In this document: one piece after another, positions 1 through 64,000 of the stretch
How the letters are laid out: every line of letters begins with the position of its first letter
Numbering within the stretch: the first letter of the stretch is position 1
From: Bacilli bacterium
GTDB taxonomy: Bacteria; Bacillota_I; Bacilli_A; ML615J-28; CAG-698
Length of the DNA: 64,000 bases
NCBI GenBank assembly: GCA_031553555.1
Contig: JAVBLL010000002.1
Location: 17,738 to 81,737, forward strand
Direction of reading: 5' to 3'
Notes under the pieces: model-generated
Seen by the model: the letters and a program-made list of their open reading frames with translations, nothing else
Database searches by the model: none
What the model was told of the DNA's origin: nothing
Program-made: the position numbers and the translations under genes

Positions 1-301
1 ACAGCAAAGATTATGTATAGCTAGGGCACTAGCAATTGAGCCTAGAATTATTTTGATGGATGAACCAACTAGTGCACTAGACCCCATTTCAACAAATAAA
101 ATTGAAGAATTACTAGAGCATTTGAAGAAACAATATACTATAGTAATTGTAACTCATAATATGCAACAAGCAACGAGAATATCAGATAGAACTGCTTTCT
201 TCCTCTTAGGAGAACTTTTAGAATATGGAAAAACAGAAGAAGTATTTTCAATGCCTAAAAATAAAAAATGTGAAGACTACATTACAGGTCGTTTTGGATA
301 A
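1..301 (+). CDS. pstB: phosphate ABC transporter ATP-binding protein PstB, C-terminal fragment (5' end outside window)
   Basis: Translation ...[10 protein letters not shown]...[19 protein letters not shown]...GELLEYG shows Walker B/D-loop, H-loop and the PstB-type C-terminus. It is followed directly by phoU. Confidence 0.8.
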
Positions 302-310
302 GAGGTAAAT

Positions 311-973
311 ATGACAACAAGAAGTAAATTTGAACAAGAATTAAACGAACTTAATATAAAAGTTATTAGGATGGCAAGTTTTATTGAAAACAATCTCAAT
401 GATACGGTTGAAGCTTTAATAATGAGTAGTAAAGAACTAGCGATGAAAGTAATTGATAATGAAGAGCAAATAGATATTATGGCAACTGAAATTGAAAGCA
501 TTGCTCTAAAGATTATTTTAAAACAGCAACCAGTTGCAAGAGATTTACGACTTATTACGGCAGTTTTGAAGATTGTTACAGATATCGCTCGAATTGGCAA
601 TCAATCAAAAGATATTTGTGATTTAGTTGAAACTTTATTTGAAGTGAATTATATTATTAAAGATGATGATTTAGTAAAAATGACTAATATAACTAAAAAT
701 ATGGTTAGTATGAGTATAAATAGTTTTAGTGATATGAATTTAGAATTAGCATATGAAATTACAAAAATGGACGATATTGTTGATAAATTATTTGTACAAG
801 TTAAGGAAAATATGATACAATTAATACAAAGAAATACTTTGCGAGGTGATTTGGCAATTTACATTATGATGATAGCCAAATACTTAGAAAAAATTGCTGA
901 TCATGCAGAAAACATTGCTGAATGGGTAATTTTTTGTCAAGCGGGTGTTCATAAAAATATTAAAATACTGTGA
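311..973 (+). CDS. phoU: phosphate transport system regulator PhoU
   Basis: 220 aa, acidic helical protein. It sits immediately after pstB with an RBS 'agaggtaaat' before the ATG, and the length and pattern are PhoU-like. Confidence 0.8.
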   Translation: MTTRSKFEQELNELNIKVIRMASFIENNLNDTVEALIMSSKELAMKVIDNEEQIDIMATEIESIALKIILKQQPVARDLRLITAVLKIVTDIARIGNQSKDICDLVETLFEVNYIIKDDDLVKMTNITKNMVSMSINSFSDMNLELAYEITKMDDIVDKLFVQVKENMIQLIQRNTLRGDLAIYIMMIAKYLEKIADHAENIAEWVIFCQAGVHKNIKIL

Positions 974-979
974 GGTTAT

Positions 980-1669
980 ATGCAATCAAAGTTAATATAT
1001 AATGTTGAAGATGATGAAAATATTCGTGAACTAGTCAAGTATGCTCTCCAAAATGAGGGTTATGAAGTAATCAGTTTTGAGACTGCGGAAAATATGATAA
1101 AAGCTCTAAAAACAAAAATTCCTGAGTTAATTATTTTGGATATCATGCTTCCTGAAATGGATGGCATTGAGGCTTTAAAAATAATACGTCAAGAATATAA
1201 AGAAATCAATTTGCGAATTATTATGCTTACTGCAAAAAATAGTGAAATAAATAAAATTAGTGGTCTAGATTCAGGGGCCGATGATTATATTACAAAACCA
1301 TTTTCGGTTTTAGAGCTAGTTGCTAGGGTTAAGGCAAACCTTCGAAAATATAATGTTGAAATTAAAAATGAAGTTTTGGTTTTTCAAAAACTAAATGTTT
1401 ATTTACAAAGTCGAGATGTCTACCTTGATAATGAAAAAATTGATTTAACTTTAAAAGAGTTTGAATTATTAATAGTTTTATTAAAAAATGTTAATAGCAT
1501 TGTATCTAGAGATATTTTATTCAATGACGTTTGGGGATATGATGTGGCTTTAGAAACCAGAACTTTGGACATACATATTAATCAGTTACGAACTAAATTG
1601 AAAGAATATGGTAAAAATATTATTACAGCTCGTGGAGTTGGTTATGGGATTAAGGAACAATCAGTATGA
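980..1669 (+). CDS. OmpR-family response regulator (PhoP-like by context)
   Basis: Receiver motifs (DD..., ILDIMLPEMDG, LTAK) plus a winged-helix C-terminus (...LRTKL...). Stop overlaps the kinase start (ATGA). Confidence 0.85.
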   Translation: MQSKLIYNVEDDENIRELVKYALQNEGYEVISFETAENMIKALKTKIPELIILDIMLPEMDGIEALKIIRQEYKEINLRIIMLTAKNSEINKISGLDSGADDYITKPFSVLELVARVKANLRKYNVEIKNEVLVFQKLNVYLQSRDVYLDNEKIDLTLKEFELLIVLLKNVNSIVSRDILFNDVWGYDVALETRTLDIHINQLRTKLKEYGKNIITARGVGYGIKEQSV

Positions 1670-3369
1670 AAAAAGCAATTGCCAGAAAAATATTCTTGAT
1701 AACTTGTTGTACATTAATAGCATTTTTTCTGTGCACCATTGTTATTGTTCAAGAAATAAATAAAAAATCAGCTGAAAAAAATGCTATTATTATGGTTGAT
1801 ATGCTTGAAGAACAGATTGTTCAAAATAAAATTATTAATTTTGATAATCTTGTTAAGCAGACTGATCATAATAAAACCCTTAGAATTACTGTCATAGATA
1901 TGAATGGTTTTGTTCTTAATGATTCAAAAGAAGAAAATAGTACTTCGATGGAAAACCATTTAAATCGAAGCGAAATAAAACAAGTATTAGATGGAAAAGA
2001 TTATGGAAAAGATATACGCACCTCCACTACCTATAAAATTAAATATATTTATATCGCTAGATTAGTTGTATTTGATGAAGTGAAAGTGATAATTAGGGTT
2101 GCCATTGCAATACAAACCATTAATAGTTATTTACTTGGTTCAATTCTTTTTATGATTTTAATCCTAATAGCAGTCGTTTTTATGGTTGGTTATTTTTCAC
2201 AATCCATTGCTATTAATATATTAAAACCAATGGAAATTATTAAAAATCAAATGATTAACTTACGTTTAAATCAAAAAATTGATGAATCTCCAATTACTAA
2301 ATATGATGAACTCAACGCTATTTTAGGAGAAATAGATTTAATGAGTCTAAGTTTAGTGACTTTACTTGAAAATTATGAAAAAGAAAAAAACAAACTAAAA
2401 ATAATTATTGAAAATATCAACCAAGGAATAATAGCTCTTAACACACAAAATGATATCGTGTTAATCAATGATTATGCGACTTTCTTATTAGATATATCGG
2501 TAGAACGACAAAGAAATATTGAAGCAATTATTCGAAATAAAAATTTTTTAGATAATGTTTTAAAAAATATTGAAATACAAGAATATATTACCTTTGATAT
2601 TGAAGAAAATTCTCGAACTTTGGAAGTCAGATTATTTAGTGTGGATTCAGTTGATATAAAAAAAGCAATTGTTTTAATGGACGTGACTGATTTGAGAAAA
2701 TTAGAGATTGCTAAAAAAGAATTTTTTCAAAATGCAAGTCATGAACTTAACACACCGTTAACTTCTATATTAGGCTATTCGGAATTATTAATGCAAAATA
2801 AAGACTATAATGAAGATTTTGTTGTTGTTATAAATAAAGAAGCAAGTCGTATGAAAAATTTAATTGCTGATATGTTGAAAATTTCAGAATTGGAAGATAC
2901 TGCAGAAGTAATTTATGAAGAAATTGATTTGATGGAAATAGTAGAGCATGTGGTTTTGTCAAATCAACTAAAAGCTCAAGAAAATAATATTGATATCCAT
3001 TTAAATTTGGAACACGGTAAAATAAATGCAGATAGAGAAAAGATAATTGAAGTAGTAAATAATCTTTTGGATAATGCTTTGAAATATTCTAATGTTAATA
3101 CTAATATATATATATTAGTCAAGCAACAAAAAAATAAAATAATCTTCCGTATTAGGGATGAAGGAATTGGGATTCCTAATGCCTACCTTCATCGTGTTTT
3201 TGAACGATTTTTCCGGGTTGACAGAGGTCGAAGCCGCAAAGTTGGAGGTACTGGCCTAGGTCTTGCAATTGTAAAACATATTTGTAATTTATATAAAGCT
3301 CAATTATCAATTAGTAGTATTGAAGGAAAAGGCACAGAGATTAATATTATTTTCAATAAAATTAAATAA
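1666..3369 (+). CDS. sensor histidine kinase (PhoR-like by context)
   Basis: N-terminal TM segments and a PAS-like middle. H-box FFQNASHELNTPLTS; N, G1, G2 boxes (NLLDNALKYS, RDEGIGIP, GGTGLGLAIVK). Confidence 0.85.
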   Translation: MKKAIARKIFLITCCTLIAFFLCTIVIVQEINKKSAEKNAIIMVDMLEEQIVQNKIINFDNLVKQTDHNKTLRITVIDMNGFVLNDSKEENSTSMENHLNRSEIKQVLDGKDYGKDIRTSTTYKIKYIYIARLVVFDEVKVIIRVAIAIQTINSYLLGSILFMILILIAVVFMVGYFSQSIAINILKPMEIIKNQMINLRLNQKIDESPITKYDELNAILGEIDLMSLSLVTLLENYEKEKNKLKIIIENINQGIIALNTQNDIVLINDYATFLLDISVERQRNIEAIIRNKNFLDNVLKNIEIQEYITFDIEENSRTLEVRLFSVDSVDIKKAIVLMDVTDLRKLEIAKKEFFQNASHELNTPLTSILGYSELLMQNKDYNEDFVVVINKEASRMKNLIADMLKISELEDTAEVIYEEIDLMEIVEHVVLSNQLKAQENNIDIHLNLEHGKINADREKIIEVVNNLLDNALKYSNVNTNIYILVKQQKNKIIFRIRDEGIGIPNAYLHRVFERFFRVDRGRSRKVGGTGLGLAIVKHICNLYKAQLSISSIEGKGTEINIIFNKIK

Positions 3370-3413
3370 AAAAATACTACATCAATACAAATATATTGAT
3401 GTAGTATTTTTTA
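3367..3413. terminator. bidirectional intrinsic terminator between convergent genes
   Basis: 14-bp perfect stem atactacatcaata/tattgatgtagtat (3374-3407) with a 6-nt loop, flanked by an A-run upstream and a T-run downstream. Confidence 0.75.
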
Positions 3414-4157
3414 ATATATTTCTTCAACATAATTTACATAATCAAGTTTTTTTATTTCTTCAACAGCAGATAATCTCGCTTTTTCATCTGCCCTATTAAT
3501 CAGTTTCAATTGCACTATACTAACGGTATAAACGCTTAGTCCTGAATTCTCATAAGCGGCATTGCGTTCTATGGAACGGATTTTCATATTGTGCTCTCTG
3601 GCATAAGCGACAAATGATTTTAAATCAGTACGTGATTGCAATTCTAAATGCAATCGAGAACTACTACTATATTTTGTGAAGAAGTTTTCAATGGGCGGTA
3701 AAAATAACATAACGATGAAGATAAGCATGAATCCCATAATGGCTAGAGTATAGAAACCAATACCTATGCTTAACCCTAAACATGCACATGCCCATAATCC
3801 AGCAGCAGTGGTTAACCCTTTAATTTGATTGCGGGAAGTTACTAAAATAGTCCCAGCTCCTAAAAAACCAATTCCACTGATTACCTGGGCACCAAAACGA
3901 GATACATCTCCAGCTCCAAAACTTTCAAAAATAAATTGATTAGTTATCATTGCAATTGCAGACCCCATACAAACAAGAATATAAGTTCTTAATCCAGCTT
4001 CATGTCTTTTGGCTGCGCGTTCAATACCAACAATTCCACTACAAATTATTGCTAGTAGTAATCTTAAGAAAATGCTAAATATATTTATTTCGGCTAACCA
4101 ATCACCAGCAAGTTTAACTATAGGATCAATTGTTCTATTTATTTCTAAAAAAAGCAT
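3411..4157 (-). CDS. MgtC/SapB-family membrane protein
   Basis: MgtC N-domain signature ...LAGDWLAE...IERAAKRHEAGLRTYILVCMGSA... plus a C-terminal ACT-like soluble part. Start chosen at the internal ATG (MLFLEI) preceded by aaaggac; the ORF extends to 4190. Confidence 0.75.
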   Translation of the reverse strand: MLFLEINRTIDPIVKLAGDWLAEINIFSIFLRLLLAIICSGIVGIERAAKRHEAGLRTYILVCMGSAIAMITNQFIFESFGAGDVSRFGAQVISGIGFLGAGTILVTSRNQIKGLTTAAGLWACACLGLSIGIGFYTLAIMGFMLIFIVMLFLPPIENFFTKYSSSSRLHLELQSRTDLKSFVAYAREHNMKIRSIERNAAYENSGLSVYTVSIVQLKLINRADEKARLSAVEEIKKLDYVNYVEEIY

Positions 4158-4246
4158 ATTGTCTGTCCTTTCTTTTTGTTTATAATTCATTATATCATAA
4201 AATGTCGATAAATGAAAGTGTTTACAAAATTTTATGTTTTAAAATA

Positions 4247-4819
4247 TTATGGAGTGACATTAGTTTTAATAATACTAAAATCATTATCTTTATATGATAA
4301 ATAGTTCATTGAACAATTATATATAATATCACTAAACTTACGTCTACTATCTAAAAAAGTTAATGCAGCTTTAATAGTATGAGAATGGGCAACAATCATA
4401 ATTTTTTGCTCATTAGTATTTTTAATAATGCTCATTATTTCATTCATAACACGAGTTTGAATTTCTATGTCTGTTTCAGCACCATGAATTTGATTATTTG
4501 CTAATTTTATAAATGTTTCTTCACAAACAGGAGTACCCTCAGCATCCCCAAAATTGCGCTCAAGAAAAGCAGAACTTTTAATTATATCTTTTTGATAATT
4601 GATATATGATGCAATTATTTTAGCAGTATCATAGGCTCTATCTAGTGTACTTGAATAGATAATATCCCATTTTGAATCGTTTGCGTTTAAATAAATACCA
4701 GTAGTTTTGGCCTGTTCTCTACCATTATCATTTAATTGATGGTTTTGTTGACCTTGAATTAATGATAACTTGTTGATATCGGTTTGACCGTGTCGAATAA
4801 AGCAGATAATTTTTTCCAT
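4247..4819 (-). CDS. histidine phosphatase (phosphoglycerate-mutase-like) family protein
   Basis: N-terminal catalytic motif FIRHGQTD and a C-terminal AHSHTIKA (His). Confidence 0.75.
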   Translation of the reverse strand: MEKIICFIRHGQTDINKLSLIQGQQNHQLNDNGREQAKTTGIYLNANDSKWDIIYSSTLDRAYDTAKIIASYINYQKDIIKSSAFLERNFGDAEGTPVCEETFIKLANNQIHGAETDIEIQTRVMNEIMSIIKNTNEQKIMIVAHSHTIKAALTFLDSRRKFSDIIYNCSMNYLSYKDNDFSIIKTNVTP

Positions 4820-4910
4820 GTCTTTCTCCTAATATGTAAAATATTATACCACAAAAACAAAAATTATGGTATAATTAATTAAATAAAAGAAAAGTGATGA
4901 AGGCGGGTTT

Positions 4911-6212
4911 ATGAGAACTGTTGATATTATTACTAAAAAAAGACAAGGTTATGCATTGACAAATGAGGAAATCCATTTTGTAATTGCTGGATATGTAAAT
5001 GGAGATATTCCTGACTATCAAATGAGTGCTTTATTAATGACCATTTGTTTTAATGGATTAAATAGCGAAGAACAAGTAGCATTAACCAAAGAAATGCTAG
5101 AAAGCGGAGAACAAATAGACCTATCACCGGTTAAGGGGATTTGTGTGGATAAACACTCAACAGGTGGGGTTGGAGATAAAACAACGCTGGTAGTGGCACC
5201 AATACTAGCTGCTTGTGGTTTAAAAGTAGCGAAGATGAGCGGAAGAGGACTTGGACATACTGGTGGAACTTTAGATAAATTGGAATCAATTCCTGGATTT
5301 TCTATCAATATAAAGAGTGAAGATTTTTTTAAGCAAGTAGAAGAGATCTCATTAGCTGTCATTGGACAAACAGCCAACATTACCCCAGCAGATAAAAAAT
5401 TATATGCACTTCGTGATGTTACTGGAACAGTTGATTCCGTTGGGCTTATTGCTGGATCAATAATGTCTAAAAAACTTGCCAGTGGTGCTAAATCAATTTT
5501 ACTAGATGTAAAAGTTGGTGATGGAGCTTTTATGAAAACCTTAGATGATGCTTACGTTTTAGCAAACGCTATGGTTGATATTGGTAAATCGTACAATCGT
5601 GATATGGTAGCAATACTGACCAATATGGATGAGCCACTTGGAAATATGGTTGGTAATAGTATAGAAGTAATAGAAGCCATTGAAACTTTAAAAGGCAAAG
5701 GGCCAAAAACATTTGAATTATTTTGCTATGAGTTAGTTAGTGAATTATTATTAGCAACAAACACAGTAAATAATAAAGAAGATGCTTTTAAATTGATTGA
5801 AGAAAAGATAAATAATGGTATTGCTTTAGAAAAATTAAAACAAATGATTTCATATCAACATGGAGATACAAATGTTTTAGATGACTATTCATTATTTCCT
5901 CAAGCTAAATACAAGGTTCTAGTAAAATCTACTAAAGTCGGTTATGTTAAAAGTCTTAAAGCTTTAGAAATAGGCTTAAGTGCAATGATGCTAGGAGCTG
6001 GCAGGGAAAGTAAAGATGATAAAATCGATTTGGCAGTGGGTGTAGAGGTTCTAAAAAAAGTTGGATCCTATATTAATACAGATGAACCAATTGCTATCCT
6101 TTATTCCAATGGACGTAACCAACAAAATGCATATGATAAAGTCTTAAATGCATTTGAAATTGTTGATGAAATAATTGAACCACGTCCTATCGTTTTAGGT
6201 ATTGTGAAATAA
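4911..6212 (+). CDS. pdp: pyrimidine-nucleoside (thymidine) phosphorylase
   Basis: 433 aa with KHSTGGVGDKTTL, SGRGLGHTGGTLDKLE and the C-terminal alpha/beta domain. Extended -10 TGgTATAAT upstream. Confidence 0.85.
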   Translation: MRTVDIITKKRQGYALTNEEIHFVIAGYVNGDIPDYQMSALLMTICFNGLNSEEQVALTKEMLESGEQIDLSPVKGICVDKHSTGGVGDKTTLVVAPILAACGLKVAKMSGRGLGHTGGTLDKLESIPGFSINIKSEDFFKQVEEISLAVIGQTANITPADKKLYALRDVTGTVDSVGLIAGSIMSKKLASGAKSILLDVKVGDGAFMKTLDDAYVLANAMVDIGKSYNRDMVAILTNMDEPLGNMVGNSIEVIEAIETLKGKGPKTFELFCYELVSELLLATNTVNNKEDAFKLIEEKINNGIALEKLKQMISYQHGDTNVLDDYSLFPQAKYKVLVKSTKVGYVKSLKALEIGLSAMMLGAGRESKDDKIDLAVGVEVLKKVGSYINTDEPIAILYSNGRNQQNAYDKVLNAFEIVDEIIEPRPIVLGIVK

Positions 6213-6266
6213 TAAATTTTACTTGCTTTTTTATGAATTATATAGTAAAATAAGTAAGTATAAATT

Positions 6267-6351
6267 GCCACTGTGTTGAAACAGGTAGACAAACTTGACT
6301 CAAAATCAAGCGCTGAAAGGCGTGCCGGTTCGAATCCGGCCAGTGGCACCA
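6267..6351 (+). tRNA. tRNA-Leu (anticodon CAA), class II with long variable arm, CCA encoded
   Basis: Cloverleaf read by hand. Acceptor GCCACTG/CAGTGGC, 3-bp D stem, anticodon stem CTTGA/TCAAG with loop CTCAAAA (anticodon CAA), 13-nt variable arm, T-arm GCCGG-TTCGAAT-CCGGC, discriminator A then CCA. Confidence 0.9.
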
Positions 6352-6363
6352 TAAGATGATTAT

Positions 6364-6397
6364 AGGTCTGACACAGTTGTGTCAGACCTATTTTATT
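6364..6397 (+). terminator. intrinsic terminator after tRNA-Leu
   Basis: 12-bp stem aggtctgacaca/tgtgtcagacct with a 2-nt loop, followed by attttatttg. Confidence 0.8.
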
Positions 6398-6619
6398 TGC
6401 ATTTTTAGCCTAAAATAACCGAATTCCCAGAGCTTTCGTTTTTTGCATCATTATCTATATTCTTAGGGCTGATTCGTCGAAAGTCAAAGGATCTTTGTTA
6501 GTTTTTTACCTTATTATAAATCTTAAGCAAGCGACAAATTGTTTCTAAAATAAAATCCATCCTCTCTTTTTATCAAGAAAAAACAATCTATTTAAATTCC
6601 TTCAAAACTATAATTATTT

Positions 6620-7792
6620 TTAGTTATTTGGTAATTTCCCACAATATTCAAATATTAAGTCAAGTTTACTATCAATATTTGCCTTCGCAATTTCGGTAAG
6701 ACGCAAATGTGATTTCTGGTGATGTACTACGTACGGGTTCTTGCCTGAATCTTGTGTCGCTGCATAAAAATATCGTCCTAAGTCGTCAATCATTGCTTTA
6801 ACTAATATCCCATTTCCTATTGTAGTATCAATATGTTTAAAATCACGCACTTTGCAGTAGTATGAATATTTATCCATCCAAGGATATTCTAATTTCATTG
6901 TTTGGTCAGCTTCTTGAGCAGTGCTATCGAATATACCACAACCAACAATGTGTTGAGTGGGCTTGCCTCTTTCATCTATGCTCACAACAGCCATGTAGAA
7001 CTGTTCTCCTAACCTAATGCTCGGCATGCCTTTTTTAAATGGAAATGCAGTAATCATTTGGCCTTGCCAAATCGTAGGCTTATATCTCTCTGATGGTTTT
7101 GATCTACTATCAGCAGATTCCTCAAATTTTAACCAAATTCTATTTATAGAATGTGATAATGGCATTAATGATTGCGGTGCAGTATTTTGAGCTGATGTAG
7201 AAATAGGAGAACTATGCACTTTAACGGTTGACGGTGGCTCTGCACCCCATTTCTCAGTAGGCTCATATGGTTCTTCAAAGGGCTTTTCATTTTGAACTTT
7301 ATTTTTAACCTTGTCTATCATTTCGTCTATTCGGGATGCCAAGATCTCAAAACTTGGATTTGTTATTCGATATAAATTCTGAAAGAATTCAATAAGCTCA
7401 CGAACCAACTGTGGATCTTCCTGAATAAACAATGATAATTCATTATTATAATGAAAACCACCAGATGTAAAATTAGCAGAACCAACGATTGCAGAAGTAT
7501 CATCAAAAATGTAAAGTTTTGTATGAAGTTTTTTTAATGCATACAAACCGATATTTGCATTTTTTAAATCTCTCAGTCCTTCAATACAACTTACTCCCTT
7601 GTAAAAATCACTATCATAAAAGCGTGTGATTACATCAACTTGTATAGACTGATTTAACAGTTTCGTTTTACATAATAAATCTGTCATCTCCTTTCCCAAG
7701 AAAGGAGATATGATTTTTATACTGCTATTTACAGAAGCAAAAAGATTCGTTATGATTTGAAAATGATTATTTGAAACAACAGAAATATACAT
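6620..7792 (-). CDS. PLD/HKD-superfamily nuclease-like protein with uncharacterised ~200 aa C-terminal domain
   Basis: 390 aa. One HxK(x4)D motif plus a GSxN motif (residues 90-109: HTKLYIFDDTSAIVGSANFT) after an ~85 aa N-terminal region. An acidic/proline linker follows, then an aromatic-rich C-terminal domain with no motif I recognise. Own promoter and RBS (gaggtg 8 nt before ATG). Confidence 0.6.
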   Translation of the reverse strand: MYISVVSNNHFQIITNLFASVNSSIKIISPFLGKEMTDLLCKTKLLNQSIQVDVITRFYDSDFYKGVSCIEGLRDLKNANIGLYALKKLHTKLYIFDDTSAIVGSANFTSGGFHYNNELSLFIQEDPQLVRELIEFFQNLYRITNPSFEILASRIDEMIDKVKNKVQNEKPFEEPYEPTEKWGAEPPSTVKVHSSPISTSAQNTAPQSLMPLSHSINRIWLKFEESADSRSKPSERYKPTIWQGQMITAFPFKKGMPSIRLGEQFYMAVVSIDERGKPTQHIVGCGIFDSTAQEADQTMKLEYPWMDKYSYYCKVRDFKHIDTTIGNGILVKAMIDDLGRYFYAATQDSGKNPYVVHHQKSHLRLTEIAKANIDSKLDLIFEYCGKLPNN

Positions 7793-7810
7793 CTATATGC
7801 ACCTCGACAA

Positions 7811-7839
7811 AATTGTATCAAAAAACTATACTTTTGTCA
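7811..7839 (-). promoter_or_regulatory. sigma-A-type promoter for the PLD-nuclease gene
   Basis: On the minus strand: TTGACA - 17 nt - TACAAT, about 20 nt upstream of the RBS/ATG at 7792. Confidence 0.6.
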
Positions 7840-7987
7840 AATTAATAGCATAGTTTTCATCACTCTCACTTTTTCTTTCCTCAAATCCCTTGAGATTTTT
7901 AATTGCCTTGTCTATTAACCGCAGAGACTTGACGCTACTAATTTTATATCAACGGTTTTAATTGTAATAATTGAATTTAAAACATAG

Positions 7988-8272
7988 TTTGGATATATTA
8001 GAAGTGATATTTTGTTGATAGCATATACAGAACGTTTTTTAAAGTCCTTCGATAAACTATCTAAAAATGAACAAGAGTTGTTTAAAAATAAAATCGATAT
8101 ATTTATTAGAAATAACCTTCACCCATTTTTAAAAACTAGCAAAATTTAAGGGAATAAAGATTAATATGAGTCTATCATTGATATGGATATAAGGATTATT
8201 TGGTTTTATGAAAATGATGAGATAATTGTATTAATTGATATTGGACATCATAATATTTTAAATAGGTATTAG
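7988..8272 (+). pseudogene. RelE/ParE-superfamily type II toxin relic; two in-frame TAA stops, no cognate antitoxin
   Basis: Single frame reads ...IAYTERFLKSFDKLSKNEQELFKNKIDIFIRNNLHPFLKTSKI*GNKD*YESIIDMDIRIIWFYENDEIIVLIDIGHHNILNRY*. TAA codons at 8147 and 8162 interrupt an otherwise typical RelE/YoeB-like sequence (HPFL..K, YRIIY-like, IGHR-like C-terminus). No ATG start. Confidence 0.6.
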
Positions 8273-8326
8273 AATATCAGAAAAAGTAGGTATACCAATA
8301 TGATTTTTGAGGATTTCAAGACAACT

Positions 8327-8358
8327 ACATTACATTAATTGATGTAATGTTTTTAAAA
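8327..8358 (+). terminator. intrinsic terminator closing the island before lplA
   Basis: 9-bp perfect stem acattacat/atgtaatgt with a 6-nt loop, followed by ttttaaaatttt. Confidence 0.6.
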
Positions 8359-8408
8359 TTTTCAAAATGTATTTAATAATTTGTAAAAATATGGTATGAT
8401 ATATACAT

Positions 8409-9401
8409 ATGAAAAATATTGATTTGAGATGCCTAGGAAAACAGGAAATATCATTTTATTTGGGGCTTGAAGAATATCTGCTAAGGCACCTGGAGGAAGA
8501 TATTTTTTTCTTATGGAATTTAAATCCCTCTGTTGTTATTGGTAGAAATCAGCTTATTGATGGAGAAGTTAATACTTCATATGCTGAAGAAAAAGGTGTC
8601 AAAATTTATAGACGCCCAAGTGGCGGAGGAGCAATTTATGCTGATAGTGGTTGCTTTATGTTTACTTTTATTACAAAAGAGAAAGATAAAGAGTTAATTT
8701 TTAAAAACTATTTAGGGATGATTATAAACGCTCTCAAGGAACTTGGAATAGATGCTTATTTTTCAGGTCGAAATGATATGTTGGTAAATGGTAAAAAATT
8801 TTCTGGTAATGCCATGTATACAAACGAGCATGGATCTGTTCTACATGGAACTTTTTTATATGATACTGATTTAATTGAACTAGTCAATATAATTACGCCA
8901 GATAATCAAAAGTTGCTTACAAAGGGTATTAAGAGTGTAAATGAGAGAGTTATAAATTTGAAAGAGTTTTTAAATCTTAGTAAGGAAGAATTAATGAATT
9001 ATCTTATTGATAATATCAGCGAAACAAAACAATTATTAACTAATGATGAATTAACAGAAATTAATTTAATTAAGAAGAAATTTGATTCCTATGAATGGGT
9101 TTATGGAAAAAACCCTAAGTATACTTTTAAAAATGATAAAAGATTTTTATGGGGTCAATTAATAGTTTTTGTTGATATTAAAAATGATATTGTTCAAGAA
9201 ATGAATTTAAAAGGTGATTTTTTTGCTATTAAGGAAATAGATAATTTTTGTAATAAATTTAGAAAAGTTCCTTTTGTTAGAGAATCTTTTCAGGAAATAA
9301 CTAATAAATATAATGTCAATGAGTATATTATGAATTGTTCAAACGAGGATTTTAATTTAATGTTTTTTGGAGGAAAAGATGAAGAAAACAATACTTTATG
9401 A
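8409..9401 (+). CDS. lplA: lipoate--protein ligase A
   Basis: N-terminus ...WNLNPSVVIGRNQ...YRRPSGGGAIYAD...KKFSGNA..., typical LplA. An extended -10 (TGgTATGAT, 8392-8400) ends 8 nt before the ATG and there is no SD, so probably leaderless. Confidence 0.85.
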   Translation: MKNIDLRCLGKQEISFYLGLEEYLLRHLEEDIFFLWNLNPSVVIGRNQLIDGEVNTSYAEEKGVKIYRRPSGGGAIYADSGCFMFTFITKEKDKELIFKNYLGMIINALKELGIDAYFSGRNDMLVNGKKFSGNAMYTNEHGSVLHGTFLYDTDLIELVNIITPDNQKLLTKGIKSVNERVINLKEFLNLSKEELMNYLIDNISETKQLLTNDELTEINLIKKKFDSYEWVYGKNPKYTFKNDKRFLWGQLIVFVDIKNDIVQEMNLKGDFFAIKEIDNFCNKFRKVPFVRESFQEITNKYNVNEYIMNCSNEDFNLMFFGGKDEENNTL

Positions 9402-10458
9402 TGAACATATAAAAGCGGGTGGAAAAATTGTTGAATTTGGTGGTTTTTTATTACCTATCGAATATAGCAGTATTGCTGAAGAACATGCAGCTGTCAGAAA
9501 TGATGTAGGAGTATTTGATGTCTCTCATATGGGAGAAATTAGAGTGACCGGTAAGGATACAATTGATTTTTTAAATTACTTATTGACTAATGATATGAGA
9601 AATTTTTCAAATGGTAAAATGATATATAATTTTATGTTATATGAAGATGGTGGAGTAGTCGATGATTTAATGGTTTATAAATATAGTGATACTGAATGTT
9701 TACTTGTTGTTAATGCATCAAATACTGATAAAGACTATGCATATATGCTTGAACACAAAGGGCAGTTTGATGTTGTGATTATTAATGAATCATTAATTTA
9801 TGGTCAGCTTGCTTTGCAAGGCCCTAAGGCTATAGAAATATTAAGAAGTATTTCTTCAAATGAAATTGATAATTTAAAATTGTTTGATTTCAAGCATATT
9901 GAAATTATGGATAATGATTTTCTAGTTTCCAGAAGTGGTTATACTGGAAGTGATGGGTTTGAAATTTATGGTGAGAATAATAACATATTAGTATTATTTA
10001 GAAAACTTATGTCAATGCAGGTAACACCATGTGGACTGGGTTGTCGAGATACTTTGCGATTTGAGGCAGGAATGCCGCTTTATGGACATGAAATTGACAG
10101 TGACATTACACCAATTGAAGCAGGATTAAAATATGCTGTTAATATTAATAAAAATTTTATCGGTAAAGAGAAGGTCTCATCGCAAATTGAAAATGGTGTA
10201 TCAAGAAAAATAGTAGGCTTAGAAATATTAGAACGCGGAATAGCCAGAAACGGATATGATGTTTTAGTTGACGGAGCAGTTATTGGCAAGATAACAACTG
10301 GATATATGATACCAAATTCCAATAATATTTATGCTATGGCCCTAATTGATAGTACTTATGCGGAAATTGGTACAGAAGTGAATATACAGATTAGAAAAAA
10401 TCTAGTAAAAGCAAAGATCAGAAACAAAAACTTTTTAAAGAAAAAATACGTAAAATAG
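9379..10458 (+). CDS. gcvT: glycine cleavage system aminomethyltransferase T
   Basis: MKKTILYDEHIKAGGKIVEFGGF...DVSHMGEI; GGAGG RBS 5 nt before the ATG at 9379. The ORF track start at 9367 is an upstream TTG. Confidence 0.85.
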   Translation: MKKTILYDEHIKAGGKIVEFGGFLLPIEYSSIAEEHAAVRNDVGVFDVSHMGEIRVTGKDTIDFLNYLLTNDMRNFSNGKMIYNFMLYEDGGVVDDLMVYKYSDTECLLVVNASNTDKDYAYMLEHKGQFDVVIINESLIYGQLALQGPKAIEILRSISSNEIDNLKLFDFKHIEIMDNDFLVSRSGYTGSDGFEIYGENNNILVLFRKLMSMQVTPCGLGCRDTLRFEAGMPLYGHEIDSDITPIEAGLKYAVNINKNFIGKEKVSSQIENGVSRKIVGLEILERGIARNGYDVLVDGAVIGKITTGYMIPNSNNIYAMALIDSTYAEIGTEVNIQIRKNLVKAKIRNKNFLKKKYVK

Positions 10459-10466
10459 GGGGAAAA

Positions 10467-10844
10467 ATGAGTAAAGTATTAGAAGGTTTAAAATATGCAA
10501 AAAGTCATGAATGGATAAAATTGGATGGAAATGTGGCTACAATTGGTATTACAGATTATGCCCAAAAAAGTTTAGGTGCTATTGTATATGTTGATGCATT
10601 TGAAGTTGGCGAAGAAGTAGAACAATTTAATGAATGTGGTGCTGTTGAGAGCACAAAAGCGGCATCAGATATTATGTCACCTGTTAGCGGCGAAATTATT
10701 GAAGTGAACGAAAATGTCATTAATAATCCAGAGTTAATCAATCAAGATGCATATTCTAATTGGATTTTAAAAATTAAAATAAATGATTCTTCAGAATTAG
10801 ATAATCTATTAGATAGTAAAAGTTATACGGCGGAACAAAAATAA
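10467..10844 (+). CDS. gcvH: glycine cleavage system H protein (lipoyl carrier)
   Basis: 125 aa with ...SHEWIK...ESTKAASDI...; the lipoyl-lysine motif is ESTKA. Confidence 0.85.
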   Translation: MSKVLEGLKYAKSHEWIKLDGNVATIGITDYAQKSLGAIVYVDAFEVGEEVEQFNECGAVESTKAASDIMSPVSGEIIEVNENVINNPELINQDAYSNWILKIKINDSSELDNLLDSKSYTAEQK

Positions 10845-12169
10845 TGTACAAATATTTTCCTCATACAAAGCAAGATGTCAAGGAAATGTTAGAAAAGGTT
10901 AATCTGAAAAATATTGATGATCTTTTTTTAGATATTCCTGATTCGGCAAAATATAATGGTGAACTTGATTTACCAAATTATATGTCAGAGTTAGAACTTA
11001 GAAGACATGCTCAAAAACTTGGAAGTAAAAATAAAAAATTAGTAAGTTTTTTAGGTGCTGGAAGTTATGATGTTTATACACCTAGTATTATTAAGTCATT
11101 AACTTCACGTCAAGAGTTTTTAACATCCTATACGCCTTATCAGCCGGAAATCTCACAAGGAACTTTGCAATACATTTTTGAATTTCAAAGTATTATTTGC
11201 GAATTAACTAATATGGATGTCAGCAATGCCTCTGTATATGATGGGGCAACAGCATCGGCTGAGGCAATGTTTATGGCGCATGCCCAAACAAAAAAGAAGA
11301 AAATTCTTGTTAGTGATACTGTAAGCCCACGAACTATTGATGTATTAAAAACATATGGCAAATATCGTGGTCTTCAAATTGAAATTGTTGAATCTATACA
11401 ATATTCTATTTCTGAGTCTTCAGTAAAAAATAAGTTAAATGATGATGTTGCCTGTCTCATCGTTCAAAATCCTAATTATTATGGAATTGTTGAAGAATAT
11501 GATAATATTGTTGAAATATTAAAAACAAACAAAAGTTTGTTTATTATGAATGTTGATCCTAGTACTTTAAGTGTTTTAAAAACACCTGGAGAAATTGGTG
11601 CAGATATTGTCTGTGGCGATGCGCAAACGCTTGGAATACCATTATCTTATGGGGGACCATACTTAGGATTTATGGCAACTACTAATAAATTACTTAGAAA
11701 ACTTCCGGGTAGAATCATCGGCATGACTAATGACGTTGATGGAAAGCGAGGATTCGTTTTAACATTACAAGCAAGAGAACAGCATATTAGAAGAGAAAAA
11801 GCCAATTCTAATATATGTTCTAATCAAAGTTTGATGGCATTACATGCATCGATATATGTAAACACAATGGGACCACAGGGGTTAATTGATGTTGCAAAAC
11901 AAGCATATAGTAATAGTCATTACTTTTTTGATAGATTGCTAAAAACAAATAGATTTTTTAGTTGTTCAACTAAACCATTTTTTAAGGAATTTATTGTAAA
12001 AACAAATATTAATATTAGTGGACTGAATAAATATTTATTAAAAAATGAAATTCTCGGTGGACTTGATCTTGGCGATGGCAAGTATTTATTATGTGCTACT
12101 GAAGTTAGAACAAAAAATGAAATAGATCAATTTATTTCCTTAGTGGAGGAATATGATGATGTACAATAA
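10844..12169 (+). CDS. gcvPA: glycine dehydrogenase (decarboxylating) subunit 1
   Basis: 441 aa with ...FLGAGSYD...YTPYQPEISQG..., typical of the P-protein N-terminal half. Confidence 0.85.
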   Translation: MYKYFPHTKQDVKEMLEKVNLKNIDDLFLDIPDSAKYNGELDLPNYMSELELRRHAQKLGSKNKKLVSFLGAGSYDVYTPSIIKSLTSRQEFLTSYTPYQPEISQGTLQYIFEFQSIICELTNMDVSNASVYDGATASAEAMFMAHAQTKKKKILVSDTVSPRTIDVLKTYGKYRGLQIEIVESIQYSISESSVKNKLNDDVACLIVQNPNYYGIVEEYDNIVEILKTNKSLFIMNVDPSTLSVLKTPGEIGADIVCGDAQTLGIPLSYGGPYLGFMATTNKLLRKLPGRIIGMTNDVDGKRGFVLTLQAREQHIRREKANSNICSNQSLMALHASIYVNTMGPQGLIDVAKQAYSNSHYFFDRLLKTNRFFSCSTKPFFKEFIVKTNINISGLNKYLLKNEILGGLDLGDGKYLLCATEVRTKNEIDQFISLVEEYDDVQ

Positions 12170-13592
12170 ATTAATATTTGAAGTCTCAAAACCTGGTCGA
12201 ATTGGTTACAATTTACCAAAAAATCATATAGGGCAATATGAAATGCCTCAGGAGCTACAAAGAAAGGCACCACTGGAGCTTCCAGAAGTGACAGAACTAG
12301 ATATAGTTCGTCATTACACAAAATTGTCACTAAAGAATTTTGGAGTTGATCAAGGATTTTATCCACTTGGTTCTTGTACAATGAAATATAATCCTAAAAT
12401 TAATGAAGAATTATCCAGTCTTGATAGTTTTAGTGCGATTCATCCATTACAGCCAATTGAAAGCACACAAGGATTACTTCAGATTTACTATGAACTTTCT
12501 CAAATGTTGTCAGCAATTACAGGTATGAGTGAATTCACCTTAAATCCTTTCGCAGGGGCTCATGGTGAATTAGTTGGATTAATGATCATGAAAGAATATC
12601 ATTTACGAAGAAATGATTTACTAAGAACAAAAGTTATTGTTCCAACGTCTGCTCATGGAACTAACCCTGCTAGTGTTACACTATGTGGAATGGATATTGT
12701 AGAAGTACCAGCAACAGCTGATGGTATGGTTGATATTGAGCAATTAAAGTTAGTATTGAATAATGAAGTTGCTGGAATAATGTTGACAAATCCTAATACA
12801 CTTGGTATTTTTGAAAAAGACATTATGACAATTTCAAAGCTTGCTCATGATAATGGAAGCTTGCTATATTATGATGGTGCTAATTTGAATGCTATATTAG
12901 GAATATCTAGACCCGCTGATATGGGGTTTGATATTATGCATATAAACCTTCACAAAACATTTGCTGCCCCACATGGTGGTGGTGGTCCTGGATCAGGAAC
13001 AGTCGGAGTTGTTTCAAAACTGGTTGATTTATTACCTAATCCACGTGTTATAAAAACTGGTGAAAACTATAATTTCTTGGAAGGAAATACTATCGGCAGA
13101 GTTAGTGCCTTTTATGGTAATACTACTGTTATATTAAAATCATATTTTTATTTACTTAGCTTAGGAAAAGAGAACATAAAAAATGTAGCCCGTTTTGCAA
13201 CTTTAAATGCTAATTATATAAAAGAGTCATTAAAAGATAAATATTTACTACCTATTAAAGGATTGTGTAAACATGAAGTCGTATTTGATGGATTAATTAG
13301 TCAGAAGGCCACAACATTAGATGTAGCAAAACGACTTCTTGACTATGGGTATCATCCACCAACAATATATTTTCCATTATTATTTCATCAATCATTAATG
13401 ATTGAACCAACAGAATGTGAATCAAAAGAAACCCTTGATGAATTTATTGAAGTGATGAATAAGATTGCTATAGAAGCAGAAGAAAATTCTGAGCTATTAT
13501 TTACAGCTCCACACTATACACCCGTAAGAAGATTAGATGAAGTCAAAGCTGCGAGAAATCCAATTTTAAAATTTAAGGATATTAATGACTAA
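12153..13592 (+). CDS. gcvPB: glycine dehydrogenase (decarboxylating) subunit 2
   Basis: 479 aa with a PLP-lysine region HINLHKTFAAPHGGGGPG. Overlaps the gcvPA stop. Confidence 0.85.
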   Translation: MMMYNKLIFEVSKPGRIGYNLPKNHIGQYEMPQELQRKAPLELPEVTELDIVRHYTKLSLKNFGVDQGFYPLGSCTMKYNPKINEELSSLDSFSAIHPLQPIESTQGLLQIYYELSQMLSAITGMSEFTLNPFAGAHGELVGLMIMKEYHLRRNDLLRTKVIVPTSAHGTNPASVTLCGMDIVEVPATADGMVDIEQLKLVLNNEVAGIMLTNPNTLGIFEKDIMTISKLAHDNGSLLYYDGANLNAILGISRPADMGFDIMHINLHKTFAAPHGGGGPGSGTVGVVSKLVDLLPNPRVIKTGENYNFLEGNTIGRVSAFYGNTTVILKSYFYLLSLGKENIKNVARFATLNANYIKESLKDKYLLPIKGLCKHEVVFDGLISQKATTLDVAKRLLDYGYHPPTIYFPLLFHQSLMIEPTECESKETLDEFIEVMNKIAIEAEENSELLFTAPHYTPVRRLDEVKAARNPILKFKDIND

Positions 13593-14910
13593 TATGATAG
13601 ATATTATTATAATTGGAGCAGGTCCAGGAGGATATGAACTGGCATTAGAAGCGGCGAATTCTGGATTAAGTATAGTGCTAATTGAAAAAAATGAAGTTGG
13701 AGGGACATGTCTTAATCATGGTTGTATCCCAACCAAAACTTATTATCATGATGCAAAACTTTTTAAAAAGTCTAAAGAGTTAAAAGTATTACAAAGTAAT
13801 GCAATATTAGATTTTGAATTGACAAAAGAACGTAAGAAGAAAGTTGTTGCTGATTTAGTAACTGGAATTAAATTTTCATTGGATAAGGCCAAAGTTAAAT
13901 TAATATATGGCACTGCAAGTCTAGTCGACCGTTATCATGTAAAGGTTGAAAATGAGATTTATGAAGCAAAATATATTGTTATAGCAACCGGATCAAAATC
14001 TAAAATAATCCCTATTAAGGGAATTGATGCAAAAAACGTGATTACTTCAGATGAACTTCTTGATATTAGTGATATCCCATCTAAGTTAGTAGTCATTGGT
14101 GGTGGCGTTATAGGCATTGAAATGGCGACAATCTTTAAAACTTTTAATAGTGATGTCACGATTATTGAATCTGCAAGTACTATTCTACCATTTTTTGATA
14201 AGGAAATTATTAAAAGATTTCAAGCATATTTGAAAACTTATGGTATAAAACTTATTTTAAAAACTGAAATAAAAGAAATCTTTGATAACAAAATCATTTA
14301 TGATAATAATGGAACTATAAATGAAATTGATTTTGATAAGATATTATTGGCAGTAGGACGAAAGCCTAATATAGATAACCTAGAGTTAGAAAATTGTGCT
14401 ATTGATATTGATAAGGGTGCCATTAAAGTTAATACTAATTTCCAGACTAATATTGATAATATATATGCAATTGGTGATGTGAATAATAAAATGATGCTAG
14501 CGCACTATGCAACATATAGTGGGTATCGCGTATTGAACCATATTTTAGGGCGCAACGACAAAATCAATTTTGATATTGTTCCTTCGTGTGTTTTCACAAT
14601 ACCAGAAATTGCTATGGTTGGTTTGACAGAGGATGAATGTATTCTCCAAAATAAAGAATATCGAACAATAAAAACATTGTATCGTTCAAATGGTAAAGCA
14701 ATGACAATGAATGAACTAGATGGCTTTATAAAGTTAATTATTGAGAATAATTATATTATAGGTGCTCATATATTGGGTGAAGAAGCCAATATTCTAATTC
14801 ATGAAATTATGGTATTGATTAATAATAAAATATCAATTAATGATGCAAAAGATTATATTCACGCTCACCCAACTCTTAGTGAAATAATAGCGACATCATT
14901 AAGAGATTAG
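13585..14910 (+). CDS. lpd: dihydrolipoyl dehydrogenase (E3 / glycine-cleavage L protein)
   Basis: FAD motif IIIIGAGPGGY, redox disulfide GGTCLNHGCIPTK, NAD motif VVIGGGVIGIEMA, C-terminal HAHPTLSE. Confidence 0.85.
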   Translation: MTNMIDIIIIGAGPGGYELALEAANSGLSIVLIEKNEVGGTCLNHGCIPTKTYYHDAKLFKKSKELKVLQSNAILDFELTKERKKKVVADLVTGIKFSLDKAKVKLIYGTASLVDRYHVKVENEIYEAKYIVIATGSKSKIIPIKGIDAKNVITSDELLDISDIPSKLVVIGGGVIGIEMATIFKTFNSDVTIIESASTILPFFDKEIIKRFQAYLKTYGIKLILKTEIKEIFDNKIIYDNNGTINEIDFDKILLAVGRKPNIDNLELENCAIDIDKGAIKVNTNFQTNIDNIYAIGDVNNKMMLAHYATYSGYRVLNHILGRNDKINFDIVPSCVFTIPEIAMVGLTEDECILQNKEYRTIKTLYRSNGKAMTMNELDGFIKLIIENNYIIGAHILGEEANILIHEIMVLINNKISINDAKDYIHAHPTLSEIIATSLRD

Positions 14911-14973
14911 TTGTTAAATTATAAATATATAAATTCATTAGAGATTTTAATATCATAAATGATATTGCACTGT

Positions 14974-15008
14974 TAGATGGTTATATAAATAACCATCTTT
15001 TTATTTGC
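14974..15008 (+). terminator. intrinsic terminator after the gcv-lpd operon
   Basis: Stem agatggttat/ataaccatct followed by ttttatttg. Confidence 0.6.
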
Positions 15009-15111
15009 TTACTTAGGATATATGGCAAAATTCAAAAATAAAAATTTATTAAAATAGTTAGAAAAAAAGTCAATTATTTTGTTATACTATATATGAAAGG
15101 TAATGATTATT

Positions 15112-15984
15112 ATGAAAAAAACATTTATACTTATAATAATTATATTTAGTGTATTTCTTATGGCTTGCAATCAAGAATATAGTGGTAAAGAAATAAGTTA
15201 TATGGAATATACAAGAATAGATTATAATGGTGGTTATAGAAACCAAACGAAAATTGACTTAAATACCAATGAAGTTCTTGTAAGAGGTTATTTGGATGAA
15301 GAAGTTGACTATGAAGTTATACATAATTTTGATGAGACAAATGAAAAAGAATTTATTAATAAAATCTTTCAATCAGGATTGTTTGCTTTAAAAGATGAAT
15401 ACAAAAACACTATTCCAATAATAGATGGTGGTGGTTGGAATTTGATTATTCAATATACTGATGGAAGCACAAAAATATCAAAAGGAAGTAATGCTAGTCC
15501 TAGTAAAATATTCAAGGAAGCAGATTATGCATTTTATAATTTATATGGAGATGACTTCTTTGGTTATCTAGATAGTTCTTATAAAAATCCTCCAAGCATA
15601 GATATAGCAATAAAATATCAAGATGGAAATAATAATATAAGTGATGGAAGTGGATTGAAAGTTTCTAATTACACTTGGAATAAAAGGAAAGTTGATAATA
15701 TAAATAATATTGACTTTGCTAAAGAAAATCAAAAATATGAATATGATAGTAATATCGAATACAAATTTGTTTTATGGACGGCAAATTATGAATATAAGTT
15801 TAATAAAATGATTATTAAATCATATGATATAAATGGTTATGATGAAAAAACAATTATTGAATGTAAATGGTTTAAACAAAAGGAATTTAATTTAGAATAT
15901 GATAGAATATATATTATAACAATGGAATTTGATTATGGAACTTGCGAATATCCTTTTGCTACAAAAATTAATAAACTAGGTTGA
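15112..15984 (+). CDS. lipoprotein, unknown function (paralogue of 17352..17861)
   Basis: Lipoprotein signal MKKTFILIIIIFSVFLMAC (lipobox LMAC). The central ~100 aa aligns to the second lipoprotein (KIFQSGLFALKDEYKN..IIDGGGWNLIIQYTDGST vs KISNHGIYNLKEDYQP..ITDGSSWRLIITFSDGTT). Confidence 0.7.
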   Translation: MKKTFILIIIIFSVFLMACNQEYSGKEISYMEYTRIDYNGGYRNQTKIDLNTNEVLVRGYLDEEVDYEVIHNFDETNEKEFINKIFQSGLFALKDEYKNTIPIIDGGGWNLIIQYTDGSTKISKGSNASPSKIFKEADYAFYNLYGDDFFGYLDSSYKNPPSIDIAIKYQDGNNNISDGSGLKVSNYTWNKRKVDNINNIDFAKENQKYEYDSNIEYKFVLWTANYEYKFNKMIIKSYDINGYDEKTIIECKWFKQKEFNLEYDRIYIITMEFDYGTCEYPFATKINKLG

Positions 15985-16017
15985 AATCCAGTGCATAAAT
16001 TCTCATAAAATTTAATA

Positions 16018-16050
16018 AGAGAAATTAGTAAAAACTAATTTCTCTTTTTG
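16018..16050 (+). terminator. intrinsic terminator
   Basis: 11-bp stem agagaaattag/ctaatttctct with a 6-nt loop, then ttttg. Confidence 0.7.
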
Positions 16051-16158
16051 GTTGAACTATTCAACTAAAAATTCAATATAATAGTTATTTCATTATTAGT
16101 AATAATACTATATAATGATAGTGTAAATGGTCATTTACAAGAAAAAGGAGTGAAAATA

Positions 16159-17229
16159 ATGAATATTAAAATAGCATCACAAATTAAATCATTAAGAGAA
16201 TCAAAAAATGTCTCGCAAACAAAACTTGCTGAGTTTTTAAATATCTCTTTTCAGTCAGTATCAAAATGGGAAAATGGTCTTGCATATCCAGATATCACTT
16301 TGCTACCAAAACTTGCTGGTTTTCTAGGAGTTACAGTGGATGAATTATTAGGTGTTTCAGAGATAGAGAAAAGCCAAAGATATGAAGAGTATGAGAATAA
16401 AGCTGAAGAATTATATAAAAATGGGTTAGTAAAAGAACATTTGATTTTATGGAAAGAAGCATATGATGAACTACCTAATAATTATGATGTAAAACAATAT
16501 TTAATGTGTGCATATTCTGACATAGATAAACAAAAATACTTTAATGAAATCATTGAACTAGCAATGGATATTTACCATAATGATATAAATATGTATAATA
16601 AAGCACAAGCTATAAGAATTATTTCTAATACTTATTTTGAAAACAATGATAAAGAAAAAGCAATTCAATGGGCTAATAAATCAGTCCCCATTTACTGCTC
16701 TGCCGATATAATTAGTTATCAATTTTATGAAGGCGAAGAATTAATGAGAAGCATTCATTATAATGTTTATTGGTTTTTAGAAGAATTATGGCATATGACT
16801 TCCCACATGGTATATGGAGAGAAGACTTTTATGGATTTGAAATTCAAACAAGATTATTTAAAAAATACTCTAAGTATATATGAGTCAGTATATCCAAATT
16901 GTGATACATTTTTTAATACATATGACCATTATTATTGTTTATATGGTGATATAGCAAAATTTGGCGTATCGCTTGGTAACAGCGAAGACGAAGTAAAATA
17001 TTATTTAGAAAAAGCTTTGGAATGTGCAGAAAAATCTAGTAATTTAAAAGGACATTTATTGAAGAGTCCGCTTATGTATAATAAATATGTTGAAGATGCT
17101 CCAAATACAGACAAACGATTGGTTATTGTTAATCAAATGAGAAAGTTTTTAAATTTTACTGAGTTTGATATATATCGAAATAAAGAATGGTTTCAACAAA
17201 TAAATAAAAAACTATCATCTTTAAATTAA
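16159..17229 (+). CDS. XRE-family HTH transcriptional regulator with C-terminal TPR-like domain (RNPP/Rgg-like architecture)
   Basis: N-terminal HTH_XRE (LRESKNVSQTKLAEFLNISFQSVSKWENGLAYPDITLL), then ~290 aa of helical repeats. AAGGAG RBS before the ATG at 16159. Confidence 0.75.
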   Translation: MNIKIASQIKSLRESKNVSQTKLAEFLNISFQSVSKWENGLAYPDITLLPKLAGFLGVTVDELLGVSEIEKSQRYEEYENKAEELYKNGLVKEHLILWKEAYDELPNNYDVKQYLMCAYSDIDKQKYFNEIIELAMDIYHNDINMYNKAQAIRIISNTYFENNDKEKAIQWANKSVPIYCSADIISYQFYEGEELMRSIHYNVYWFLEELWHMTSHMVYGEKTFMDLKFKQDYLKNTLSIYESVYPNCDTFFNTYDHYYCLYGDIAKFGVSLGNSEDEVKYYLEKALECAEKSSNLKGHLLKSPLMYNKYVEDAPNTDKRLVIVNQMRKFLNFTEFDIYRNKEWFQQINKKLSSLN

Positions 17230-17351
17230 TTGAATAACTTTGCTTTTTGAAAGGTATACTATTATTTCTACTTATGGTATAATATATTTAGTTAGAATTT
17301 TTTCAAAAAAAAAGATGATGAATATTGTTATATATGCAAGGAGATTTATTT

Positions 17352-17861
17352 ATGAAAACCAATCGTTATTATTTATTTGTTTTACTATTATTGTTTTCTA
17401 CTGTCTTAATTGGATGTGAATATAATGGACCTTATAAGGGAAATGAAGTCACCCAGATTTATTATTGTCTTCAGGGATCTGAATGGCCTGTAAAATATGA
17501 GAAATCATATGATTTTACTAATCTAACTTATTCAACAAAAACTTGTGATGATCCATATAGTCATTATAAGGAAGATTTTATAGAACATGAATTTGAAATC
17601 GTAGCCACGTTCACAAAGGAAGAGGCAGACAATTTTTTAAAAAAGATTAGTAATCATGGAATATATAATTTAAAAGAAGATTATCAGCCTTTTGCTATGA
17701 TTACAGATGGTTCCTCTTGGCGTTTGATTATTACTTTTAGTGATGGTACAACATTTAACAGTGGTGGATATATGAAATCACCTTCGCAAGCTACAACAAT
17801 TAATAAAGATTCACAGGATTTTATTGGTGTTGATTTATTTACTATTTATCGAAATTATTAG
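17352..17861 (+). CDS. lipoprotein, unknown function (paralogue of 15112..15984)
   Basis: Signal MKTNRYYLFVLLLLFSTVLIGC (lipobox LIGC), AAGGAG RBS, and a shared domain with the upstream lipoprotein. Confidence 0.7.
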   Translation: MKTNRYYLFVLLLLFSTVLIGCEYNGPYKGNEVTQIYYCLQGSEWPVKYEKSYDFTNLTYSTKTCDDPYSHYKEDFIEHEFEIVATFTKEEADNFLKKISNHGIYNLKEDYQPFAMITDGSSWRLIITFSDGTTFNSGGYMKSPSQATTINKDSQDFIGVDLFTIYRNY

Positions 17862-17876
17862 TTTTTGAGGAATGAT

Positions 17877-18293
17877 ATGGAAGTAAGAGGAAAAGCTGAA
17901 AAAATTTATAAAAATACCCGCAAATTAATCATTAGCTGCTGTGATCATGATGGTTATCCATATACAAAAGTTGTTTTACCAACTTGTCTGCGTGATTCAA
18001 TAGAAACTATTTATATAGCAACAAACACTTCATCCAAGTTCGTTGAAAATATTAAAATAAACTCAAAAGCAAATGTCTATTTTTATGATGGAATATTTTA
18101 TAAGGGCTGCATGCTAAAAGGAAATATGAGTATTTGTGATGATATGTCATTAAAGAAGAAGTTGTGGTCTAATGCATATAAAGGTGCATATCCTCTTGGT
18201 GTTCCAGAGGATCCTGATTATTGTGTTTTAATATTTAAGGCATTAAGTGGACGTTATTATTCAATGTATAAAACTTATGATTTTGAAGTTTAA
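17877..18293 (+). CDS. pyridoxamine-5'-phosphate-oxidase-like (FMN-binding split barrel) family protein
   Basis: ~138 aa, beta-rich, compositionally PNPOx/general-stress-protein-26-like. The assignment is tentative. Confidence 0.4.
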   Translation: MEVRGKAEKIYKNTRKLIISCCDHDGYPYTKVVLPTCLRDSIETIYIATNTSSKFVENIKINSKANVYFYDGIFYKGCMLKGNMSICDDMSLKKKLWSNAYKGAYPLGVPEDPDYCVLIFKALSGRYYSMYKTYDFEV

Positions 18294-18341
18294 GTGGAAG
18301 ATATTCTTCCACTTTTTTGGTCTATAAAACATTCATAGACA

Positions 18342-18821
18342 ATGATTTTGCCATATATTAAATTGAAATCATTAATCTTGATTGAACTTATTAAGAAGAA
18401 AGGGGTTAATAAGATTGAAGGGATTAATAAGGCAGGTGATTTCATGGAAATCCTGTGGGAATTATTTCAAAAATATGGTTGGCTTGCAGTAATTATTGTT
18501 TTAGTTGTTATTTTAACACAAATTGTTAAGAAACTTTTTTTGAATAAAATGGTAGCTGAGGTAGAAAAAAACGGCTTTGATAAATCGTTAATTACCAAAA
18601 ATTTTATGTATGTACCTTATATAATTTCCTTTATTTTGTCTTCACTATATCAGTTAATTGTATTAAAATTTAATTTTGTAAATTTTAATATACATAAGGT
18701 GATTAGTGATACAGTGATTATTGCTTTTGCATCCATTGGTTTATATGAACAAATAAAATTACAACTTGAAGCATATAAAATAAAAAAAACATTACAACAA
18801 AATGATGATAAAAGTGACTAA
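18342..18821 (+). CDS. small membrane protein, unknown function (start uncertain; likely internal ATG near 18444)
   Basis: Two or three predicted TM helices (WLAVIIVLVVILTQIV; YVPYIISFILSSLYQLIVL; VIIAFASIGLY) with no recognisable motif. Confidence 0.45.
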   Translation: MILPYIKLKSLILIELIKKKGVNKIEGINKAGDFMEILWELFQKYGWLAVIIVLVVILTQIVKKLFLNKMVAEVEKNGFDKSLITKNFMYVPYIISFILSSLYQLIVLKFNFVNFNIHKVISDTVIIAFASIGLYEQIKLQLEAYKIKKTLQQNDDKSD

Positions 18822-18823
18822 AA

Positions 18824-18860
18824 AAGAAGCGATAGTTGATTAGCTCAATTATCGCTTCTT
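18824..18860. terminator. bidirectional terminator between convergent genes
   Basis: 11-bp stem aagaagcgata/tatcgcttctt with an A-run before it and a T-rich stretch after it. Confidence 0.6.
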
Positions 18861-18872
18861 TGACTTTATTAT

Positions 18873-19892
18873 TTATTTAATAGGACGACCAACAAACTCA
18901 GATAATTTTTTGGCTTTGTTCATTAATTGTTCGAATTTAGCAATTTTTAGTGATTGCTGTCCATCGCTTAAGGCACATTCTGGGTGGTTGTGTACTTCAA
19001 TAATCAAACCATCAGCTCCAGCAACAATTGCTGATAAAGCTGATTGTTCAACTAATTCCCAGTGCCCTGTTGCATGTGAAGGATCGATAATAATTGGTAA
19101 ATGAGTTTTTTGCTTAATAATAGAGATAACTGAAAGATCCAATGTATTTCTCGTCATTGTTTCAAAAGTTCTAATGCCTCGTTCACATAAAATGACATTA
19201 GGATTTCCATTAGCTAGTATATATTCAGCACTCATAATCCATTCTTCAATTGTTGCTGATAAACCTCTTTTAAGTAGAATTGGTTTATTAGTTGCACCTA
19301 AGGCTTTTAATAAATTAAAGTTTTGCATATTACGGGCACCAACTTGTAAAATATCTACGTTTTCAACAAATTCATCTAATTGTTCAATAGACATAATTTC
19401 TGATACAATTGGTAAAGATGTTTTGCTACGCGCTTTTGTTAGAAGATTAATACCTTCACTTCCAAGTCCTTGAAAGACGTATGGGGATGTACGTGGTTTA
19501 TATGCACCACCGCGCAACATTTGTCCACCAGCATTTTTTACTCCCTCAGCTATTTCCATAATTTGCTCTTCATTTTCAACTGAACATGGCCCACCAATGA
19601 CAACAATAGGATTGTTTCCACCGATTTTGATGCCATTAACATCAACGACTGTATCCTCAGGGTGGAATTGACGACTGGCTTTTTTATATGGAACAGTAAT
19701 TCTAGTAATGTCTTTAACAAAACTATATGAACGAATTTTATCCATGTCAATAGAAGAGGTATCACCTATTAAACCGTATAAACCGACACTATCACTACTA
19801 GCATCAACGATTTTTATTCCTTTTGATTCAATTTCTTTTTTTAATATTTCAATCTCATTTTTTGGAGTATTTATATTAAATGTAATAATCAT
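18873..19892 (-). CDS. 3-deoxy-7-phosphoheptulonate (DAHP) synthase, type I-beta, with N-terminal ~70 aa ACT/ferredoxin-like regulatory domain
   Basis: The catalytic core (IGGPCSVE...KPRTSPY...DPSH) is KDSA/AroG-Ibeta-like. The N-terminal extension (MIITFNINTPKNEIEILKKEIESKGIKIV...) is not a chorismate mutase. Confidence 0.8.
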   Translation of the reverse strand: MIITFNINTPKNEIEILKKEIESKGIKIVDASSDSVGLYGLIGDTSSIDMDKIRSYSFVKDITRITVPYKKASRQFHPEDTVVDVNGIKIGGNNPIVVIGGPCSVENEEQIMEIAEGVKNAGGQMLRGGAYKPRTSPYVFQGLGSEGINLLTKARSKTSLPIVSEIMSIEQLDEFVENVDILQVGARNMQNFNLLKALGATNKPILLKRGLSATIEEWIMSAEYILANGNPNVILCERGIRTFETMTRNTLDLSVISIIKQKTHLPIIIDPSHATGHWELVEQSALSAIVAGADGLIIEVHNHPECALSDGQQSLKIAKFEQLMNKAKKLSEFVGRPIK

Positions 19893-19962
19893 ATTTTCAC
19901 CTTATTTCTTTGATATATTATATCATAATTTTTTTTTTTTGTTAATATGAAAACATTTTTTA

Positions 19963-19990
19963 TTGATATTTATAATTTTTATGTTATAAT
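19963..19990 (+). promoter_or_regulatory. sigma-A promoter with extended -10 for the AKR gene
   Basis: TTGATA - 16 nt - (TG)tTATAAT, then GAGGT RBS and the ATG at 20022. Confidence 0.6.
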
Positions 19991-20021
19991 GAATTATATT
20001 ATTATTAAGATGAGGTACATA

Positions 20022-21152
20022 ATGAAATATAATAAAATAGATAATCTAGGAATTAATGTGTCACTTTTAGGATTTGGTTGCATGCGCTTTCCAACTTTAT
20101 CTGATGGAAGTATCGATGAAGTAGAAACTGAGAAGATGGTTGATAAAGCGATTGCTGATGGAGTTAACTATATTGATACTGCTTATCCATATCATGGTGG
20201 AAAAAGCGAACCAATGGTAGGAAAAATAATTAAAAAATATCCACGCGATTCTTTTTACTTAGCTACTAAATTACCGTTATGGGCTTTTTCAACAAAAGAA
20301 GAAGCATATAAAATATTTTATGAACAACTGAAGAGATTACAAACTGATTATATTGATTTCTATTTATTGCATGCAATTAATAAGAAACGTTTTGATATAT
20401 GTAAAGATTTAGGTATTATCGAAATGTGTGAAGAACTTCAAAGAGAAGGAAAAATAAAATATTTAGGTTTTTCATTTCACGATGATTATCCAGTTTTTGA
20501 GGAAATCATCAATTATCGCAAATGGGATTTTTGTCAATTGCAATTAAATTATATGGATACGGAAACCCAACAAGGGATAAAAGGTTATTACTTAGCTGAA
20601 AAGTTAGGAGTGCCGGTTATTGTCATGGAACCAATTAAAGGAGGCTCTTTAGCAAAATTTCCAAGTGATGTTGAAGAGATTTTTTTGCGAGCAAATAAAG
20701 ACGCTAGCATGGCATCTTGGGCGATGCGATATGTAGGAAGTCTAGATAATGTTAAAGTCATTTTATCCGGAATGTCTACTTATGAACAAGTATTAGATAA
20801 TTTAAAAACATTTGAGTCATTCCAAAAATTAAGTAATTTTGAACAACAAGTTATCAGTGATGCTGTAAACAAAATAAAATCACGAGTTAAAAACAATTGC
20901 ACTGGATGTCGTTATTGCATGCCTTGTCCGTATGGAGTTAATATTCCAGAGATTTTTGATATATGGAATCGTCAATCAATGTATGATAATTATAATGTTG
21001 TTAGTTATGACTGGAGTGAATTAAAAGCGGAAGAAAAGCCTAATAACTGTGTAGAGTGTGGCGCATGTGAGGCGGCATGTCCCCAACACATTACAATTAT
21101 AGAAGATTTAAAAGAGGCTTATGAAAAATTAAAGGTTCTTGATAATAAATAA
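20022..21152 (+). CDS. aldo/keto reductase fused to C-terminal 4Fe-4S ferredoxin-type domain
   Basis: AKR motifs (GFGCMRF, IDTAYPYHGGKSE, LATKL) and C-terminal Cys clusters (CTGCRYCMPCP ... CVECGACEAACP). The ORF-track start at 19947 is an AT-rich N-terminal extension; the RBS supports 20022. Confidence 0.8.
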   Translation: MKYNKIDNLGINVSLLGFGCMRFPTLSDGSIDEVETEKMVDKAIADGVNYIDTAYPYHGGKSEPMVGKIIKKYPRDSFYLATKLPLWAFSTKEEAYKIFYEQLKRLQTDYIDFYLLHAINKKRFDICKDLGIIEMCEELQREGKIKYLGFSFHDDYPVFEEIINYRKWDFCQLQLNYMDTETQQGIKGYYLAEKLGVPVIVMEPIKGGSLAKFPSDVEEIFLRANKDASMASWAMRYVGSLDNVKVILSGMSTYEQVLDNLKTFESFQKLSNFEQQVISDAVNKIKSRVKNNCTGCRYCMPCPYGVNIPEIFDIWNRQSMYDNYNVVSYDWSELKAEEKPNNCVECGACEAACPQHITIIEDLKEAYEKLKVLDNK

Positions 21153-21154
21153 CA

Positions 21155-21197
21155 AAAAAGTAGAAAATCATAATATAGATTTTCTACTTTTTATTTT
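21155..21197 (+). terminator. intrinsic terminator
   Basis: Stem aaaaagtagaaaat/attttctacttttt followed by a T-run. Confidence 0.7.
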
Positions 21198-21232
21198 GCT
21201 AAATAATTATACAAATAGATTTTTCAGATTAT

Positions 21233-21260
21233 TGAAGAAATGTAGAAAACGTGGTATAAT
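21233..21260 (+). promoter_or_regulatory. sigma-A promoter (extended -10) for the ABC exporter operon
   Basis: TTGAAG - 16 nt - (TG)gTATAAT. Confidence 0.55.
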
Positions 21261-21288
21261 ATATAATAGTATTTTCTTAAGGTGTAAT

Positions 21289-23019
21289 ATGATAAAGTTA
21301 GCAAAGTATTTAAAACCATATCGAAAACAGGCTATTATTGGTCCCATTTTCAAATTAATTGAAGCTATTTTCGAACTCATTGTTCCTTTGGTTATGGCAA
21401 AAATTATTGACTATGGCATCAATGGTGAGGGTGGAACTGTTTATGTATGGAAAATGGGAATAGTCCTTGTTGTGTTGGCTGCTGTTGGCTTAGGATTTTC
21501 TTTGATATGTCAAACCCTGGCATCAATTGCTTCCCAGGGTTACGGTACAATTTTAAGAAACGAATTATATGAACATATAAATTCATTATCCTTTAAAGAA
21601 ATCGATAAGTTTGGTACTAACACTATGATAACTAGATTGACTAATGATGTGAATCAAATGCAGTTAGCGGTAGCTATGCTTATTCGTATTGCTGTAAGAG
21701 CGCCATTTTTAGTAATAGGCGCTACCATTTTAGCTTGTATCATTAATATATATATGGGATTGATTTTTTTGATTATTACTATTTTGATTTCAGTTATTTT
21801 ATATTTAATTATGAGTAAATCAGTTCCATATTATAAAAATGTTCAAGAGAGCTTGGATAATATTACAACAATTACTAATGAAACTATTGATGGCATTCGT
21901 GTCATTAGAGCATTTTCACAACAAGAAACAGAACAAAAACGCTTTGATGTAGCTTGTGAAGATTTTAAAAAAAATGTAGTAAAAGTTAATCGCATTTCTA
22001 GTCTACTTAACCCACTTACTTATCTTTTCATTAATATAGGAATCATTGCCTCTCTATGGTATGGTGGTCTCCTTGTTGATAATGGAACTTTAAGCCAAGG
22101 CGATATTACGGCCTTAGTTAATTATATGATGCAAATATTACTTGCTTTAATTGTTCTTGCAAATTTGATTGTCATATTTACAAAAGCATCATCATCAGCT
22201 CAAAGAATAAATGAAGTATTTGATGTTGCTTCTTCAATGGTTGAAGGAGAAAAGCAAGATGTTAATAATACCTCTGTAAAAATTGAATTCAAAGATGTTT
22301 CCTTTGCTTATAATCAAGATAGTCATGCGTTGGATAATATAACATTTAAGATGGATAAAGAATCCATTATTGGCATTATTGGTGGAACTGGCTCGGGAAA
22401 GTCAACCATTGCACAGCTTATTAGCCATGACTACATTGTTACTAATGGTCTTGTATTGCTTGATGACTATAATATTAATGACTATCAACAATCTTTTATA
22501 AAATCAATTATTAGTTATGTACCTCAAAAAAATATTTTGTTTAGTGGAACAATTAGAGACAATCTTTTATGGCGCGATTTATCAGCAACTGATGAAGAAT
22601 TATGGAATGTTTTAGAAATAGCTCAAGCAAAGGAGTTTGTTGAAAAATATGATGATGGTCTTGATCATATTATATCACAAAGTGGAAAGAACTTAAGTGG
22701 CGGACAAAAGCAGAGGTTATGTATTGCTAGAGCTTTAGTTGGTAATCCTAAGATTGTAATCTTAGACGATTCTTTTAGTGCTCTTGATTATAGAACAGAC
22801 GCTATGCTGCGCCATGCTTTAAGAGAAAAACTGAATGACACGAAGATTATTATGACATCACAACGAATTGCTACATTAATGCATTGTGATTTTATTATTT
22901 GTTTAGCAGATGGTAAAATTGCTGGTATTGGTAGCCATAATAATCTCCTTGAGACTTGTTCTGTATATCAAGAAATCTATCAGTCTCAATTTAAAAAGGA
23001 AGGTGAAAATAATGTTTGA
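21289..23019 (+). CDS. ABC transporter permease/ATP-binding protein (exporter, half-transporter 1)
   Basis: Six TM helices plus an NBD with Walker A GGTGSGKST, signature LSGGQKQR and Walker B ILDD. Start at the internal ATG (MIKLAKYLKP) with an AAGGTG RBS. Confidence 0.85.
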   Translation: MIKLAKYLKPYRKQAIIGPIFKLIEAIFELIVPLVMAKIIDYGINGEGGTVYVWKMGIVLVVLAAVGLGFSLICQTLASIASQGYGTILRNELYEHINSLSFKEIDKFGTNTMITRLTNDVNQMQLAVAMLIRIAVRAPFLVIGATILACIINIYMGLIFLIITILISVILYLIMSKSVPYYKNVQESLDNITTITNETIDGIRVIRAFSQQETEQKRFDVACEDFKKNVVKVNRISSLLNPLTYLFINIGIIASLWYGGLLVDNGTLSQGDITALVNYMMQILLALIVLANLIVIFTKASSSAQRINEVFDVASSMVEGEKQDVNNTSVKIEFKDVSFAYNQDSHALDNITFKMDKESIIGIIGGTGSGKSTIAQLISHDYIVTNGLVLLDDYNINDYQQSFIKSIISYVPQKNILFSGTIRDNLLWRDLSATDEELWNVLEIAQAKEFVEKYDDGLDHIISQSGKNLSGGQKQRLCIARALVGNPKIVILDDSFSALDYRTDAMLRHALREKLNDTKIIMTSQRIATLMHCDFIICLADGKIAGIGSHNNLLETCSVYQEIYQSQFKKEGENNV

Positions 23020-24766
23020 CACCTTTAAAAAATTATTAAAATATATTCGTCCATATATTTGGTTCTCAATTATTGCCTTAATACTAGCTATTATTAGTGT
23101 GGCATCAATGCTATATATACCAATAGTTATTGGGAAATGCGTTGATTTGATAGTTAAAATCAATGATGTTGATTTTGATGGGTTACTAAAATATATGATT
23201 ATTATAATTTCTGTTGCCGGTATTTATGGTATTTGTCAATGGTTATTACTGGTATGTATGCATTATATAAGTAATAGTATTACTAAAGACTTGCGTCTTG
23301 ATGTCTTTATCAAAATTAATCGTATGCCGCTAAAATATATTGATGTTCATAGCAAAGGAGATATGTTAGCTCGTACAGTCACGGATATTGAAAATGTTGC
23401 AACAGGTTTGCTTCAAGGGCTTATTCAGTTGTTTACGGGTATAGTGACAATTATTGGCACTTTAATATTTATGTTTACTATAAGCATTGCTCTAGCATTG
23501 CTTGTGATAGTTTTAACGCCATTATCTTTGTTTATGGCTGCGTTTATTGCTAAAAAAATTCATAGTATGTATAAGCAATATTCAAAGACAAATGGTGAAT
23601 TGACAGGGATTATTGATGAGTATATAAGTAATCAAAAAATCGTTAAAACTCTAAATTACGAAGAAAATGCACTTGGCAAGTTTAAAGATAAAAATGAAAT
23701 CTTATATAAAAATGGTGTAAAAGCTCAAATATTTTCTTCCTATATTAATCCAACAACTCGTTTTGTGAATTCAATTGTTTATGCATGTGTTGGTGTACTT
23801 GGTGCACTATTAGTAATTTATTATAAAAATAATGACGTCAATCATTTTTTTGCTCGTACAATTTTTACGGTTGGAACTTTGACAAGTTTTTTGAGTTATT
23901 CAACACAATATACAAAGCCTTTTAATGAAATCTCCAGTGTTATTAATGAATTACAAACTGCATCGGCTTCTTTAAAGAGAGTCATGGATTTGATAGAAGA
24001 AGAAAATATTATTGATAATGGTCAAATGTCAATTCATTCTGAAGGTAATGTTAATGTTAATAATGTATACTTTAGTTATCAATCAAATAAAAAGTTTATT
24101 GAAGATTTAAACATTACAGCTTATTCAGGTGAAAAGATTGCCATCGTCGGGCCAACAGGATGTGGTAAAACGACAATAATAAACTTGTTAATGCGTTTTT
24201 ATGAAATTGATAGTGGTGTTATTGCTTTAGATAATGTTAACATTATTGATTTACCATTAAGTGAACTTCGAAAAAATTATGGAATGGTATTACAGGACAC
24301 ATGGTTATTTAAAGGAACTATCCGTGACAACATTGCTTATGGGAGAATTGATGCATCTTTTGAAGATATTATTGTTGCTGCAAAACATGCTCATTGTCAT
24401 AATTTCATTATGCGTTTAGAAAAAGGCTATGACACAATTATTAGTAATAACGATGGTCTTTCAGAAGGTCAAAAACAATTGATATCAATTGCTAGAGTAA
24501 TGGTGTCCCTACCAACAATCTTAATCTTGGATGAAGCAACTTCAAGCATTGATACTTTAACTGAGATCAAAGTTCAAGCTGCCTTGCAAGACTTAATGAA
24601 AAATCATACAACATTTATCATTGCTCATCGTTTATCAACTATTAAAAGTTCTGATAAAATATTAGTTATGAAAGATGGCAAGATTATTGAATGTGATAAT
24701 CATGAAAATTTATTAATGAAAAAAGGCTTTTACTATAATCTATATAATAGCCAATTTCAAGAATAG
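23012..24766 (+). CDS. ABC transporter permease/ATP-binding protein (exporter, half-transporter 2)
   Basis: Start MFDTFKKLLKYIRP with an AAGGAAGG RBS. Walker A GPTGCGKTT, signature LSEGQKQL, Walker B ILDEATS. Overlaps the partner by 8 nt. Confidence 0.85.
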   Translation: MFDTFKKLLKYIRPYIWFSIIALILAIISVASMLYIPIVIGKCVDLIVKINDVDFDGLLKYMIIIISVAGIYGICQWLLLVCMHYISNSITKDLRLDVFIKINRMPLKYIDVHSKGDMLARTVTDIENVATGLLQGLIQLFTGIVTIIGTLIFMFTISIALALLVIVLTPLSLFMAAFIAKKIHSMYKQYSKTNGELTGIIDEYISNQKIVKTLNYEENALGKFKDKNEILYKNGVKAQIFSSYINPTTRFVNSIVYACVGVLGALLVIYYKNNDVNHFFARTIFTVGTLTSFLSYSTQYTKPFNEISSVINELQTASASLKRVMDLIEEENIIDNGQMSIHSEGNVNVNNVYFSYQSNKKFIEDLNITAYSGEKIAIVGPTGCGKTTIINLLMRFYEIDSGVIALDNVNIIDLPLSELRKNYGMVLQDTWLFKGTIRDNIAYGRIDASFEDIIVAAKHAHCHNFIMRLEKGYDTIISNNDGLSEGQKQLISIARVMVSLPTILILDEATSSIDTLTEIKVQAALQDLMKNHTTFIIAHRLSTIKSSDKILVMKDGKIIECDNHENLLMKKGFYYNLYNSQFQE

Positions 24767-24773
24767 GGGAAAT

Positions 24774-26279
24774 ATGCAAAAAGATTTAGAAATTTATTTA
24801 GAGTATCGCCGCAAAATTTTGGCGTATGCTTATGTTATGAATATTGTGAGCTGGGATTCAGCCACAATTTGTCCACGAGGCAGTTTTGACTATCGAGGGC
24901 AACAATTAGAAGTTATCGGTGAGGAACTATATAAATTACGAACATCTGATGCTTTTTGTCAAACTATTGAGAACTTATATAATAATTCAAAAAATTTAGA
25001 AGAGACTTTGGTTCATGAAATTGAAGTTATCCGTGAAGAAGTAATGCAAGTTAAAAAAATTCCAATGAATGAATTATTAGCTTATGAGAAGTTACTCAAT
25101 GATGTCCAAAATATTTGGATTGATGCTAAAAAGGAAAATGATTTTGAGAAATTTGCTCCTTATCTAAAAAAAATAGTTGATTACAAACGAAAAGAAGCAA
25201 AGTGGCTAGAAACTGACTCTCTAAAAGGTTATGATGTATTATTAAATAATTTTGAAAAAGGATATACTCAAAAAGAATATGATGAATTTTTTATATTGTT
25301 GAAAAAAGAATTAGTGCCTTTCATTCAGCAAGTTCTAAAAAAGAAAAATGACATTAATAATAATTTGAGAAACAAAAGTATAGCTAAAGACATTCAAAAA
25401 GAAATGACTAAATATTTAGGTGAAGTATTATGTTATGATTTTAAACATGGGTATGTTGCCGAATCAGAACATCCGTTTACTAATGGAACTAGTTCTAGTG
25501 ATGTAAGAATCACGGTTCATTATTACAAAGAACATTTTGAATATGCCATCTTTTCAGCAATTCATGAAATGGGACATGCTTTATATGAACAACAAGTGGA
25601 TAAAAAACTAGAAGGAACGTTTTGTGATGGAGGTGCTTCTATGGCCTTACATGAATCGCAATCACGTTTTTATGAAAATATTATTACTAGAAGTAAACCT
25701 TTTGTTGATACTCATTTTTCAAAATTCAAAGAAATATATCAAGAATCTTTTGATGATGTTACAGCAGATGATTTTTATACATTTATTAATACTGTAGAAG
25801 CATCTTTTATTAGAACAGAGGCTGATGAATTGACTTACCCTTTACATATTATGCTTAGATATGATATTGAAAAAGAATTGGTCAATGAAACATTAGAAAT
25901 CGATGATGTAGAAAAAGTTTGGAATGATAAATTCAAAGAATATTTCGGCATAGAAGTTACTAAAGCTAGTGAAGGGGTTTTACAAGATGTTCATTGGAGT
26001 AGTGGATTATTTGGTTATTTTCCAACATATGCTTTGGGTAGCGCTATTGCCAGTCAATTATTTTTTAAAATGAATAAAGATTTTAATGTCAATGATAGTC
26101 TTTTGAGCGGTAATACTAAAGAAATAAATTTATGGCTTAAAGAAAAAGTTCATAAACATGGTAGCTCAAAGTATCCAAAAGATATTTTGAAAATTGCATT
26201 AGGAGAAGAATTTAATCCTAAGTATTACATAGACTATTTAAAAAAGAAATATAGCCAGCTATATGGTATTAAATTATGA
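24774..26279 (+). CDS. M32-family carboxypeptidase (Taq-type)
   Basis: 501 aa with HEMGHALYE (HExxH) and the M32-typical N-terminal helical region. Confidence 0.8.
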   Translation: MQKDLEIYLEYRRKILAYAYVMNIVSWDSATICPRGSFDYRGQQLEVIGEELYKLRTSDAFCQTIENLYNNSKNLEETLVHEIEVIREEVMQVKKIPMNELLAYEKLLNDVQNIWIDAKKENDFEKFAPYLKKIVDYKRKEAKWLETDSLKGYDVLLNNFEKGYTQKEYDEFFILLKKELVPFIQQVLKKKNDINNNLRNKSIAKDIQKEMTKYLGEVLCYDFKHGYVAESEHPFTNGTSSSDVRITVHYYKEHFEYAIFSAIHEMGHALYEQQVDKKLEGTFCDGGASMALHESQSRFYENIITRSKPFVDTHFSKFKEIYQESFDDVTADDFYTFINTVEASFIRTEADELTYPLHIMLRYDIEKELVNETLEIDDVEKVWNDKFKEYFGIEVTKASEGVLQDVHWSSGLFGYFPTYALGSAIASQLFFKMNKDFNVNDSLLSGNTKEINLWLKEKVHKHGSSKYPKDILKIALGEEFNPKYYIDYLKKKYSQLYGIKL

Positions 26280-27004
26280 TAGTTGCCTTGGCATGTATCG
26301 AAGCAAAAAATAATGATATTAATCATAATTTGCAAATAATTTTAGAATGTATTGAGGCTAGTAGAGAAGTAGATATTATTTTCTTTGGGGAAGCAGTGTT
26401 AAATGGATTTGATAGTTTGAGTTTTAATTATCAAGAAGATTTAAAACAATCGCTAGCATTAAATAGCAAGGCTGTTACTAAAATCAAAGCTAAAGCTAAG
26501 GAATGTAATGTGTATGTCGGTGTTGGTCTTTACAAACAAGAAAAGGGAAATATCAGCGATTGCTATTTGATAATAGATAATAAAGGAATGATTGTTGCTG
26601 ATCATGATCGAACTTGTCCTTGTTGGAAAATAAATGACTTTGATAATTCCCATTATATTGAAGGCAATATTATGACAATTGTTGAAATATTCAATCGAAA
26701 ATTTGCTATAGCTATTTGCGGTGAATTATGGAATGAAAGTTATTTTAGTCAAATTAAAGAAAGCAATGCTGACTATGTCGTATGGCCATTATTTGTTCAA
26801 ATCAATATGGATGAATTCAATAAATCCATTAAGAAAGAATATTTAGATTTAATGATAAATTTAGATAAAAAACTCTTTATTATCAATTCTTTACACCAAG
26901 AAAAAAATAGTACAAATGGTGGTGCCGCTTATTTTGATGAGAGAGTAGTATATGAATTACCAATGCAAGAAGATAATATATTAGTGTTTAAATTAAAGAA
27001 ATAG
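26276..27004 (+). CDS. carbon-nitrogen hydrolase (nitrilase-superfamily) protein
   Basis: Glu in FFGEAVL, Lys, and Cys in AIAICGELW match the E-K-C triad spacing. Confidence 0.6.
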   Translation: MIVALACIEAKNNDINHNLQIILECIEASREVDIIFFGEAVLNGFDSLSFNYQEDLKQSLALNSKAVTKIKAKAKECNVYVGVGLYKQEKGNISDCYLIIDNKGMIVADHDRTCPCWKINDFDNSHYIEGNIMTIVEIFNRKFAIAICGELWNESYFSQIKESNADYVVWPLFVQINMDEFNKSIKKEYLDLMINLDKKLFIINSLHQEKNSTNGGAAYFDERVVYELPMQEDNILVFKLKK

Positions 27005-27016
27005 AAGGAGAAAAAA

Positions 27017-28090
27017 ATGTTTATAGATATATTAAAATCGCTCGTTATTCCAAGTAAAATGAAAAAATATCGTTATATGAGTTGTTTAATAGCAATGCTA
27101 ATTTTTATTGCTGCAATTTATTTGACGACTTTGCCATATGGCTCATTAATTAATAGAAAAAAAGAAACATATTTGCAGGAGAAAACTTATGTTTCTGCGT
27201 ACTATGACATGGGTGATGACCTTACTGAAGGTTACCAAAAGATAAAAGACGCCAATTATAAAGTGGTAGACGGAGTGATGGTATCAAGTAAAGAGACTAA
27301 TGAAAAAGAAGTTGTCAGTTATACGTATATGAAAAACGAAGAAGTTATTACCACCCACTTGGTTTTTGATATTACCAACTCAGTAACAACAGAACTTGAT
27401 GAGTTAAAAAAAGAATTTTTAGAACTACACCCTAGTTTTTCATCAGGTACAGCTATGCAAGTATCTCAACTAGTTTATATAAAATTATTAAAAGATAGTA
27501 CTTTAGATAAAAATGTTTTATTTACAGAATATAGTGGTTATGAACAAGAAAAAATTCAAGAAGAAATAGATAAAGTATCTAATTTCGATTTGTTTGGAAT
27601 AACTCACAACCCTAATGATTATTTAATTGGATTTTTCAAAGAATATATGATTAGTCAAATTCCATATGAGGAAAATGAAAAAATAATTTATCCATCTCTA
27701 ACTGCAAGTTATAGTAGTAATTCAGTGGAGATTGATTTTTCTGATATTACAAATGTTCATGATATTGGTCGTAAAGTTTGTAATGGATTATTTAATACTC
27801 TAAAAGCTAATGATAAAAACCAAAATTTATTACAAGCTTTAGGATATATTATATTGTATCCAACAGTTTTAATTATTTTAATGTGGTTTTCAATGCGTAA
27901 ACGTGGAAATCTAAAAACATTTAAAGAATATTATAATGTTGCATCAATTGCATCAATTGTTCCGACAATTATAACTTTTATTTTAGCATGGTTTATACCT
28001 GGTGCAGTTATGGCATATGGAATATTATTTAGCATAATGGTTTTATTTGCATACATTTCTATTAACTCAAAACCAGAATTAGGAGATTAA
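27017..28090 (+). CDS. membrane protein, unknown function
   Basis: One N-terminal TM helix, a ~230 aa extracytoplasmic region and three C-terminal TM helices. AGGAG RBS. Confidence 0.55.
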   Translation: MFIDILKSLVIPSKMKKYRYMSCLIAMLIFIAAIYLTTLPYGSLINRKKETYLQEKTYVSAYYDMGDDLTEGYQKIKDANYKVVDGVMVSSKETNEKEVVSYTYMKNEEVITTHLVFDITNSVTTELDELKKEFLELHPSFSSGTAMQVSQLVYIKLLKDSTLDKNVLFTEYSGYEQEKIQEEIDKVSNFDLFGITHNPNDYLIGFFKEYMISQIPYEENEKIIYPSLTASYSSNSVEIDFSDITNVHDIGRKVCNGLFNTLKANDKNQNLLQALGYIILYPTVLIILMWFSMRKRGNLKTFKEYYNVASIASIVPTIITFILAWFIPGAVMAYGILFSIMVLFAYISINSKPELGD

Positions 28091-28091
28091 A

Positions 28092-29786
28092 ATGAAATTT
28101 AAAAATTATCCTTACCAAAGAATAAATATTAAAGAAACAATTGATGCAATCAATGATATGCAGAAACGTTTTGCTATTGCCTCGGATATAAAAGAACAAA
28201 TAGAATGTATAGAAGAATTTAATGCTCTTTGCCTACATGTATCAACAATGGAAAATCTTGTATATGTACGTCATACTATTGATACCAGAGATAAGTTTTA
28301 TGATGAAGAACAAAATTTTATTGATGAAAAAGGCCCTTCAATAAAAAGTGCCCAAACAGAGTTTATAAAAGTCTTACTGAAATCATCATTTAGAAAAGAA
28401 TTAGAAGAGACTTTTGGAGTACATTTATTTAATTTATTAGAGGCTCAATTAAAGTCATTTGACGAAAAAATCATGGAAGAGGTTATTGTTGAAAACAAAT
28501 TAATAACAAAATATAACAGATTGATTGCCAGCTGTGAAATTGAATTTGCCGGAAAAAAATATAATCTTTCACAGTTAAATGCTTTTTTTGAAAATGATAA
28601 TCGTGAAATCAGAAAAAATGCTCAAGAAACATATTGGAATTTTTTTATTGAACATGAAAAAGAGTTTGATGAAATATATGATGAATTGGTCAAGATTCGT
28701 GATAAAATGGCTAAGAAAATGGGTTATCAAAATTATGTTGAATTTGGATATTATCGTTTAGGTCGAACTGATTATAATAGTGAAATGGTTGCTAATTACC
28801 GCAAACAAATAGCAGAATATGTTGTGCCAATTAGCCAAGAACTTTATAAGCGCCAACAAAAACGTATGGACATAGATCAGTTATATTACTATGATCTTCC
28901 AGTAGAATTTAAATCAGGAAATCCCACTCCCAAAGGTACACCAGATAAATTAGTAAAGATGGCACAAGAAATGTATGCAGAGATGTCATTAGATACAAAA
29001 GAATTTTTTGATTTTATGATTGAGCATGAACTAATGGATTTGGTAGCAAAACCAGGAAAAGAAGGCGGAGGTTATTGTACTTATTTTTCTGATTTTCAGT
29101 CCCCATTCATTTTCTCGAATTTTAATGGAACAAAAGGTGATGTAGATGTTTTAACCCATGAAGCTGGTCATGCATTTCAAGTATATCAATCAAGAAATGT
29201 TAAAATTGCTGAATATATTTGGCCAACTTATGAGGCATGTGAGATTCATTCAATGAGTATGGAGTTCTTTGCTTGGCCTTGGATGGAAAAGTTTTTTGAA
29301 GAAGATACAGCAAAATATAGATTTTCTCATTTACAATCAGCTTTAAAATTTATCCCATATGGGGCAAGTATTGATGAGTTTCAACACTATGTTTATGAAA
29401 ATCCTGAAGCTACCCCACAAATGAGAAAAAGTAAATATCGTGAAATAGAGAAAAAATATGTTCCTCACAAAAATTATGAAAATAATGTTTTTCTTAATAA
29501 TGGTGGTCTATGGATGAGACAAAGTCATGTATTTGCCAGTCCATTCTATTATATTGATTATACTCTTGCCCAAGTATGTGCTCTGCAATATTTAATTAAG
29601 GATATGGAAAATCATCAAACTGCTTGGAATAATTATTTATCACTTTGTAAGCTTGGAGGTACAAAATCATTTTTGGATTTATTAAAAACTGTTAAGTTAG
29701 ATAATCCTTTTAATGATGGAACTATTAATAAGATTTGTTTGAAATGTAAAAATATATTAGATAATATGGATGACAGTAAATTTTAA
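28092..29786 (+). CDS. pepF: oligoendopeptidase F (M3B family)
   Basis: 564 aa with HEAGHAFQ (HExxH) and a downstream Glu. Confidence 0.8.
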   Translation: MKFKNYPYQRINIKETIDAINDMQKRFAIASDIKEQIECIEEFNALCLHVSTMENLVYVRHTIDTRDKFYDEEQNFIDEKGPSIKSAQTEFIKVLLKSSFRKELEETFGVHLFNLLEAQLKSFDEKIMEEVIVENKLITKYNRLIASCEIEFAGKKYNLSQLNAFFENDNREIRKNAQETYWNFFIEHEKEFDEIYDELVKIRDKMAKKMGYQNYVEFGYYRLGRTDYNSEMVANYRKQIAEYVVPISQELYKRQQKRMDIDQLYYYDLPVEFKSGNPTPKGTPDKLVKMAQEMYAEMSLDTKEFFDFMIEHELMDLVAKPGKEGGGYCTYFSDFQSPFIFSNFNGTKGDVDVLTHEAGHAFQVYQSRNVKIAEYIWPTYEACEIHSMSMEFFAWPWMEKFFEEDTAKYRFSHLQSALKFIPYGASIDEFQHYVYENPEATPQMRKSKYREIEKKYVPHKNYENNVFLNNGGLWMRQSHVFASPFYYIDYTLAQVCALQYLIKDMENHQTAWNNYLSLCKLGGTKSFLDLLKTVKLDNPFNDGTINKICLKCKNILDNMDDSKF

Positions 29787-29798
29787 TATTAAAAGTAT

Positions 29799-29834
29799 AA
29801 AACTGAACTAAAATTTAATTTAGTTCAGTTTTAT
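29799..29834. terminator. bidirectional intrinsic terminator
   Basis: 12-bp stem aaaactgaacta/tagttcagtttt with a 10-nt loop, A-run before it and T-run after it. Confidence 0.75.
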
Positions 29835-29851
29835 ATAACTATTTAATACTA

Positions 29852-31075
29852 TTATAATTTTGCTACTCTTTGAATAATCTTTATTAATATTTCAGTACAT
29901 TTATCCATTGCTTCAGTTGTAATACATTCATATCGCCCATGAAAATTATGTCCACCTGTTCCTAAGTTAGGGCAAAGAAGGCCCTTGTATGTTAAAGCGG
30001 CACCATCGGTTCCTCCACGTATTGGGGCAATTATAGGAGTTAGTCCAACTTCAGTGATAGCTTCTTTTGCGATTTCAATAATTTCCAAATGATCTTTTAA
30101 GTAATCAAACATATTATAATAACTATCTTTAATATTGGTTGAACAAATATTTTTTTCATATTTTTGATTTATGAAATTAGCAATATTTTTAAAATATTCT
30201 TTTTGTTTGTTGAATAAATCTTTATTATGATTTCTTATTATATAATTCATTTTAGTTTTTTCGACTGTACCTTCAATATTATTCAAATGATTAAAACCTT
30301 CATATCCATATGTATTAGCAGGAATATTAAAGGATGGAAGAAGCGAATTAAATTCTTGAGCAATAAGTATGCTATTCAACATATGCCCTTTAGCATCTCC
30401 TGGATGAATGTTTATACCGTTAATTTCTACTACAGCACTAGCGGCATTAAAGTTTTCATATTCAATTGACCCTTCCGTTCCACCATCTACAGTATAAGCA
30501 AAATCACACTTAAAATGTTCTAAATCAAAATGATCTGTACCTCTACCAATTTCCTCATCCGGTGTGAAGGCTATTCTAATAGTCCCATGTTCAACTTCTG
30601 GGTTGGTTAATATGTATTCAGCCATTGTTAATATTTCAGCAATTCCGGCTTTATCATCAGCTCCAAGCAAAGTCATGCCATCAGTAATAATTAATGTCTG
30701 ATCTTTTAAGCTAGATAAAAACGGAAATTCCTTGACTGACATGACAATATTTTGGTCTTTATTTAAGACGACATCTGTCCCATCATAATCAAAAATCATT
30801 TTGGGAATGACATTTTCCCCACTAAAATCAGGAGAAGTATCCATATGGGCAATGAAACCAATGGTTGGAATTTTTCTTTTTGAATTACTTGGAATTTCTC
30901 CATATACATAGCCATACTTATCCATCTGAACATTAGTGACGCCAAGTTCTAGCATTTCATCAACTAAAATCTCACCTAAGTTTTTTTGTATAGCAGTAGA
31001 TGGTGACTCATTGCTATTAGGATCAGACTGCGTATTTATTTTTACATAATTTAAAAAGCGTGCATAACTTTTCAT
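29852..31075 (-). CDS. pepT: peptidase T (tripeptide aminopeptidase, M20B)
   Basis: MKSYARFLNYVKINTQSDP...IAHMDT..., an M20 metal ligand pattern, and a GGAGG RBS 5 nt before the second ATG. Confidence 0.85.
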   Translation of the reverse strand: MKSYARFLNYVKINTQSDPNSNESPSTAIQKNLGEILVDEMLELGVTNVQMDKYGYVYGEIPSNSKRKIPTIGFIAHMDTSPDFSGENVIPKMIFDYDGTDVVLNKDQNIVMSVKEFPFLSSLKDQTLIITDGMTLLGADDKAGIAEILTMAEYILTNPEVEHGTIRIAFTPDEEIGRGTDHFDLEHFKCDFAYTVDGGTEGSIEYENFNAASAVVEINGINIHPGDAKGHMLNSILIAQEFNSLLPSFNIPANTYGYEGFNHLNNIEGTVEKTKMNYIIRNHNKDLFNKQKEYFKNIANFINQKYEKNICSTNIKDSYYNMFDYLKDHLEIIEIAKEAITEVGLTPIIAPIRGGTDGAALTYKGLLCPNLGTGGHNFHGRYECITTEAMDKCTEILIKIIQRVAKL

Positions 31076-31261
31076 TTTGACCTCCAATTAATAATCATAT
31101 TCTAACATTATTATTAGCTATTGTCAATTAAACAATACTAAATATTTTATTGAAATTTTATTTTTATATAGGAAAAATTCACTTGTTAAAAAAGAGAATT
31201 GGGCAAACGTCTATACAATAAAATAATTAGTGCATATTCTAAACTGATGGGAGAGTGTGCA

Positions 31262-32335
31262 ATGATTGATTTGAATATTTTAAGTGCCTTTAATATTTGT
31301 GGGGAGATAGTCAATATAATACCATATGGCAATGGGCATATTAACGATACGTACTTAGTAACTACGACATGCTATAAAAAATATATTTTTCAATCTATAA
31401 ATCATAATGTTTTTAAAAAACCTAAAAAATTAATGAAAAATATAGCCCTTGTAACTAGCTTTATGGCAATCCATGAACCTTGTTATCGTGGCATATCCAT
31501 CGTTGAAACTAAAAGGAAAAAATATTGTTATCACTATAAAAAAACTTTTTGGCGTTGTTACCATTTTATTGAAGAAGCTAGCACTTTTGAATACATTGAA
31601 GATTTGGAAATTGTGTATGAAACTGGCAAAGCATTAGGTTCATTTGAAAAAAGTTTGAATGGATTTCCAATGAAACAATTATATGTTAGCATTCCTCATT
31701 TTCATGATTCTATATGGAGATATAATTATTTTAAAAAAGTTATTAATAAAGATAAAAATAATTTAGTCACAAAAGTTCGTAAAGAAATTCATTTCATAAA
31801 GAGACGTCACCATTATTTTGAACTTATTGAAAATGGTATAAAGGAAGGAACCATCAGAGTTGTTCCTACGCATAATGATCCAAAGACAAACAATATTATG
31901 ATTAGCAAATTGACAAATAAATCAGTATGTTTAATTGATTTGGATACAGTGATGCCAGGTAGTATTTTATATGATTTTGGCGATGCTATCAGAAGTATTG
32001 CTTCCGTTGGAGCAGAGGATGAAGTGGATCTACGAAAAATCTCAATTGATATAGACCGATATGAAGCGTTCACATCAGGTTACTTAGATATTATGAGTGA
32101 TACTTTAACGGAAAAAGAAAAGGAACTATTAGTTGACTCAGCAATAATTATTACTTTAGAGTGTGCAATGCGCTTTTTAACTGATTATCTTCAAGGAAAT
32201 ATTTATTTCAAAGTCGATGATGAAGAACATAATTTGCGCCGCACAAGAGCATCACTGAAATTAGTTCAGTCATTAGAATTGAATCGCCAATCACTAAAAG
32301 AAATAGTAAATAAATGTTTAAATAAAAAAGAGTAA
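31262..32335 (+). CDS. phosphotransferase (APH/choline-kinase/CotS-like kinase fold) family protein
   Basis: Gly-rich loop YGNGHINDTYLV, catalytic HNDPKTNNIM (HxDxxxxN), and a D-x-D motif IDLDTV...YDFGD. Start at the internal ATG with a GGGAGAG RBS. Confidence 0.6.
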   Translation: MIDLNILSAFNICGEIVNIIPYGNGHINDTYLVTTTCYKKYIFQSINHNVFKKPKKLMKNIALVTSFMAIHEPCYRGISIVETKRKKYCYHYKKTFWRCYHFIEEASTFEYIEDLEIVYETGKALGSFEKSLNGFPMKQLYVSIPHFHDSIWRYNYFKKVINKDKNNLVTKVRKEIHFIKRRHHYFELIENGIKEGTIRVVPTHNDPKTNNIMISKLTNKSVCLIDLDTVMPGSILYDFGDAIRSIASVGAEDEVDLRKISIDIDRYEAFTSGYLDIMSDTLTEKEKELLVDSAIIITLECAMRFLTDYLQGNIYFKVDDEEHNLRRTRASLKLVQSLELNRQSLKEIVNKCLNKKE

Positions 32336-32407
32336 TTTTCATAATTATTTTAAAATATATAATCAGGATATCATGAACGATATTCAGTTTATATAAAGGA
32401 GAAGAAT

Positions 32408-33670
32408 ATGAAAATTTTAAAATCATTTACCTTAATTATTTGTTTGTACATGATTAGTATTTTTACTAATCATGTTTTTGGTATTGAAGAAACGGACTGG
32501 ACTATTATTGATCAACCTTATTATTATATTATTAATGTTAACGATAAAGTGCGAATAGAAAGTGTTATGGAAGATATTGCTTTAATTGCCTATGATGATT
32601 ATGATGGATTAATAACGGACAAAATTAAAATTAGTAATCCAAATAATCAATATGTAATAAAAGTTTATGATTTAAAAATAGAAGATAGACAGCTGGGGAC
32701 TTATGAAGTGATTTTTAATGTTATCGATAATTCGGGAAATACTGCAAGTGTAGCGGTTTATTTTGTCGTTATTGATAATACGGCACCCTTATTTTTAGAT
32801 ACTTCCATTATTAGTTATAATATAAACGTTGATGATATTAACATAACTGAACAAGAAATAATAAGTAAACTAAAGATCAAAGATAATCATGATGCATATA
32901 AAGATTTAATAATAGAAACGATTAGTGGTTCAATTAATGAAATGACTGTAGATATAGATAATCCCTATTATTTTACTGTTAGAGCAACTGATTTGAGTGG
33001 CAATAAAAATGAGCAAATAATTACAATGAATTTTTATGATGATACTTCGCCGATAATTGAAATGGATAAAAATAAGATAATTAAGTCATATAAAGATAAT
33101 AGTACAACTGAAAGTATTTTGGAAAGTTTGAATATTGTTGTTACGGATAATTATGATGATAATTTAAGTTATTATGTTGTTAGTAATGATTATGAAAATA
33201 ATAAAAATGTTATTGATACCTATCGTATAGTAATAGGTGCCAAAGATACAAGCGGAAACGAAGTTTTAGAAACAATTGAAGTTGTTGTTGAAGATAAAAT
33301 TCCACCAGTGTTTTATTTAGACATCAGCAAAGTGTATGTGGCAAACGATATTCAATTAAAAATTAATGATTTTGTTCAATTATTAAAAGCCAGTGGACAA
33401 ATCAAAAATCAATCATACCAAGAATACATCATTGATGAAAACTATTCAAAAAACTATAATATTGCTGGAGAATATAATTATGAACTAAGACTAGTCTACA
33501 ATGATGGTGATTATCAAGATTTTTCATTTAAAGTCAATGTAATAGGTAAAAATGAGTCTATTGTTAAGGAACCCTTTTTTGCAAAGATTTGGAATTTCAT
33601 AAAAAAAATAGCCCATATAATTGGAGATATTTTCAAGTGGCTAGTGGATAAAATTCGTCAATTGTTTTAA
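32408..33670 (+). CDS. secreted protein with repeated Ig-like (DUF5011-type) domains
   Basis: Signal peptide, then at least three repeats of the pattern G.Y.v...a.D.SGN......V.V.D...P (e.g. GTYEVIFNVIDNSGNTASVAVYFVVIDNTAP). C-terminal amphipathic helix. Confidence 0.6.
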   Translation: MKILKSFTLIICLYMISIFTNHVFGIEETDWTIIDQPYYYIINVNDKVRIESVMEDIALIAYDDYDGLITDKIKISNPNNQYVIKVYDLKIEDRQLGTYEVIFNVIDNSGNTASVAVYFVVIDNTAPLFLDTSIISYNINVDDINITEQEIISKLKIKDNHDAYKDLIIETISGSINEMTVDIDNPYYFTVRATDLSGNKNEQIITMNFYDDTSPIIEMDKNKIIKSYKDNSTTESILESLNIVVTDNYDDNLSYYVVSNDYENNKNVIDTYRIVIGAKDTSGNEVLETIEVVVEDKIPPVFYLDISKVYVANDIQLKINDFVQLLKASGQIKNQSYQEYIIDENYSKNYNIAGEYNYELRLVYNDGDYQDFSFKVNVIGKNESIVKEPFFAKIWNFIKKIAHIIGDIFKWLVDKIRQLF

Positions 33671-33907
33671 AGTTTTTTCAATATGATTTAAAGGGACAGG
33701 ATCATATCCACCATGACTAAAGGGGTTACATCTAATTATGCGCCAAATTGTGAGAAAAAATGCTTTTGAAAAATTAAACTTTTGAAAGCATTCCAAACCA
33801 TAATGCGAACATGAAGGCATATATTTACATTTAGGAGATGTATTTTTACTAATATGTGTTTGATATTTGCGAATTAGCATAATTATAAAGTTATTCATAT
33901 TAATCAC
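33641..33907 (-). CDS. yidD: membrane protein insertion efficiency factor YidD
   Basis: ...LIRKYQTHISKNTSPKCKYMPSCSHYGLECF...IIRCNPFSHGGYDPVP is the canonical YidD pattern. The 3' end overlaps the convergent upstream gene by 30 nt. Confidence 0.75.
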   Translation of the reverse strand: MINMNNFIIMLIRKYQTHISKNTSPKCKYMPSCSHYGLECFQKFNFSKAFFLTIWRIIRCNPFSHGGYDPVPLNHIEKTLKQLTNFIH

Positions 33908-33971
33908 ATCCTTATTAATAATTATACAATATTTTTTGTATTAAATCAAATTCTTTGCTTATAATAAAAGT

Positions 33972-34508
33972 ATGATAATCATTATTATTTTTGTTTTCAT
34001 TATTTTCATTTTACTAATAATGCCCGTGGGGATTAGATTTATATATAATGATCAGAAAAGTGATGTAGATATATATTTTTATAAATTATTTAATACCCGC
34101 TTTGATTTAGACGAATTCATACGTTTATTTGTAACTGATAAAGATGACCGTGAAAAAATTAGTTTTGCAGTAATACGATACAATGTTATATTAGCATTTC
34201 AAAGCCGAAAGGTTTTTCGAGATATATGCAAATATTCTAAAGTTAGAAAAATAACGGTTCTTTTGAAAGAAGATTATGAAAAGATTTATACTTTTTTTGC
34301 TTACTGGATGGCAGTAAGCGAACTTAGTCAATTTCTTCATAGCAATTTCAAAGCAGTAGAAAATGAATATTATATGACCTCTAACTTACAATCGGAAATA
34401 AACTTTGAATTTATTTTAGAAGTAAGAGGGATAATATTTCTATTTATTTTATTTAAAAATATAAAAGAAATATTTAGAATAAAAAAATATATGAAAAAAA
34501 AGAGGTAA
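33972..34508 (+). CDS. YtfI-like (DUF2953) sporulation-associated protein
   Basis: N-terminal TM helix and a basic C-terminus. It sits immediately upstream of ytfJ, as in Bacillus. Confidence 0.5.
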   Translation: MIIIIIFVFIIFILLIMPVGIRFIYNDQKSDVDIYFYKLFNTRFDLDEFIRLFVTDKDDREKISFAVIRYNVILAFQSRKVFRDICKYSKVRKITVLLKEDYEKIYTFFAYWMAVSELSQFLHSNFKAVENEYYMTSNLQSEINFEFILEVRGIIFLFILFKNIKEIFRIKKYMKKKR

Positions 34509-34513
34509 ATACT

Positions 34514-34927
34514 ATGGAACATCCTATTTCGGATTTATTTAAACTATCTAGTGCATCTTTAAAGGAACTCACAAGTGTTGATACGATTATTGGAAAAACC
34601 GTTATTATGGAAAATGGCATTTTTATTGTCCCGATTTCCAAAATAAAATGTTCATTTGCAACCGGCGGAGTAGAAACGATGAGCGCTAAAGCAGATGGCA
34701 AAATGCCATTTGGTGGGGCAACAGGAGGAAATGTTACAATTACTCCGATTGCTTTTTTAGTAGTCAACAATGAAGAAGTCAAATTGCTACATTTAGAAGA
34801 TCAAACGCATTTACTAGAAAAGATTATCGATGATATTCCAGAATTAGTTGGCTCAATGAAAAATCTTTTTAGTAAGAAACCAAAAACAGAAACTATGGAA
34901 GTCGTTGATAAAAAAATTAAATTGTGA
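34514..34927 (+). CDS. ytfJ: GerW/YtfJ-family sporulation protein
   Basis: ...PISKIKCSFATGGVETMSAKADGKMPFGGATGGNVTITPIAFLVV... is the GerW pattern. Confidence 0.7.
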   Translation: MEHPISDLFKLSSASLKELTSVDTIIGKTVIMENGIFIVPISKIKCSFATGGVETMSAKADGKMPFGGATGGNVTITPIAFLVVNNEEVKLLHLEDQTHLLEKIIDDIPELVGSMKNLFSKKPKTETMEVVDKKIKL

Positions 34928-34932
34928 GTTAA

Positions 34933-34966
34933 AAAACATTCTACTTTATTGTTAGAATGTTTTTTA
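34933..34966 (+). terminator. intrinsic terminator
   Basis: Stem aaaacattcta/tagaatgtttt followed by a T-run. Confidence 0.7.
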
Positions 34967-35004
34967 GTTGTAGGAATGATAAAAAATAATATTCGACTTT
35001 TCAT

Positions 35005-35033
35005 TTGACTACTATTAAAAATTGTAGTATAAT
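35005..35033 (+). promoter_or_regulatory. sigma-A promoter
   Basis: TTGACT - 17 nt - TATAAT, about 30 nt before the ATG at 35064. Confidence 0.6.
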
Positions 35034-35063
35034 AGTAAAAGAAATGTTTGGAAAAGGTCTAAT

Positions 35064-35504
35064 ATGAAAGTAGTGTTAGTTAGTGACAGCCACGGTCGAA
35101 ATGATTTTTTAGAGATGATTAAATTGACAGAACCAGCGAATTATTATTTACATGCTGGTGATAGTGAAATGCCAAAAGGATCAATTTTACCATTTATAAC
35201 GGTTCGTGGAAATCGTGATACTAAAGAATTGCCACTTGATAAAGTGCTAAGCATAGGAAATGTGAAAATATTTCTTACGCATAGTCATATGTATAATTTT
35301 CAAGAATTACAGGATATTGCTAAAGATAAAAAAATAGATGTTGTGGTATATGGACATACACACATTTATAAGGCTGAACTACTTGATGGGATATGGTTTG
35401 TCAATCCAGGGAGTCTTGCACGTCCTAGAGGTGGTAATCCTAGGACATATGCAATTATGAAGATTGATAAAAAGGATATTAGTTTTGAATTTGTAAAAGT
35501 TTAG
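35064..35504 (+). CDS. YfcE-type metallophosphoesterase
   Basis: MKVVLVSDSHG...GD...GNRD...GHTH metallophosphatase motifs. Confidence 0.8.
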   Translation: MKVVLVSDSHGRNDFLEMIKLTEPANYYLHAGDSEMPKGSILPFITVRGNRDTKELPLDKVLSIGNVKIFLTHSHMYNFQELQDIAKDKKIDVVVYGHTHIYKAELLDGIWFVNPGSLARPRGGNPRTYAIMKIDKKDISFEFVKV

Positions 35505-35555
35505 TCTTTTTTAAAAAAATAATGATATAATTATGATGTTTAGTTAGAGGTAAAA

Positions 35556-36476
35556 ATGGGACCAATAAATCAATTTTATGAATTGCTTGATAATGCATGT
35601 TTAATACTAAATGAAAAATTGAATATTAATTATTTGGATTGCTTAATTAGAGTTGGTAAAGATATTACTTATGAGCTGAATGATAGCAAATTAGATGAGG
35701 AAGAAGTTCTAAAACTAGAAAAAATATATGCTAAAGTCAATAATTTGATAATTACTAATGAAGAAATACGCCAAGCATTAGAATTGTTAATTGTTAAGGC
35801 ATTTAAGCATATAAATTATTCTATGGATTTAATGACTCCTGATTATATTTGTTATTTATTTAGTTTTTTTATTTGCAAATTAATGGAGAGTAATGATTAT
35901 CTAACAATATTAGATGTTTGTTTGGGAACTAGTAATTTATTGAATTCAATTAGTAATAACTATCCTGGGCAAGCAAACTTGCTTGGTATTGAAAATAATA
36001 ATCAACTGGTAGAACTTAGCCGTGTGGTATCGGATTTGCAGAATAATGAAGTGAAAATATATCATCAAGATTGTATGCAAGAGATTCCTGAAAAATGTCA
36101 AATTATCGTTGGTGATTTGCCAAGTGAGATAATTGATAATAAATATTTACCATATGAAATAATTAGTAAGTATGTTTTCCAATTAGATGAAGAGGGCTTT
36201 TTTATTTATTTAATTCAAAATGATTTTTTTATGAAAGAACAACTAAATGATTTTCGTCAAAAATTCAGAGGAACTTTGCTTGGCTTAATAGTTTTACCAG
36301 AAGAATTATTTCAAGATAATCATATTGGTAAAAGTATTATTATAGGAACATCAAAATTAATTGATGATATTGATATGATGGTTATTCAAATGCCATCATT
36401 AAAAAATCAAGATATATTTCAAAATAAATTACTAAAAATAGAAGAATGGATAAAAGGATTGGTGAATAATATATGA
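35556..36476 (+). CDS. YtxK-like class I SAM-dependent (adenine-N6-type) methyltransferase
   Basis: Motif I ILDVCLGTSN and a DLP-type motif IVGDLPSEI. Its position directly upstream of ackA matches Bacillus ytxK. Confidence 0.6.
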   Translation: MGPINQFYELLDNACLILNEKLNINYLDCLIRVGKDITYELNDSKLDEEEVLKLEKIYAKVNNLIITNEEIRQALELLIVKAFKHINYSMDLMTPDYICYLFSFFICKLMESNDYLTILDVCLGTSNLLNSISNNYPGQANLLGIENNNQLVELSRVVSDLQNNEVKIYHQDCMQEIPEKCQIIVGDLPSEIIDNKYLPYEIISKYVFQLDEEGFFIYLIQNDFFMKEQLNDFRQKFRGTLLGLIVLPEELFQDNHIGKSIIIGTSKLIDDIDMMVIQMPSLKNQDIFQNKLLKIEEWIKGLVNNI

Positions 36477-37672
36477 AAATAATGTCTGTAAATGCTGGAA
36501 GCTCATCGCTTAAGTTTCAGTTACTAGAAATGCCTGAGGAAAATGTAATAACTGAAGGTGTAGTAGAATCAATTGGTAGTAAAGAAGTTGGCTCTTATGC
36601 AATTGTTGTTGATAATCAAAAAATCAAAAAAGAATTAGTTATTGCAAATCATGCAGAAGCAGTATCAATGATGCTTGCTGATTTAGTTGAGCGAAAAATA
36701 ATTAATAATTTGAGTGAAATAGACGGTGTTGGTCATAGAATAGTTCATGGTGGTACAAAATTAACAAAAAGTATGGTTATTACCGAAGAAGTGACAAATG
36801 AAATTGAAAAAGTTATTCCGCTTGCGCCACTTCATAATCCGGCTCATTTAATTGGTATAAGAGCTTTTCAAAAAGCTTTACCAAAGGTTTTTCAAGTAGT
36901 TGTCTTTGATACAGCTTTTCATCAAACAATGGCACCAGATGCTTATATGTATGCTGTACCATATGAATGGTATGAAGAAGATAAAGTACGGAAATATGGT
37001 TTTCATGGAACGAGCCATCAATTTGTGGCTGAGAGATGTAGTCAATTGATGAATAAGTCAATTGAGAATTTGAAAATTGTCACTTTGCATATTGGTAATG
37101 GAGCTTCCATTGCTGCAGTTAAGGGCGGAAAATGTGTAGATACATCGATGGGATTAGGACCTTTAGCGGGAATTCCTATGGGAACAAGGTGTGGAACTGT
37201 TGATCCAACTATTGTTGAATTCATTCATAAAACTAAAGGACTTTCAGTCGAAGAAATATTAAGTGTTTTTAATAAAAAATCAGGATATTTAGGTATTAGT
37301 GGTTTATCGCATGATTCTAGAGTTTTAAATGATGCAGCACTTAATGGTCATGTTCGTGCAAAACTAGCCCTAGATATGCAAGCAAAAAGCATAGCAGACT
37401 ACATTGGTAGTTATTATGTATATATGGAGGGAATTGATGCTATAGTCTTCACCGCTGGAATTGGTGAAAATAGTCATGATTTCCGTCGTAGAGTTTTAGA
37501 TCGCATAAAAGTATTAGGAGCAAAATATGATGAAAAGTTAATTATGCTTGGTAAACAAGAAGCATTAATTTCAACTCCAGATTCTAAAATTAAAATATAT
37601 ATTATTCCAACTAATGAAGAGTTGGCAATTGCTAGAGATGTAGTCAAATTAAAAGAAGAATATAATAGATAG
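36473..37672 (+). CDS. ackA: acetate kinase
   Basis: MKIMSVNAGSSSLKFQL...GHRIVHGG...; 399 aa. Confidence 0.9.
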   Translation: MKIMSVNAGSSSLKFQLLEMPEENVITEGVVESIGSKEVGSYAIVVDNQKIKKELVIANHAEAVSMMLADLVERKIINNLSEIDGVGHRIVHGGTKLTKSMVITEEVTNEIEKVIPLAPLHNPAHLIGIRAFQKALPKVFQVVVFDTAFHQTMAPDAYMYAVPYEWYEEDKVRKYGFHGTSHQFVAERCSQLMNKSIENLKIVTLHIGNGASIAAVKGGKCVDTSMGLGPLAGIPMGTRCGTVDPTIVEFIHKTKGLSVEEILSVFNKKSGYLGISGLSHDSRVLNDAALNGHVRAKLALDMQAKSIADYIGSYYVYMEGIDAIVFTAGIGENSHDFRRRVLDRIKVLGAKYDEKLIMLGKQEALISTPDSKIKIYIIPTNEELAIARDVVKLKEEYNR

Positions 37673-37686
37673 GAAGTAATGATTAA

Positions 37687-38136
37687 ATGAAAATTGCAAA
37701 AATAGTTATTGAAAAAAGTTTTGGTTTGAAAGAAACAATAAGCTTAGAATTATTTGAAAAGGAGGCACCTGGTACAGTTGCCAATTTTGAAAAACTTGCT
37801 AACAGTGGTTTTTATAATGGATTGCTGTTTCATCGTGTTATTCCAGGTTTTGTTGCTCAAGGGGGATGCCCTCAGGGAACAGGAACTGGAGGGCCGGGGT
37901 ATACAATAAAATGTGAAACATTTAATAATCCCCATAAACATATTCAAGGAGCCTTATCGATGGCTCATGCTGGTAAGGATACAGGAGGTAGTCAATTTTT
38001 CATATGCTTTGACAGCTTTCCTCATTTAGATGGTGTTCATACTGTTTTTGGACAGGTTATTGAAAATATTGATGCGGCAATGAATATAAAACAAAAAGAT
38101 AAAATGCTTGAAGTAAAAGTTTATAGTAAAGGGTAG
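37687..38136 (+). CDS. ppiB: peptidyl-prolyl cis-trans isomerase, cyclophilin type
   Basis: [15 protein letters not shown]...GGSQFFIC cyclophilin signature. Confidence 0.85.
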
Positions 38137-38227
38137 TCATAGCTGACTGCCCTTTTATTTTTATATAAAAATAAAAGAGTAATTTCTTCACTTTTTTTAA
38201 AATATATAGTTGAAAAAAGGGGGATAT

Positions 38228-40198
38228 ATGAAAAAAATAATATTGTTATTGTTTTTTATTAGTTTGTTTTTAATTAATATTCATCTATTAGTTAATGGAT
38301 CTAGTGCAAATGTTGAAGATATCTACATTGAAATCGGAGTAGGTAGTGATGATCTGCTTTTACTTGATGGATTTGTAATAGTTGATAATGAAGTCAATTG
38401 GAATTTTGTTGGTCATTATGAAGTTCTTTACTATAATGAATTCACATCAAAATATTTAAAAAGAGAAGTGGTTGTTCAAGACATTGAAAATCTTCATAAA
38501 ACGGTTATGAAGTTTAGTAATTTTTCAGAAATCAACTTAGAAAGTGATTATAGTTATGTAGATACTTTGTATAAAACATCAACTAGTTACTATGTATTAG
38601 CAAATTATCAAGTGCCTAATCCAACATACTATGATCAAGAATATGGTTGTGTTTTTTATTATGAAAATGACATTCTGAAATGGCAATATGCTTATAATTC
38701 GGAATTTGGTAATGTTTATGCTGGATGTCTAACAAAAAATAGTATAGTAATATGCCTAGCAATATATGATTCACCACTTTCTAGCCAAACTAGTTTGATG
38801 CTTGTAGAATTAAATGAAAATAAGGAAGTAATAAAGTCCAAGAAATTTATTGGAAATGGCCAAGACCATCCATTTAGAATTTTTTTTCAAGATAATTTCC
38901 TTTATTTATTAATGACAACAACCTCAAAAACTGATGATTATTATAAATATCACAAAGCATCTAATAATGTTATTTTGTTATTGAAATTAGACTATGCTAA
39001 TCTCTTAGAAATTGGTTATGTTGTTGTTGGCAACAATAGTTACAATTATTTTATTGACTGTGTTTTCAATGATAATATGATAACCTTGTTAGTGCATACT
39101 AGTGGGACTTCTGGTAGTTATAATAATGACAAGAGTTATGAAGGTTATTTAGTAGTTAGAATTAATCATCTTATGAAAATAACTAATTATTTTTATGTAG
39201 GAAGATCATATGACAGTATGAAAGGGTTGATTTCTAATGGCTATAATATTTTTATTTATTATACAAACCCTTTTGAAAGTGGGAATCATTTATGTTTACA
39301 AAAATTAACTAATGAAGGGAAAAGTATTTTCCGTCAAAAATTGAGCATGGTTGACGTTAATTATTATATTAGTGATATGAAGGTGATATATGGAGAAGAG
39401 GGAAATATTTACTGTTTTTTAAATGCTGCAAAAAATGGACAATATTACGATGGTGGCTTATTAGTGATAAGTAATGATAATTTGGAGTATTTAGAAGGAG
39501 ATTACCAGCAAGATCGATTGGTAAAGGTAGAACACTATGGTAAAGAAATTGTTAAAGTATATTATTCAAATAACACCATCAAACTTCTTAATTGTGAAAT
39601 ACTTCAAGTTAGCAGTTATTATTCTATTAATGATAAGTTTAAAAAACTCATTTACATAGTTAATTATAATGGTCAAGTAATTGAAGCATTCTATAATAAT
39701 GAACTAGATTATCAAAGATATGGTTATCAAGAGACTTTAGCAATCTATTATTTATCAAATAATAAAATGCTTATTTTAAAAGAAAACATAAATGTTTTTT
39801 CAATTACAAATATCAAACAAAATCAAACTTATCAATTAGGTGTAAAGCTAGAGTTCAACAGCGATGGATATTTGGGTGATTCACTAATTTATGATGGATA
39901 TGCAGTTATGGCTAAGGGGACTTATAATTTGCGATTAAGAGGGCTAGGTGATGAAGAAACAATTATTCAATTTCATGTAGATGATTTGCTTATCAAATGC
40001 AAATATAAAACAAATAATTATCCCATGCTTGAAAAAACAGAAGAGAGCTATAATGCAAAAACAAATATTCCTGATAACATTGACATTGATATAAAAAATC
40101 AAAAAGCAAAGGGCGGTTCTGTTATTATTGTTTTGAGTATGCTTATAATTTCACTTATAATTGTTGTAGTTATTAGGAGGAAGAAATGTCGATATTAA
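38228..40198 (+). CDS. large Tyr/Asn-rich surface protein with signal peptide, Ig-like segments and C-terminal TM anchor (paralogue 1)
   Basis: Signal MKKIILLLFFISLFLINIHLLVNG and a C-terminal hydrophobic helix plus basic tail (VIIVLSMLIISLIIVVVIRRKK). Ig-like motifs near the N-terminus (GHYEVLYYNE...VVVQD) and C-terminus (KGTYNLRLRGLGDEETIIQFHVDD). Confidence 0.55.
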   Translation: MKKIILLLFFISLFLINIHLLVNGSSANVEDIYIEIGVGSDDLLLLDGFVIVDNEVNWNFVGHYEVLYYNEFTSKYLKREVVVQDIENLHKTVMKFSNFSEINLESDYSYVDTLYKTSTSYYVLANYQVPNPTYYDQEYGCVFYYENDILKWQYAYNSEFGNVYAGCLTKNSIVICLAIYDSPLSSQTSLMLVELNENKEVIKSKKFIGNGQDHPFRIFFQDNFLYLLMTTTSKTDDYYKYHKASNNVILLLKLDYANLLEIGYVVVGNNSYNYFIDCVFNDNMITLLVHTSGTSGSYNNDKSYEGYLVVRINHLMKITNYFYVGRSYDSMKGLISNGYNIFIYYTNPFESGNHLCLQKLTNEGKSIFRQKLSMVDVNYYISDMKVIYGEEGNIYCFLNAAKNGQYYDGGLLVISNDNLEYLEGDYQQDRLVKVEHYGKEIVKVYYSNNTIKLLNCEILQVSSYYSINDKFKKLIYIVNYNGQVIEAFYNNELDYQRYGYQETLAIYYLSNNKMLILKENINVFSITNIKQNQTYQLGVKLEFNSDGYLGDSLIYDGYAVMAKGTYNLRLRGLGDEETIIQFHVDDLLIKCKYKTNNYPMLEKTEESYNAKTNIPDNIDIDIKNQKAKGGSVIIVLSMLIISLIIVVVIRRKKCRY

Positions 40199-42366
40199 CA
40201 ATTTTTCTAAGTTTTTTTATGTCTTTTTTTCATGATTTTAAGATTATTGATGAAAGCGTTGAGGAATTAGTATTTACATTTGGTGAATTTGAGATTAAAG
40301 AAATTCATTCTATGCGTTATTTATATTATAATGATATATTGTTAGAAGAAGAAAACACAATGATAGTTTCTAAATATTTTTTAGAAAGTAATCGTTTTGT
40401 TATATTTAGTTGGAATACATTCACATCTGATGTTGTCATTCGAAGTTATAGTTTAAATGGTTCAAGACAAACAAAAATAATTTTTGATAACAAAATTGTA
40501 GGTGATTTTGATGTAGCATTATATGATGATATGTATTATTTAGTTGGTGGAGTTAATAGTTATACTAATTCGTTTTTTTATAATGCTCATGATGGTAAAA
40601 ACTATTTGTTAGGAATGAATAATGTTCTTTTTAGTTTTGATAGCAATTTTTCTATTAAAAATGTTAGAATAACAGGAGGAGTATTGGATGAATTTTTTTA
40701 TAAAATTACTGTTTCAAATGAGTTTATATATGTAGTTGGTTATAAAGAGACTTTATCGGGATATGATTTTGGTAATGGTGGTGGGGAGGATTTTGGCTAT
40801 ATTTTAGCAACTTATAATCATACAATGAGTTTATTAGATTATGTAGTCACAGATGAGGAGATTGTTGATTTTTTTAATATAAATAATAAGAATGTTTTAA
40901 TTACAAAAAATCAAATTCATCAATTAAATAATGATTTAAATACCATCATAAGCCTGAAATTACCCTCTACATGCATTTTTGCGAGTGTGAGTAAGAATAA
41001 TTGCCTCCTGATTTTAAGTCAAGATAAACTGAAAATTTACGACCTTTCTAATATGAAACTTTTAAATGAATATTTATTATCTCAAAACATCAACCGAGCT
41101 TTATATTATAATGATGTCTTTTATTTGATTGGTCAAGATCAAATTCATAAACTGATTATTTATGATTATGATAGTTTTAAAGAACAAGTTGTTTATGATG
41201 ATGTTGTAGAAATGAATGAAGTAATAAATGGATGGAACTTCCAATATAAATTATTGAATAAAATATATCTTAATGTTTTTGATCCGCTAGTTAATGGTGA
41301 TTATCAAGTATTATATGATTATGGTGCTTTTGAAATAGAGGGTACAGTAAAGGTATTAGAAAGGGCAAATGTGACAGATGGTAACATTTATAGTGTTGGT
41401 TATTGTTTATTGTTTTCTGGCCGTGGATACTTAAATGATATTCTCATCTATAATAATCATCAAATTACCGCTCCTGGTAATTATACATTGAAGCTGTACG
41501 ATCAAAATAGTAATTGCCGCATCATTAATTTTTTTGTAGAATATGAGCAAATAAATTTTTACGAAAATGATAATAAAAATTGGGACTATGAATTGTCTCA
41601 GAATGAAGAATTATTCTTCTCGTTTACACTCAATCAAAATAATGTATCTATTGAAAGAGTAGTAGTGAATGATGAAGATTGGCCTTATACTTATGTTGAT
41701 CGACAAATTAATTTGTGTTTTTCTGAAAAAAATTCGGGTTTATATTATTATGATGTAAAAATGATTGAATACTCATTAGATGGAGAAATGTATTATATTT
41801 CTATAGATAAACAATTAAAAATTAAAATATTAGAAAATGATTTGTCAATAACTAGTTATATTAGTGATAATACTAAAGTGATTAATTATAAAGGAGAAGT
41901 CCAGGATTCATTAAATATGCTTCGATATGTAAAAATTAAAATCATTGGGAATAGTGAACAAGAATACTGTTTATCATTGAAATCACAAAAAATCGTTTTG
42001 ACACTTAATAAAAGCCTTGAGAACCCATTAGTTTATGTATGTTTAGTTTTCGACAATGGAAGTAAGCAGTTAGGTATAAAAACTCTTTTAAATATGCAGT
42101 TTATTGGGCATTTTGATGTAATAAATATTGGTGAAATAATAATGCATATGCGGGAAAATACAACAACTAATTTCACTTTGAAAATATTGAAAACAAGTGG
42201 TTTAGAGCGAATGTTTGTTCAAAATAAAGAAATATATGCTTTTCAAAAAACAACATATATAGCTAGCCTATTGATTGGTATTGGCGTTATGGTTATAACT
42301 ATTATTAGCGGTTTATTTATTTATAAAAAAGAGTTTAGATTAGGATTCAAAAGAAAGATTAAGTAA
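40186..42366 (+). CDS. large Tyr/Asn-rich surface protein with signal/TM N-terminus and C-terminal TM anchor (paralogue 2)
   Basis: AGGAGG RBS; start overlaps the upstream stop. C-terminal anchor IASLLIGIGVMVITIISGLFIYKKE. Shared motif APGNYTLKLYDQNSNCRIINFFVE matches KGTYNLRLRGLGDEETIIQFHVD in paralogue 1. Confidence 0.55.
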   Translation: MSILTIFLSFFMSFFHDFKIIDESVEELVFTFGEFEIKEIHSMRYLYYNDILLEEENTMIVSKYFLESNRFVIFSWNTFTSDVVIRSYSLNGSRQTKIIFDNKIVGDFDVALYDDMYYLVGGVNSYTNSFFYNAHDGKNYLLGMNNVLFSFDSNFSIKNVRITGGVLDEFFYKITVSNEFIYVVGYKETLSGYDFGNGGGEDFGYILATYNHTMSLLDYVVTDEEIVDFFNINNKNVLITKNQIHQLNNDLNTIISLKLPSTCIFASVSKNNCLLILSQDKLKIYDLSNMKLLNEYLLSQNINRALYYNDVFYLIGQDQIHKLIIYDYDSFKEQVVYDDVVEMNEVINGWNFQYKLLNKIYLNVFDPLVNGDYQVLYDYGAFEIEGTVKVLERANVTDGNIYSVGYCLLFSGRGYLNDILIYNNHQITAPGNYTLKLYDQNSNCRIINFFVEYEQINFYENDNKNWDYELSQNEELFFSFTLNQNNVSIERVVVNDEDWPYTYVDRQINLCFSEKNSGLYYYDVKMIEYSLDGEMYYISIDKQLKIKILENDLSITSYISDNTKVINYKGEVQDSLNMLRYVKIKIIGNSEQEYCLSLKSQKIVLTLNKSLENPLVYVCLVFDNGSKQLGIKTLLNMQFIGHFDVINIGEIIMHMRENTTTNFTLKILKTSGLERMFVQNKEIYAFQKTTYIASLLIGIGVMVITIISGLFIYKKEFRLGFKRKIK

Positions 42367-42389
42367 TCATTTCGTAATATTAGTTTTTA

Positions 42390-42440
42390 AAATGGAATCA
42401 ATCTATTAATATACCTTTTATCAATAGATTGATTCCATTT
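42390..42440. repeat. perfect 18-bp inverted repeat (hairpin) with 15-nt loop; probable terminator or protein-binding site
   Basis: aaatggaatcaatctatt ... aatagattgattccattt, with no clean U-tract on either side. Confidence 0.6.
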
Positions 42441-42512
42441 GTATATATTATTAGGGAATGTTTTTATTTTCAAAAACACGAATGTGTGATATACTATTAT
42501 TAGGTGACGTTA

Positions 42513-45500
42513 ATGAATAAAATAAGAAAATTTATCAATCTATATATGCAAACAGAATATTCACTTCTATCATCTATGATTAGAATAGATAACTTGGGCA
42601 AGAAATTATCGGATTATGAATATAGTGCTTGTGCTATTACAGATACATCGATGTATGGGACGCTGAAGTTTTATCGTGAGTGTCTTAGTCATCGAATTAA
42701 ACCAATTATTGGTTTGAAATTGAAAATATACAATAAGCAATATAATAATTATATATTATTATATGCTATGAATAAAATAGGCTATCATAACCTGATGTCA
42801 CTTTCAACAGAAGCCTCTGTGAATGAAGAGGGGTTAACAATTGATGCAATAATTCCATATAGTTATGGAGTTATTGCTATTATCCCTAGTGATGAAAATG
42901 AAATAGTTCAATATTATTTAAATAATGCTTTTGATAAATCCAAAAATCTATTAGATAATTATAAAAAAGTTTTTCGTGATATATATTTTGGTTTTGATTT
43001 TCAAACAAATAGAGCAAACAAATATGCTGATGAACTTTTGGAATTTTGCAAATTAAACGAGATATTACCAGTAGCAATTAATTGTAGCCTATATTTTAAT
43101 GACCATGATATTGAAGCTTATCAAGTTTTGAAAGCATTAGGAAGTGGTAAGGATTATGTTCCGACTGAAAAGGAATTAAATTGTTCATTATTGACATCGC
43201 TTGAGGGGCAATTATTGTTTCAAAATCATCCTGATTTATTAGATAATACACTAGCGATTGCTAATAAATGTCAAGTTGAAATTGAATTTAATGTCTATCA
43301 TCTGCCAAGTTATAATATTACTAATAGTCATGAATATTTAAGTGATTTATGTAAAATCGGATTAAATAAACGTTTGAATAAAAAAAGCCAATTAAATCAG
43401 GAGTTTAATGTTGATGTCTATAGACAACGTTTATTATATGAACTTGAAGTTATTGAAAAAATGGGTTTTACAGATTATTTTTTAGTAGTTTATGATTATG
43501 TTCGTTTCGCTAAAACAAATGACATTTTTGTAGGACCTGGAAGAGGTAGTTCAGGAGCATCATTAGTCTGTTATGCGATTGGGATTACAGATATTGATCC
43601 GATTGAACATCAATTATTATTTGAACGTTTTTTAAATGTTGAACGAATAAGTATGCCAGATATTGATGTTGATTTTCCGGATGACCGTCGTGATGAAGTA
43701 ATTAAATATTTGGGGGATCGTTTTGGAAAAACAAGAGTTGCCCATATTACGACTTTTGGTACTATGAAGGCAAGGCTTGCTGTGCGTGATGTAGCAAGAG
43801 TTATGGGGTTATCGGAATTGAAATTAAAGGCCGTATTAAAACATATTCCCCCAAGTTATGGACCACAGGTTAGTTCGCTGAAAGTTATTATCAATGGATC
43901 AAACGAATTAAATCAACTTTTTGTTAATGATGAAGAAATAAATAGATTACTATCGGTTTCTTTAAAAATTGAAGGGATGCCTCGGAATTGCTCAACACAC
44001 GCGGCGGGTATTGTAATGGCTGATAAGGAGCTAACGTCTTATACGCCACTACAATCTGGCATTAATGGTTTATATCAAACACAATATGATGCTGGTGATC
44101 TAGAGTCACTTGGGCTTGTGAAAATGGATGTTTTAGGTATTAGAAATCTAACTATTATAAAAAATGTTCTGCATGCCATTTTCTTGAAAACCAAAGAACA
44201 ATTGAATATTAGAGAAATACCTTTAAATGATAAGAAAACATATGAGGCTATTGCCAAGGGAAATACTTTAGGAATATTTCAATTAGAATCGGATGGTGTC
44301 AGAAAATTATTGATTGATATGAAATGTTCAGAGTTTATGGATATTGTCAATGCAACTTCATTGTATCGCCCTGGACCAATGGAGATGATTCCAGAGTTTA
44401 TTAAGCGAAAAAGAGGAATGACATATAAAATAATACATCCTGATTTAAAAGATATTTTAAATCCTACTTATGGAATTATTGTGTATCAAGAACAAATATT
44501 GTTGATTGCGCAAAAGTTTGCAGGATATAGTTTAGGAAGTGCGGATGTTTTAAGAAGAGCAGTTTCAAAAAAGAAAGCCAATATTTTAGAAGAAGAACGC
44601 TATAAGTTTGTTAATAGTTCTAAGAATAAAGGTTATAATGAGCAATTAGCCAATGAAGTTTATGATTATATTGAAAAATTTGCCAATTATGGATTTAATA
44701 AAAACCATGCCGTGGCATATGGGATGGTTGCGTATTGGATGGCCTATTTAAAAACCCATTATTACATAATTTTTATGACGGCTTTATTAAGCAATAGCAT
44801 AGGTGATGTCAATTCTATAATTAAATACTTTAATGAATGTAAAAATAATAAAGTCTCTATTTTAGTTCCTAATATTAATATTAGTGATACACAGTTTGTA
44901 TATGATGATAACGGTATATATTTTCCTTTGACTGGAATTGCTAATGTTGGTGATGTTATTGCTAAAAACATTTTACAAGTTAGAAATCAGGGCTTATTTG
45001 TTAACTATGAAGATTTTGTTTTTCGCACCCATGAATTATTGAACAAAAGACAAGTTATGAGTCTTATACATAGTGGAGCGTTAGATTGTTTTAACCTTTC
45101 TCGCAGAGGTATGATAGAAGCATATGATAATTTAGAACAAATGTCGGTTTATCGTTTTACTTTGGGTGACAAACTTGTTAAGTATGACGTTTCCGGGGAT
45201 GAATATACTTTTGAAGAAATAAGTGCACTAGAAAAAGAAGCAATTGGATTTAATATTAAATATAGCATGTTTATAAAATATCAAAATTACCGTCAGCAAG
45301 AAAAAACCATAAATATAAATGAATTAACTGAACAAAATAATATAATGATATTGTTTGTTGTACGAAGTGTTCGCGAAATCACAACTAAAAATAATGAACG
45401 TATGGCTTTTCTTGATATATATGATGATAGTGGTGAAATTGGCGGGGTTATTTTTCCTAAGACATTTAAAACATTAACAACATCGCTTATAGCAGGACGA

Positions 45501-45581
45501 GTTTATAGTTCCAATTGCAAAGTGGAAAGACGCGATGGAACTATACAAGCAATACTAAATACTATTTACAATCTTGATTAA
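42513..45581 (+). CDS. dnaE: DNA polymerase III alpha subunit
   Basis: PHP domain N-terminus (LLSSMIRIDNL...), polymerase core (GPGRGSSGASLVCY, MPDIDVDF) and an OB fold. AGGTGA RBS before the ATG at 42513. Confidence 0.85.
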   Translation: MNKIRKFINLYMQTEYSLLSSMIRIDNLGKKLSDYEYSACAITDTSMYGTLKFYRECLSHRIKPIIGLKLKIYNKQYNNYILLYAMNKIGYHNLMSLSTEASVNEEGLTIDAIIPYSYGVIAIIPSDENEIVQYYLNNAFDKSKNLLDNYKKVFRDIYFGFDFQTNRANKYADELLEFCKLNEILPVAINCSLYFNDHDIEAYQVLKALGSGKDYVPTEKELNCSLLTSLEGQLLFQNHPDLLDNTLAIANKCQVEIEFNVYHLPSYNITNSHEYLSDLCKIGLNKRLNKKSQLNQEFNVDVYRQRLLYELEVIEKMGFTDYFLVVYDYVRFAKTNDIFVGPGRGSSGASLVCYAIGITDIDPIEHQLLFERFLNVERISMPDIDVDFPDDRRDEVIKYLGDRFGKTRVAHITTFGTMKARLAVRDVARVMGLSELKLKAVLKHIPPSYGPQVSSLKVIINGSNELNQLFVNDEEINRLLSVSLKIEGMPRNCSTHAAGIVMADKELTSYTPLQSGINGLYQTQYDAGDLESLGLVKMDVLGIRNLTIIKNVLHAIFLKTKEQLNIREIPLNDKKTYEAIAKGNTLGIFQLESDGVRKLLIDMKCSEFMDIVNATSLYRPGPMEMIPEFIKRKRGMTYKIIHPDLKDILNPTYGIIVYQEQILLIAQKFAGYSLGSADVLRRAVSKKKANILEEERYKFVNSSKNKGYNEQLANEVYDYIEKFANYGFNKNHAVAYGMVAYWMAYLKTHYYIIFMTALLSNSIGDVNSIIKYFNECKNNKVSILVPNINISDTQFVYDDNGIYFPLTGIANVGDVIAKNILQVRNQGLFVNYEDFVFRTHELLNKRQVMSLIHSGALDCFNLSRRGMIEAYDNLEQMSVYRFTLGDKLVKYDVSGDEYTFEEISALEKEAIGFNIKYSMFIKYQNYRQQEKTININELTEQNNIMILFVVRSVREITTKNNERMAFLDIYDDSGEIGGVIFPKTFKTLTTSLIAGRVYSSNCKVERRDGTIQAILNTIYNLD

Positions 45582-45630
45582 AAATGGTATAATATAATAC
45601 GAAAGAATTCACATAGAAGAGGTGGATAGT

Positions 45631-46587
45631 ATGATTAGAAAAATTGGTGTGTTAACTTCCGGAGGTGATGCTCCAGGGATGAATGCCGCTATTAGGGCGG
45701 TAGTACGCGCTGGTATTACCAATAATCTTGAAGTATATGGTATTATGGATGGTTATAGGGGAATGTATGAAGGTAAGATTGAACGCTTATATCGTAAATC
45801 GGTATCTGAAAAAATCAACAGGGGAGGAACCTTTTTAGGGACTGAACGATTACCTGAATTTAAACATCAAGAGATTAGGGAAGTTGCCATTGAAAATTTA
45901 CATGAATATGGTATTGATGCATTGGTTTGTATCGGTGGGGATGGAACTTATCGAGGAGCCTTAGATTTAGTTGAAATGGGAGTTCAATGTGTTGGAATTC
46001 CTGGAACAATTGATAATGATATTAATGGAACTGATTTTACAATTGGATTTGATACAGCGTTAACGACTATTGTTGACGCGGTGGATAAACTTCGTGATAC
46101 TTCTAGTAGTCATCGCCGTTGTTCTATAATTGAAGTTATGGGGCGTAACTGTGGTGCTTTGGCGATTTGGGCGGGTATTGCAGTTGGAGCTGAGGTTGTC
46201 ATTTGTAAAGAAACTGGATACAATGAACAAGAGGTAATAGATGCAATTTGCGAAGCTGCAAAAACAAAACGTCATGCAATCATTATTTTAGCCGAAAAGG
46301 TTACTGACATAAATGAAATGGCAAAAGTTATAACTGATAAAACGCCGTTTAATGCTCGTGCTACTGTTTTAGGCCATATTCAAAGAGGAGGATGTCCTAC
46401 TCCAAGAGATCGTGTTTTAGCATCAACTATGGGGGTTAAGGCGGTTCAGGCCTTACTTGAAGACAAAGGTGGCTGTTGTATTTGTGAGATTAATAGTGAA
46501 CTTATAGCTATCCCAATTAAAGAAGCTCTAGCGTCTAAAAGGGATCAAGTTAATGAAAAGTATAAAGCCTTCAAGGAGTTATGGTAA
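45631..46587 (+). CDS. pfkA: ATP-dependent 6-phosphofructokinase
   Basis: MIRKIGVLTSGGDAPGMNAAIRAVVR...GGDGTY...; GAGGTGG RBS. Confidence 0.9.
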   Translation: MIRKIGVLTSGGDAPGMNAAIRAVVRAGITNNLEVYGIMDGYRGMYEGKIERLYRKSVSEKINRGGTFLGTERLPEFKHQEIREVAIENLHEYGIDALVCIGGDGTYRGALDLVEMGVQCVGIPGTIDNDINGTDFTIGFDTALTTIVDAVDKLRDTSSSHRRCSIIEVMGRNCGALAIWAGIAVGAEVVICKETGYNEQEVIDAICEAAKTKRHAIIILAEKVTDINEMAKVITDKTPFNARATVLGHIQRGGCPTPRDRVLASTMGVKAVQALLEDKGGCCICEINSELIAIPIKEALASKRDQVNEKYKAFKELW

Positions 46588-48155
46588 TGGCAAAAACACA
46601 TTATATTACAACACCTATTTATTATGCTAGCGGTAATGCGCATATCGGAAACTCATATTCAACAATTTTTTGTGATGTTTTCAGTCGATATTATCGATTA
46701 AAAGGCGATGATGTTTATTTTCTTACAGGTATGGACGAGCATGGTCAAAAAATTGAAAATGCTGCTAGCGCAAGTAATAAAACTCCCAAAGAGTTCGTTG
46801 ATGAAGTTGGAAGAAGCACTTCTGAACTTTGGAAAAAATTAAAAATAACAAATGATGATTTTATTTGTACTAGTGAAGAACGTCATATAAAGGTTGTTCA
46901 AAAAATGTTTGAACAATTGCTTAAACAAGATGATATTTACTTAAGTCACTATGAAGGTGAATATTGTGTTCCGTGTGAAGCCTTTTTTACGAAAACACAA
47001 ATTCAAACTGAGGGAATATGTCCAGATTGTGGAAGGCCATTAACTAAATTAAAAGAAGAAAGTTATTTTTTGAGATTAACTAAATATCAAAATCGTTTAT
47101 TGAATTTTATTAAAGATAACCCCTATTTTATACAGCCAGAATCTCGAAAAAATGAAGTGATATCTTTTATTGAACAAGGCCTAGAAGATTTGTGTGTTAG
47201 TAGAACAGCCTTTAAATGGGGAATACCGGTTCTTAGTAATCCAAGGCACGTCATTTATGTTTGGGTGGATGCACTATCTAATTATATTACAGCCTTGGGA
47301 TATAAAAGTGATGATGATTCTTTATATCAAAAATATTGGGTTAATGGCAATGAAGTTATTCATGTTGTTGGTAAAGATATTTTGCGCTTTCATGCTATTT
47401 ATTGGCCGATTATTTTAATGGCACTTGATGTACCTGTGAATTATAAGTTACATGCCCATGGTTGGATTGTTATGAAAGATGGCAAGATGAGTAAATCAAG
47501 AGGTAATATAGTTTATCCACAAGATGTTACTGATTTTTATGGATTAGATAGTTTACGCTATTATTTAATAAAAGAAATGCCAATTGGTAATGATGGTTTA
47601 TTTACATGGGATAGATTTATTGAAAGATATAATGTTGATTTAGCAAATGACTTTGGCAATTTAGTTAGTAGAACTATCTCCATGATAAATAAATATTTTG
47701 GTGGAAAAGTAGAAAAACCTAAAAAGCATTATTTTCCTTTTGATGAAGATATTGAAATGATGATTGCATCAGTTATTCATAAATCTTGTGAGTGCTATGA
47801 AAAACTACAATTTCAAAACGCTTTATCTGAAATATGGAGTTTGATAAGTCGTGCCAATAAATATATAGACGAAACATCTCCTTGGGTGTTAGCAAAAGAC
47901 GAAGAAAAAAAAGATGCATTAATGAGTGTCATGTATCACTTATATGAAATACTACGAATTGTTGCTATTCTTGCAAGTCCAGTGATGACTGAGGCTAGTG
48001 TAACTGTCTTGGATGAATGTGGAGTTGAGAATATTAATCGCAAATATGCTACTTTAAAATACGGCATAACTTCAACTGCTAATGTAGTTGAAAAAGCGTT
48101 AATTTTGTTTAAAAGATTAGATATAAATGAAGAACTAAAAAAATATGAAGTTTAA
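46587..48155 (+). CDS. metG: methionine--tRNA ligase (short form without C-terminal tRNA-binding domain)
   Basis: HIGNSYST (HIGH), KMSKS, and a Zn knuckle CVPCEA...CPDCG. Start overlaps the pfkA stop (TAATG). Confidence 0.85.
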   Translation: MAKTHYITTPIYYASGNAHIGNSYSTIFCDVFSRYYRLKGDDVYFLTGMDEHGQKIENAASASNKTPKEFVDEVGRSTSELWKKLKITNDDFICTSEERHIKVVQKMFEQLLKQDDIYLSHYEGEYCVPCEAFFTKTQIQTEGICPDCGRPLTKLKEESYFLRLTKYQNRLLNFIKDNPYFIQPESRKNEVISFIEQGLEDLCVSRTAFKWGIPVLSNPRHVIYVWVDALSNYITALGYKSDDDSLYQKYWVNGNEVIHVVGKDILRFHAIYWPIILMALDVPVNYKLHAHGWIVMKDGKMSKSRGNIVYPQDVTDFYGLDSLRYYLIKEMPIGNDGLFTWDRFIERYNVDLANDFGNLVSRTISMINKYFGGKVEKPKKHYFPFDEDIEMMIASVIHKSCECYEKLQFQNALSEIWSLISRANKYIDETSPWVLAKDEEKKDALMSVMYHLYEILRIVAILASPVMTEASVTVLDECGVENINRKYATLKYGITSTANVVEKALILFKRLDINEELKKYEV

Positions 48156-48199
48156 ATATATAATATTTATGTAAAATATAAAAATAAAAAAGGGATAAT

Positions 48200-49105
48200 A
48201 TGGGAGCAATCTATCATAAAATAAAAGGTATTTTTTCAAATCGTAAGCTTACAGCAATTGTTGGAATGTTAATTGGAACATTGATTTATTGTTTTTCAAT
48301 TGAATTTATTTTAGAGTTTGGAGGATTTTATGCTGGTGGAGTAACAGGCGTATCACAAATATTAGCAACAATTTTTAATAATCCAGCTTTAAAATCATTG
48401 TTTATTGGACTTTTTAATATACCATTATTTATACTTGGTTGGAAAAGTGTCAGTAAAAGATTTGCTATTTTAAGTTTGCTTTCTGTTGGTTTGCAAATGC
48501 TGGTTTTATTACTTTTTGATTGGATACATATCGATTTAGGTTTTAATCCTTTTGCCTCAATTCAGGAAAACACGTTAGTATTGGCGGTTTTGGGTGGATT
48601 TTTAACAGGGGTTGGCTGTGGAATATGTTTGCGTGCTGGTGCTTCAACTGGCGGTATGGATATTGTTTCACAACGTGCCTCGCTAAAACTCGGAATTCCA
48701 TTTGTGGCGATTTCTGGAACAGTTGACATAATTATCATTGTTGCTGGGGCTATAATCGGAAAAGATATTGCGGTAGCGGTCTATACTATTATTCGTTTGG
48801 GAGCTAATATTATTACTCTTGATAAAATACATACGATATATAAATATCAAAAAATTAATATAGTTACAAATCGTAAAGATGAATTAAAGGCAGAACTGCT
48901 GGCAAACTTTAATCATGGTATGACAATTTTTCAAGCAGTTGGCGGTTATTCTAATGAACAAAAATGGGTAATTGAGGCGATTGTTTTAACGTATGAAGTA
49001 GAAGATTATAAACGACTTATTTATAAAATTGATCCAACAGCTTTTATTAGTTATTATGCTGTTAAAGGGGTCACCGGATTTTATAATAAAAATGTTATTA
49101 GTTAA
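48200..49105 (+). CDS. YitT-family membrane protein (DUF161 + DUF2179)
   Basis: Five TM helices plus a C-terminal DUF2179-like segment (NHGMTIFQAVGGYSNEQKWVIEAIV). Confidence 0.7.
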   Translation: MGAIYHKIKGIFSNRKLTAIVGMLIGTLIYCFSIEFILEFGGFYAGGVTGVSQILATIFNNPALKSLFIGLFNIPLFILGWKSVSKRFAILSLLSVGLQMLVLLLFDWIHIDLGFNPFASIQENTLVLAVLGGFLTGVGCGICLRAGASTGGMDIVSQRASLKLGIPFVAISGTVDIIIIVAGAIIGKDIAVAVYTIIRLGANIITLDKIHTIYKYQKINIVTNRKDELKAELLANFNHGMTIFQAVGGYSNEQKWVIEAIVLTYEVEDYKRLIYKIDPTAFISYYAVKGVTGFYNKNVIS

Positions 49106-49124
49106 TAAATATTTATAAAAAACC

Positions 49125-49153
49125 TTGACATTTTTTCAAAATTAATGTAATAT
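49125..49153 (+). promoter_or_regulatory. sigma-A promoter for rplM-rpsI
   Basis: TTGACA - 17 nt - TAATAT, followed by a ~100 nt leader (possible L13 leader). Confidence 0.5.
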
Positions 49154-49258
49154 ATATGAGGTACGTTTTATTAACCCACATAAAATAGAGCCCTTTTATA
49201 AATAAATGTCTCCACAACATTTATCATAAATCAATTAAAATTTATAGGAGGAAACCAA

Positions 49259-49696
49259 ATGAATAAATCATATATGCCATCTGCGAAAGATATAGTCCGC
49301 AAATGGTATGTAATTGACGCTGAAAATGTTGTGCTAGGAAGATTAGCAACTGAAGTTGCTTCAATTTTAAGAGGCAAAAACAAACCGACATTTACTCCGA
49401 ATATGGACTGCGGCGATTATGTAATAATAATAAATGCTGAGAAAGTTGCTTTAACTGGAAATAAACTTAATGATAAATTGTATATTCATCATACAGGTTA
49501 TAATAGTGGATTAAGAACAAGAACAGCTAAGAAAATGTTAGAAACTCAACCACAAAAAATTGTTGAGTCAGCAATTAGAGGAATGCTTCCAAAAAACACA
49601 TTAGGTAGTGATACTTATCGCAAACTTTTTGTTTATTGTGGTCCTGAGCACAAACAACAAGCTCAGAAACCGGAAGTATACATATTGAGAGGGTAG
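49259..49696 (+). CDS. rplM: 50S ribosomal protein L13
   Basis: [30 protein letters not shown]... Confidence 0.9.
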
Positions 49697-49705
49697 GTGA
49701 ATTAA

Positions 49706-50098
49706 ATGGCACAAGTTCAATATTATGGTACAGGACGTCGTAAAAGTTCTGTTGCTAGAGTTCGTTTAATTCCAGGTAAAGGTAAAATCACAATTAACGA
49801 TCGCACTTTTACTGATTATGTTCCAAGTGGTGCGGTAAGACTTGACGTTTTACAACCACTTACTTTGACGGGTACTGAAACTAGTTATGATGTATTGGTA
49901 AATGTTAGTGGTGGTGGAATTAGTGGTCAGGCTGGAGCAATAAGACATGGCATTACTCGTGCTTTGATGGAGGTTAATCCTGCATATCGTGGCGTATTGA
50001 AAAAAGCTGGCTTAGTCACTCGTGATCCGCGTGCTAAGGAACGTAAGAAGTATGGTTTAAAAGGCGCACGTCGTGCTCCTCAATTCTCAAAACGTTAA
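49706..50098 (+). CDS. rpsI: 30S ribosomal protein S9
   Basis: ...[19 protein letters not shown]... with C-terminal KRAPQFSKR. Confidence 0.9.
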
Positions 50099-50302
50099 TT
50101 TTCTTTTTGAGAATATATGCAAAAATAATATTAAAACCAAAGTCCTTGATCATAAAACTACAAAATTGTTTTATGATTTGATTCTTTGGTTTTTTAATTT
50201 TCTTAACATAATACATAAAATCTGAATTTACTTTAAATCATTAAGATTAATTTAAGAGACATAATTTATAATTAACATAAATAAATCGAAAAAGGTGATG
50301 AC

Positions 50303-50974
50303 ATGAAAATATTAATAGTAGAAGATGATAAACATTTAAATAGGGCCATTTGTGAGATGCTAAAAAGTATTGCTGATACGACATCAATTTATGATGGTAG
50401 TGATGCATTGTATGCATGTGAACAAAATATTTATGATTTAATTATATTAGATATAATGTTACCTGGGGTTGATGGATTTACAGTTTTGAAAAAAATACGT
50501 TCGGTAGGAACTTGTCCGGTTATTATGTTGACAGCAAAAGATGGCATTGGTGATAAGGTGCGTGGTTTGAAACTTGGTGCTGATGATTATATGACAAAAC
50601 CGTTTTATCGGGATGAATTAATTGCTCGTGTAGGAGCCCTTTTGAGAAGATATAATAATAATTTCGAAGGATTTCAAGTTATTTTTAAAGAAATGAAGTT
50701 TGATATTAGCCAAAAGAAAGTTACCATTAATGATGAAATGCTGGAAATTAGTGGTAAATCTTATGATATTTTGGAATATTTAGTACGTAATAAGGAAATA
50801 ATTATTACTAAAGAACAACTATTTAATCGTATTTGGGGATTTGAAAGTGATACGATTTGGAGTGTTGTTGAAGTGTATGTTAGTAATTTGCGTAAGATGC
50901 TGAAAAAATATGAATATCAGGGATATTTAAAAACATTAAGAAATGTAGGTTATATGTGGAGTGAAAAAGAATAG
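50303..50974 (+). CDS. OmpR-family response regulator
   Basis: Receiver domain (ILDIMLPGVDG, LTAKD) plus a winged helix. Confidence 0.85.
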   Translation: MKILIVEDDKHLNRAICEMLKSIADTTSIYDGSDALYACEQNIYDLIILDIMLPGVDGFTVLKKIRSVGTCPVIMLTAKDGIGDKVRGLKLGADDYMTKPFYRDELIARVGALLRRYNNNFEGFQVIFKEMKFDISQKKVTINDEMLEISGKSYDILEYLVRNKEIIITKEQLFNRIWGFESDTIWSVVEVYVSNLRKMLKKYEYQGYLKTLRNVGYMWSEKE

Positions 50975-52289
50975 TGATAGAAAAGCAAAAAGAGTTAATC
51001 AAAGAATCGGTAAATATCGTACTGGTCAATTAGTTTTTAATTTATTGTCTTTTTTTGCGGTCTTTGTTATGATGGGGATTGTTGCTTTTGTTACTATCAG
51101 CGTACGATCCTTTTATTCAGCTCGTGAAGTAATGTTAGAATATATTGGAAGCATCGGAAGTTCCAAACATACGGAGGGGGATTTAAAGAAATCACCAGAC
51201 GCTCGTATGACTGTTGCTTATTATATGGGGGAAACACCGATAGTTGGTGGTATTTATGTTCCTAACTTGAATCCTAATAAATTAGTTATTGCGGGTGTTT
51301 TGGAAAGTGATGCCATTACAAAGCTTTCTAAAATTAAAAGTGAAAAATTTAATACATTTATTCGAGAAGATATTTCTGGACATACTTATTTAACGTATGC
51401 AACTAAGACGACATATGCAGAGTATACTATAGATGGAGAAAGTAAAGTTATCATATATGCTAAAGTTTATATGAATGTTGATGGTGAAATTAGTTCTCAA
51501 AGAGAATTAATGACTACATATTTTATGTGTGTTATTTCCATTTTGATTTTTGGTATTATGGCCAGTTACAGTTTAATGCGTCGCTCAGTTAAACCACTAG
51601 GCGAATTCGTTCATAAACAATTGACTTTTGTCAGTGACGCTTCACATGAACTTAGGACTCCATTAGCGATTGTACAAAGTAAACTCGAAAATATTTTAGC
51701 GGAACCGGATATGACCATTTATGATGTTTCAGAGGATTTAGCAATATCTTTGAAAGAAATATCTCGCCTTACAAAACTGACTACAGATTTATTAGAACTC
51801 GCACGTAGTGATAAAGAGCAAATACTACTAAACCTAGAAATTGTTAATTTAAATGAATTGATAAAAGAATTCACAGAACCTTTTATTGAAATAGCCGAAC
51901 TTGAAAATCGTTTTCTATCTTATGATGGAGAAGATGTAGAAGCAAGGGTTGATCCTGATAAAATCAGACAAATTATGATAATTATATTAGACAATTCTTT
52001 GAAATATACCAATGAAGGTGATAGCATTTTTGTTAGTGTAACATCCGAAAATGGTGAAGCAACTATAAAAGTAATTGATACAGGAATTGGTATTAGCGAA
52101 AAAACTAAAAATCAAATTTTTGAAAGATTTTATCGTGAAGATAAAACACGTAGTCGTGATACTGGAGGTAATGGTCTTGGCTTATCCATAGCTAAAACTT
52201 TAGTGAATGTTCAAAAGGGAAGAATATATGTTGAGCATAACACTCCAAAAGGAATGATTATTGTTATGAGTTTCCCGAAAACAAAATAA
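50961..52289 (+). CDS. sensor histidine kinase with ~130 aa extracytoplasmic loop
   Basis: Two TM helices flank a periplasmic-type domain. H-box VSDASHELRTPLA; N/G boxes DNSLKYT, DTGIGI, GGNGLGLSIAK. Confidence 0.85.
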   Translation: MKKNSDRKAKRVNQRIGKYRTGQLVFNLLSFFAVFVMMGIVAFVTISVRSFYSAREVMLEYIGSIGSSKHTEGDLKKSPDARMTVAYYMGETPIVGGIYVPNLNPNKLVIAGVLESDAITKLSKIKSEKFNTFIREDISGHTYLTYATKTTYAEYTIDGESKVIIYAKVYMNVDGEISSQRELMTTYFMCVISILIFGIMASYSLMRRSVKPLGEFVHKQLTFVSDASHELRTPLAIVQSKLENILAEPDMTIYDVSEDLAISLKEISRLTKLTTDLLELARSDKEQILLNLEIVNLNELIKEFTEPFIEIAELENRFLSYDGEDVEARVDPDKIRQIMIIILDNSLKYTNEGDSIFVSVTSENGEATIKVIDTGIGISEKTKNQIFERFYREDKTRSRDTGGNGLGLSIAKTLVNVQKGRIYVEHNTPKGMIIVMSFPKTK

Positions 52290-52294
52290 GGATT

Positions 52295-52323
52295 AAAAAA
52301 ACTACTTTATGAGTAGTTTTTTT
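52295..52323 (+). terminator. intrinsic terminator
   Basis: aaaaactact...agtagtttttttaaa. Confidence 0.7.
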
Positions 52324-52366
52324 AAATGTTTTATGATATAATATCATAAGAAAAGAGGACGAAATT

Positions 52367-53722
52367 ATGATAAAATTTTATAATTCCTTAACAAAACAAC
52401 TTGAAGAATTTAAACCATTAAATGAAAACGAAGTAAAAATGTACGTTTGTGGTTCGACAGTATATAATGATATGCATATTGGCAATTCCAGGCCAGTTAT
52501 TTGTTTTGATACTATGGCACGCTTTTTTCAATATATTGGATATAATGTAAAATTTGTTTCCAACTTCACAGATATTGACGATAAAATTATAAAAAAAGCC
52601 AATGATGAGGGTGTTGATGAAGAGGTTATATCTGAACGATATATTAAATCTATTTTAGAAACTTATTATGAACTAAATTGCCTGCCACACTATAAAAATC
52701 CAAAAGTGACGGAAAATATGAATGAAATAATTGACTTTGTTAAATTATTGATTGATAAAGGTGGAGCTTATGTTGTTGATGGCGATGTTTATTTTGATGT
52801 TACCAAAGCAGACGATTATGGCAGTTTGAGCGGCCAAGTAATAGAAAATTTATTGGTGGGTTCTCGCATTGAAGAAAATGATAAGAAAATCAATCCTTTC
52901 GATTTTAATTTATGGAAAGAAACGCATGAGGGAAAGAAGTGGGATTCACCGTGGAGTTGTGGTAGACCAGGATGGCACACTGAATGTGTCGTTATGATTG
53001 ATAATATTTTTAAAAGCAAAATTGATATTCATGGTGGTGGAATAGATATCCAATTTCCTCATCATGAAAACGAAATTGCTCAAGCGACGGTCGCCTATAA
53101 ACATAAAATTGCAAACTTTTGGATACATAGTGGTCGCATTGACTTGGACGGTGAAAAAATGAGTAAATCGCTAGGCAATGTTATAATGGCAAAAGAACTT
53201 GTAAGAGAAATTGGATATGGAGCTTATCGTCTGTTGATTTTAAATGTTCCATACCGCAAATTGTTCAATTTTCGCGATGAATTAGTTACACAAAGCATTT
53301 CTGATTATGATAAGATTTTTGGGGCTTTTTTATCATTAACCAGAAAATTGCAAATTGATTCAGGGATTACAGAAAATAATGTTGAAGTTAAAAATGATGA
53401 ATTAATAAAAGTTAAAAATGATTTTATTAATGCTCTTGGAGATGACTTGAATACTCCTAATGCCATTACGCAAATTATGAAAGTAGTAAAATTAGCTAAT
53501 AATACAGTTCGTCAAAAAAATATAGATGTGACTTATGCCATGGAATTAATTAAGCTATTTAAGGAAATGCTATGGGTACTAGGAATTGACAAAGAAGTAT
53601 TGCCACTAAGTGAGAATGATTTACAATTAATCAATAATTGGAAGACTGCTCGTGCAAATAGTGATTTTGCTTTGGCTGATGTTTATCGTAAAGAAATTGC
53701 TAATAAAGGAATAATATTTTGA
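52367..53722 (+). CDS. cysS: cysteine--tRNA ligase
   Basis: MYVCGSTVYNDMHIGNSRP (HIGN), KMSKSLGN, and Zn ligands. Confidence 0.9.
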   Translation: MIKFYNSLTKQLEEFKPLNENEVKMYVCGSTVYNDMHIGNSRPVICFDTMARFFQYIGYNVKFVSNFTDIDDKIIKKANDEGVDEEVISERYIKSILETYYELNCLPHYKNPKVTENMNEIIDFVKLLIDKGGAYVVDGDVYFDVTKADDYGSLSGQVIENLLVGSRIEENDKKINPFDFNLWKETHEGKKWDSPWSCGRPGWHTECVVMIDNIFKSKIDIHGGGIDIQFPHHENEIAQATVAYKHKIANFWIHSGRIDLDGEKMSKSLGNVIMAKELVREIGYGAYRLLILNVPYRKLFNFRDELVTQSISDYDKIFGAFLSLTRKLQIDSGITENNVEVKNDELIKVKNDFINALGDDLNTPNAITQIMKVVKLANNTVRQKNIDVTYAMELIKLFKEMLWVLGIDKEVLPLSENDLQLINNWKTARANSDFALADVYRKEIANKGIIF

Positions 53723-54090
53723 TAGATATTAATATGTTGACTGGGGCAGATTTGGCCTATATTGGAGATGCTTATTATGAATTGTATATTCGCAATTATG
53801 TTTTGATGAAAGGATTCACAAAACCTAGTGATTTGCATAAAGAAACGGTTAAATATGTTAGTCGCGATAATCAATATAAAATTTCTTTGGCATTAGCTTC
53901 TCATATGAATGATGAAGAAAAGAATATATTTAAGCGTGGTCGCAACTACAATTATAAGCAAAAAACAATGGAATATATTAATGCCTCGGGATTTGAAGCG
54001 GTTATTGGTTATTTGTATTTGTTGAAAAAGGAAGAACGTCTTGAAAAAATAATCAATTTAGCAATTGAGATAATAGAGAATGATTGGTGA
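53719..54090 (+). CDS. mrnC: Mini-ribonuclease 3
   Basis: LAYIGDAYYELYIRNYV RNase III signature in a 123 aa protein, in the conserved position after cysS. Confidence 0.8.
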   Translation: MIDINMLTGADLAYIGDAYYELYIRNYVLMKGFTKPSDLHKETVKYVSRDNQYKISLALASHMNDEEKNIFKRGRNYNYKQKTMEYINASGFEAVIGYLYLLKKEERLEKIINLAIEIIENDW

Positions 54091-54096
54091 TAATGT

Positions 54097-54807
54097 ATGA
54101 GCGAATATATATACGGTAAGAATACAGTACGTGAAGCAATAAAAGCAAATCGCAAAATAAATAAATTATTTATTGCTAAAACAAATCAGGACTTTATTAA
54201 TGATGCTAAAACACAACAAATTGATTATCAAATAGTGGAAAACTTTCAACTAGATAAATTGGTTAAAGGGATGCATCAAGGCATAGTTGCGGAAATAGAT
54301 GGATATAGTTACGTTGCTTTAAATGAATTATTAGATGGAATTGCTAATAAACTGCCATTATTAGTAATGCTAGATGGATTGGAAGATCCTCATAATTTGG
54401 GGGCTATTTTAAGAACGTGTGATGCTGCAGGTGTGGATGGGGTTATCATCGGAAAAAACAGGTCGATTCATTTAAATAATACCGTTGCAAAAGTTTCAAC
54501 TGGTGCTATTGAATATGTGAAGGTTTGTGAAGTAGTTAATTTAAATAATACAATTAAAATTTTAAAACAAAAAGGTTATTGGATTGTTGGAGCTGAGGCC
54601 AATAGTGAAAGCATTATGTATGATCAAATGAAATATGATATGCCCATTTGTCTAGTTGTTGGATCTGAAGGCAACGGAGTATCGCGTTTAGTATTGGAAA
54701 ATTGTGATTTTGTTGTTGAAATTCCAATGCATGGTCATATTAATTCGTTAAATGCTTCTGTTTCATGCAGCATATTAATTTATGAAATTATAAAATATCG
54801 AAAATAG
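54097..54807 (+). CDS. rlmB: 23S rRNA (guanosine-2'-O)-methyltransferase, SpoU/TrmH family (RlmB/YacO)
   Basis: SpoU motifs LLVMLDGLEDPHNLGAILRT and LVVGSEGNGVS. Confidence 0.8.
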   Translation: MSEYIYGKNTVREAIKANRKINKLFIAKTNQDFINDAKTQQIDYQIVENFQLDKLVKGMHQGIVAEIDGYSYVALNELLDGIANKLPLLVMLDGLEDPHNLGAILRTCDAAGVDGVIIGKNRSIHLNNTVAKVSTGAIEYVKVCEVVNLNNTIKILKQKGYWIVGAEANSESIMYDQMKYDMPICLVVGSEGNGVSRLVLENCDFVVEIPMHGHINSLNASVSCSILIYEIIKYRK

Positions 54808-54816
54808 GAGAATAAT

Positions 54817-55329
54817 ATGATTCAGTATAACGATTTTGAATTGTTATATTTGATGAGTGAATCGGAAATTGAAGCCCAGGAAATATTATATAAGAAATAT
54901 ACTAATTTGATTTTGTCGAGGATTAGAAAATTTAAAATTCAAGAACGTTATAGAGATGATTTTTTACAAGAGGGGTTACTATATTTGCATAAAGCAATTA
55001 TTACATTTAATCCCGATAACGGTAAAAGTTTTAATAAATATTTCGATTTAATTTTACAAAGACGTTATATTCAAATATTAATGAAAGAGAAAAGTTATTT
55101 TTATGACGTATCTTTAGTTGCAGAAGTAGGAATAGTGTCTGATAAAAATTCATTTGAATATAATGGTGAGAACAACCATTATTATAGTGTTTTTGAAAAA
55201 GAAGTATTGGAATTAACTATGAAAAAATATAGTCCAAGAGATATTGCAAAAACATTAGGATGCGATGTCAAAAGAATTTATAATTGTTTAAATCGTATTC
55301 GAAGTAAAGCAAAAGATATACTTAAATAA
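54817..55329 (+). CDS. sigH: sigma-70-family sigma factor (SigH by synteny; compact 170 aa)
   Basis: Region 2 (FLQEGLLYLHKAIITF) and region 4 HTH (SPRDIAKTLGCDVKRIYNCLNRIR). Sits between rlmB and rpmG-secE-nusG. Confidence 0.7.
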   Translation: MIQYNDFELLYLMSESEIEAQEILYKKYTNLILSRIRKFKIQERYRDDFLQEGLLYLHKAIITFNPDNGKSFNKYFDLILQRRYIQILMKEKSYFYDVSLVAEVGIVSDKNSFEYNGENNHYYSVFEKEVLELTMKKYSPRDIAKTLGCDVKRIYNCLNRIRSKAKDILK

Positions 55330-55334
55330 ATTTA

Positions 55335-55363
55335 TTGACAAATATTTAAAAATTTGGTAAAAT
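55335..55363 (+). promoter_or_regulatory. sigma-A promoter for rpmG-secE-nusG
   Basis: TTGACA - 17 nt - TAAAAT. Confidence 0.6.
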
Positions 55364-55385
55364 AATATGGTGTATAGGTGATAGT

Positions 55386-55535
55386 GTGAGGATTAAAGTA
55401 ATTTTGGTATGTGAAGAATGTTTATCCCGCAACTACACAGTTAATCGTAATAAATTAAATAATCCTGATCGTATGATTATTAAAAAATTTTGTAAACGAT
55501 GCAATAAGCATACAGTTCACAAAGAAACGAAATAA
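55386..55535 (+). CDS. rpmG: 50S ribosomal protein L33 (not in supplied ORF track, 49 aa)
   Basis: GTG start after an AGGTGA RBS. Translation (M)[48 protein letters not shown] has the L33 C4 zinc ribbon (CxxC...CxxC), in the canonical position before secE. Confidence 0.85.
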
Positions 55536-55546
55536 AGGGGGACAGC

Positions 55547-55975
55547 ATGTCAGAACAAAAAAAAGAAAAGAAAAATCGTTTAGCCGAGGCTTTTGCCAGA
55601 GACTATAAATATGAAGGCTTAATATTGCTATTATTAGCAATAATATCATTAGTGTTAGGCATTCTAATGCATATTGGGGTTACAACAAGTGGGGCTTCAG
55701 GAATATCAATTAAACCAGGAGTATTCTTGATTTCTGACTTTCCGGATGCATTTGCATGGATATTAATTATTTTAGGTACATTTTCATTAGCTTTGTCAAT
55801 ATGGCCATATTACAAGCCATCAATTTATGAAATTAAAAGAGTGACTTGGCCGACACAAAAGCAAATGGTTGAAAACTCTTTGAGCACATTTATTTTTGTG
55901 GTTGTCTTTGTATTGTTTTTCTTTTTGTTAGATGCTGGGCTTACTGCACTTTTAGATTGGTTCGTTAAAATATAA
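55547..55975 (+). CDS. secE: preprotein translocase subunit SecE (long, 3-TM form)
   Basis: The C-terminal segment IYEIKRVTWPTQKQMVENSLSTFIFVVVFVLFFFLLDAG matches the SecE core. Two extra N-terminal TM helices. Confidence 0.75.
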   Translation: MSEQKKEKKNRLAEAFARDYKYEGLILLLLAIISLVLGILMHIGVTTSGASGISIKPGVFLISDFPDAFAWILIILGTFSLALSIWPYYKPSIYEIKRVTWPTQKQMVENSLSTFIFVVVFVLFFFLLDAGLTALLDWFVKI

Positions 55976-56006
55976 AATGTGCATATAGAAGGATGATAAT
56001 ATAATA

Positions 56007-56543
56007 ATGGATGAGAGAGCATGGTTTATAATTCAAACATATTCTGGAATGGAAAGCGCAGCAAAGAAAAATTTGGATCGTCGAATTGAATCAATGAATA
56101 TGCAAGACTATATTTTTAGCGTTTTAGTTCCTGAAGAGAAGAGTTATGAAAAGAAAAAAAATGGAGAATTAAAAGAAGTAATAACAAAACCATTTCCTGG
56201 CTATGTATTTGTGGATATGATAGTTACTGATGAGACTTGGTTTATTGTGAGAAATACACCGATGGTTACAGGATTCTTAGGGTCATCTGGTGGTGGCGCT
56301 AAGCCAGTTCCGTTAATGGAAGAGGAAATTCTTCCGATTTTGAAAATGTGCGGAGTTACAAATCAAGCTCAATTTGAATGTGCGGTTGGCGAGAAAGTCA
56401 AAATTATTGCTGGTGCATTTGCTGGGCAATATGGAACGATTGATAATATCGATATGGAAAGAAAAACCGTTAAAGTGCTTGTTGACTTTTTTGGGAGATC
56501 TACCCCAGCAGAGCTGGATTTTGATGAAGTTAAAAAAGACTAA
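56007..56543 (+). CDS. nusG: transcription termination/antitermination factor NusG
   Basis: WFIIQTYSGMES N-terminus and a KOW motif (GEKVKIIAGAFAGQYGTI). Confidence 0.9.
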   Translation: MDERAWFIIQTYSGMESAAKKNLDRRIESMNMQDYIFSVLVPEEKSYEKKKNGELKEVITKPFPGYVFVDMIVTDETWFIVRNTPMVTGFLGSSGGGAKPVPLMEEEILPILKMCGVTNQAQFECAVGEKVKIIAGAFAGQYGTIDNIDMERKTVKVLVDFFGRSTPAELDFDEVKKD

Positions 56544-56638
56544 CTTATAAATATCGGACTTGCCCAATAAAGCGTTTCTGTGAATTGCATTTGGTGAGTC
56601 CTTTTTATTTTACTTAGTGAAAAGTAAAATAAAAACTG

Positions 56639-56667
56639 TTGACTTAATATATGAAATATAGTATAAT
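56639..56667 (+). promoter_or_regulatory. sigma-A promoter for rplK-rplA
   Basis: TTGACT - 17 nt - TATAAT, ~90 nt before the rplK GTG. The leader likely contains the L1-binding autoregulatory site. Confidence 0.55.
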
Positions 56668-56759
56668 ATGATAGCGTGCAATAATCTTGCATACTATTTT
56701 TAAAGTGGAAGAGTTTATACTCGTATGACCACGCACGAGTAAAAGAGGAGGTGTTTCTC

Positions 56760-57188
56760 GTGGCTGCAAAAAAAATAACAAAAGTAATTAAATTGCAAAT
56801 CCCAGCAGCAAAAGCTACTATGGCTCCGCCAGTTGGACCAGCATTAGGACAGGCTGGTGTTAACGGACAACAATTTGTACTTCAATTCAATGAAGCAACA
56901 AGGGAGTTGGCGGGTTCAGTTGTGCCAGTAGTTATTACTGTATATGATGATCGTACATTTACTTTTATAACAAAAACTCCACCAGCAGCAGATATGCTTA
57001 AAAAAGCGGCTGGATTAAAAAGTGGCTCGGCAAATTCTAAGAAAAATAAAGTTGCGACTATCAAAAGAGATAAAATTCGTGAAATTGCGGCAACTAAATT
57101 ACCTGATTTAAATGCTTATACAGTTGAAGCAGGTATGAAGATTGTTGAGGGTACTGCTAAAAATATGGGAATCGTTATTGAAGATTAA
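56760..57188 (+). CDS. rplK: 50S ribosomal protein L11
   Basis: GTG start after a GAGGAGGTG RBS: (M)[34 protein letters not shown]... Confidence 0.9.
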
Positions 57189-57274
57189 TTTAAGACTAAC
57201 GATTTATTAAAATGTTTAAACAATATTGTTTAAGCAGTGGGAGGAAAATCCGTTAGACCACAAAGGAGGAAAAA

Positions 57275-57964
57275 ATGGCAAAAGTCGGAAAAAAGTATCA
57301 AGAAGTTGCGAAACTTGTTGATCCATTAAAAAAATATTCTATTGAAGAAGCTGTTGAATTAGCTCAAAAAACAAGTATTACAAAATTTGATGGGACAGTT
57401 GAAATCGTGTTTCGTTTAAACTTAGATTCACGTAAAGCTGAACAAAATTTACGTGGTGCTATTGTTTTACCACATGGTAGTGGTAAGACTAGAAAAGTTC
57501 TCGTTTTAACGAAAGGTCCAAAAGTCAAAGAAGCTGAAGAAGCAGGTGCTGATTATTTTGGCGATGCTGAATACCTTGATAAAATCAAAGGTGGCTGGTT
57601 TGATTTTGATATTATTGTTGCTACCCCTGATATGATGGGTGAGTTAGGTAAACTTGGTAAAATTTTAGGACCTAAAGGTTTAATGCCTAATGCAAAGACA
57701 GGCACAGTGACTATGGATATCAAAAAAGCAGTTGATGAAATCAAGGCTGGTAAGGTTGAATATCGCGTAGACAAAGCCGGAAATATTGCAACAATTGTTG
57801 GTAAAGTATCTTTTGATAAACAAAAATTAATTGATAACATCAAGGCAGTTAATAATGTTTTAATGAGAGCAAAACCAACGACTGTTAAAGGGGTATACGT
57901 AAAGAACATTGCTGTTGCGACAACAATGGGACCTGGCGTAAAAATTGATCCTACATCATTATAA
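57275..57964 (+). CDS. rplA: 50S ribosomal protein L1
   Basis: [16 protein letters not shown]... Confidence 0.9.
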
Positions 57965-57984
57965 TTAATAAGAAAACACAAAAA

Positions 57985-58120
57985 AAATAGTTAAATAGAT
58001 TGTTTGCCGTAGACAGTGGGGGCATAGCTTAAAAATCCCACCGAGGTAAAAAGAGCATTGTCCGAATCTCTTTTTTACTTGCGGCTTAAAGTAGTAGTTA
58101 GTAAAAAAGAGTTTTTATTT
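57985..58120 (+). promoter_or_regulatory. probable ribosomal protein L10 leader (autoregulatory mRNA structure) upstream of rplJ
   Basis: A 170-nt structured leader in the conserved position. GC-rich helix-forming segments (gccgtagacagtgggggc ... cccaccgaggt) stand out from the AT-rich background. Confidence 0.4.
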
Positions 58121-58134
58121 TAGGAGGTGTAAAA

Positions 58135-58620
58135 ATGAAAGAAAAAACACTGCAGTTGAAAGTAAACCAGGTAAAGGAAGTCGCTAAAAGAATGAATGAA
58201 GCTGGGTCGTCTGTTGTTGTTGATTGCATTGGATTGACAGTTGCTGAAACAATGGCCTTGCGTAGAGAACTATATTCAAAGGGATGCGAGTTGGAAGTAA
58301 TAAAAAACAATATTATTCGTCGTGCAGCTTTAGAATGTGGCTATAATGGCTTAGAAGAAGTTCTAAAAGGACCTAGTGCAGTTGCCTTTTCAAAAGATGC
58401 AACTAGTGCATCAAAAGTCATCTATACTTTCAACAAAAAGAATGATAAGTTGAAAATTAAAGCTGGTGTCATTGATGGTAAAGTTATGACAACTAATGAG
58501 GTTAAGATTATTGCAACATTACCAGATAAGAATGGAATGTTATCGATGTTGCTAAGTGTATTGCAAGCGCCTATTCGCAATTTAGCGTGTGCGGTTAAGG
58601 CTGTATCAGAACAAAAGTAA
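58135..58620 (+). CDS. rplJ: 50S ribosomal protein L10
   Basis: 161 aa, in the conserved position; GGAGGTG RBS. Confidence 0.9.
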   Translation: MKEKTLQLKVNQVKEVAKRMNEAGSSVVVDCIGLTVAETMALRRELYSKGCELEVIKNNIIRRAALECGYNGLEEVLKGPSAVAFSKDATSASKVIYTFNKKNDKLKIKAGVIDGKVMTTNEVKIIATLPDKNGMLSMLLSVLQAPIRNLACAVKAVSEQK

Positions 58621-58642
58621 AATTATATAGGAGGAATGTATT

Positions 58643-59008
58643 ATGAAAATTAATGTAAGTGAATTTATTGCATCTTTAAAGGAAATGACAGTTTTAGAAC
58701 TTAATGAACTTGTTAAAGCTATCGAAGAGGAATTTGGCGTTACTGCTGCTGCTCCTACTGCTGTTGCTGTAGAAGAAAAAGTTGAAGAAGAAGGACCATC
58801 AACAGTAAATGTTATGCTTAAGGAAGTTGGTCCAAACAAAATTGCAGTTATTAAGGTTGTTAGAGAATTGACAGGCTTAGGATTAAAAGAAGCTAAAGAT
58901 ATTGTTGATGCAGCTCCAAAAGCTGTAAAAGAAGGCGTTTCTGTTGAAGATGGCGAAAGTTGCAAAGCTAAGCTACAAGAAGCAGGCGCAGTTGTTGAAT
59001 TAAAATAG
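58643..59008 (+). CDS. rplL: 50S ribosomal protein L7/L12
   Basis: Ala/Glu-rich hinge ([16 protein letters not shown]) and C-terminal domain [16 protein letters not shown]. Confidence 0.9.
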
Positions 59009-59023
59009 TTAAACAAATCTTTT

Positions 59024-59055
59024 AAACCTAGATTTTTCTAGGTTTTTTTGTTTTT
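59024..59055 (+). terminator. intrinsic terminator after rplL
   Basis: Stem aaacctaga/tctaggttt with a 4-nt loop, then ttttttgttttt. Confidence 0.8.
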
Positions 59056-59084
59056 ATATGATACAATAATAGAGCGAGGGGATT

Positions 59085-59687
59085 ATGGGACATTATTATA
59101 ATACTGATAATCATTTAAAGTCAGAAACAAAAATAATTAAATACACTTTTGCTAATACCAACTTGCAATTTTTTAGTGATAATGGTGTTTTTTCAAAAGA
59201 CAGAGTGGATTATGGAACAAATATTTTATTGAATAATTTACCGAATTTAACAGAAGCAAAATCCATTTTAGATATCGGCTGTGGCATTGGTGTTGTGGGA
59301 ATATGTTTAGCGAAAAAGTATCCTGCCTCAAAAGTGGATATGACAGATGTCAATGAGCGTGCCATTTCTTTGGCGAAGAAGAATATTCATATGAATGAAC
59401 TAGCTAATGCTAATAGTTATTATAGTTTCTTATATGAAAATATAGTTGCTAACTATGATGTTATTATTAGTAATCCACCTATTAGAGCTGGTAAGACAGT
59501 TGTATATGGAATAATAGAACAAGGTTATAGCCATTTGAACGATACTGGCCAACTAATAGTGGTAGTACAAAAAAAACAAGGTGCTGAATCGCTTATGCGT
59601 AAAATGGATGAAGTCTATCAAAATGTTGAAATATTAGTTAAGCAAGATGGATATTACGTATTTAAGAGTATAAAAAATAAATGGTGA
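59085..59687 (+). CDS. class I SAM-dependent methyltransferase (YbxB/RsmC-like small rRNA MTase)
   Basis: Motif I ILDIGCGIGVVG and motif IV IISNPP, in the conserved rplL-ybxB-rpoB position. Confidence 0.75.
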   Translation: MGHYYNTDNHLKSETKIIKYTFANTNLQFFSDNGVFSKDRVDYGTNILLNNLPNLTEAKSILDIGCGIGVVGICLAKKYPASKVDMTDVNERAISLAKKNIHMNELANANSYYSFLYENIVANYDVIISNPPIRAGKTVVYGIIEQGYSHLNDTGQLIVVVQKKQGAESLMRKMDEVYQNVEILVKQDGYYVFKSIKNKW

Positions 59688-59849
59688 GAATAAGTTAAAA
59701 CTTATTTTCTTTGACTCTTTTAGTCTTTGAAAATGATGCTATTGTTCTCATTTTTTGTTTTGTTAAACATTCAAAAAGTATATTAATAAACTAAGAAAAT
59801 GATGTTTTCTTAAATGTTACTTAATATAAAAAAATTAATTAAAAAGAGT

Positions 59850-59878
59850 TTGACAATTTGACAATTAAAAGGTATAAT
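59850..59878 (+). promoter_or_regulatory. sigma-A promoter for rpoBC with tandemly duplicated -35 (TTGACAAT x2)
   Basis: TTGACA - 17 nt - TATAAT; the -35 octamer is directly repeated (59850-59857 and 59858-59865). Confidence 0.55.
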
Positions 59879-59945
59879 AGTATGATGCGTTTTATGTCTT
59901 TACAAGACGTAAAATCCACTTAAATAGTCAAGTGAGGTGGAAATT

Positions 59946-62900
59946 TTGAGTTTTAAAACGGTGGTATACGGAAAAAATCGTGAAAGAAGAAATTATTCCC
60001 GTGTACAAACAAATGTAGAACTTCCTAATTTAATTGAAGTTCAAACACAATCTTTTGAATGGTTTACTACACAGGGAGTTAAAGATTTATTTAAAGAGAT
60101 TTCTCCAATTAAAGACCATGCAGAAAAATTAGAGTTGTATTTTGGTGATTATGAATTTGATGCTCCTAAATATACTATTGAGGAAGCCAAAAGAAACGAT
60201 GCTAATTATGCTAGTGCTTTGAAAGTAGATGTGAGTCTTGTTAATAAAGAAACAGGAGAAATAAAATCTGAACCTCAAAAAATTTTCTTAGGTGAATATC
60301 CAATAATGACCCCATGGGGAACCTTTATTATCAATGGTGCCGAGCGTGTAATTGTCACACAGATTATTCGTTCAGCTGGTGTCTTCTTTTCAAGTGAAAT
60401 AGATAAGAAAAGCGGTAAAGCTATATATGCTGGACAAGTTATTCCTACACGCGGTGCGTGGATAGAATATGAGATGGGTAGCAGAGATATATGGTATGCG
60501 AAACTTGACCGTTCAAAGAAAATTCCTTTGACAACTTTTTTACGTGCTATGGGTATAAATTCCAATAAACAAATAAAAGAATTATTTGGTACATGTGAGT
60601 ATTTGGATAATACTTTTTCAAAAGATGAAACATTTGGTGCTGATGATGCATTGGAACAATTATATGATAAATTGCGTCCTGGTGAAAAATCAACTCCAGA
60701 AGGTGCTAGAAATTATTTAGCAACTCATTTATTTGAGACAAGACGTTATGATTTAGCTGACGTTGGCCGTTATAAAGTTAATAAAAAACTTTCAATTTTT
60801 TCGCGTTTAGAAAATGTTATTGATGATGCATTTTTTGCTAAAGATATTATTGATATCGAAACTGGTGAAATATTGTATAAAGTTGATGATGAAATTACAA
60901 AAGAAGCAGTAAACAACTTGAAAGAAAATTATAAAAATATTTTCAGCCAAGAATTTAAATACGAACAGATGCTAGAAGGAAACAGTGTTGTTTTAGAAGT
61001 TGTTGATGTTAGATTAAGTGATACAAATGAAGTTGTTCGTATAGTAGGTAACGATCAAAATGAGACATGCAATCACATCACCTTATCGGATATTCTTGCA
61101 TCAACTAGTTATTATATGAATCTTCATCAAAAAGTTGGTAGAGTAGATGACATTGATCATTTAGGTAATAGAAGATTACGTTTAATTGGCGAATTATTGC
61201 AAAACCAATTTAGAATTGGTTTAACAAAAATGGAAAAAAATGTTCGTGATAGAATGTCTATGTCAACTGATGCTCGAAATACAGTGCCGCAAAATTTAAT
61301 CAATATTCGTACATTAACATCCTCAATAAGAGAATTTTTTGGAAGTTCACAATTATCACAGTTCATGGATCAAATTAATCCATTGTCTGAATTAACGCAT
61401 AAGCGTCGTATTTCAGCGTTAGGTGCTGGTGGTTTAACACGTGATCGTGCAGGATTTGAAGTTCGTGACGTACATGTTTCACATTACGGTAGAATATGTC
61501 CTATTGAGACTCCGGAAGGCCAAAATATTGGTTTGATTAACTCTTTAGCGACTTACTCAAGGGCTGATAAGTATGGTTTCATTGAAACTCCATATTTGAA
61601 AGTTGAACAAATTCCAGGACAAAAACCAAAAGTCACAACTGAAAGAATATATCTTACTGCTGATAGAGAAGAAGAATATATTATTGCTCAAGCAAATGTA
61701 AAAGCAAACTCGAAAAATGAAATTACAGAAGAAAAAGTTATTGCTCGTCATAGAGGTGAAACAATTGAAGTTGAGGCTTTGAAAATCCAATTAATAGACG
61801 TATCGCCGAAGCAAATTGTCGCTGTTTCTACTGCTTGTATTCCATTTTTAGAACATGATGATGCTAATCGTGCCCTGATGGGGGCTAATATGCAACGTCA
61901 AGCAATACCATTGTTAAAACCTGAGGCACCATTTGTTGCAACGGGTATTGAAGCAAAAGCCGCTCATGATTCAGGTGTTGCAATAATATGCGAAAAAGAT
62001 GGTGTTGTTGAATATGTGGATGGTTTGAAAATAATCATTCGCGAAAAAGGTGGTTCTTTAAAAACCTATAAATTAACAAAATATGAACGTTCAAATCATT
62101 CAACTTGTGTTAATCAAATTCCAATTGTTGCAACTGGTGAAACGGTTGTTGCTGGCGCTGTTTTAGCTGATGGTGCTTCTATGGACCAAGGAGAAATGGC
62201 TTTGGGGCGTAATGTCGTAATTGCTTTTATGACTTGGAATGGTTATAATTATGAAGATGCTGTTATTATGAATGAGCGTTTGGTTCAAGATGATGTATAT
62301 ACATCTATTCATATTGAAAGATATGAGGTGGAAGTACGTGATACAAAATTAGGCAAAGAGGAAATAACCGCTGAACTAGAAAACGAGAAAAAAGAAGCAA
62401 TAATAAATTTGGATGAAAATGGAATTATTCGCTTAGGTGCTGAAGTTCGTGAGGGTGATGTTCTAGTTGGTAAAGTGACTCCAAAAGGTCAAACTGATCC
62501 AACTCCAGAAGAAAGATTGAGTAGAGCTTTATTTGCCGATAATTCAAAAGATGTTCGAAATACTTCCCTTCGTGTACCACACGGTGGAGGCGGTATTGTT
62601 CATCGTATTGAATATTTTAATCGTAAAAATGGTGATGAATTGGGTCCTGGTGTAAATGAAGCTGTTAGAGTATTTATTGTTCAGAAACGTAAAATCTCTG
62701 AAGGTGATAAAATGTCTGGTCGACATGGAAATAAGGGCGTTATTTCTAAAATTTTACCAGCTGAAGACATGCCATATATGGAAGATGGTACGCCAGTTGA
62801 TATTATGTTGAATCCACAAGGTATTCCAAGTCGTTTGAATATTGGTCAAGTTTTAGAAGTCCATTTAGGAATGGCTGCAAAAAAACTTGGTGTACACATT

Positions 62901-63458
62901 GCAACTCCGGTATTTGATGGAGTTAAATCAGAAGATTTAGCGGAAATTTTGGCTGAGGCAGGAATGGCAGTTGATGGTAAAGCATTATTGCGTGATGGAC
63001 GTACAGGTAGAGCATTTGATAATAATGTTAATGTAGGGGTCATGTATATGATTAAATTGGCTCACATGGTTGATGACAAATTGCATGCTCGTAGTGAAGG
63101 TCCTTATACTTTAGTTACACAACAGCCAATGGGCGGAAAAGCGCAAAATGGTGGCCAGAGATTTGGTGAAATGGAAGTGTGGGCTTTAGAGGCATATGGT
63201 GCCAGTTATTTGCTTCGTGAAATGTTGACAATCAAGTCTGATGATATAATTGGACGTAATAAAGTTTACAAAGCAATTGTTGACGGTGAACCTATTCCGG
63301 AACCGGGAATTCCAGAGTCATTTAGAGTTTTAGTTAAAGAACTTCAAGGGCTTGGATTGAGTGTCAAATTAATTGATAACGTAACAAAAGAAGATGTTGC
63401 TAATAAGAGTTTAGTTGAAGAAATGGCGAAAAATTCTAACAGCAAGTATGGCTTATAA
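59946..63458 (+). CDS. rpoB: DNA-directed RNA polymerase subunit beta
   Basis: TTG start 6 nt after a GAGGTGG RBS gives MSFKTVVYGKNRERRNY...ELPNLIEVQ, matching the RpoB N-terminus. The ORF-track start at 59937 is an upstream GTG. Confidence 0.9.
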   Translation: MSFKTVVYGKNRERRNYSRVQTNVELPNLIEVQTQSFEWFTTQGVKDLFKEISPIKDHAEKLELYFGDYEFDAPKYTIEEAKRNDANYASALKVDVSLVNKETGEIKSEPQKIFLGEYPIMTPWGTFIINGAERVIVTQIIRSAGVFFSSEIDKKSGKAIYAGQVIPTRGAWIEYEMGSRDIWYAKLDRSKKIPLTTFLRAMGINSNKQIKELFGTCEYLDNTFSKDETFGADDALEQLYDKLRPGEKSTPEGARNYLATHLFETRRYDLADVGRYKVNKKLSIFSRLENVIDDAFFAKDIIDIETGEILYKVDDEITKEAVNNLKENYKNIFSQEFKYEQMLEGNSVVLEVVDVRLSDTNEVVRIVGNDQNETCNHITLSDILASTSYYMNLHQKVGRVDDIDHLGNRRLRLIGELLQNQFRIGLTKMEKNVRDRMSMSTDARNTVPQNLINIRTLTSSIREFFGSSQLSQFMDQINPLSELTHKRRISALGAGGLTRDRAGFEVRDVHVSHYGRICPIETPEGQNIGLINSLATYSRADKYGFIETPYLKVEQIPGQKPKVTTERIYLTADREEEYIIAQANVKANSKNEITEEKVIARHRGETIEVEALKIQLIDVSPKQIVAVSTACIPFLEHDDANRALMGANMQRQAIPLLKPEAPFVATGIEAKAAHDSGVAIICEKDGVVEYVDGLKIIIREKGGSLKTYKLTKYERSNHSTCVNQIPIVATGETVVAGAVLADGASMDQGEMALGRNVVIAFMTWNGYNYEDAVIMNERLVQDDVYTSIHIERYEVEVRDTKLGKEEITAELENEKKEAIINLDENGIIRLGAEVREGDVLVGKVTPKGQTDPTPEERLSRALFADNSKDVRNTSLRVPHGGGGIVHRIEYFNRKNGDELGPGVNEAVRVFIVQKRKISEGDKMSGRHGNKGVISKILPAEDMPYMEDGTPVDIMLNPQGIPSRLNIGQVLEVHLGMAAKKLGVHIATPVFDGVKSEDLAEILAEAGMAVDGKALLRDGRTGRAFDNNVNVGVMYMIKLAHMVDDKLHARSEGPYTLVTQQPMGGKAQNGGQRFGEMEVWALEAYGASYLLREMLTIKSDDIIGRNKVYKAIVDGEPIPEPGIPESFRVLVKELQGLGLSVKLIDNVTKEDVANKSLVEEMAKNSNSKYGL

Positions 63459-63507
63459 ATTATAGAGTAACTCTCTATGTAGTTAAATATATTATGAGGT
63501 GGTTTTT

Positions 63508-64000
63508 TTGAAAAAATACGAGTACATGCAAATTGGTATAGCTTCTCCTGATGAAATCAGAGGTTGGAGTCGTGGTGAAGTTAAAAAGCATGAAACAATA
63601 AATTATCGTACTTTGAAACCGGAAAGAGACGGTTTATTTTGCGAGGTTATTTTTGGTCCTACTAAGGACTATCAATGTTCTTGCGGTAAACCAAGAAGAA
63701 CGGTTGAAAAAGGCGATGTTTGTGAAAAATGTGGAATTGAATTGACAGAAAGTAAAGTTCGCCGTGAACGTATGGGTCACATTGAATTAGAGGCTCCAGT
63801 TGTTCACACATGGTTTCTAAAAAATAGTCCTAGTAAAATATCTTTATTATTAGATATGAAAACAAAATATGTGGAAAACATTGTTTATTTGGCTTCGTAT
63901 ATTGTTGTTGATCCAGGGACTATTGAAGAATTAAAAAAGGGAACTATTTTAACTGAACAAGAGTGCAGTGATTATCAAAGACGTTATGGTTATGGAAAGT
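63508..64000 (+). CDS. rpoC: DNA-directed RNA polymerase subunit beta' (N-terminal part; continues beyond window)
   Basis: TTG start after [58 protein letters not shown], with the Zn-finger CSCGK...C. Confidence 0.9.

Follow-up and report, generated by a model that had tools for sequence, protein, structure and literature searches.

A putative PLD-EVE restriction nuclease gene in a probable accessory block at the 3' edge of tRNA-Leu(CAA)

We analysed a stretch of DNA of 64,000 nucleotides (hereafter the window), in which a short block lies between a tRNA-Leu(CAA) gene and the lplA-gcv genes. This block (~6400-8350) is probably a short accessory segment of defence DNA, sitting in a recombination hotspot that starts at the 3' edge of the tRNA gene, and its one working gene would encode a PLD/HKD-EVE-like enzyme acting on modified DNA. 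The locus is an ordinary defence hotspot and not a new kind of element: as a comparative result, it is one more case of defence cargo gathering at a tRNA flank and leaves current concepts unchanged.

Anatomy of the block

A class II tRNA-Leu(CAA) gene with an encoded CCA end (6267-6351, plus strand) anchors the variable block on its left; it was detected by ARAGORN and by the Rfam tRNA model (56.2 bits). The intrinsic terminator of the tRNA (6362-6400, plus strand) consists of a G+C-containing hairpin of 13 bp (6362-6391) and a T-run; the hairpin has a dG of -22.7 kcal/mol (z = -6.1) and none of 200 shuffled sequences folded as well. The 228 nt between the end of the hairpin and the nuclease ORF (6392-6619) are free of ORFs in all six frames and match no Rfam family: searched at E ≤ 1, the spacers returned the tRNA only, and no small RNA. 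Beyond the terminator, this non-coding spacer (6401-6619, not assigned to a strand) lies 3' of the nuclease stop codon and shows no homology to relatives, plasmids or phages. The sole long ORF of the block (6620-7792, minus strand) is intact and encodes a predicted PLD(HKD)-EVE fusion nuclease of 390 amino acids. The pseudogene of a RelE/ParE/YafQ-type toxin (8012-8272) is found on the plus strand. A preliminary description had listed the tRNA-Leu, its terminator, about 230 nt of non-coding DNA, the minus-strand nuclease gene and the RelE-like relic, and all of them were recovered at the positions it gave.

The second terminator that this description placed before lplA is supported in part. 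For an A-T-rich hairpin of 10 bp (8327-8350) followed by TTTTT (8327-8355, plus strand), every one of 200 shuffles folded less well (z = -3.95); however, the hairpin is nearly all A-T and fails the G+C rule of a rule-based terminator scan. It is thus plausible that 8327-8355 is a terminator insulating the lplA promoter, weaker than the one at 6362-6391. Together, the tRNA terminator on the left and the A-T hairpin on the right would keep the block transcriptionally apart from the tRNA and lplA-gcv. The GC content of the whole block is 30.3%, versus 29.9% for the window.

Variability of the tRNA flank in relatives

In five relatives (L083-L087), tRNA-Leu(CAA) is also found downstream of pdp. 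The pdp genes of the closest relatives are ~75-76% identical to the window pdp: the protein index, JGI included, contained no pdp with an identity between 76% and 100%, and a pdp scan of genome contigs gave a best match of 68%, with no tRNA after pdp. The tRNA and the 44 nt upstream of it (window positions 6223-6354) are 89% identical to the relatives. When the comparison was extended to 6223-6401, identity to positions 12685-12865 of L086 was 86%, and the terminator was the last homologous stretch. Between strains of the relatives, which are ~99% identical in the flanks, homology stops at the last base of tRNA-Leu, and three states of the site were observed: empty, occupied by a 4.7 kb array of HTH/HNH cassettes (L085), or occupied by a type I restriction-modification (RM) island of at least 8.5 kb (L086).

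None of the relatives examined carries the nuclease gene at this tRNA flank. The preliminary description had considered that the gene would be ancestral if related genomes carried it without variation; its absence favours the island reading, with the reservation that the nearest pdp is only ~75% identical. The pdp-tRNA-lplA arrangement was not found in any relative by protein searches with pdp and lplA and eight context look-ups, and the limits of the block are approximate. Horizontal acquisition of the nuclease gene in the window genome is likely.

In an opposite scenario, the nuclease gene and the toxin relic would be old vertical residents, and poor sampling together with a rearrangement around lplA would have created the look of an island. 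The ~75% identity of the closest available pdp fits this scenario, and so does composition: the codon usage of the nuclease gene (GC3 z = +1.9, log-likelihood z = -1.8) lies within 2 sd of the window genes and supports acquisition weakly. It also fits the right flank, since lplA-gcv has another left neighbour in every relative (relatives at 50-55%) and is not syntenic with any of them, so that lplA was possibly brought beside an older block by rearrangement. Nevertheless, we consider vertical residence improbable. Besides the absence of the gene from the equivalent flanks, its closest homologue is 51% identical and found in an unrelated context, the family is scattered in defence islands, and the gene is one of only 6 minus-strand genes among the 57 of the window, opposite to its neighbours.

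Like known tRNA-flanking genomic or defence islands and integration hotspots, the block lies directly 3' of a tRNA and carries defence and toxin-antitoxin (TA) cargo; at the equivalent site, strains of the relatives differ in the presence or absence of cargo. Compared to these islands, the block is only ~2 kb long, and the relatives' cargo, too, is devoid of tRNA-derived att repeats and of a stand-alone island integrase.

Searches for an integrase and an attachment site

No integrase was detected in the block, as the preliminary description had noted: there is no second long ORF, and four integrases from related loci, used as tblastn queries, had no match in the window. Six-frame reading and tblastn of 6392-6619 and 7793-8011 also revealed no relic of an integrase or of an antitoxin. 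The same description had found no attR, and more permissive searches agree with it, all being at or below chance. A 25-mer and a 16-mer from the tRNA 3' end, with up to three mismatches, matched themselves only; no exact k-mer of ≥11 nt taken from the 3' half of the tRNA and the 40 nt after it recurred in the window or the five relatives; and when 6330-6400 was aligned locally to 6410-8500 with gaps allowed, the best score was at chance level, being reached by 34% of the nulls. An 'ACCA..ATGATT' likeness near 8295 had been spotted by eye as a candidate attR and was rejected because its local alignment was at chance. Finally, the whole block showed no similarity to plasmid and phage records (blastn at distant sensitivity).

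These results bear directly on the proposal that an integrase-mobilised island or prophage inserted at the tRNA-Leu(CAA) 3' end, later lost its integrase and attR by deletion, and eroded to what is now the block. This proposal would account for the position directly 3' of the tRNA, for the variable equivalent site in relatives, for the tyrosine integrases found near nuclease homologues elsewhere, and for the toxin relic, TA-toxin debris being typical of mobile elements. However, integrase-type genomic islands inserted in tRNA genes have an integrase and a direct repeat of the tRNA 3' end, whereas the block has neither, even as a fragment or when mismatches and gaps are allowed, and it resembles no phage or plasmid record. 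The relatives point in the same direction: repeats derived from the tRNA are missing from their insert junctions, the 4.7 kb insert is free of integrase genes, and the only integrase of the RM island sits among hsdS genes, a position from which we infer a shufflon recombinase. Erosion of an integrase island therefore seems rather unlikely to us. No remnant or att repeat was found here and the relatives' inserts have no island integrase; the cargo may have lacked an integrase from the start. Of the tRNA-side island first proposed, we thus retain the variable, acquired cargo in a hotspot beside a tRNA, which the three states of the site in relatives support; the eroded integrase island found no such support.

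The cassettes of L085 suggest how cargo may be gathered. Each of them opens with a copy of a ~270-nt 'tRNA-flank' unit, composed of a hairpin, a T-run, a second hairpin and ACGGAACGA repeats, and the opening hairpins are like the one at 6362-6391; two cassettes end in an HNH endonuclease gene or fragment. This combination of opening units and HNH endings hints that a homing endonuclease, or a recombinase acting in trans, might drive the stacking of defence cargo. By extension, in this uncultured gut Bacilli lineage, the tRNA-Leu(CAA) 3' edge could be a dedicated site of cassette accretion, operating without a cis integrase or tRNA-derived att repeats, and the PLD-EVE block of the window could be one cassette stripped to its leading hairpin; this is a speculation to which we attach little probability.

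Domains and expression signals of the nuclease

In Pfam searches, the 390-aa ORF matched PLDc_2 (E = 8e-15) and also RE_NgoFVII. Its N-terminal PLD/HKD nuclease domain (residues 1-170; 7283-7792, minus strand) is connected by a linker of low confidence (residues 171-217; 7142-7282, minus strand) to a C-terminal domain (residues 218-390; 6623-7141, minus strand) that is EVE-like (PUA superfamily) in the predicted structure. The nuclease motif, L89-H90-T-K92-LYIFD97-x6-G104-S105-A-N107, is (nearly) invariant across the family and corresponds to the HxK(x)4D(x)6GSxN signature of the PLD/HKD superfamily, within a PLD fold. When the full-length model was compared to the PDB with Foldseek, PLD matches dominated; structural neighbours of the N-domain include BfiI and NgoAVII. 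The EVE-like nature of the C-domain was identified by modelled structure only: neither Pfam EVE nor ASCH matched any of 34 family members, and sequence profile searches of the domain against the PDB (A1, A3, A4 and a domain profile) gave no match. According to the model, the protein is thus built like the EVE/PUA-nuclease fusions, with a PUA-superfamily reader fused to a nuclease.

Signals that may direct expression of the gene are present at 7800-7840 (minus strand): a -35 box TTGACA (7840-7835), a 17-nt spacer and an extended -10 box TGaTACAAT (7820-7812), which form the best promoter match of the region (11/12 with TG), and, read from the sequence, a Shine-Dalgarno (SD) motif GAGGTG (7805-7800) at 7 nt from the ATG. 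As the predicted transcription start falls on or beside the SD, the promoter remains an uncertain call. In the preliminary description, the nuclease was retained while the island eroded; it is not a passive leftover, however, but an intact two-domain gene, apparently for defence and with its own predicted promoter.

Predicted function of the nuclease

We predict that the ORF encodes a type IV, modification-dependent restriction endonuclease. In Nuc and BfiI, each chain carries one HKD motif and the active site is formed across the dimer; by analogy, the nuclease would act as a homodimer. Similarly, from what is seen in EVE/PUA fusions such as VcaM4I, the EVE-like reader would flip a modified base (5mC, 5hmC or related) into its pocket, and this recognition would license type IV restriction, the cutting of foreign DNA that carries modifications. 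A type IV enzyme needs no partner methyltransferase, which would explain why the gene stands alone. Domains of the EVE, YTH and ASCH types recognise modifications in RNA as well, so that RNA could be the substrate. Bell, Wolf & Koonin (2020, PMC7641849) described EVE-PLDc fusions as candidate type IV restriction enzymes, and VcaM4I is a characterised EVE-HNH enzyme (PMC7897488). Compared to this class of fusions, the catalytic domain is here a PLD/HKD domain, located N-terminally, and the reader has diverged too far to be recognised by the Pfam EVE model. SauUSI, a type IV enzyme that also has a PLD nuclease, is an ATP-dependent protein of >800 aa with a nuclease-helicase-DUF3427 arrangement, in which DUF3427 reads the modification; in contrast, the window protein is 390 aa long, has no ATPase and would use its EVE-like reader.

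Partners of the nuclease were searched by listing ORFs of at least 100 aa window-wide and scanning 24 of them. The ORFs up to ~5 kb away on each side were identified, and they include no methyltransferase, no DrmA/B and no other partner in defence; in ten further ORFs, mostly the largest downstream ones, PADLOC detected nothing specific. Within the scanned ORFs, the gene is thus stand-alone, with no cognate methyltransferase; it has pdp and the tRNA on one side, and the RelE relic and lplA on the other.

Alternatively, the ORF could be an orphan of a multi-gene or sequence-specific system, inactive or toxic: either a stray DISARM DrmC or a BfiI/NgoAVII-type enzyme that has lost its methyltransferase. 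In DISARM, the PLD protein DrmC accompanies the helicase DrmA, the DUF1998 protein DrmB and a methyltransferase. Indeed, the PADLOC DrmC model PDLC02599 matches it over its full length (residues 11-389, E = 8e-24). However, the score with the NCBIfam model DISARM_DrmC_I is 31 bits, far under the cutoff of 133, and the DrmC assignment was rejected because neither DrmA nor DrmB was detected among the 24 scanned ORFs; the homologues examined do not adjoin DrmA/B either. As for the type II enzymes BfiI and NgoAVII, they are of similar size and share the same two-domain plan, with an N-terminal single-HKD nuclease expected to dimerise here, and the match of RE_NgoFVII to the N-domain points to them as well; but their C-domain is B3-like, while that of the window protein appears EVE-like and has no B3 match. 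On this fold, and given that no methyltransferase is nearby, the assignment was likewise rejected, and we hold an orphan of either origin to be very improbable. Retaining the type IV prediction, we propose to annotate the ORF as a PLD-EVE (putative type IV, modification-dependent) restriction endonuclease rather than as a generic PLD nuclease or 'DrmC'.

Distribution of the nuclease family

Close homologues are rare: a word-index search among 5.8 billion proteins gave 13 matches, the best non-self match being the homologue of 51% identity. The family is nonetheless moderately large: at E ≤ 1e-30, it comprises 263 representative clusters (50% identity), and many of the 150 best matches listed cover nearly the full length of the family profile. 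Homologues sit in other contexts, in defence islands and near integrases: one (P0010) has a DndB-like gene on one side and a type I RM system with a shufflon on the other, another lies near Mrr_cat and an integrase (P0013), and a third 2.3 kb from an integrase (P0002). As far as we could establish, no member of the PLD-EVE family has been characterised. The 390-aa member, compact and with an intact motif, is therefore worth considering for enzymology; newly found enzymes that cut modified DNA are useful as epigenomic tools.

The toxin relic

The RelE-like pseudogene reported in the preliminary description is present, with a full-length but borderline family match. It scored 27.9 bits with NCBIfam RelE_StbE (TIGR02385), equal to the cutoff, and fell below the Pfam cutoffs for YafQ (22.6 vs 30) and ParE (19.3 vs 23); in tblastn, it covered 88-100% of plasmid toxins, with a best E of 2e-11. 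The frame cannot encode an intact toxin, as it is interrupted by two in-frame TAA codons (8147-8149 and 8162-8164), and no antitoxin gene adjoins it: no antitoxin-like reading frame is found upstream, in 7793-8011. The intact plasmid homologues, in contrast, adjoin AbrB/MazE-type antitoxin genes. The toxin would thus have lost its antitoxin and been silenced by the two nonsense mutations, and we propose that the frame be annotated with a pseudogene flag.

Organization of the segment between pdp and lplA

The window has a GC content of only 29.9% and derives from a Bacilli lineage without cultured members; NCBI and a Logan assembly each contain its contig once. Between pdp (4911-6212, + strand, Pfam Glycos_transf_3/PYNP_C) and lplA (8409-9401, + strand, assigned by Pfam), we recovered every element listed in the preliminary description. 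The tRNA-Leu(CAA) gene (6267-6351; ARAGORN, Rfam) is followed by a 13-bp hairpin and T-run (6362-6391; dG -22.7 kcal/mol, z -6.1), by 228 nt that lack both an Rfam match and an ORF in all frames, and by the nuclease gene, a single long minus-strand ORF of 390 aa (6620-7792). This gene is one of the six on the minus strand among the 57 genes of the window. The best sigma-70 match of the region is its predicted promoter (TTGACA-17-TGaTACAAT, 7840-7812), and a GAGGTG Shine-Dalgarno motif can be read 7 nt from its ATG.

A RelE/ParE/YafQ toxin frame follows on the + strand (8012-8272), interrupted by in-frame TAA codons at 8147-8149 and 8162-8164. Its translation can be aligned across 88-100% of its length to Firmicute plasmid toxins (29-40% identity, E down to 2e-11), which adjoin AbrB/MazE-type antitoxin genes. 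The 219 nt upstream of the relic contain no antitoxin-like sequence; the predicted nuclease promoter sits there instead. The two nonsense codons would agree with a need to inactivate an unguarded toxin. Only the second terminator described earlier calls for a qualification: a 10-bp, nearly all A-T hairpin followed by TTTTT is present (8327-8350) and folds better than 200 of 200 shuffles, yet it is weak and was missed by a rule-based terminator scan.

As described before, the block contains neither an integrase ORF nor a fragment of one, and no attR: the tRNA 3' end was unrepeated in k-mer searches, with mismatches allowed and in gapped alignment. The tRNA and its terminator are flanked by two imperfect copies of an 18-nt direct repeat (ATTTTAYTTGCWTTTTTA, 16/18; 6216-6233 and 6390-6407), probably by chance in AT-rich DNA or through promoter/terminator T-tracts.

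The nuclease belongs to a PLD-EVE family

Pfam recognized only the N-terminal PLD domain of the nuclease (PLDc_2, residues 17-140; plus RE_NgoFVII). With the EVE-like C-terminal domain seen in the predicted structure, the protein is a PLD-EVE fusion. A word-index search of 5.8 billion proteins returned just 13 homologues, the best non-self match being 51% identical; an exhaustive profile search yielded 263 representative clusters at E<=1e-30, showing that the family is real. Among the 150 best matches listed, many covered the profile almost full-length. The HKD motif (L89-H90-x-K92-x4-D97-x6-G104-S105-x-N107) was invariant or nearly so when 13 and later 34 members were aligned, as were W220/L221/K222/F223, R230, I282, G284 and G385 in the C-terminal half. 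One subgroup (P0003-P0006, P0254, P0255 and P0259; 512-561 aa) carries a C-terminal extension of 130-170 aa, and one of these long members matches Pfam PF14088.

The tRNA-Leu(CAA) flank is variable in related genomes

No genome in the collections has a pdp closer to that of the window than about 75% identity, and the nearest relatives of lplA are at only 55%. The ~75% relatives, among them human-gut MAGs, some of which come from Hadza samples, share the order His_Phos(-) - pdp - GH5 cellulase - tRNA-Leu(CAA). Among strains 98.7-99.0% identical across 12.8 kb, homology goes no further than the tRNA's final nucleotide. In two of these loci (L083, L084) the tRNA is directly followed by a terminator and a HisKA_7TM operon. 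A third (L085) carries 4.72 kb of extra DNA (12816-17535), with small ORFs and genes for an HTH protein and an HNH endonuclease, before the L084 sequence resumes. In L086 and L095 the tRNA is followed by a type I RM island that spans 8.5 kb or more. Both occupied alleles occur among ten sampled places of one species. These comparisons demonstrate that the tRNA-Leu flank is a hotspot in this lineage. The junctions of the relatives show no tRNA-derived repeats.

Similarity of the window to these loci extends from 44 nt ahead of the tRNA through the terminator hairpin (6223-6401, 86% identity with L086) and no further; genes of the relatives' right flank were not found in the window. The lplA-gcvTHP-lpd operon is kept as a unit, with a different left neighbour in every relative. 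The GH5 gene of L083-L087 (11302-12675) corresponds to 54 nt in the window (6213-6266), reflecting either gain in the relatives or loss in the window lineage. A second variable spot lies nearby, upstream of pdp: it is occupied by ABC transporter and HSP90 genes in L084, and in L083 (372-7321) by a Metallophos/AAA_23 (SbcCD-like) pair together with two ATPase genes of the AAA_14/DUF4143 type.

Origin of the block

The composition of the nuclease gene is slightly deviant (GC3 z +1.9, codon log-likelihood z -1.8). Because the tRNA flank is a lineage hotspot and the window cargo is rare, patchy and of defence type, acquisition is the best reading of the block, and we consider it quite probable. 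The settings of homologues indicate that the family moves about as defence cargo. In three independent contigs, P0010 has a DndB-like gene on one side and, on the other, a type I RM system that includes an hsdS shufflon. The surroundings of P0013 include an integrase, an HTH regulator and an Mrr_cat nuclease, and P0002, the closest homologue, has a tyrosine integrase 2.3 kb away. None of these three loci has a tRNA gene.

The block had been interpreted as an eroded island that lost its integrase. Its probably acquired, variable cargo agrees with that proposal; the occupied sites of relatives also lack an island integrase, with none in the L085 insert and the only one of the L086 island placed among hsdS genes. 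The proposal therefore has no better support than exchange through homologous flanks or through an enzyme acting in trans.

The L085 insert, also found in L096-L102, consists of tandem cassettes. A ~270-nt unit, made up of a terminator-like hairpin, a T-run, a second hairpin and 'ACTACGGAACGA(A/T)AG' repeats, is found again at 14840-15110 and 16320-16549 with 87-90% identity. The RM island of L086 has a related sequence at its left edge (12815-13011), and the shared core contains a 65% copy (17737-17851). Cassette 1 closes with the HNH endonuclease gene, the start of which is repeated (75%) at 17308-17368, right before the right junction. This arrangement suggests homing- or accretion-type stacking without integrase; that such units and HNH genes reveal integrase-free cassette accretion at this tRNA edge seems to us very unlikely.

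A possible type IV restriction enzyme

Both tRNA-flank defence hotspots and PLD-EVE fusions are already known kinds. Nuc and BfiI have one HKD per chain, and the nuclease could likewise act as a homodimer. We propose a mini defence islet whose working part is the nuclease, in which the EVE-like domain would recognize a flipped modified base and steer cutting of modified invader DNA, a type IV restriction that would not require a methyltransferase. The fold assignments and the standalone gene are firm; the nuclease is presumably expressed, dependent on modification and directed at DNA rather than RNA. We judge this package as a whole somewhat probable. EVE-PLDc fusions were counted among putative type IV restriction enzymes by Bell, Wolf and Koonin (PMC7641849), and SauUSI is an example of a PLD nuclease at work in modification-dependent restriction (PMC6765204).

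Among the ORFs identified within ~5 kb on either side of the nuclease, we found no methyltransferase, DrmA/B or other partner, and PADLOC showed no specific match for ten chosen ORFs located further downstream. The PADLOC 'DrmC' model PDLC02599 (387 positions) matches the nuclease end to end (E 8e-24); the remaining DrmC profiles match the HKD region only. A role as DISARM component was rejected, given that no partner gene was seen among these ORFs and that the NCBIfam DrmC score was far under its cutoff. PDLC02599 probably represents PLD-EVE proteins, not canonical DrmC, and could lead to DISARM mis-calls. A 359-aa protein with an N-terminal Cro/C1 HTH (16150-17229) has weak PADLOC matches to RmrA, capH and control protein, which probably reflect its generic HTH domain only.

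Follow-up and report, generated by a model that had tools for sequence, protein, structure and literature searches.

A predicted single-gene PLD nuclease with a divergent EVE-like C-terminal domain between tRNA-Leu and lplA in a Bacilli genome

Gene and genomic context

The window analysed here is a 64,000-nucleotide stretch of contig JAVBLL010000002.1 (assembly GCA_031553555.1) from a Bacilli bacterium. Between a tRNA-Leu(CAA) gene (6267..6351, plus strand; ARAGORN, Rfam tRNA 56.2 bits) and lplA it carries a small non-core islet of 2 kb, about 880 bp of which are non-coding, with a solitary accessory gene that encodes a phospholipase D (PLD) nuclease joined to an EVE-like putative reader domain (6620..7792, minus strand, from the list of open reading frames). 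The tRNA gene adjoins the 3' end of the PLD gene and is followed by its terminator, a hairpin with 14-bp arms and then a T-run (6362..6391, plus strand; terminator scan; inverted repeat I7, 100% complementary), which is the sole terminator-like structure between the two convergent genes. An Rfam scan of positions 5800-8800 returned nothing besides the tRNA. The islet also includes a RelE/YafQ/ParE-type toxin pseudogene (8012..8272, plus strand), which translates in a single frame interrupted by two in-frame TAA stops and aligns end to end, under the gathering score, with Pfam YafQ_toxin (E=1.3e-4) and ParE_toxin (E=1.7e-3).

The sequence-only reading had described the PLD gene as lying on the strand opposite to its neighbours, without a methyltransferase, helicase or ATPase partner, inside a tRNA-adjacent insertion. 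The orientation was confirmed against pdp, tRNA-Leu(CAA) and lplA. None of the three kinds of partner occurs over about 6 kb to either side, where the genes are housekeeping genes. An insertion next to the tRNA gene is plausible, albeit one without delimited boundaries: the mildly atypical GC3 of the gene (0.256, z=+2.15 versus 45 window genes), the toxin pseudogene and the absence of the gene from distant relatives are consistent with it, whereas an att-like repeat of the tRNA end is lacking and a search for a tRNA-derived direct repeat bounding the insertion gave only short chance repeats. Presence or absence at the locus was compared upstream of lplA, where the gene is missing from the three nearest LplA-bearing relatives; these are distant (LplA identity about 50-53%, with 55% for the nearest LplA), and gene order in this region is not conserved. 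The comparison thus gave no sign of a housekeeping gene conserved at this position, a pattern that had been named beforehand as speaking against a role in defence.

The 390-codon frame is unbroken, from an ATG start codon to a stop codon at 6620-6622, and public data contain an identical protein (P0001). Upstream of the start, a consensus scan placed its top-scoring site of the scanned region at 7812..7840 (minus strand), a promoter-like TTGACA-17-TACAAT that agrees with the consensus at 11/12 positions and has a TG before the -10 element. A Shine-Dalgarno sequence, GAGGTG, was read from the sequence at 7800..7805 (minus strand), 7 nt upstream of the ATG. Both signals claimed for this gene are therefore present, as consensus matches only. 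The -10 element is very near the ribosome-binding site (RBS), so a transcript from it would begin at or just before the RBS, with almost no leader ahead of it.

Nuclease domain and linker

Residues 1-168, including C-terminal helices (7289..7792, minus strand), constitute a single-HKD phospholipase-D-fold nuclease domain. Three Pfam models match above their cut-offs, namely PLDc_2 (55.3 bits, cut-off 27), the N-terminal PLD domain of RE_NgoFVII (33.9 bits, cut-off 23.8) and PLDc (24.0 bits, cut-off 21.9). The catalytic HxK(x4)D(x6)GSxN motif occupies residues 90-109 (7466..7525, minus strand), which translate exactly as had been read, HTKLYIFDDTSAIVGSANFT, with the layout H90-T-K92-LYIF-D97-DTSAIV-G104-S105-A-N107, and it is the one complete copy in the protein. 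Across 83 full-length family members the catalytic positions are strongly conserved (H90 99%, K92 100%, D97 82%, S105 100%, N107 100%), as are T109, N116 and E118. The full-length protein was modelled with a pLDDT of 82.5, and the best fold match of the PLD domain is the DNA restriction enzyme SauUSI.

A housekeeping phospholipase or a lipid enzyme of the cardiolipin synthase type was also considered, and cardiolipin synthase models of NCBIfam do give weak matches (E 1e-3 to 5e-2). These are confined to the HKD motif, however, and the cls models reach 12.6-17.9 bits where 281-787 are required, so that the lipid-binding or cardiolipin-synthase-like domain that the sequence-only reading had named as making a defence role unlikely is not in evidence. 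Together with the presence of one HKD motif instead of two and with closest folds that are nucleases rather than lipid enzymes, these scores effectively refute a lipid PLD, and its probability is negligible. The nucleic-acid reader fold of the C-terminal domain and the rare, patchy occurrence of the family likewise argue against it, as does the fact that relatives do not conserve the gene at this position.

The nuclease domain is followed by a Pro/Glu/Ser-rich flexible linker of ~48 residues (residues 169-216; 7145..7288, minus strand), which translates as EKPFEEPYEPTEKWGAEPPSTVKVHSSPISTSAQNTAPQSLMPLSHSI and bears out the Glu/Pro-rich linker described earlier. It was modelled as disordered, with pLDDT <50 at residues 171-178 and 189-216, and contains a conserved Gly183-Ala184 pair (G183 95% in the 83 full-length family members).

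C-terminal EVE-like domain

The remainder of the protein (residues 217-390; 6623..7144, minus strand) is an EVE-like domain of the PUA superfamily and a putative sensor of modified bases. It had been described as a domain that could not be assigned to a family, and database searches agree: Pfam gave no match even at E<=10 and searches of NCBIfam and of PDB sequences were empty, yet the domain folds confidently (pLDDT 91.5). The fold comparison proposed for it, with EVE, SRA and PUA-like folds among the candidates, recovered an EVE/PUA-like beta-barrel. Its fold matches comprise EVE, ASCH and YTH domains, the top-scoring ones being EVE proteins, including DNA-bound THYN1 and VcaM4I, and Foldseek, an independent method, agreed on the EVE-like fold. 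At the sequence level, none of 10 family members matched Pfam EVE at E<=10, and hhalign found no similarity (probability 0.15%) between a 121-sequence family alignment and the canonical EVE domain of P0165, another member of the family. As no EVE profile matches, the protein falls outside PF01878 as now defined. Judged from the modelled fold, the domain is probably homologous to EVE, with sequence similarity to canonical EVE domains absent. Its most conserved residues are K222, F223, R230, I282, G284 and W305, all of which the window protein retains; Y312 and Y343 are conserved in the family as well. In VcaM4I, the EVE domain flips 5mC or 5hmC into a pocket formed by P24, W82 and Y130 (PMC7897488).

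The fold bears directly on the second possibility raised from the sequence, a BfiI/NgoAVII-like, sequence-specific type IIS enzyme that cuts unmodified DNA. Enzymes of that kind join a PLD domain to a B3-like domain, whereas the C-terminal domain here is EVE-like, and no B3-like pseudobarrel occurs among the listed fold matches. Nor is there a cognate methyltransferase, either near the gene or as a conserved partner across the family, and an orphan enzyme of this type would poison its own host. This alternative was therefore set aside as very improbable.

A different question is which nucleic acid the domain reads. RNA is a frequent ligand of EVE, YTH and ASCH relatives; YTH and many EVE, ASCH and PUA domains read modified RNA bases, and Zucchini, itself a PLD nuclease, cuts RNA. 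These precedents count against a DNA reader, and would suit an RNA-directed nuclease in which the EVE-like domain reads a modified RNA base and the PLD domain cuts tRNA or phage transcripts, acting as a toxin or a defence effector. The closest relationships nevertheless point to DNA, since the C-terminal domain is matched best by EVE proteins that include the DNA-bound structures, the best match of the PLD domain is SauUSI, the Pfam match is to a restriction-enzyme PLD domain of the NgoFVII type, and the most frequent neighbours of homologs are DNA-targeting restriction-modification (R-M) systems. An RNA-directed activity is accordingly considered unlikely.

Family distribution and gene neighbourhoods

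In a set of 1.84 billion proteins the C-terminal domain defines a small family of 390 clusters (50% identity). The architecture of PLD plus EVE-like domain is the predominant one, with 106 of 167 collected proteins. The family is rare and patchy. Reference species genomes were scanned for members with the full-length alignment, and no partner gene is conserved across 39 genome loci, the biggest cluster of neighbours being present at 6/39 loci. Genes of R-M and related systems found beside homologs include those for HsdR/M/S (type I), MmeI-like type IIG enzymes, BrxL (BREX), DndB, Mrr and GmrSD, while other neighbours comprise SIR2, JetC (Wadjet), DRT UG24, Abi, RES and HEPN genes, integrases and recombinases. 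The methyltransferases present at some of these loci are parts of complete type I, type IIG or BREX systems. Some members in Bacillus and in Agrobacterium/Rhizobium are plasmid-borne, and relatives of the protein were absent from the viral contigs and GenBank phages searched.

Two variants of the domain organisation were also observed. In P0165 the family domain stands in tandem with a canonical EVE domain, and elsewhere it is fused to a small Tudor-like domain without a nuclease. Both offer hints that the domain could be a distinct EVE-like family, missed by current sequence models, maybe with a target other than the 5mC or 5hmC of characterised EVE restriction enzymes, such as a modified nucleotide of RNA or a hypermodified base. 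The PLD enzyme would then found a new specificity class of metal-independent, modification-dependent nucleases made of a single chain; this reading is a tentative one and on balance doubtful.

P0165, from a distant branch of the family, is of further relevance as its gene follows those for a DUF1156-methyltransferase and an SNF2 helicase, in a DISARM class 1-like arrangement, and as the PADLOC model PDLC02599, labelled 'DrmC', matches both it (1.5e-82) and, end to end, the window protein (E=7.8e-24). DrmC is dispensable and frequently missing in DISARM operons (PMC9142583). The window protein might on these grounds be a DrmC-like accessory nuclease that has no specificity of its own, is recruited by other machinery such as the DISARM DrmAB helicase, and was orphaned when the rest of the system was lost. 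PDLC02599 itself represents the architecture of PLD plus EVE-like domain, however. Canonical DrmC consists of a four-helix bundle and a PLD domain, has a length of about 230-260 aa and lacks a reader domain (PMC12458937), whereas the window protein begins directly with its PLD domain, ends in a reader, and reaches 31.3 bits (cut-off 133) in NCBIfam DISARM_DrmC_I, in the HKD region only. No drmA or drmB gene lies within about 6 kb either side of the window gene, and of the neighbours annotated at the 39 genome loci, which comprised the recurrent clusters and nine large genes, none is DrmA/B-like. A canonical DISARM DrmC was rejected on these counts. With a sensor domain of its own, the protein would not need recruitment by other machinery, and a DrmC-like accessory role in the wider sense is improbable too. 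What the two share is a PLD nuclease in defence islands, one branch of the present family being filed by PADLOC as DrmC.

Conservation within the family also informs whether the gene is still active. Four residues of the window protein differ from a well-conserved family consensus, N80 (Gly 84%), F136 (Tyr 86%), M256 (Pro 81%) and C285 (Arg 72%), and the neighbouring toxin gene has decayed, so that the activity of the PLD gene may have been lost as well. Taken with the large non-coding share of the islet and the nearly leaderless predicted transcript, these features would fit an inactive or decaying remnant of a small mobile islet under erosion. They are countered by the intact reading frame, by the retention of all catalytic residues and of the six most conserved sensor-domain residues, by the high confidence with which both domains were modelled, and by the strong promoter-like site and RBS at the start of the gene. 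Loss of function therefore has a low probability.

Relation to known systems

The architecture is not wholly new. A type IV restriction activity has been predicted before for PLDc-EVE fusions (Bell 2020, PMC7641849), which were also included among fusions of the PLD N-terminal domain (Yee 2025, PMC12191111), and a full-length model of this architecture, labelled DrmC, exists in PADLOC. The window protein resembles these predicted fusions in combining a single-HKD PLD nuclease and an EVE/PUA-type reader in one gene, with homologs in defence contexts, but differs in that its reader escapes both Pfam EVE and a comparison of profiles with a canonical domain of that type and belongs to a family of its own, of about 390 clusters. 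The protein most likely adds a new member, divergent in sequence, to the already predicted PLDc-EVE kind, with a function that is likewise predicted; no characterised PLD-EVE enzyme was found in the literature searched.

Similar comparisons can be drawn with systems of known activity. END nucleases, for example, consist of a PLD N-terminal domain and an inactivated EndoIII sensor, a swappable C-terminal part that determines specificity, and have been found experimentally to restrict hypermodified phages as single-gene defences (PMC12191111). The window protein shares with them a BfiI/NgoAVII-like PLD domain at the N-terminus, a putative sensor at the C-terminus and the lack of a methyltransferase, but its sensor fold is EVE-like where that of END is EndoIII/OGG-like. 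SauUSI, a type IV enzyme, combines PLD, helicase and DUF3427 sensor domains and is ATP-dependent, whereas the window protein lacks an ATPase and carries another type of sensor.

The EVE-HNH proteins VcaM4I and TspA15I are 5mC/5hmC-dependent restriction endonucleases. In the window protein the nuclease is PLD instead of HNH and the domain order is reversed, the sensor being C-terminal, with identity of about 15%. PLD chemistry is metal-free and proceeds through a covalent phospho-histidine intermediate, and the window enzyme should accordingly be metal-independent and act through such an intermediate.

Proposed function and significance

A nuclease domain and an EVE-like putative sensor domain in a single polypeptide is an arrangement also found in type IV enzymes. 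We consider it probable, with a fair margin of doubt, that the gene encodes a one-gene, modification-dependent (type IV-like) anti-phage PLD restriction enzyme with an EVE-like reader. A single-gene PLD nuclease of this type had been put forward in the sequence-only reading, and the proposal gains support from the EVE-like fold, from the lack of a lipid domain and from the absence of conservation at the locus.

By comparison with Nuc, BfiI, NgoAVII and SauUSI, two single-HKD copies would pair to form one metal-independent active site. The EVE-like domain, by analogy with VcaM4I and THYN1, may flip a modified DNA base into a hydrophobic pocket. Binding of modified foreign DNA, carrying for example the modified cytosines of a phage, would then position or release the nuclease, leading to cleavage. 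Host DNA without the modification would be spared, and a methyltransferase partner would not be needed. The repeated occurrence of homologs beside type I and type IIG systems that form m6A hints that a modified cytosine or a hypermodified base may be a likelier target than m6A.

If this reading is correct, the protein adds one more single-gene type IV restriction enzyme. As PLD nucleases need no metal ions, a modification-dependent one could serve as a reagent for mapping modified bases, a practical value that is modest but real. The family also exposes two gaps in annotation, as an EVE-like reader domain with about 390 clusters goes unrecognised by Pfam and stand-alone members are likely to be named 'DrmC' (PADLOC) or 'phospholipase D family protein' (NCBI). 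For the organism itself, it would mean that a small, AT-rich genome of an uncultured, Bacilli/Mycoplasmatota-like bacterium has a defence against phages with modified DNA.

Domain architecture of the nuclease

The gene at 6620..7792 on the minus strand had been proposed, in a sequence-only reading, to encode a single-gene, type IV-like or BfiI-like PLD defence nuclease, and in silico evidence supports the type IV-like interpretation: an HKD nuclease is joined to a predicted EVE-like reader, and members of the family have no fixed partner gene and lie in a defence-island or plasmid context. The open reading frame is genuine, encoding an ATG-initiated protein of 390 aa (the window protein), and the single HKD motif claimed for it is complete, with HxK(x4)D(x6)GSxN at residues 90-109 translating to HTKLYIFDDTSAIVGSANFT. 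Residues 17-140 match the Pfam models for PLDc_2 (55.3 bits versus a cut-off of 27) and for the PLD domain found N-terminally in the NgoFVII restriction enzyme (33.9 bits versus 23.8). Among 83 full-length members of the family, defined by the shared C-terminal domain, H90, K92, S105, N107, T109, N116 and E118 are conserved at 98-100% and D97 at 82%. The window protein retains all of these residues. The Glu/Pro-rich linker noted earlier corresponds to residues 169-216, which are Pro/Glu/Ser-rich and disordered in the structure model.

All homologs share the previously unassigned C-terminal domain, whose conserved motifs are WLKF, IVGRG, (Y)DWM..YP.YC and H.Q.AHLRLT. In ten family members it had zero Pfam matches at E<=10, its family profile found no sequence match in the PDB, and NCBIfam matches to the window protein were confined to the HKD region, with none over this domain. 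Modelled alone from a 10-sequence alignment (pLDDT 91.5, pTM 0.88) and searched by a different method, Foldseek, the domain gave PH1033, MJECL36, THYN1 and VcaM4I as first-ranked matches, and on these fold matches the model is assigned to the PUA superfamily as an EVE-like member. Membership of Pfam EVE as defined was rejected, as a 121-sequence family profile showed no similarity to a canonical EVE domain. The PLD and EVE architecture is already known as a predicted kind, since PLDc-EVE fusions were predicted to be type IV enzymes (Bell et al. 2020, PMC7641849) and EVE is among the C-terminal sensors joined to such PLD domains (Yee et al. 2025, PMC12191111); no characterised PLD-EVE enzyme was found in the searchable literature. 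What appears particular here is a reader subfamily missed by sequence models.

An accessory gene beside tRNA-Leu

The PLD gene runs opposite to pdp, tRNA-Leu(CAA) (6267-6351) and lplA, in agreement with the earlier description of its strand. Its reported expression signals are present as consensus matches only: TTGACA-17-TACAAT at 7840..7812 (-), the top-scoring promoter-like site of the region, agrees at 11/12 consensus positions with a TG preceding the -10, and a consensus GAGGTG ribosome-binding site lies 7 nt 5' of the start codon. Because the -10 is very near the start, the predicted transcript would begin at about the ribosome-binding site. The neighbouring genes on both sides have other functions (pst/phoU/phoPR, an MgtC-family gene, a histidine phosphatase and pdp on one flank, lplA-gcvT-gcvH-gcvPA-gcvPB-lpd on the other) and include no methyltransferase, helicase or ATPase, confirming the claimed lack of a partner.

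Apart from non-coding DNA, the 2 kb separating tRNA-Leu from lplA consist of the PLD gene (GC3 of 0.256, z=+2.15 relative to 45 window genes) and, at 8012-8272 (+), a RelE/YafQ/ParE-type toxin pseudogene. This 86-codon frame with two in-frame TAA stops gives full-length alignments to Pfam YafQ_toxin (E=1.3e-4) and ParE_toxin, both below the gathering score, and no antitoxin ORF is recognisable upstream of it. An 83-aa ORF called in the public assembly at 6101-6352 (-) (1859-2110 of locus L001) is almost certainly spurious, because it overlaps the pdp 3' end and the entire tRNA-Leu gene on the opposite strand.

The closest LplA homologs, 50-55% identical, are from MAGs labelled Bacilli or Mycoplasmatota. 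Their genomes keep the lplA-gcv-lpd operon, the upstream gene differs in each, and the PLD gene is absent upstream of lplA at all of these loci; it is therefore an accessory gene and not a conserved housekeeping gene. The proposed tRNA-adjacent insertion is plausible and partly confirmed; no att-like repeat was found at the locus.

Distribution and genomic context of the family

Among 5.8 billion proteins, word-indexed searching returned 13 relatives, the nearest at 51% identity, and an exhaustive C-terminal-domain profile search of 1.84 billion proteins returned 390 representative clusters (E<=1e-3). The PLD and EVE-like domains occur in the window protein's order in 106 of the 167 sequences collected, many of the others being fragments. 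A second architecture, without the nuclease, comprises 280-290-aa proteins (P0061, P0064, P0067, P0068, P0077, P0109 and P0113) with no Pfam match, in which a short Tudor-like N-terminus bearing an 'HKxFGxGxV' Tudor/SH3-like motif is followed by a charged, Lys/Glu-rich linker and the EVE-like domain. Members of one sub-branch (P0003-P0006, P0022-P0025; 500-560 aa) carry an extra 130-170-aa domain C-terminal to the EVE-like domain, which is DUF4268 in P0005 and has no Pfam match in the others. Full-length homologs occur in ~40 reference genomes, mostly of Bacillota with a few of Bacteroidota/Ignavibacteria and Desulfobacterales, as well as on Bacillus cereus-group and Agrobacterium/Rhizobium plasmids, where 'phospholipase D family protein' is their sole annotation. 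They are common on the plasmids of Agrobacterium/Rhizobium, where pAtAG67 (Agrobacterium fabrum, locus L092) and 57 other plasmid records carry distant full-length homologs with 23-25% identity across 93% of the protein length. The phage collections searched held no family member.

No neighbour is conserved across 39 genome loci, and the biggest neighbour cluster covers 6. Recurrent neighbours are type I HsdR/HsdM/HsdS, MmeI-like type IIG enzymes, BREX BrxL, SIR2 proteins and serine recombinases, and large neighbours include Wadjet JetC, DRT UG24, more type I and type IIG enzymes and one protein with Lamassu LmuB-like matches. Metagenomic homologs adjoin type I R-M and DndB, or Mrr and integrases; plasmid homologs adjoin HEPN with IS200/TnpB, or Abi and RES genes, the pAtAG67 homolog lying after an Abi family gene amid RES-family toxin genes. 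A defence gene that is autonomous and moves between defence islands would be expected to show this pattern.

PADLOC model PDLC02599, named DrmC, aligns over the full length of the window protein (E=7.8e-24) and matches one family member, P0165 (locus L089, 10001-11707), over both domains (E=1.5e-82). P0165 is ordered PLD, EVE-like domain and canonical Pfam EVE domain, and is thus predicted to carry two tandem readers. Its gene comes after those for a DUF1156-methyltransferase and an SNF2 helicase, which resembles DISARM class 1 in arrangement, and a GmrSD-type enzyme (a GmrSD_N/HNH type IV gene) is encoded next to it. The DrmC label probably stems from this setting, P0165 being the likely source of the model. 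In its canonical form DrmC combines a four-helix bundle with PLD (PMC12458937), is dispensable (PMC9142583) and does not co-purify with DrmAB (PMC9142583, PMC12458937). DrmA and DrmB are missing from the surroundings of the window gene, and the neighbours examined at the 39 genome loci likewise yielded neither.

Proposed mechanism

The established parts are a nuclease domain with one catalytically complete HKD motif, a flexible linker that follows it, a reader of EVE-like fold and the lack of a fixed partner gene, together with the family's defence-island or plasmid context. By analogy with Nuc, BfiI, NgoAVII and SauUSI, two PLD domains would dimerise to form one metal-independent active site. 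As in the VcaM4I base pocket (P24/W82/Y130; PMC7897488), a modified base would flip into the reader; m6A is weakly disfavoured as the target modification, because m6A-forming systems often adjoin homologs. END nucleases (PMC12191111) suggest that a single PLD and sensor gene would suffice for phage defence. VcaM4I stripped of its EVE domain and linker is a toxic non-specific nuclease (PMC7897488), and sensor and linker would similarly restrain the nuclease here until modified DNA is bound. Within the otherwise variable disordered linker, a Gly-Ala pair at residues 183-184 (window 7241-7246) is conserved, with G183 present in 95% of 83 family members, and is modelled as a short strand. This pair may dock the linker onto one domain, and such docking could matter for autoinhibition.

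Follow-up and report, generated by a model that had tools for sequence, protein, structure and literature searches.

A putative orphan RRNPP-like regulator and its candidate operators within a block of accessory genes

Five genes separate the gcv-lpd operon from a convergent DAHP-synthase gene in the 64 kb window studied here (the whole stretch of DNA analysed, 64,000 nucleotides). With a probability we place a little above even, they are accessory genes of independent distribution that have come to lie side by side in this lineage, around an autoregulated orphan RRNPP-like regulator, and do not form a conserved system. The outcome for this locus is mostly a correction, as the tidy five-gene 'module' proposed in an earlier note on this DNA fails comparative genomics. 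The regulator gene also carries a promoter cassette that recurs in its family and is new here, comprising a GTTGA-N5-TCAAC box some 105 nt ahead of the start codon and, after the -10 element, a perfect palindrome that is specific to each clade. For orphan RRNPP-like regulators as a class, the cassette offers a concrete candidate operator.

Boundaries and transcription units of the block

Open reading frame calls across the window place five + strand genes between gcvT/H/P-lpd on one side and the convergent DAHP-synthase gene on the other, encoding in order a lipoprotein (lipoprotein 1), an XRE-HTH and TPR-like regulator, a second lipoprotein (lipoprotein 2), a PNPOx-like protein and a small membrane protein. 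Unless stated otherwise, all features described below are on the + strand. The block is accessory-looking, as the earlier note had remarked, in that it sits between housekeeping operons, and its GC content is lower than that of its flanks. The boundaries given previously were also recovered: one terminator-like hairpin lies upstream at the end of the gcv-lpd operon (14975–14998, 10-bp stem then T run), and another, common to the block and the convergent DAHP-synthase (aroG-like) gene, lies downstream (18823–18861, 17-bp stem). The terminator scan returned six such sites compared to 1.3 expected. Two hairpins that the earlier note lacked are internal to the block, one between lipoprotein 1 and the regulator (16017–16046, 13-bp stem, scored on both strands) and one 3' of the PNPOx-like gene (18292–18314, 10-bp stem then T run), so that the block probably comprises three transcription units.

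Because of the hairpin at 16017–16046, lipoprotein 1 is likely to form a transcription unit of its own. The 122 nt that separate the regulator from lipoprotein 2 contain no terminator-like hairpin, so that transcription from the regulator promoter probably continues into the genes for lipoprotein 2 and the PNPOx-like flavoprotein; an extended -10-like element read from the sequence (TGGTATAAT, 17275–17283) precedes lipoprotein 2 and may possibly serve these two genes as well. The PNPOx-like gene (17877–18293), which starts 15 nt after lipoprotein 2 and is probably co-transcribed with it, encodes a split-barrel flavoprotein of 138 aa. Its earlier assignment stands, as it passes the gathering thresholds of both Pyrid_ox_like (PF16242, 44.4 bits, cut-off 28.8) and PNPOx_N (PF01243, 41.2 bits, cut-off 28.1), but it is not a PdxH equivalog (TIGR00558, 14.4 bits against a cut-off of 180).

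The membrane protein gene (18444–18821, 125 aa) is predicted to be transcribed separately. Its ATG follows a ribosome-binding-site-like element, GGCAGGTG, and the reading frame is open from 18342, giving 159 aa. The protein contains two strong hydrophobic segments, in agreement with its original description, and has no match in Pfam or PADLOC. It matches holin phrog_1299 weakly (E=1e-4, with no single stretch passing alone), and there is no endolysin or phage gene near it.

Several other interpretations of the block were discarded. A 14-nt inverted repeat, ATATATGGCAAAAT, is present at 15018 and 18345. The possibility that it marks mobile-element ends or an operator common to both places was dropped, since the match goes no further than these 14 nt and a 14-mer of this kind arises in 2.2% of shuffles. 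No transposase, integrase or adjacent tRNA was found at the block. PADLOC returned only HTH-level matches for the regulator and nothing notable for the other four proteins, which disposes of a defence system, and a riboswitch or other RNA element was dropped as the block has no Rfam match at E<=1.

Two paralogues from a family of surface lipoproteins

Lipoprotein 1 (15112–15984, 290 aa) has an SPII signal peptide, MKKTFILIIIIFSVFLMAC, and its mature part is modelled as an N-terminal alpha/beta domain of ~140 aa followed by a C-terminal Ig/FN3-like beta-sandwich. Lipoprotein 2 (17352–17861, 169 aa) likewise has an SPII signal peptide, MKTNRYYLFVLLLLFSTVLIGC, after which it consists of the alpha/beta domain in common with lipoprotein 1 and nothing else, a length resembling that of family members such as P0122 and P0139. 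The two lipoboxes, ...FLMAC and ...VLIGC, both fit the G+LPP pattern; Cys19 is kept in at least 90% of aligned orthologues, and the signal peptides of lipoprotein 1 orthologues are not conserved. The paralogy claimed in the earlier note is borne out by formal alignment, with 36% identity over 69 aa in BLASTP (E=8e-13) and 31% identity over ~140 aa in MAFFT, equivalent to the entire mature lipoprotein 2. The paralogues are old and belong to a family of surface lipoproteins that has no annotation.

This family was recovered only by a full HMMER scan, a word-indexed homologue search with lipoprotein 2 having returned nothing except itself, and comprises 232 cluster representatives at E<=1e-3; a metagenome locus scan with a narrower alignment (A5) gave only three loci. 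Orthologues occur in Acholeplasmataceae-like bacteria, and the family could become a new entry in Pfam, covering surface proteins from low-GC bacteria that resemble Acholeplasma. The N-terminal alpha/beta domain is confidently modelled and has no close solved relative. One family member, P0134, in which an HTH and the lipoprotein domain are joined to a YmdB fragment, was considered as a 'Rosetta stone' link and discounted as a single case with the appearance of a chimeric or truncated call. Lipoproteins 1 and 2 are the only family members in the 64 kb window, and it is unusual for the only two to bracket the regulator, which speaks against a chance arrangement. There may be a lineage-specific functional link between the lipoproteins and the regulator, as the nearest homologues compared were only ~50% identical.

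The regulator, its family and its promoter cassette

The regulator gene (16159–17229) begins with an ATG 8 nt after AAGGAG and encodes 356 aa, one fewer than the 357 aa given in the earlier note, whose assignment to the RNPP/Rgg architecture otherwise holds. The model comprises a five-helix HTH (residues 1–64; HTH_3 match at E=1e-14, above the gathering score of PF01381) and then ~14 helices (residues 66–355) forming an all-alpha, TPR-like C-terminal domain, as had been expected, at a pLDDT of 93. A profile of the regulator family matches consensus TPR proteins at E=2e-8, and the top full-length Foldseek matches in the PDB are PlcR, ComR, PrgX, NprR and Rgg2, all weak (E=5e-5 to 1e-2). The confidently modelled C-terminal fold supports the HTH plus TPR-like architecture of RNPP/RRNPP receptors. 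NCBIfam gives no match to a family model of Rgg, PlcR or NprR.

Database searches yielded 468 matches to the regulator, mostly from gut and rumen Clostridia and often in paralogous arrays, the nearest homologue being 50% identical; the nearest lipoproteins are also about 50% identical to those at the locus. Neighbours of the homologues are variable, the commonest being paralogous XRE regulators. The co-occurrence of regulator and lipoproteins that the earlier note suggested checking was seen in none of the other loci compared. Neither the lipoproteins nor the PNPOx-like or membrane protein genes are present in about 90 loci with regulator homologues (tblastn of the four proteins against 91 such loci gave matches in the same genome only), and the seven loci with lipoprotein 1 orthologues include no XRE-TPR regulator and no second lipoprotein copy. 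A PNPOx-like gene does adjoin the regulator homologue in locus L042, a single case in roughly 70 neighbour positions and not significant. In loci L007, L024 and L044 the homologue adjoins an unrelated secreted protein or lipoprotein on the same strand.

Upstream of the regulator gene, the promoter layout is conserved in the family. A palindromic candidate operator, GTTGAACTATTCAAC (Box 1, 16051–16065), lies ~108 nt ahead of the regulator's ATG, at about -65 relative to the predicted start of transcription, and is the only exact GTTGA-N5-TCAAC box in the 64 kb window. In homologue loci the box lies at -103 to -121, and with at most one mismatch it is present in 16 of 98 upstream regions compared to 9 of 490 control segments. 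Exact sites number 11 in 742 kb of loci (about 0.7 in shuffles), and six of these are ~105 nt before a regulator start. The promoter itself is predicted from sequence at 16088–16116, with a -35-like TTTCAT (16088–16093) inside a conserved GTTATT element, a 17-nt spacer and a TATAAT -10 (16111–16116); the aligned -10 positions T78, A79, T80 and T83 are invariant in 19 loci.

Between the -10 and the ribosome-binding site, 20–37 nt before the regulator ATG, is a perfect 18-bp palindrome, TGTAAATGGTCATTTACA (16122–16139), which is unique in the window and is a candidate autorepression operator. Alignment of homologue promoters shows that other clades carry TGTAGCTACA or GAACAAGCGCTTGTTC at the same site, with a near-identical TGTAAATGGCCAATTACA in locus L024, and a palindrome just 3' of the -10 is present in 11 of the 17 homologue loci inspected for it. 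The full layout aligns in 19 loci whose proteins are only 28–50% identical to this regulator. Neither box nor palindrome precedes the gene of either lipoprotein or that of the membrane protein. Both sites are candidates, either of which may be the regulator's own, and its binding there and the direction of regulation are predicted.

Alternative readings and known systems

RRNPP quorum-sensing systems have been defined by a five-criterion signature which includes a receptor of 250–500 aa, TPR-type repeats, and an adjacent gene (-60 to 400 bp) for a propeptide of 10–100 aa, exported via Sec/SPI or PptAB and trimmed to a short mature form (PMC10075063). At 356 aa, and with an HTH and TPR-type repeats, the regulator resembles such a receptor, and the prominence of RNPP proteins among its structural matches also suits a canonical pair, in which an overlooked small propeptide gene would lie beside the regulator and its processed peptide would bind the TPR groove. 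Yet no ORF of 10–70 aa with a ribosome-binding site and hydrophobic stretch occurs within 400 nt on either side, no small propeptide-like ORF is common to the homologue loci examined, and the adjoining genes encode proteins of 290 and 169 aa. The sole extra ORF in the downstream gap (17240–17419, TTG start, 59 aa) overlaps the start of lipoprotein 2 and was not kept by the small-ORF scan, while a 47-aa ORF after the homologue in locus L008 is neither hydrophobic or secretion-like nor conserved. The receptor-propeptide pairing which defines RRNPP systems is therefore missing, and the quorum-sensing analogy drawn in the earlier note does not extend to it; together with the lack of an NCBIfam family match, this makes a canonical pair highly improbable. 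In enterococci, PrgX and TraA sense the pheromones cCF10 and cAD1, which are released by cleavage of lipoprotein signal peptides. By analogy, the ligands of the regulator could be peptides from the flanking lipoprotein signal sequences (e.g. around IIIIFSVF and LLLLFSTV), a proposal suited to the similar hydrophobic cores of the two SPII signal peptides, the presence of PrgX among the structural matches and the absence of a conventional propeptide gene. If true, the circuit would be self-contained and would apply the enterococcal cCF10/cAD1 principle in cis on the chromosome of a low-GC bacterium. However, it is based on analogy, the adjacency of regulator and lipoproteins is conserved nowhere else among the loci compared, the lipoprotein 1 signal peptides vary between orthologues, and no Eep-like protease or Opp importer is linked to the locus, so we give it very little credence.

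It is also possible, if rather unlikely, that the TPR-like domain serves protein interaction or small-molecule binding, and that the regulator plays no part in quorum sensing but is an ordinary XRE-type repressor or anti-repressor partner. TM-scores to RNPP proteins of only 0.25–0.35 are consistent with this, as are the paralogous XRE regulators that often adjoin the homologues and hint at networks among regulators. On the other hand, RNPP receptors are still the top full-length matches, no partner was identified here, and only peptide ligands have been found for RRNPP-type proteins (PMC6414698). The earlier note saw in the five genes a single module for signalling or adaptation at the cell surface; on this view, an envelope signal would be sensed or delivered by the lipoproteins, whose expression the regulator would control in response. 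The bracketing of the regulator by the window's only two family lipoproteins, the arrangement of five genes on one strand between strong terminators, the low GC content and the secreted proteins or lipoproteins beside three homologues all fit such a module. We nevertheless consider it distinctly unlikely, given that the genes co-occur in none of the regulator or lipoprotein 1 loci, that internal hairpins divide the block, that the box is found only at the regulator's own promoter with nothing comparable before the lipoprotein or membrane protein genes, and that there is no evident way for an HTH-TPR protein in the cytoplasm to contact lipid-anchored proteins outside the cell.

Under the favoured reading of a juxtaposition around an orphan regulator, a dimer of the XRE HTH would bind the palindromic sites of its own promoter, namely the box upstream of the -35 and the 18-bp palindrome after the -10, and would thereby autoregulate in the manner of RstA from Clostridioides difficile. 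The TPR-like domain would receive a ligand, either a peptide that originates elsewhere (an 'eavesdropper' mode) or a partner protein. Probable read-through from the regulator promoter into lipoprotein 2 and the PNPOx-like gene, which may also have a promoter of their own, would provide the block's one internal regulatory link.

Among known proteins, PlcR/PapR, ComR/ComS, PrgX, NprR and Rgg share with the regulator an HTH plus TPR-like superhelix and a length of 250–500 aa, and bind palindromic boxes near promoters, as is proposed for the candidate sites here. For the lipoproteins, the closest entry is the Pfam family DUF6438, matched below the gathering score of 30 bits by lipoprotein 2 (19.2 bits, E=0.0015) and, weakly over the common domain, by 10 of 60 family members (all sub-gathering, best E=1.5e-4), with no match from lipoprotein 1; as DUF6438 has no known function, the match adds nothing mechanistic. 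In the Qss systems of solventogenic clostridia the regulator is accompanied by a small signalling-peptide precursor gene. Such pairing is found neither here nor in the homologue loci examined, and the Qss regulators are likened to this one by architecture. As described in two reports (PMC7376267, PMC7206700), those of C. acetobutylicum and C. saccharoperbutylacetonicum are RRNPP-type, multi-paralogue XRE-TPR proteins of Clostridia, each system in the latter species pairing the regulator with a further component (PMC7206700).

RstA likewise has an N-terminal XRE-type HTH, a C-terminal TPR-like domain and no adjacent propeptide gene. It autorepresses through an inverted repeat overlapping its own promoter, from which transcription starts 32 nt before the ATG (PMC6414698); in a similar position, the perfect palindrome here lies just after the -10. 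The upstream GTTGA-N5-TCAAC box is an additional element specific to the present family. In addition, RstA contains a region that binds Spo0F, and its targets include toxin and motility genes; the only predicted target here is the regulator's own promoter. The likeness drawn is one of architecture and promoter layout, and on that analogy the best reading of the regulator is as an autoregulated orphan RRNPP-like protein comparable to C. difficile RstA.

Composition of the five-gene block

The block is a non-conserved arrangement of known kinds of gene, and its main value lies in two things, an undescribed lipoprotein domain and the conserved candidate operator cassette shared by a large family of orphan regulators. 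It is flanked on one side by the gcvT-gcvH-gcvPA-gcvPB-lpd operon and on the other by a convergent DAHP-synthase gene, and its GC content (0.21-0.29) is somewhat below that of the flanking housekeeping genes (0.29-0.35). All five genes lie on the + strand, encoding lipoprotein 1 (15112-15984, 290 aa), an XRE-type regulator (16159-17229, 356 aa), lipoprotein 2 (17352-17861, 169 aa), a PNPOx-like protein (17877-18293, 138 aa) and a small membrane protein whose frame is open from 18342, with a likelier start at 18444 (125 aa). The regulator length of 357 aa given in the earlier note is one residue too long, counting from the ATG that lies 8 nt past AAGGAG. Family-profile matches make the PNPOx-like protein a split-barrel flavoprotein of ordinary type and reject its identification as PdxH. 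The membrane protein matches holins only weakly, and no lysis genes accompany it.

A consensus scan of 14-20 kb detected six terminator-like hairpins compared to 1.3 expected, and recovered both terminators previously placed at the limits of the block (14975-14998 and 18823-18861). Because such hairpins also fall inside it, directly 3' of lipoprotein 1 (16017-16046) and of the PNPOx-like gene (18292-18314), the layout is suggestive of three transcription units, one for lipoprotein 1, one for the regulator with lipoprotein 2 and the PNPOx-like gene, and one for the membrane protein. An exact 14-nt inverted repeat, ATATATGGCAAAAT, present at 15018-15031 (+) and 18345-18358 (-) and nowhere else in the 64 kb, flanks the stretch from lipoprotein 1 to the PNPOx-like gene near the terminators at 14975-14998 and 18292-18314; the match stops at 14 nt, and a common 14-mer arose in 2.2% of shuffles of four intergenic regions.

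No Rfam family was matched, and no integrase or transposase was seen. Outside the block the window carries the usual chromosomal genes, among them dnaE, metG, a cluster of ribosomal-protein genes with rpoB, and peptidases. Its sole tRNA gene, tRNA-Leu CAA (6267-6351, +), lies ~9 kb upstream of the block and adjoins a gene for a PLD-family, NgoFVII-like restriction endonuclease (6620-7792, -), which may be another small accessory insertion. At E<=1e-5, Pfam matched none of three large + strand ORFs (28092-29786, 564 aa; 38210-40198, 662 aa; 40186-42366, 726 aa).

Promoter cassette of the regulator family

The database holds 468 relatives of the regulator, the best of them 50% identical apart from an identical copy in the same strain (locus L001), and in a genome-collection scan most members came from metagenome-assembled genomes of Clostridia of the gut and rumen. 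The HTH is the best-conserved part of the family, thus a conserved operator is expected. The conserved promoter cassette of these XRE-TPR regulators is new here: 130 nt 5' of the start codon can be aligned in 19 loci, although the encoded proteins share no more than 28-50% identity with the regulator. The layout was noted in the window (16034-16161) and, within the ~130 nt preceding each regulator start, in the database loci L002, L007, L008, L012, L015-L018, L020-L022, L028, L030, L031, L036, L044, L045 and L054. Conservation is thus easier to recognise in the promoter region than in the proteins.

The alignment resolves a palindromic box, GTTGA-N5-TCAAC (16051-16065 in the window), a further TCAAC-like half-site ~10 nt downstream of it, the element GGTTATTG carrying the -35, and the -10 TATAAT (16111-16116). 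Straight after the -10 comes a perfect palindrome of clade-specific sequence, which is TGTAAATGGTCATTTACA (18 bp, 16122-16139) in the window and TGTAGCTACA or GAACAAGCGCTTGTTC in other clades. With zero or one mismatch the box occurs in 16 of 98 upstream regions, with few exceptions at -103 to -121 from the regulator start, compared to 9 of 490 control segments. The 742 kb of loci contain 11 exact copies (~0.7 in shuffles), six of them ~105 nt before a regulator start. The window has a single exact copy, at the regulator's own promoter; copies with one mismatch lie within ORFs or within the 18823-18861 terminator, where GTTGATTAGCTCAAT (18835-18849), in the loop region of this bidirectional terminator after the membrane-protein gene, is probably fortuitous. 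The regions upstream of the two lipoprotein genes and of the membrane-protein gene have no counterpart of either the box or the palindrome.

Locus L024 (3624-7080), from a Bacilli metagenome-assembled genome of 25% GC, contains XRE-TPR paralogues in tandem, two in number. The second, a 28%-identical homologue of the regulator, has the palindromes TGTAAACTAGTTTACA and TGTAAATGGCCAATTACA, of which TGTAAATGGCCAATTACA nearly repeats the operator candidate of the window; behind it lies a gene for a probable lipoprotein of 287 aa, unrelated to those of the block and matched by no Pfam family.

Lipoproteins and gene neighbourhoods

The two lipoproteins are paralogous, as had been claimed (36% identity over 69 aa, E=8e-13, BLASTP; 31% over ~140 aa in global alignment), the whole of mature lipoprotein 2 aligning globally with the N-terminal domain of lipoprotein 1, and both signal peptides match the lipobox pattern G+LPP. 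Lipoprotein 2 had no relatives in a word-indexed search, but when a profile of the two sequences was run with HMMER over all 1.84 billion cluster representatives, 232 proteins scored E<=1e-3, of which 112 reached E<=1e-10. These are ~160-175 aa (lipoprotein-2-like), ~290-310 aa (lipoprotein-1-like) or 420-580 aa long, with the domain straight after the signal peptide in most, and one was traced to an Acholeplasmataceae metagenome-assembled genome. No Pfam family was found to cover the shared domain, DUF6438 being matched weakly, and always below threshold, by lipoprotein 2 (E=0.0015) and 10 of 60 relatives; both proteins belong to an unannotated family. In one library protein, P0134 (270 aa), the lipoprotein domain, lacking its signal peptide, is combined with an XRE HTH and part of YmdB; this has the look of a gene call that is chimeric or frameshifted, and it was rejected as a genuine fusion.

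Among 91 regulator loci, tblastn matched the two lipoproteins, the PNPOx-like protein and the membrane protein only in L001. Neighbours of regulator homologues are varied, the commonest being another XRE-type regulator, and a few homologues adjoin unrelated secreted proteins or lipoproteins (L007, with DUF3888, L024 and L044). The only other PNPOx-like neighbour among these loci is a PNPOx_N-family gene (L042, 1310-1705) 183 nt upstream of a 28%-identical homologue, probably a coincidence. Conversely, the seven loci with lipoprotein-1 orthologues (L092-L098, two of which, L093 and L094, encode an identical protein) each carry a single copy, with no lipoprotein-2-like gene and no XRE-TPR regulator. 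In L095 (3702-6888) the orthologue is last in a same-strand run after a sigma-70-like protein, a 173-aa protein and a serpin, starting 13 nt past the serpin gene, an adjacency that might point to a function of the family in the envelope or in connection with proteases. Because regulator loci and lipoprotein-1 loci do not overlap elsewhere, the five-gene arrangement appears, as far as these data go, specific to the source genome, in a comparison set without its close relatives.

Regulatory model and relation to RRNPP systems

RstA of C. difficile represses itself via an inverted repeat over its promoter (PMC6414698), and by this analogy we infer that the regulator may autoregulate through the candidate promoter sites. 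In the proposed mechanism, a dimer of the XRE-TPR protein would bind its own promoter while the TPR domain takes in a signal, which could be a protein partner or a peptide made elsewhere. Transcription from this promoter may read on into lipoprotein 2 and the PNPOx-like gene (starting 15 nt past lipoprotein 2), since no terminator-like hairpin was found in the 122-nt gap after the regulator, or these two genes could be driven independently by an extended -10-like element, TGGTATAAT, at 17275-17283; lipoprotein 1 and the membrane protein would be separate units. Taken as a whole, we lean slightly towards this mechanism.

Several other explanations rank lower. A TPR domain with a non-peptide or protein-partner function is unlikely. 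That the block is a true lineage-specific module, as the single signalling or adaptation module of the earlier note implies, is somewhat more doubtful still: paralogous lipoproteins do bracket the regulator, and the internal hairpins and separate loci elsewhere weigh on the other side. It is very improbable that a propeptide gene was missed, as the 400 nt on each side of the regulator in the window contain no small ORF that combines a ribosome-binding site with a hydrophobic stretch, nor is such an ORF a shared trait of 16 homologue loci. Pheromones derived from the lipoprotein signal peptides, of which the block encodes two, are equally hard to credit given the lack of such lipoproteins at other regulator loci.

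The C-terminal domain of the regulator is TPR-like, so the case that the earlier note named as refuting its reading, absence of this fold, does not arise. The RNPP reading holds for the architecture, not for membership of any known RNPP subfamily. RRNPP systems are recognised by a TPR receptor of 250-500 aa immediately beside a gene for a secreted propeptide of 10-100 aa (PMC10075063), whereas the neighbours here are full-size lipoproteins. As the regulator lacks this defining adjacency and its structural similarity to RRNPP systems is weak, we class it as an RRNPP-like XRE-TPR regulator of no named subfamily. With no candidate propeptide ORF adjoining, it is, as judged from gene context, an orphan, like RstA, likewise without an adjacent propeptide (PMC6414698), and like the "eavesdropper" receptors (PMC9765709); orphan RRNPP regulators such as RstA are its closest functional likeness.

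Follow-up and report, generated by a model that had tools for sequence, protein, structure and literature searches.

The window, i.e., the whole 64-kb stretch of DNA analysed here, carries two large genes that follow each other on the forward strand, gene A (ORF1, 656 aa counted from its ATG) and gene B (ORF2, 726 aa), and no second copy of either was found within it. The two genes and their borders were located as follows:

38128..38155, forward strand: terminator-like hairpin after ppiB (12-bp stem, then a T-rich tail), the upstream limit of the A-B unit
38214..38224, forward strand: Shine-Dalgarno-like purine-rich stretch AAAAAGGGGGA ahead of the gene A start codon, read from the sequence
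38228..40198, forward strand: gene A, with a predicted signal peptide, N-terminal Ig-like domain, beta-propeller, Ig-like module, TM helix and basic tail (family alignments)
40186..42366, forward strand: gene B, with a predicted N-terminal hydrophobic export segment, beta-propeller, Ig-like modules, C-terminal beta-sandwich extension, TM helix and basic tail
42390..42440, forward strand: likely terminator of the A-B unit, a strong AT-rich hairpin (18-bp stem), then a U-rich stretch

The start of gene A was placed at the ATG of position 38228 and not at the upstream TTG (38210), because the homologues too begin with MKKI(I/L). Both reading frames are real, as originally predicted, and they overlap by 13 nt; the AGGAGG ribosome-binding site of gene B was indeed found inside the last codons of gene A (40175–40180), 5 nt ahead of the gene B ATG, and the codons AGG AGG of the gene A cytoplasmic tail are also the Shine-Dalgarno site of gene B. 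Note that AGG is rare (5.9% of the Arg codons in 21 window genes) and that a comparable purine-rich stretch occurs in the gene A tail codons of 5 other lineages. With the gene B start overlapping the gene A stop and its Shine-Dalgarno site lying in the tail codons, the description of A and B as a coupled pair holds; among 10 unfused lineages, seven displayed a stop/start overlap (4–16 nt) and the remaining three a gap of 2–10 nt. The two-gene unit has terminator-like hairpins on both sides. The downstream one was missed by a simple terminator scan because its stem is GC-poor, and the RNA fold of 42367–42460 reached −32.5 kcal/mol (z = −8.0 versus shuffles).

Membrane topology and domain architecture

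Within the two genes, the following parts were delimited, all on the forward strand:

38228..38305, forward strand: gene A signal peptide, aa 1 to ~26, MKKIILLLFFISLFLINIHLLVNGSS (hydropathy peak, MKK n-region; kept in homologues)
38315..38542, forward strand: extra N-terminal domain of gene A, aa ~30–105, with the motif VNWNxxGxYEVxY, outside the A/B hhalign overlap
38543..39637, forward strand: predicted beta-propeller region of gene A, aa ~106–470, with ~6–7 four-stranded blades
39719..39985, forward strand: gene A Ig-like beta-sandwich module, aa ~498–586, common to gene B (BLASTP)
40115..40174, forward strand: gene A C-terminal TM helix, aa 630–649 (Kyte-Doolittle peak 3.34)
40175..40198, forward strand: gene A basic cytoplasmic tail RRKKCRY and stop, read from the sequence
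40186..40236, forward strand: gene B N-terminal hydrophobic segment MSILTIFLSFFMSFFHD, signal or signal-anchor (hydropathy)
40258..41220, forward strand: predicted beta-propeller region of gene B, aa ~25–345
40552..40815, forward strand: SBBP-type blade and blade junction in gene B, aa ~123–210, including GYKETLSGYDFGNGGGEDFGYILATYN (profile matches)
41221..41550, forward strand: gene B Ig-like region, aa ~346–455, i.e., the end of a DUF5011-like Ig domain, then the module common to gene A (BLASTP)
41551..42255, forward strand: gene B-specific C-terminal extension, aa ~456–690, predicted to form 2 or 3 beta-sandwich domains (AF2 strands, pLDDT 50–85)
42262..42366, forward strand: gene B C-terminal TM helix (aa 693–715), basic tail KKEFRLGFKRKIK and stop (hydropathy)

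Hydropathy agreed, for both proteins, with the layout first proposed (an N-terminal signal or TM segment, a single C-terminal TM helix and a short basic tail), and the TM helix and basic tail were found in nearly all family members, the cytoplasmic tails of A and B being short (7–13 aa). The large domains should face outward, since the basic tails come after the C-terminal TM helix. However, the label of tail-anchored proteins had to be abandoned, gene A having a classical signal peptide and gene B a hydrophobic N-terminal segment; because both carry N-terminal export signals, A and B appear to be type I (stop-transfer anchored) membrane proteins. A strict tail-anchored protein, with no signal and a cytosolic N-domain, was also considered and is excluded by these export segments. 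In this genome the N-terminal segment of gene B has no basic n-region (by hydropathy and sequence), and canonical signal peptides are present in distant B-family members. In A-B fusions the same hydrophobic segment makes up the latter half of a TM hairpin, accompanied by an AxA-like site, and since these fusions retain the TM, basic loop and signal-like segment, both ectodomains would lie on the same membrane side. As had been stated, these are not LPXTG or WxL proteins: neither an LPXTG-like motif nor a lipobox was detected by regex in 12 A and B proteins, the NCBIfam sorting-signal and WxL models gave no match to the window proteins, and no conserved motif precedes the TM helix in the alignments of the A and B families. 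The description as Tyr/Asn-rich also stands, with 10.2% Tyr and 9.9% Asn in ORF1 and 7.7% and 9.8% in ORF2, versus 5.2% and 6.7% in the long ORFs of the window.

For the all-beta ectodomains, we infer a propeller of divergent SBBP type and, after it, an Ig-like module. Indeed, positions ~122–190 of the B profile matched 5–22 tandem repeats in P0112, P0113, P0143 and P0153, which are SBBP proteins (PF06739) according to Pfam (E down to 4.7e-46), and the reverse search with an SBBP-repeat HMM matched B 145–185, with only one clear blade per B protein. When the deep B profile was compared to PDB sequences, the CylK propeller was retrieved (E 5e-5), which is the best PDB match both by structure and by sequence. 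SBBP proteins and CylK share with B (aa ~123–210) the same blade signature, made of a strand, a G, a G/D/N-rich loop and a strand of the D-a-f-v-a-K type, and the motif YVVGYKETLSGYDFGNGGGEDFGYILATYN, quoted by the original prediction for a beta-propeller-like ectodomain, turned out to be an SBBP-type blade junction; the guess itself is supported. This signature is recognisable by sequence in one or two blades only, and the Pfam SBBP model gave no match in the window proteins (E up to 1) or in 66 B-family members (E up to 0.01). An AlphaFold/Foldseek-type check of the ectodomains returned a low-confidence propeller; the AF2 strand patterns fit this fold, and the models of A and B are poor (mean pLDDT 43 and 48), so that the number of blades and the limits of the domains are rough estimates.

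The C-terminal propeller of CylK is a solved, seven-bladed SBBP example (PDB 7RON/7FH6). SBBP proteins are typically long, multi-propeller and secreted, and CylK, an enzyme, is soluble and bears a Ca-binding domain; in contrast, A and B would each have a single propeller carried by Ig-like modules and anchored by a TM helix, and always form a paralogous pair. The CylK match, together with the structural similarity of CylK to streptogramin lyases (PMC8916777), raises the question of whether the propellers are surface-anchored enzymes (lyases, hydrolases or alkyl-transferases), as CylK and the Vgb lyase are. However, the match spans the generic SBBP blade scaffold and no active site, CylK requires an N-terminal Ca-binding domain that is absent from A and B, no enzyme family was matched in Pfam or NCBIfam, and the few conserved propeller columns (83 members) speak against a conserved catalytic centre; an enzymatic role is, in our opinion, very unlikely.

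The Ig-like module is the best-conserved part of both families, with 17 of 66 columns in A and 13 of 67 in B showing at least 80% conservation. The gene A profile matched 9 tandem copies of this module in P0157 and the gene B module 8 copies; the P0157 stretch concerned overlaps its BiPBP_C match (PF06832, E 6e-20), and Big_13 was also matched. Ten isolated modules scanned against curated models gave nothing on the module itself, and PF16403 was reached in one family member (E 0.017) on the segment just upstream. An Ig-like segment had been announced just before the TM helix of both proteins: the segment is present, but that of ORF2 lies mid-protein (aa 388–452), with ~240 residues of predicted beta-sandwich between it and the TM helix. 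This C-terminal extension is missing from gene A according to hhalign, and its length is kept across the B family. Gene B, for its part, is without the N-terminal domain of gene A (aa ~30–105), which is probably a DUF5011-like Ig domain; its match to BT_2262 (5fq7) is weak (E 0.14), and the AF2 model is poor there.

Family distribution, synteny and pairing of A and B

An exhaustive search provided 187 relatives, mostly of full length. Those with a name are all annotated as hypothetical proteins in ‘Bacilli bacterium’ MAGs; the hosts belong to Bacilli lineages, of which one carries the label Acholeplasmataceae. Pfam gave no meaningful match for the window proteins or the family members scanned, and the NCBIfam, PHROG and PDB-sequence searches returned nothing at the family level; from these comparisons, the A/B family appears to be previously unannotated. 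According to the original prediction, A and B would be ordinary surface proteins if they belonged to a well-known adhesin or S-layer family present across the clade. The family is indeed present across the clade, but it matched no curated adhesin or S-layer family (Pfam, NCBIfam), and neither an SLH nor a CWB domain was found.

The gene order, A then B, was observed in 11 lineages, and dnaE lies downstream of the pair in all 10 lineages with that side visible, directly adjoining it in 8. The idea that the pair was inserted between ppiB and dnaE is wrong in view of this synteny and of the upstream side, where the 8 other lineages with ackA visible have no ppiB separating it from gene A. The extra gene at the window locus is ppiB, and not the A-B pair, which for its part is a fixed locus, passed on vertically throughout an entire clade of uncultured low-GC Bacilli. 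In the unfused lineages examined, gene A is always immediately upstream of gene B, and neither gene stands alone at any complete locus. The A-B fusions fall into three separate 50%-identity clusters, one of which (P0073) occupies the same ackA-dnaE position. As an observation of its own, the constant A-then-B order plus the three fusion clusters favour a functional link between A and B.

BLASTP aligned A and B along a 65-aa segment only (A 521–585 / B 388–452, 34% identity, E 4e-7), and hhalign aligned the two family profiles over ~400 columns (Prob 98.7–99.8, E 1.7e-16 and 1.8e-27). These profile alignments bear out the proposed paralogy, and A and B are true paralogues over ~400 residues that arose by an ancient duplication. 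Such a pair could also consist of independent surface proteins, adjacent since their tandem duplication, each with its own ligands and with no obligate complex. Their strong divergence in BLASTP, their different domain sets (the N-terminal extra of A, the C-terminal stalk of B) and the small gap that replaces the stop/start overlap in 3 lineages are consistent with independence; however, the invariable presence of both genes, in one order, in all lineages examined, the overlap in 7 of the 10 unfused lineages, the three independent fusion clusters and the lack of a solitary gene at complete loci argue against it, and we consider it unlikely.

Evolutionary rate and the predicted surface complex

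Between lineages, A and B are 21–33% identical, compared to 57–80% for AckA, 65–88% for PfkA and 44–55% for DnaE. Relative to the neighbouring genes, the propeller changes far more quickly, and very few of its columns are conserved (83 members). At the strain level, A and B are under purifying selection comparable to that of the neighbouring genes, with dN/dS values of 0.11–0.19 for gene A, which is thus a functional gene, and 0.08–0.41 for gene B. Neither phase-variation repeats nor a homopolymer excess was found at A/B. Note that a fixed single-copy synteny, purifying selection and no phase-variation repeats suit a structural or housekeeping role in the envelope no less well than that of a classical adhesin.

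We propose that A and B build a heteromeric complex at the cell surface, whose propeller heads would be variable, a prediction to which we give even credence. Translation of the two genes would be coupled, so that A and B would be made in roughly equal amounts, and both proteins would be Sec-exported and retained in the membrane by the C-terminal stop-transfer helix, their basic tails staying on the inner side. Each ectodomain would consist of a divergent SBBP-type propeller of ~6–7 blades on Ig-like beta-sandwich modules, to which A would add an N-terminal Ig-like domain and B a stalk of ~240 aa. The two proteins may then assemble as a pseudo-symmetric heteromer, probably paired via the conserved Ig-like module, and the complex would show two fast-evolving propeller heads binding an external ligand (e.g., host, particle or glycan).

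Another reading, possible though rather doubtful in our view, is that A and B are a structural or housekeeping component of the envelope, either a membrane-anchored surface coat (S-layer-like, as in the membrane-anchored S-layer pairs of archaea) or an envelope-biogenesis scaffold (as the propeller protein BamB in other bacteria). It would account for a single copy, without a second one in the 64-kb window, at a fixed site next to core genes in 11 lineages whose identity to the window proteins is only 21–33%, as well as for purifying selection like that of the neighbouring genes and for the lack of phase-variation repeats and homopolymer excess. However, no SLH or other S-layer domain was found in Pfam, and a propeller evolving far faster than its neighbours is seen more typically on surfaces exposed to ligands or to the immune system than in scaffolds whose partners are fixed.

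The heteromeric complex that we favour resembles in its layout the Nap adhesion complex of mycoplasmas (P140/P110 in M. genitalium, P1/P40-P90 in M. pneumoniae), a heterodimer of paralogues of common ancestor on the surface of Bacilli-lineage cells, in which each partner combines a single TM helix with a large propeller domain at the N-terminus and a smaller domain near the membrane (PMC7280502). A and B match this arrangement of paired paralogues with a propeller N-domain (at low confidence), a small C-domain and one TM helix. That they are true, very distant homologues of these cytadhesins would fit the shared logic of two paralogues in one operon (PMC7280502) and the hosts, which are Bacilli with one labelled Acholeplasmataceae, but we hold it to be extremely improbable. 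Indeed, no sequence likeness and no top-ranking fold likeness was detected: the deep profiles matched no Nap chain in PDB (E up to 10), and Pfam gave no MgpC or Adhesin_P1 match for the window proteins or 66 members and no adhesin family in these members. In addition, the Nap proteins are ~2x larger and have a ‘crown’, which is not evident in A/B, whereas the Ig-like modules and the SBBP signature belong to the A/B family only, and the A/B tails are minimal (merely 7–13 aa). A bolder conjecture, a long shot at best, is that A/B is the main surface receptor of an uncultured Acholeplasma-like Bacilli clade, a pseudo-symmetric heterodimer with a pair of propeller heads and a free-living or commensal counterpart, or even precursor, of Nap; if true, the ‘paired propeller adhesin’ design would be older than the pathogenic mycoplasmas.

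Integrin alpha and Sema/IPT receptors such as MET gave generic propeller matches (TM-score 0.1–0.15), to be read as an analogy of architecture only, and no FG-GAP or Sema match was found by Pfam in the window proteins or in 66 members. The immunodominant membrane proteins of phytoplasmas, Amp, Imp and IdpA, are surface proteins that begin with a signal, are anchored by a TM helix at the C-terminus, and diverge fast at fixed loci flanked by housekeeping genes. A and B resemble them in the signal and C-terminal TM helix, the fixed locus among housekeeping genes and the quick sequence divergence. However, Amp, Imp and IdpA are single genes of ~150–250 aa, with no paralogous partner and no propeller or Ig domain, and the positive selection reported for them contrasts with the dN/dS of 0.08–0.41 found for A/B.

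Organization and conservation of the A-B locus

Genes A and B, the paired surface-protein ORFs upstream of dnaE, lie in the window together with the following neighboring elements.

Features of the A-B locus (window positions)
37687–38136, + strand: ppiB (Pro_isomerase), located between ackA and A in the window lineage only
38128–38155: terminator-like hairpin after ppiB, with a 12-bp stem
38228–40198, + strand: gene A, 656 aa counted from the ATG
40175–40180: AGGAGG, the Shine-Dalgarno site of gene B, five nt ahead of the B ATG
40186–42366, + strand: gene B, 726 aa
42390–42440: AT-rich hairpin after B, with an 18-bp stem

The coupled ORF pair of the original prediction, with an AGGAGG inside the end of the first gene, was read as such, the two genes overlapping by 13 nt. 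The RNA fold of positions 42367–42460 reached −32.5 kcal/mol (z = −8 versus shuffles), and the flanking hairpins combined with the AGGAGG and the overlap make the pair look like a self-contained bicistronic unit, of which no further copy was found within the 64-kb window. The AGGAGG consists of the two Arg codons that open the A tail (RRKKCRY), and since AGG accounts for just 5.9% of the Arg codons in 21 window genes, these tandem codons look selected for ribosome binding. Note that positions 40175–40180 serve both as the start of the positive-inside tail of A and as the Shine-Dalgarno site of B; purine-rich tail codons have the same dual role in five other lineages.

The locus was read in 11 lineages, namely that of the window and those of other contigs bearing the pair (L001/L014, L002/L003/L015, L005, L006, L007, L008/L009 and L010 to L013, one lineage each for the last four; grouped handles denote one lineage). 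A lies directly 5′ of B in 10/10 unfused lineages, and the two genes are fused in L008/L009. On the other side, dnaE is found downstream in all ten lineages in which that side is visible, and it directly adjoins the pair in eight of them. The ackA gene is located upstream in nine lineages, the exceptions being L005, whose contig begins inside gene A and leaves the upstream side unreadable, and L006 (an Acholeplasmataceae MAG), in which a gene for an LrgB-like multi-pass membrane protein (240–917) replaces ackA upstream of A, so that the synteny is less fixed upstream than on the dnaE side. Judged by gene order, the clade has inherited the pair vertically, at a fixed position. The newcomer is ppiB, a lineage-specific insertion in the window lineage, because ackA directly adjoins A in L001, L003, L007, L008 and L010–L013. 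The pair had been described as inserted between ppiB and dnaE; inspection of this junction in the relatives retained the A-B-dnaE order as conserved (10/10 readable lineages) and reversed the rest, ppiB being absent there outside the window lineage and thus itself the insert. A-B-dnaE, usually with ackA upstream, can serve as a clean marker locus for phylogeny. That the pair came from a phage or another mobile element was rejected in view of this housekeeping synteny, the absence of any PHROG match and the GC content per kb, which is low across the window (~25–36%) and displays no compositional break at the locus. As side observations, the B-dnaE gap contains small mobile-looking genes in two lineages: an IS605 OrfB/TnpB-like gene with a Cas12f-like TNB domain in L013 (10357–11655), and a Peptidase_M78 gene with a 189-aa ORF in L010 (10708–11879).

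Between lineages, identity to the window proteins is 24–28% for A and 21–33% for B, while the neighboring proteins of the same lineages reach 57–80% (AckA), 65–88% (PfkA) and 44–55% (DnaE). The dN/dS ratios between near-identical strains, which rest on small counts, were 0.19 for A and 0.08 for B in L001 versus L014 (0 to 0.30 for neighboring genes), and 0.41 for B, 0.11 for the A C-terminus and 0.18 for DnaE in L002 versus L015. By these ratios, both genes clearly are functional and evolve under purifying selection, somewhat relaxed in B. Diversifying selection was rejected, dN/dS being below 1 in both strain pairs, albeit on small counts, as was a phase-variable adhesin, the two genes having neither tandem repeats nor a homopolymer excess. 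The fixed housekeeping synteny and the purifying selection favor a role in envelope structure or biogenesis, which we rate only slightly below adhesion or ligand capture, both being less likely than not.

Family, domain architecture and predicted fold

Word-indexed homology searches, even when profile-based, overlooked known family members and returned only one to three relatives with 27–30% identity, devoid of names or Pfam domains. Exhaustive HMMER searches with the B alignment identified 187 proteins at E ≤ 1e-3 and 63 at E ≤ 1e-30, most of them 700–750 aa long and matched end to end, nearly all with the C-terminal helix and basic tail. Those with a named source are all ‘hypothetical protein [Bacilli bacterium]’ and MAG-derived, and among species-representative genomes the scan hit three MAGs, two labelled ‘uncultured Bacilli’ (both from rabbit gut) and the third ‘Acholeplasmataceae bacterium’. 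The pair-bearing lineages are known from metagenomes only (rabbit gut, probably an anaerobic digester, as a record name suggests, and others). When the two window proteins and 6–66 family members were scanned against Pfam, NCBIfam and PHROG, nothing emerged beyond scattered chance matches of single members (for example Mala_s_1-like, Forkhead and fn3), which were discarded, and our literature searches found no prior description. The family is sizeable, clade-specific, unannotated and made of known folds; as it is missing from Pfam, NCBIfam and the PDB, defining it would lead to the annotation of at least 187 sequence clusters.

The paralogy of A and B, as had been proposed, is clear at the level of family profiles. 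BLASTP aligned just 65 residues of the two proteins (A 521–585 and B 388–452, 34% identity); hhalign gave a probability of 98.7% (E 1.7e-16) with six A and six B sequences, and 99.8% (E 1.8e-27) over 402 columns (A 152–593, B 52–460) with 11 A and 83 B sequences. In addition, the B-family HMM matched the window A protein at E 1.8e-17. The two proteins differ by an extra N-terminal domain of ~75 aa in A and by ~240 extra aa that separate the shared module of B from the membrane.

By hydropathy, A starts with a signal peptide (MKKIILLLFF...VNGSS) and has its C-terminal helix near aa 630–649. In B, the N-terminal hydrophobic segment is short and the helix spans about aa 693–715; both tails are Lys/Arg-rich. 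Given export signals at both N-termini, A and B are predicted type I membrane proteins with their bulk outside, and not tail-anchored in the strict sense as had been stated. Neither an LPXTG-like motif, in agreement with the original prediction, nor a lipobox was found in either protein, and a novel C-terminal sorting signal was rejected since no conserved motif precedes the TM helix. The Tyr/Asn richness noticed at first corresponds to a ~1.5- to 2-fold enrichment over other long window ORFs.

By far the best-conserved part of both proteins (83 B and 11 A sequences) is the shared beta-sandwich module (B 386–452, A 521–586), in which 13/67 columns in B and 17/66 in A are conserved at ≥80%, against 11 and 10 such columns outside it, with 7 and 2 of these falling in the propeller. 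An Ig-like segment had been placed just before the TM helix of each protein, which is right for A and false for B because of the ~240 intervening residues. This was one of three points, with the insertion and the tail anchoring, at which a real and mostly accurate description needed amendment. The module is not private to A and B: P0157, an unrelated secreted protein of 931 aa from the B-profile search, contains eight or nine tandem copies followed by a transglutaminase core, so that the module appears as a mobile extracellular building block. The stretch of P0157 matched by the module overlaps a BiPBP_C match, and Big_13 is also matched. The Pfam scan of ten isolated modules gave no match to the module itself, with PF16403 (Ig-like) at E 0.017 in one of the ten, on the preceding segment; the ‘Ig-like’ label is therefore supported indirectly, through P0157.

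Regarding the heads, the AlphaFold/Foldseek check of the original prediction was run. Both AF2 models, built on shallow alignments, were all-beta with four-strand runs, framed by a helix at the N-terminus and the TM helix at the C-terminus. They remained poor (mean pLDDT of 43 in A and 48 in B), with A residues 108–325 reaching 60–86, and Foldseek of the gene B model against the PDB gave TM-scores of just 0.1–0.15, to multi-propeller proteins. Sequence searches of the PDB, whether started from single proteins or from shallow profiles, found nothing above threshold, and the sub-threshold bulb-lectin matches (E 0.12) were not trusted. Independently of the models, the 83-sequence B profile matched by sequence, repeat by repeat (E 5e-5), the propeller of CylK, a solved SBBP-type propeller enzyme that carries its seven blades in the C-terminal domain (PMC8916777). 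That A and B would be surface enzymes is a less likely reading. The same profile matched proteins with 5–22 tandem repeats, assigned by Pfam to SBBP (the beta-propeller repeat family PF06739). In the reverse direction, the repeat HMM recognized only one blade per protein, and the Pfam SBBP model matched none of 66 family members. On these profile matches and models, the A and B heads are read as a very divergent SBBP-type propeller of ~6–7 blades, a count that is approximate. The motif YVVGYKETLSGYDFGNGGGEDFGYILATYN, first cited with a propeller-like guess, corresponds to an SBBP-type blade junction. Among known families, the SBBP propeller group is the closest to A and B in sequence and fold.

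A putative A-B complex and comparison with known systems

The stop codon of A and the start codon of B overlap by 4, 13 or 16 nt in 7/10 unfused lineages and are separated by 2–10 nt in the other three. In addition, A-B fusions of 1362–1386 aa form three separate 50%-identity clusters (P0068, P0070 and P0073), whose N-terminal half matches the entire A profile and whose C-terminal half matches B. P0073, which likewise sits between ackA and dnaE, was recovered on three contigs, and the two of these that were shown are from different sources. Because the fusion junction keeps the TM helix of A and the signal-like segment of B, along with a short basic loop and an AxA-like site, both ectodomains of a fusion must, by predicted topology, lie on one membrane side, tethered side by side. 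Such ‘Rosetta-stone’ evidence is a standard argument that two proteins are linked in function and probably in physical contact, short of proof of a complex; independent paralogues are a less likely reading.

We commit to an A-B complex as the overall reading, with an even balance of confidence and doubt. Coupled translation would provide A and B in roughly equal amounts, Sec would export both, and stop-transfer helices would retain them in the membrane, where they could assemble into a pseudo-symmetric heteromer whose two propeller heads are raised on Ig-like stalks, one longer than the other. Since the module is conserved and the heads are variable, it fits this arrangement that the membrane-side module may form the A-B interface, or the contact with a constant partner, with the propellers facing variable surroundings. 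A role of the complex in adhesion or ligand capture is proposed tentatively.

In architecture and logic, the pair is closest to the mycoplasma Nap adhesion complex, in which the paralogues P140 and P110 form heterodimers, each subunit combining a crowned seven-bladed propeller with a small C-domain and a single TM helix (PMC7280502). A and B are half the size, with minimal tails, and in Pfam, PDB profile and Foldseek searches no Nap protein came up, either by sequence or among the ranked folds. A Nap-like mode of action would thus be an analogy; membership in the Nap family is not supported, and true Nap homologues are a less likely explanation. The head-on-Ig-stalk design is shared with integrin alpha and MET generically only. 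A Nap-like complex, if borne out, would have implications for how mycoplasma cytadhesins arose; a generic propeller-plus-Ig surface pair would represent an ordinary new family. No gene decisive for the presence of a cell wall was found in the window or in the loci read. Being single, always present, co-translated and large, the pair is the obvious first candidate for the main surface structure or receptor of these lineages.

Other genes in and near the window

Upstream of the locus, a 420-aa ORF (32408–33670, + strand) encodes a protein in which a signal peptide accompanies three or four repeats with a HYR/DUF5011-like motif (GTYEVIFNVIDNSGN, YYFTVRATDLSGN and DTYRIVIGAKDTSGN), with neither a Pfam match at 1e-5 nor a PHROG match. 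L004 and L008 have an unannotated ORF at the corresponding site, which marks this as another clade-specific surface protein. Within 33972–34927 (+ strand), a 178-aa membrane ORF precedes a Spore_YtfJ-family gene (34514–34927). L010, L012 and L013 likewise have a conserved YtfJ on the upstream side, directly preceded by a short unannotated ORF in the last two, and its presence is curious given the Bacilli/Acholeplasmataceae labels of these MAGs and their small AT-rich genomes. Further upstream, a 564-aa ORF (28092–29786, + strand) with a zinc-protease-like HEAGHAF motif and no Pfam match at E ≤ 1e-5 adjoins an unannotated 357-aa membrane ORF (27017–28090). Finally, a protein with a PLD-like/NgoFVII-type restriction endonuclease domain is encoded at 6620–7792 (− strand), in a region where the GC skew is negative.
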